Shown here piece by piece: positions 1 to 17,907 of a stretch of DNA of 17,907 bases; positions within the stretch are counted from its first letter, which is position 1, and every line of letters starts with the position of its first letter. The DNA is from a virus. Lineage: Duplodnaviria; Heunggongvirae; Uroviricota; Caudoviricetes. The position numbers and the translations under genes are program-made. The DNA lies in IMG/VR virus record IMGVR_UViG_2675903650_000016. One strand, 5' to 3'. Below the pieces are notes generated by a model, which searched no databases, was not told the origin of the DNA, and was given only the letters and a program-made list of their open reading frames with translations.

Positions 1-16572: not shown

Positions 16573-16905
16573 TCAGGGTGCAGAAGGACTAAAGATAAAC
16601 GTTTTCTTCACGCCTTTACACGGCCTGTCCTTCTCAAATCGCCATTTTGCCATCGCCTTTACAACCTGCTCATCAAACAAATGGTGCGGCTCTGAACGGA
16701 TAAACTCAATTCGGGTGACAGTACCATCAGCACCAATATCAAACTTCACATCAACCCGTCCCTTTATATAATTTGCCGCTGCATAGGCCGGATATTGTGG
16801 TAATGCCTTAACCAACTGTCGGGGCATATCTGTTTTATGTTGCGTACAGCCCATAACCAGAGAAGACAACAAAATAATTAACGGAAGATTTCTTTTCATT
16901 TTCAT
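16573..16905 (-). CDS. lipoprotein with TonB C-terminal domain
   Basis: About 110 aa. Signal peptide with a lipobox-like LVMGC, then PQYPAYAAANYIKGRVDVKFDIGADGTVTRIEFIRSEPHHLFDEQVVKAMAKWRFE. This aligns closely with the E. coli TonB C-terminal domain as I remember it ([56 protein letters not shown]). Start is ATG at 16905 or 16899; the ORF track begins at a GTG at 16914. Confidence 0.7.
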   Translation of the reverse strand: MKMKRNLPLIILLSSLVMGCTQHKTDMPRQLVKALPQYPAYAAANYIKGRVDVKFDIGADGTVTRIEFIRSEPHHLFDEQVVKAMAKWRFEKDRPCKGVKKTFIFSPSAP

Positions 16906-16919
16906 TCCCGGCACAGATA

Positions 16920-16936
16920 AGAATAAGTCTTATTCT
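16920..16936. promoter_or_regulatory. 17 bp perfect palindrome upstream of the lipoprotein gene
   Basis: AGAATAAG-T-CTTATTCT lies 15 nt upstream of the lipoprotein ATG and overlaps a possible -10 element (TAGAAT). It could be an operator or a 5-prime UTR hairpin. A perfect palindrome of this size has a small but non-negligible chance of occurring randomly in 18 kb. Confidence 0.3.
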
Positions 16937-17243
16937 AACAATGCCACCCTGTCGGTCATCAATCCTCTGTTTAATGGCAACGACAATTATCCGACTTAAA
17001 TCACAAATCAGACACATGACATAACAGAGCTTGCGAGGTAACACATCGTCCGGTTTCTTCCACCATCGCACCGGACCAGCGACCATGAGGGGACAACGCC
17101 GCGCTCCGTTAACGCGGTAAACCCCGGTGTGTATCGTTTTTGATTATCCCCGCACACTCGCGCAGAGGAGTCTCCCGGTCGGGCTGCGGTCTCTGTTAAT
17201 GCAGGAATACGGCGACAATACCGCGCATGGATAATAAGGTCGC

Positions 17244-17468
17244 TCAACACACTGGCTGTAATGCAGCGGATACCATGTGGCATTTAGCGGCATTCATCGT
17301 ACACTCCACGGTTAGCTCTTCATTCGTGGCATTCACCTGAAAGGTCCGGGAGTGTAATTGCGTACATTTACCACTGAACGAACCTTCAACAAGAACACGA
17401 CCACGCTGCAAAATACGGAACGGAATTGTTCCCTGAAAAGGTTCTACGGTTACCCGTAATTTCTTCAT
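17244..17468 (-). CDS. hypothetical small protein translationally coupled to Rz
   Basis: 74 aa ORF. Its ATG overlaps the Rz stop (ATGA) and is preceded by a strong GGAGGA. No family recognised. The C-terminal part overlaps other weak ORFs, so its true length is uncertain. Confidence 0.45.
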
Positions 17469-17907
17469 GTATCCTCCGGATAATAAAAAGCCAGCTTAGT
17501 GCACTGAGTGCGGATATATTCCTGCGCCCCTTCCAGCTGCTTCTGCATTGTCATCAACCGTTCTCTGAGGATGAAATAATCCCGTTCAGCGGTGTCTGCC
17601 AGTCGGGGGCCGGTTGCATTATCCACGCCGGAGGTGCCGGTGGCTTCACGCACGGTACCGGGGCAGGTGGCGTTGACCCGCAGGCGCTTACGACCAGCGG
17701 CAACGTCAGCGCGCAGAGTTTCATTTTCAGCTCTCGCATCGGCTAATTCCCTTGAGTATCTGGCATCAAGCGCAGCAACATCACGCTGGCGCTGCTGCAT
17801 GTCAGTAATGGTTGCGTTTGCCAGCTCCAGCTCACTGGCTTTTTTATCGCGCTGCGCTTTGTAGGTGATGGCGTTATCACGGTAATGGTCTGTTGCCAGC
17901 CACAGCG
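17465..17907 (-). CDS. Rz: spanin inner-membrane subunit Rz (partial, 5-prime end beyond window)
   Basis: The reading frame runs open to the window edge. The translation [69 protein letters not shown]...[31 protein letters not shown] is collinear with lambda Rz as I remember it. Confidence 0.85.
17554..17739 (-). CDS. Rz1: spanin outer-membrane lipoprotein subunit Rz1 (embedded in Rz)
   Basis: 61 aa ORF in the +1 frame inside Rz: [61 protein letters not shown]. Lipobox VVSAC and a proline-rich mature region are collinear with lambda Rz1 as recalled (...[32 protein letters not shown]). Confidence 0.8.

Follow-up and report, generated by a model that had tools for sequence, protein, structure and literature searches.

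The window, by which we mean the whole stretch of 17,907 nucleotides analysed here, carries on its minus strand a coding sequence for a TonB-domain lipoprotein of 108 residues (16573..16899, with the stop codon at 16573-16575), which was recognised by an open reading frame call together with profile matches. RefSeq lists the product under the name ‘TonB family protein’ (WP_000828068.1) with the start at ATG 16899, and two other start options lie upstream of it, ATG 16905 and GTG 16914. A Shine-Dalgarno-like GGGA can be read from the sequence at 16906..16909 on the same strand, 6 nt 5' of ATG 16899. The span 16573-16936 to which an earlier note on this DNA had drawn attention turns out to be exactly this gene plus a palindrome in front of it. 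A scan of the window against Rfam gave no structured-RNA family at its gathering score.

The gene lies on the late-operon strand, with the Rz/Rz1 genes (17465-17800) on one side and the HNH/TerS/TerL genes (15834-13321) on the other. The i-spanin Rz is encoded by the C-terminal part of its open reading frame (17465..17800, minus strand; phrog_13, 4.6e-51), and the o-spanin Rz1 is embedded in it (17554-17739, minus strand; phrog_3198, 3.8e-27). Between Rz and the segment that holds the TonB-domain gene is a reading frame for 74 amino acids (17244..17468, minus strand), the start of which overlaps the Rz stop; it matches positions 100-172 of the 291 in phrog_2571, and a Pfam search with it gave no match. 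Downstream there is a gene of the YlcI/YnfO family (DUF3950) on the plus strand (16181..16441, with a RefSeq start at about 16241), followed on the minus strand by the HNH endonuclease (15834-16199), the small terminase (14979-15542) and the large terminase (13321-14982).

The TonB-domain gene, its promoter and its 3' flank together make up a cassette of 653 bp (16396..17048), which has a GC content of 0.42-0.45 versus 0.52-0.58 for the phage genes around it. An unrelated segment of 465 bp takes the place of the cassette in phage PPyecE_EH1910, and the flanks are 88-96% identical. The earlier proposal that the gene occupies a moron site is thus borne out, since a low-GC cassette is missing from an otherwise near-identical phage backbone, and by these sequence comparisons the prophage gene is a moron. 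A conserved stretch of 170 nt upstream (17049-17230) was considered as a further part of the cassette and set aside, as it belongs to the phage backbone and is present in the gene-less phages too. The equivalent site between Rz/Rz1 and terminase is used in phage 21, Perceval, the Stx1a phages and one Klebsiella phage; the same genome position recurs in three phage groups, at identities down to 40%. The TonB-domain gene comes directly after bor/iss in phage 21, Perceval and E. coli ATCC 11775.

It is worth pointing out that the product begins as a lipoprotein should, with a cysteine that follows a basic n-region and a hydrophobic h-region. The signal peptide comprises residues 1-17 (MKRNLPLIILLSSLVMG; 16849..16899, minus strand) and agrees with the PROSITE-type lipobox rule. 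The lipobox is LVMGC (16846-16860, minus strand), the N-terminus predicted to be acylated is Cys18 (16846-16848), and the residue at +2 is Thr. The earlier note had called attention to the lipobox and to the non-Asp residue after the cysteine, and both hold well beyond this one protein: the rule is passed by 27/30 family members, none of these 27 has Asp at +2, and Cys18 is invariant across the 19 family members that were compared. From these features we infer lipidation of the prophage protein and its sorting to the outer membrane. The cysteine is followed by a short tether, TQHKTDM (residues 19-25; 16825..16845, minus strand), with low pLDDT in the AF2 model. Throughout the family 16-25 residues separate the cysteine from the YP motif, which reads as a distance of 7-15 residues from the cysteine to the start of the domain.

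Nearly all of the rest of the protein, residues 26-104 (16588..16824, minus strand), is a TonB C-terminal domain. The match to the Pfam model TonB_C (PF03544) scored 54.8 bits, with a cut-off of 24.6 and an E-value of 1.3e-14, and that to TIGR01352 scored 54.5 bits with a cut-off of 27.1. A phmmer search against the PDB placed residues 26-104 onto residues 153-231 of E. coli TonB with no gaps (E 6e-16), so that the residue-for-residue alignment claimed before stands, as does the description of the mature protein as a short linker followed by a TonB C-terminal domain. The protein has 31/85 residues identical to E. coli TonB, and the identity lies at 36-39%. In the AF2 model the domain has a pLDDT of 80-92 and the topology alpha-beta-beta-alpha-beta, with helices at residues 38-42 and 76-84, strands at 47-55 and 61-70, and the edge strand beta3 at 94-103. 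The top Foldseek matches were 2GSK_B, 1U07 and 2GRX_C (TM 0.83-0.89, rmsd 1.3-1.9 Å), and the best superposition of the model is with TonB in its complexes with BtuB (2GSK_B) and FhuA (2GRX_C). The equivalents of the TonB YP motif, F202, W213, R214, E216 and G186 are retained, and so is the beta3 edge strand with its alternating hydrophobic residues. The equivalents of TonB R158, Q160 and R166 are K, L and Y in the prophage protein; over the family the first two are variable, and the third is an invariant Tyr. The family also has invariant residues of its own, namely Y39, S69, L74 and F88.

What the protein lacks is the remainder of TonB. The TonB equivalog models (NCBIfam PRK10819 equivalogs) gave 49-74 bits against cut-offs of 265-448, and matched only at about model positions 152-240. 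The TonB-type N-terminal anchor in the cytoplasmic membrane is absent, its place being taken by the cleavable lipoprotein signal, and there is no proline-rich spacer to span the periplasm, only the seven residues between Cys18 and the domain.

Such a short protein could be taken for a decaying, functionless fragment of a captured tonB, as in old annotations that speak of ‘partial tonB-like’ or ‘TonB fragment’, and many copies are indeed frameshifted or truncated (for instance P0012, with 130 member sequences, as well as P0010, P0013, P0018 and P0057). We consider this explanation highly improbable. Because the dN/dS value between the gene and its phage-21 allele is 0.12, at a dS of about 1.4 between the intact alleles, we regard the gene as real and under purifying selection. 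About 30% of E. coli genomes contain intact copies, and length and architecture are kept across six genera. The lipoprotein signal, judged by its conservation, was acquired and is shared throughout the family; it is not what a truncation would leave behind.

The location of the gene, directly after the lysis cassette and on the late-operon strand, brings up another possibility, that of an accessory of the envelope or of lysis, in which the TonB-like domain would bind peptidoglycan or another envelope component and thereby lend stability to the envelope or adjust lysis. TonB's C-terminal domain has been proposed to bind peptidoglycan, and phrog_1267 bears the label ‘Rz-like spanin’. That label does not suit the protein, which is globular and ends in KKTFIFSPSAP, a stretch that is not hydrophobic, so that the C-terminal membrane segment needed by a unimolecular spanin is absent. 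A complete Rz/Rz1 pair is encoded by the phage itself, matching other PHROGs as given above, and BLASTP shows no similarity of the TonB-domain protein to either member of the pair in the window. Moreover, near-identical backbones without the gene still lyse, the chromosomal homologues are found outside any lysis context, and transcription in the lysogen, described below for an allele of 72% identity, is not limited to the late phase. A role in lysis, which had been left possible before, therefore appears distinctly unlikely.

The palindrome in front of the gene is a perfect one of the 8-1-8 type, AGAATAAG-T-CTTATTCT, at 16920..16936, as verified by a script. It is the sole palindrome with 8-nt arms in 16300-17600; for this 1.3 kb the probability of one or more such palindromes is 0.077, and for the promoter region of 61 nt, which was picked post hoc, it is 0.0023. 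A sigma-70 promoter-like site with an extended -10, ATGACC-16-TGtTAGAAT, is placed by consensus match only at 16932..16959 on the minus strand, and its TTGTnAGAATAAGAC stretch occurs also in the phage-21 allele. The earlier suggestion of a palindrome at the promoter agrees with this arrangement, in which the palindrome sits on the promoter-like site and overlaps both the -10 hexamer and the predicted transcription start; given this overlap it may be described as operator-like. It was rejected as a conserved operator, since its right arm is not kept in the phage-21 allele.

The 19-mer at 16916-16934, which overlaps the palindrome and is placed at position -35, matches the Fur-box consensus at 13/19 positions, a score that was reached by 17/500 shuffled sequences, and the same scan of the phage-21 allele gave no match. 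Most of the chromosomal homologues have better matches, of 14-17/19, situated 22-36 nt ahead of the start codon; those concerned are from Raoultella, Klebsiella, two lineages of Pantoea, Sodalis and Erwinia typographi. In the shuffle controls for these homologues, 0-1/500 sequences equalled the matches of at least 15/19, and up to 7/500 equalled those of 14/19. As predicted sites, these Fur-box matches link the family of TonB-domain lipoproteins to TonB and iron physiology. The only experimental datum we found for the family comes from the transcriptome of LF82 lysogens, in which an allele of 72% identity, PERCE_65, reached log2 values of 5.0-6.6 versus 2.3-4.3 for the flanking late genes; it is transcribed independently of these genes and above the prophage background, at a modest level. 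The phage-21 allele showed no induction in macrophages.

Fur-repressed genes as a rule promote iron acquisition. On this basis the protein could be regarded as a helper, an accessory of TonB-dependent uptake or signalling that is induced by iron starvation, the phage copy of which would improve the iron acquisition of the lysogen; it might keep TonB boxes extended and ready for scarce TonB, or it might modulate one transporter. Besides the boxes in front of the chromosomal genes, the presence of sitABCD on the Perceval prophage speaks for such a role. It is difficult to see how an outer-membrane lipoprotein without an energy source would provide it, and the gene neighbourhoods of the chromosomal homologues revealed no conserved transporter neighbour. 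The phage-21 allele has neither a Fur-box match nor a response in macrophages, and periplasmic TonB fragments, the sole relevant experimental precedent, were inhibitory according to the secondary account cited below. Taken together, we find a helper unlikely, though less so than an accessory of lysis.

The gene is by no means obscure, as it is annotated already in phage 21, CP-933N, Perceval and JLK-2012 and occurs in 1616/5426 complete E. coli genomes (about 30%), K-12 being without it. Nor, on sequence similarity, is the family specific to phages: beyond E. coli, no fewer than five enterobacterial genera (Klebsiella, Raoultella, Pantoea, Erwinia and Sodalis) encode homologous lipoproteins of 33-50% identity on their chromosomes. 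A full-text literature search yielded no functional study of any family member, a search of the BFVD viral structures returned nothing at E <= 0.001, and the PADLOC match (E 0.022) was at chance level, so a known defence system was discarded as a candidate. The statement that no characterised phage protein of this type was known is therefore in line with what the literature, PADLOC and BFVD contain.

The function we favour, and hold tentatively as a reasonable possibility, is that of an uncoupled TonB domain at the outer membrane, which competes at the TonB boxes of transporters or colicins, or else traps TonB, and in this way brings about exclusion. The predicted lipid anchor and the tether of seven residues would hold a complete TonB C-terminal domain in place at the outer membrane. 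Since the protein has neither the membrane anchor of TonB nor its proline-rich spacer, it could not be energised via ExbB/ExbD, and would be a rival of TonB where TonB-dependent transporters face the periplasm. The free beta3 edge strand of the protein may pair with the TonB boxes of these transporters, or with those of group B colicins on their way in; another possibility is that it pairs with TonB's own C-terminal domain and so traps TonB. By either route TonB-dependent import would be damped, and the lysogen would be partly shielded from T1, phi80 and TonB-dependent colicins and microcins. We infer that the protein would bind TonB boxes or TonB itself, and that some phenotype of exclusion would follow. 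The invariant cysteine, the +2 position that is never Asp and the tether that is always short would set the domain at the docking height of TonB. In favour of this scheme we also count the moron-like behaviour of the cassette, the purifying selection, the recurrence and the frequency of the gene, and the tie of the family to TonB and iron physiology. There are two precedents for it. In the account of Howard et al. (2001) that is given in PMC9841981, an overexpressed periplasmic TonB domain inhibits iron import by TonB-dependent transporters. The T5 protein Llp, a lipoprotein of the inner leaflet of the outer membrane, sits on the periplasmic face of the FhuA plug, which is the face that TonB occupies too (bioRxiv 10.64898/2026.03.26.714494).

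Several observations do not sit easily with an uncoupled decoy of this kind. TonB residues to which specific contacts have been attributed, R158, Q160 and R166, are unconserved, which would count against it, and the family-specific invariants Y39, S69, L74 and F88 could point to a different partner. The modest expression in LF82 counts against it as well. Predicted control by Fur argues in part against a pure inhibitor of iron uptake: the Fur-boxed homologues would be induced on iron starvation, just when inhibition of TonB-dependent uptake is costly, and a helper or a shield would therefore fit better than a brake. A broader form of the proposal, which is possible but which we regard as rather doubtful, is that of a natural, Fur-controlled TonB-domain shield or brake of enterobacteria, tethered to the outer membrane where TonB-dependent transporters open to the periplasm and captured as a moron by lambdoid phages, in parallel with a lipoprotein that carries domain III of TolA, the two representing a general, receptor-independent exclusion by mimicry of the energy transducers.

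TonB-dependent transporters admit iron and vitamin B12, and also phages such as T1 and phi80, group B colicins, microcins and siderophore-antibiotic conjugates. If the uncoupled-domain proposal is true, about 30% of complete E. coli genomes would carry a damper of TonB-dependent entry, which in ATCC 11775, for example, is a neighbour of iss, with effects on phage host range, on bacteriocin competition in the gut and on the iron physiology of lysogens. The susceptibility to Trojan-horse antibiotics may be altered, and the protein would offer a natural reagent for studies of TonB-transporter docking. If the broader shield or brake holds, around a third of E. coli strains would be less permeable to TonB- or Tol-dependent phages, colicins and microcins. 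The Fur-boxed chromosomal relatives, for their part, suggest an unrecognised part of the enterobacterial iron-starvation response.

Among known systems, the nearest in structure is the C-terminal domain of E. coli TonB (1U07 and 1XX3, and 2GSK and 2GRX in complex with BtuB and FhuA, respectively), with which the prophage protein has its fold in common. Of the aromatic core residues, Y163, F202, W213 and F230 are kept and Y215 is replaced by F, and beta3, the strand that pairs with TonB boxes, is kept as well. The two differ at the N-terminus, where TonB has its anchor and proline-rich spacer and the prophage protein has a lipobox and a predicted anchor in the other membrane. The periplasmic TonB fragments of Howard, Herrmann, Stratilo and Braun (2001, J Bacteriol 183:5885), as they are described in the secondary account, resemble the prophage protein in having the TonB C-terminal region without the energising anchor; those fragments are artificial, soluble and overexpressed, whereas the prophage protein is natural, predicted to be lipid-anchored and provided with a putative promoter of its own.

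The same design is seen in a lipoprotein of lambdoid prophages that consists of domain III of TolA (WP_000271631.1, ‘cell envelope integrity protein TolA’; Pfam TolA, 5.7e-23), that is, the C-terminal domain of the other energy transducer that spans the periplasm. Its lipobox reads LTTG|C, also with Thr at +2. It occurs in 897/5426 E. coli genomes and shares a prophage with the TonB-domain gene in strain SCU-104. It differs in the domain that it carries and in the location of its gene, which is upstream of the lysis cassette and lies outside the window; as an obligate partner it was rejected, being absent from 15/15 phage records with the TonB-domain gene. Lambda Bor/Iss is likewise a moron lipoprotein, encoded in the interval from the spanins to cos/terminase and expressed in the lysogen, as is the 72% allele of the TonB-domain gene. 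Bor is unrelated in sequence and serves in serum resistance, and its gene runs on the opposite strand.

In mode of action the closest parallel would be with Llp of T5 and Cor of phi80, N15 and HK022, which are small phage lipoproteins of the inner leaflet of the outer membrane, as is predicted for the TonB-domain protein, and whose target, a TonB-dependent transporter, is approached from the periplasm. Their fold is unrelated; the best 50 Foldseek matches in the PDB were TonB and TolA domains plus unrelated proteins, with no Llp among them. The cor gene is found by the tail genes, in contrast to the spanin-terminase interval used here. The action of Llp and Cor is restricted to FhuA; a TonB domain, in principle, could be directed at any TonB box.

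The TonB-domain gene (16573-16899, minus strand) encodes a 108-aa protein that reads MKRNLPLIILLSSLVMG and then CTQHKTDM-PRQL...FIFSPSAP, with cleavage before the Cys. Its ATG at 16899 is the RefSeq start and is preceded by GGGA at 6 nt; ATG 16905 and GTG 16914 are alternative in-frame starts. The N-terminus satisfies a PROSITE-type lipoprotein rule, with a basic n-region, a hydrophobic core, the lipobox LVMGC ending in Cys18, and Thr at +2. Residues 26-104 form a TonB C-terminal domain: they align without a gap to residues 153-231 of E. coli TonB in a phmmer search of PDB sequences (E 6e-16; identity to E. coli TonB 31/85), and the protein matches Pfam TonB_C (E 1.3e-14, 54.8 bits, cut-off 24.6) and TIGR01352 (54.5, cut-off 27.1). 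The enterobacterial TonB equivalog models were matched only at model positions ~152-240, with scores far under their cut-offs. In the AF2 model the domain has a pLDDT of 80-92 and the order helix, strand, strand, helix, strand; Foldseek superposes it on three TonB structures with TM 0.83-0.89 and rmsd 1.3-1.9 Å: those bound to BtuB (2GSK_B) and FhuA (2GRX_C), and a fragment of 92 residues (1U07). By both score threshold and fold, the protein belongs to the TonB_C domain family. The earlier note had described a short linker followed by a residue-for-residue TonB C-domain and had proposed the profile search and the structural comparison as checks; the description proved accurate, both checks agree with it, and the observation as a whole is confirmed.

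Profile searches brought in relatives of 104-133 aa from Klebsiella, Raoultella, Salmonella, Pantoea, Erwinia, Sodalis and Pseudescherichia. All 19 members that were aligned have the lipobox Cys; the lipoprotein rule holds for 27 of 30, and in these 27 the +2 residue is never Asp, which bears out the non-Asp residue noticed earlier in the window's protein. The Cys is separated from a YP motif by 16-25 residues (27 members), which we read as 7-15 residues from the Cys to the start of the domain. One relative, P0129 (107 aa), has a signal peptide without the lipobox Cys and would be a soluble periplasmic single-domain version. The invariant residues of the family are mostly those of TonB: P161, P164, A167, G174, D181, G186, V188, P198, F202, A209, W213, R214 and E216. 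The equivalent of R166 is an invariant Tyr, and those of R158 and Q160 are variable. At the Q160 position the 108-aa protein has Leu (residue 33, codon 16801-16803). The substitution Q160L in TonB is known as a classical suppressor of mutations in the TonB box (PMC2533080); since family members have L, Y, Q, P, R or K at this position, we draw no conclusion from the Leu. Outside the family, the top-scoring matches are to large proteins in which the TonB_C domain is repeated 3-6 times in tandem (P0058, P0061, P0066 and others), P0058 having five copies in 513 aa.

Members at 33-50% identity are chromosomal genes, not prophage genes. In Raoultella and Klebsiella the homologue follows a glycine-zipper lipoprotein gene and has lacI-lacZ as a neighbour; that of Pantoea lies among metabolic genes, that of one Salmonella Choleraesuis genome adjoins a yegR-family gene, and another, on a sequencing-run contig, sits by a cellulose-synthesis cluster. 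These non-lysis contexts bear on the role in lysis that the earlier note had left standing. The window gene is on the late-operon strand, between Rz/Rz1 (phrog_13, phrog_3198) and the HNH, TerS and TerL genes, but with this separate spanin pair present, and without any similarity of the protein to it, a spanin identity was rejected. A broader envelope or lysis role is weakened by the same facts and is kept as an improbable alternative. The PHROG family phrog_1267 is essentially this lipoprotein family (full-length match, 5.7e-43), yet it is labelled 'Rz-like spanin'. Its sequence gives no support to the label, which looks like an annotation error and will spread through the pipelines that use PHROG.

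In the phages, homologues in the same interval fall into three groups: JLK-2012, Lys8385Vzw and Stx1a phages (99-100% identity); phage 21, Perceval, ev017 and PhiR phages (72%), where the gene directly follows bor; and Klebsiella phage ST13-OXA48phi12.4 (40%). In a distant-mode search, 1616 of the 5426 complete E. coli genomes carried the gene, 414 as the window allele and ~1200 as the phage-21 type; ATCC 11775, the type strain, has it after iss. The window gene is surrounded by a cassette (16396-17048) with a GC content of 0.42-0.45, against 0.52-0.58 in the adjoining genes, and in phage PPyecE_EH1910 the cassette is swapped for 465 unrelated bp between flanks 88-96% identical. The gene thus behaves as a moron, as had been proposed for this lysis-to-terminase interval. 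The replacing segment (L040, the PPyecE_EH1910 locus, 2036-2500) is AT-rich and carries no annotated gene, and the swap suggests an exchangeable cargo slot between a 74-aa ORF and ynfO. This ORF (17244-17468, minus strand), whose start overlaps the Rz stop, has no Pfam domain and matches only positions 100-172 of the 291-position phrog_2571; it may be the remnant of a longer gene. The non-coding stretch 5' of the cassette (17049-17230, minus strand) has no Rfam match. It is 96% identical in PPyecE_EH1910, which is without the TonB-domain gene; many Stx1 and Stx2 phages share a segment of 52-53 nt with it at 98-100% identity, and phage 21 shares parts at 86-89%. These comparisons make it a conserved element of the phage backbone.

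Comparison with the phage-21 allele, which is 72% identical in amino acids and 73% in nucleotides, gives a dN/dS of 0.12 overall and 0.10 in the domain, with dS ~1.4 and synonymous sites near saturation. The TonB-domain gene is genuine and under constraint. In many copies of the phage-21 type a frameshift or truncation at the C-terminus removes strand beta3 (P0010, P0012, P0013, P0018, P0019, P0021, P0057; one such cluster holds 130 member sequences), which indicates recurrent decay in cryptic prophages. Although such copies are frequent, purifying selection and a gained, conserved lipoprotein signal exclude a dead fragment, which we regard as highly improbable. In LF82 lysogens the 72% allele of the Perceval prophage, PERCE_65, has a log2 expression of 5.0-6.6 in every condition, compared with 2.3-3.7 for Rz and 2.3-4.3 for the small terminase (supplement), with no significant change in macrophages; these data concern an allele other than that of the window. 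The gene is named 'TonB family protein' by PGAP in every entry among the matches listed; older names include 'partial tonB-like membrane protein encoded within prophage CP-933N' and, in phage 21, 'TonB C-terminal domain protein'. Our literature search found no functional study of it, and the available passages of a 2024 superinfection-exclusion review include Cor and nothing like this lipoprotein. It is annotated and widespread and, as far as could be found, functionally uncharacterised.

The palindrome that the earlier note saw at the promoter is perfect, AGAATAAG-N-CTTATTCT (16920-16936), and its start falls within the -10 hexamer of a site that resembles a promoter (ATGACC-16 nt-TGtTAGAAT; 16959-16932, minus strand), a position expected of an operator. 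No other palindrome with arms of 8 nt occurs in 16300-17600. One or more would arise by chance with a probability of 0.077 in this interval, or of 0.0023 in the 61 nt upstream of the ATG, a region chosen post hoc. The window and the phage-21 allele have TTGTnAGAATAAGAC in common; the right arm is not shared.

Fur in E. coli has the 19-bp consensus GATAATGATAATCATTATC. Matches to it were counted in the 300 nt before each start codon, a crude count and not a calibrated matrix. In all six entries from Raoultella, Klebsiella, Pantoea, Sodalis and Erwinia typographi the best site is found 22-36 nt upstream of the ATG: 15/19 in several Raoultella genomes, 15/19 in Klebsiella with a perfect core (TGATAAT-T-ATTATCA), 14/19 in Pantoea SM3 and P. 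formicae, 16-17/19 in P. agglomerans and an uncultured Pantoea, 17/19 in Sodalis sp. RH21, and 16/19 in E. typographi after its mis-called start codon was corrected. Across these loci the matches are at L011 6970-6990, L003 5970-5990, L007 6037-6055, L028 ~3960-3980, L030 ~1605-1625 and L016/L025 ~2970 and 3970. For sites of at least 15/19, 0-1 of 300-500 shuffles reached the observed score; 14/19 was reached by 1/300 (P. formicae) and 7/500 (Pantoea SM3). The Salmonella, Pseudescherichia, phage-21 and Klebsiella-phage copies have no site of such strength within 300 nt of the start. In the window a 13/19 match (16916-16934) occupies the same position, almost coinciding with the palindrome; 17/500 shuffles reach its score, and it is only suggestive. 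We infer from the sites that Fur binds at the chromosomal homologues' promoters, which predicts a family induced by iron starvation.

The protein has all of TonB's transporter-docking features and none of its energising features. A very short tether is predicted to hold it to the outer membrane's inner leaflet. The simplest mechanism would be competition with TonB, in which the free edge strand pairs with TonB boxes, either those of transporters or those of group B colicins on their way in; alternatively, the protein might pair with TonB's own C-domain. Either would give a phenotype of partial TonB deficiency. Competition has two precedents in its favour: an overexpressed periplasmic TonB domain inhibits iron import by TonB-dependent transporters (Howard et al. 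2001, as cited in PMC9841981), and Llp of T5, a lipoprotein likewise of the inner leaflet, binds FhuA on the periplasmic face of its plug, a face also occupied by TonB (bioRxiv 10.64898/2026.03.26.714494). The main argument against it comes from the Fur boxes, since a gene induced by iron starvation more naturally helps iron uptake. Such a helper, switched on by starvation, is in our view unlikely, and a protective function also fits the Fur boxes, colicin and phage receptors being de-repressed at exactly that time. We put forward the decoy mechanism tentatively, at somewhat less than even chances; the TonB mimic of the earlier note is a plausible and structurally well-motivated hypothesis.

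E. coli SCU-104 offers a parallel case within the same prophage. On the upstream side of its lysis genes (L001, a locus of this prophage outside the window, 15294-15722, minus strand) lies a gene, called 'TolA' by PGAP, for a 142-aa lipoprotein with the lipobox LTTG|C, Thr at +2 and TolA domain III in its C-terminal 90 residues (Pfam TolA 5.7e-23). It is carried by phage mEp460_ev081 and by 897 of the 5426 complete E. coli genomes; none of the phage records compared has both genes. The design is that of the TonB-domain lipoprotein, with the other energy transducer copied. Two independent lipoprotein copies of both periplasmic transducers' docking domains in lambdoid prophages fit a mimicry strategy, as circumstantial evidence. 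Beyond the tail genes of this prophage, beside ompW/trp (L039 14600-20618), the genes for a YadA-C-terminal-domain adhesin and an S6-family (SPATE-type) autotransporter peptidase are further prophage cargo.

Compared with known systems, the 108-aa protein is not a TonB, because the anchor and spacer are absent; nor is it a spanin, and it does not have the Llp/Cor fold. Its nearest functional analogues are Llp and Cor, together with artificial TonB fragments. The TonB-domain lipoprotein joins known phage outer-membrane lipoprotein morons and TonB_C proteins.
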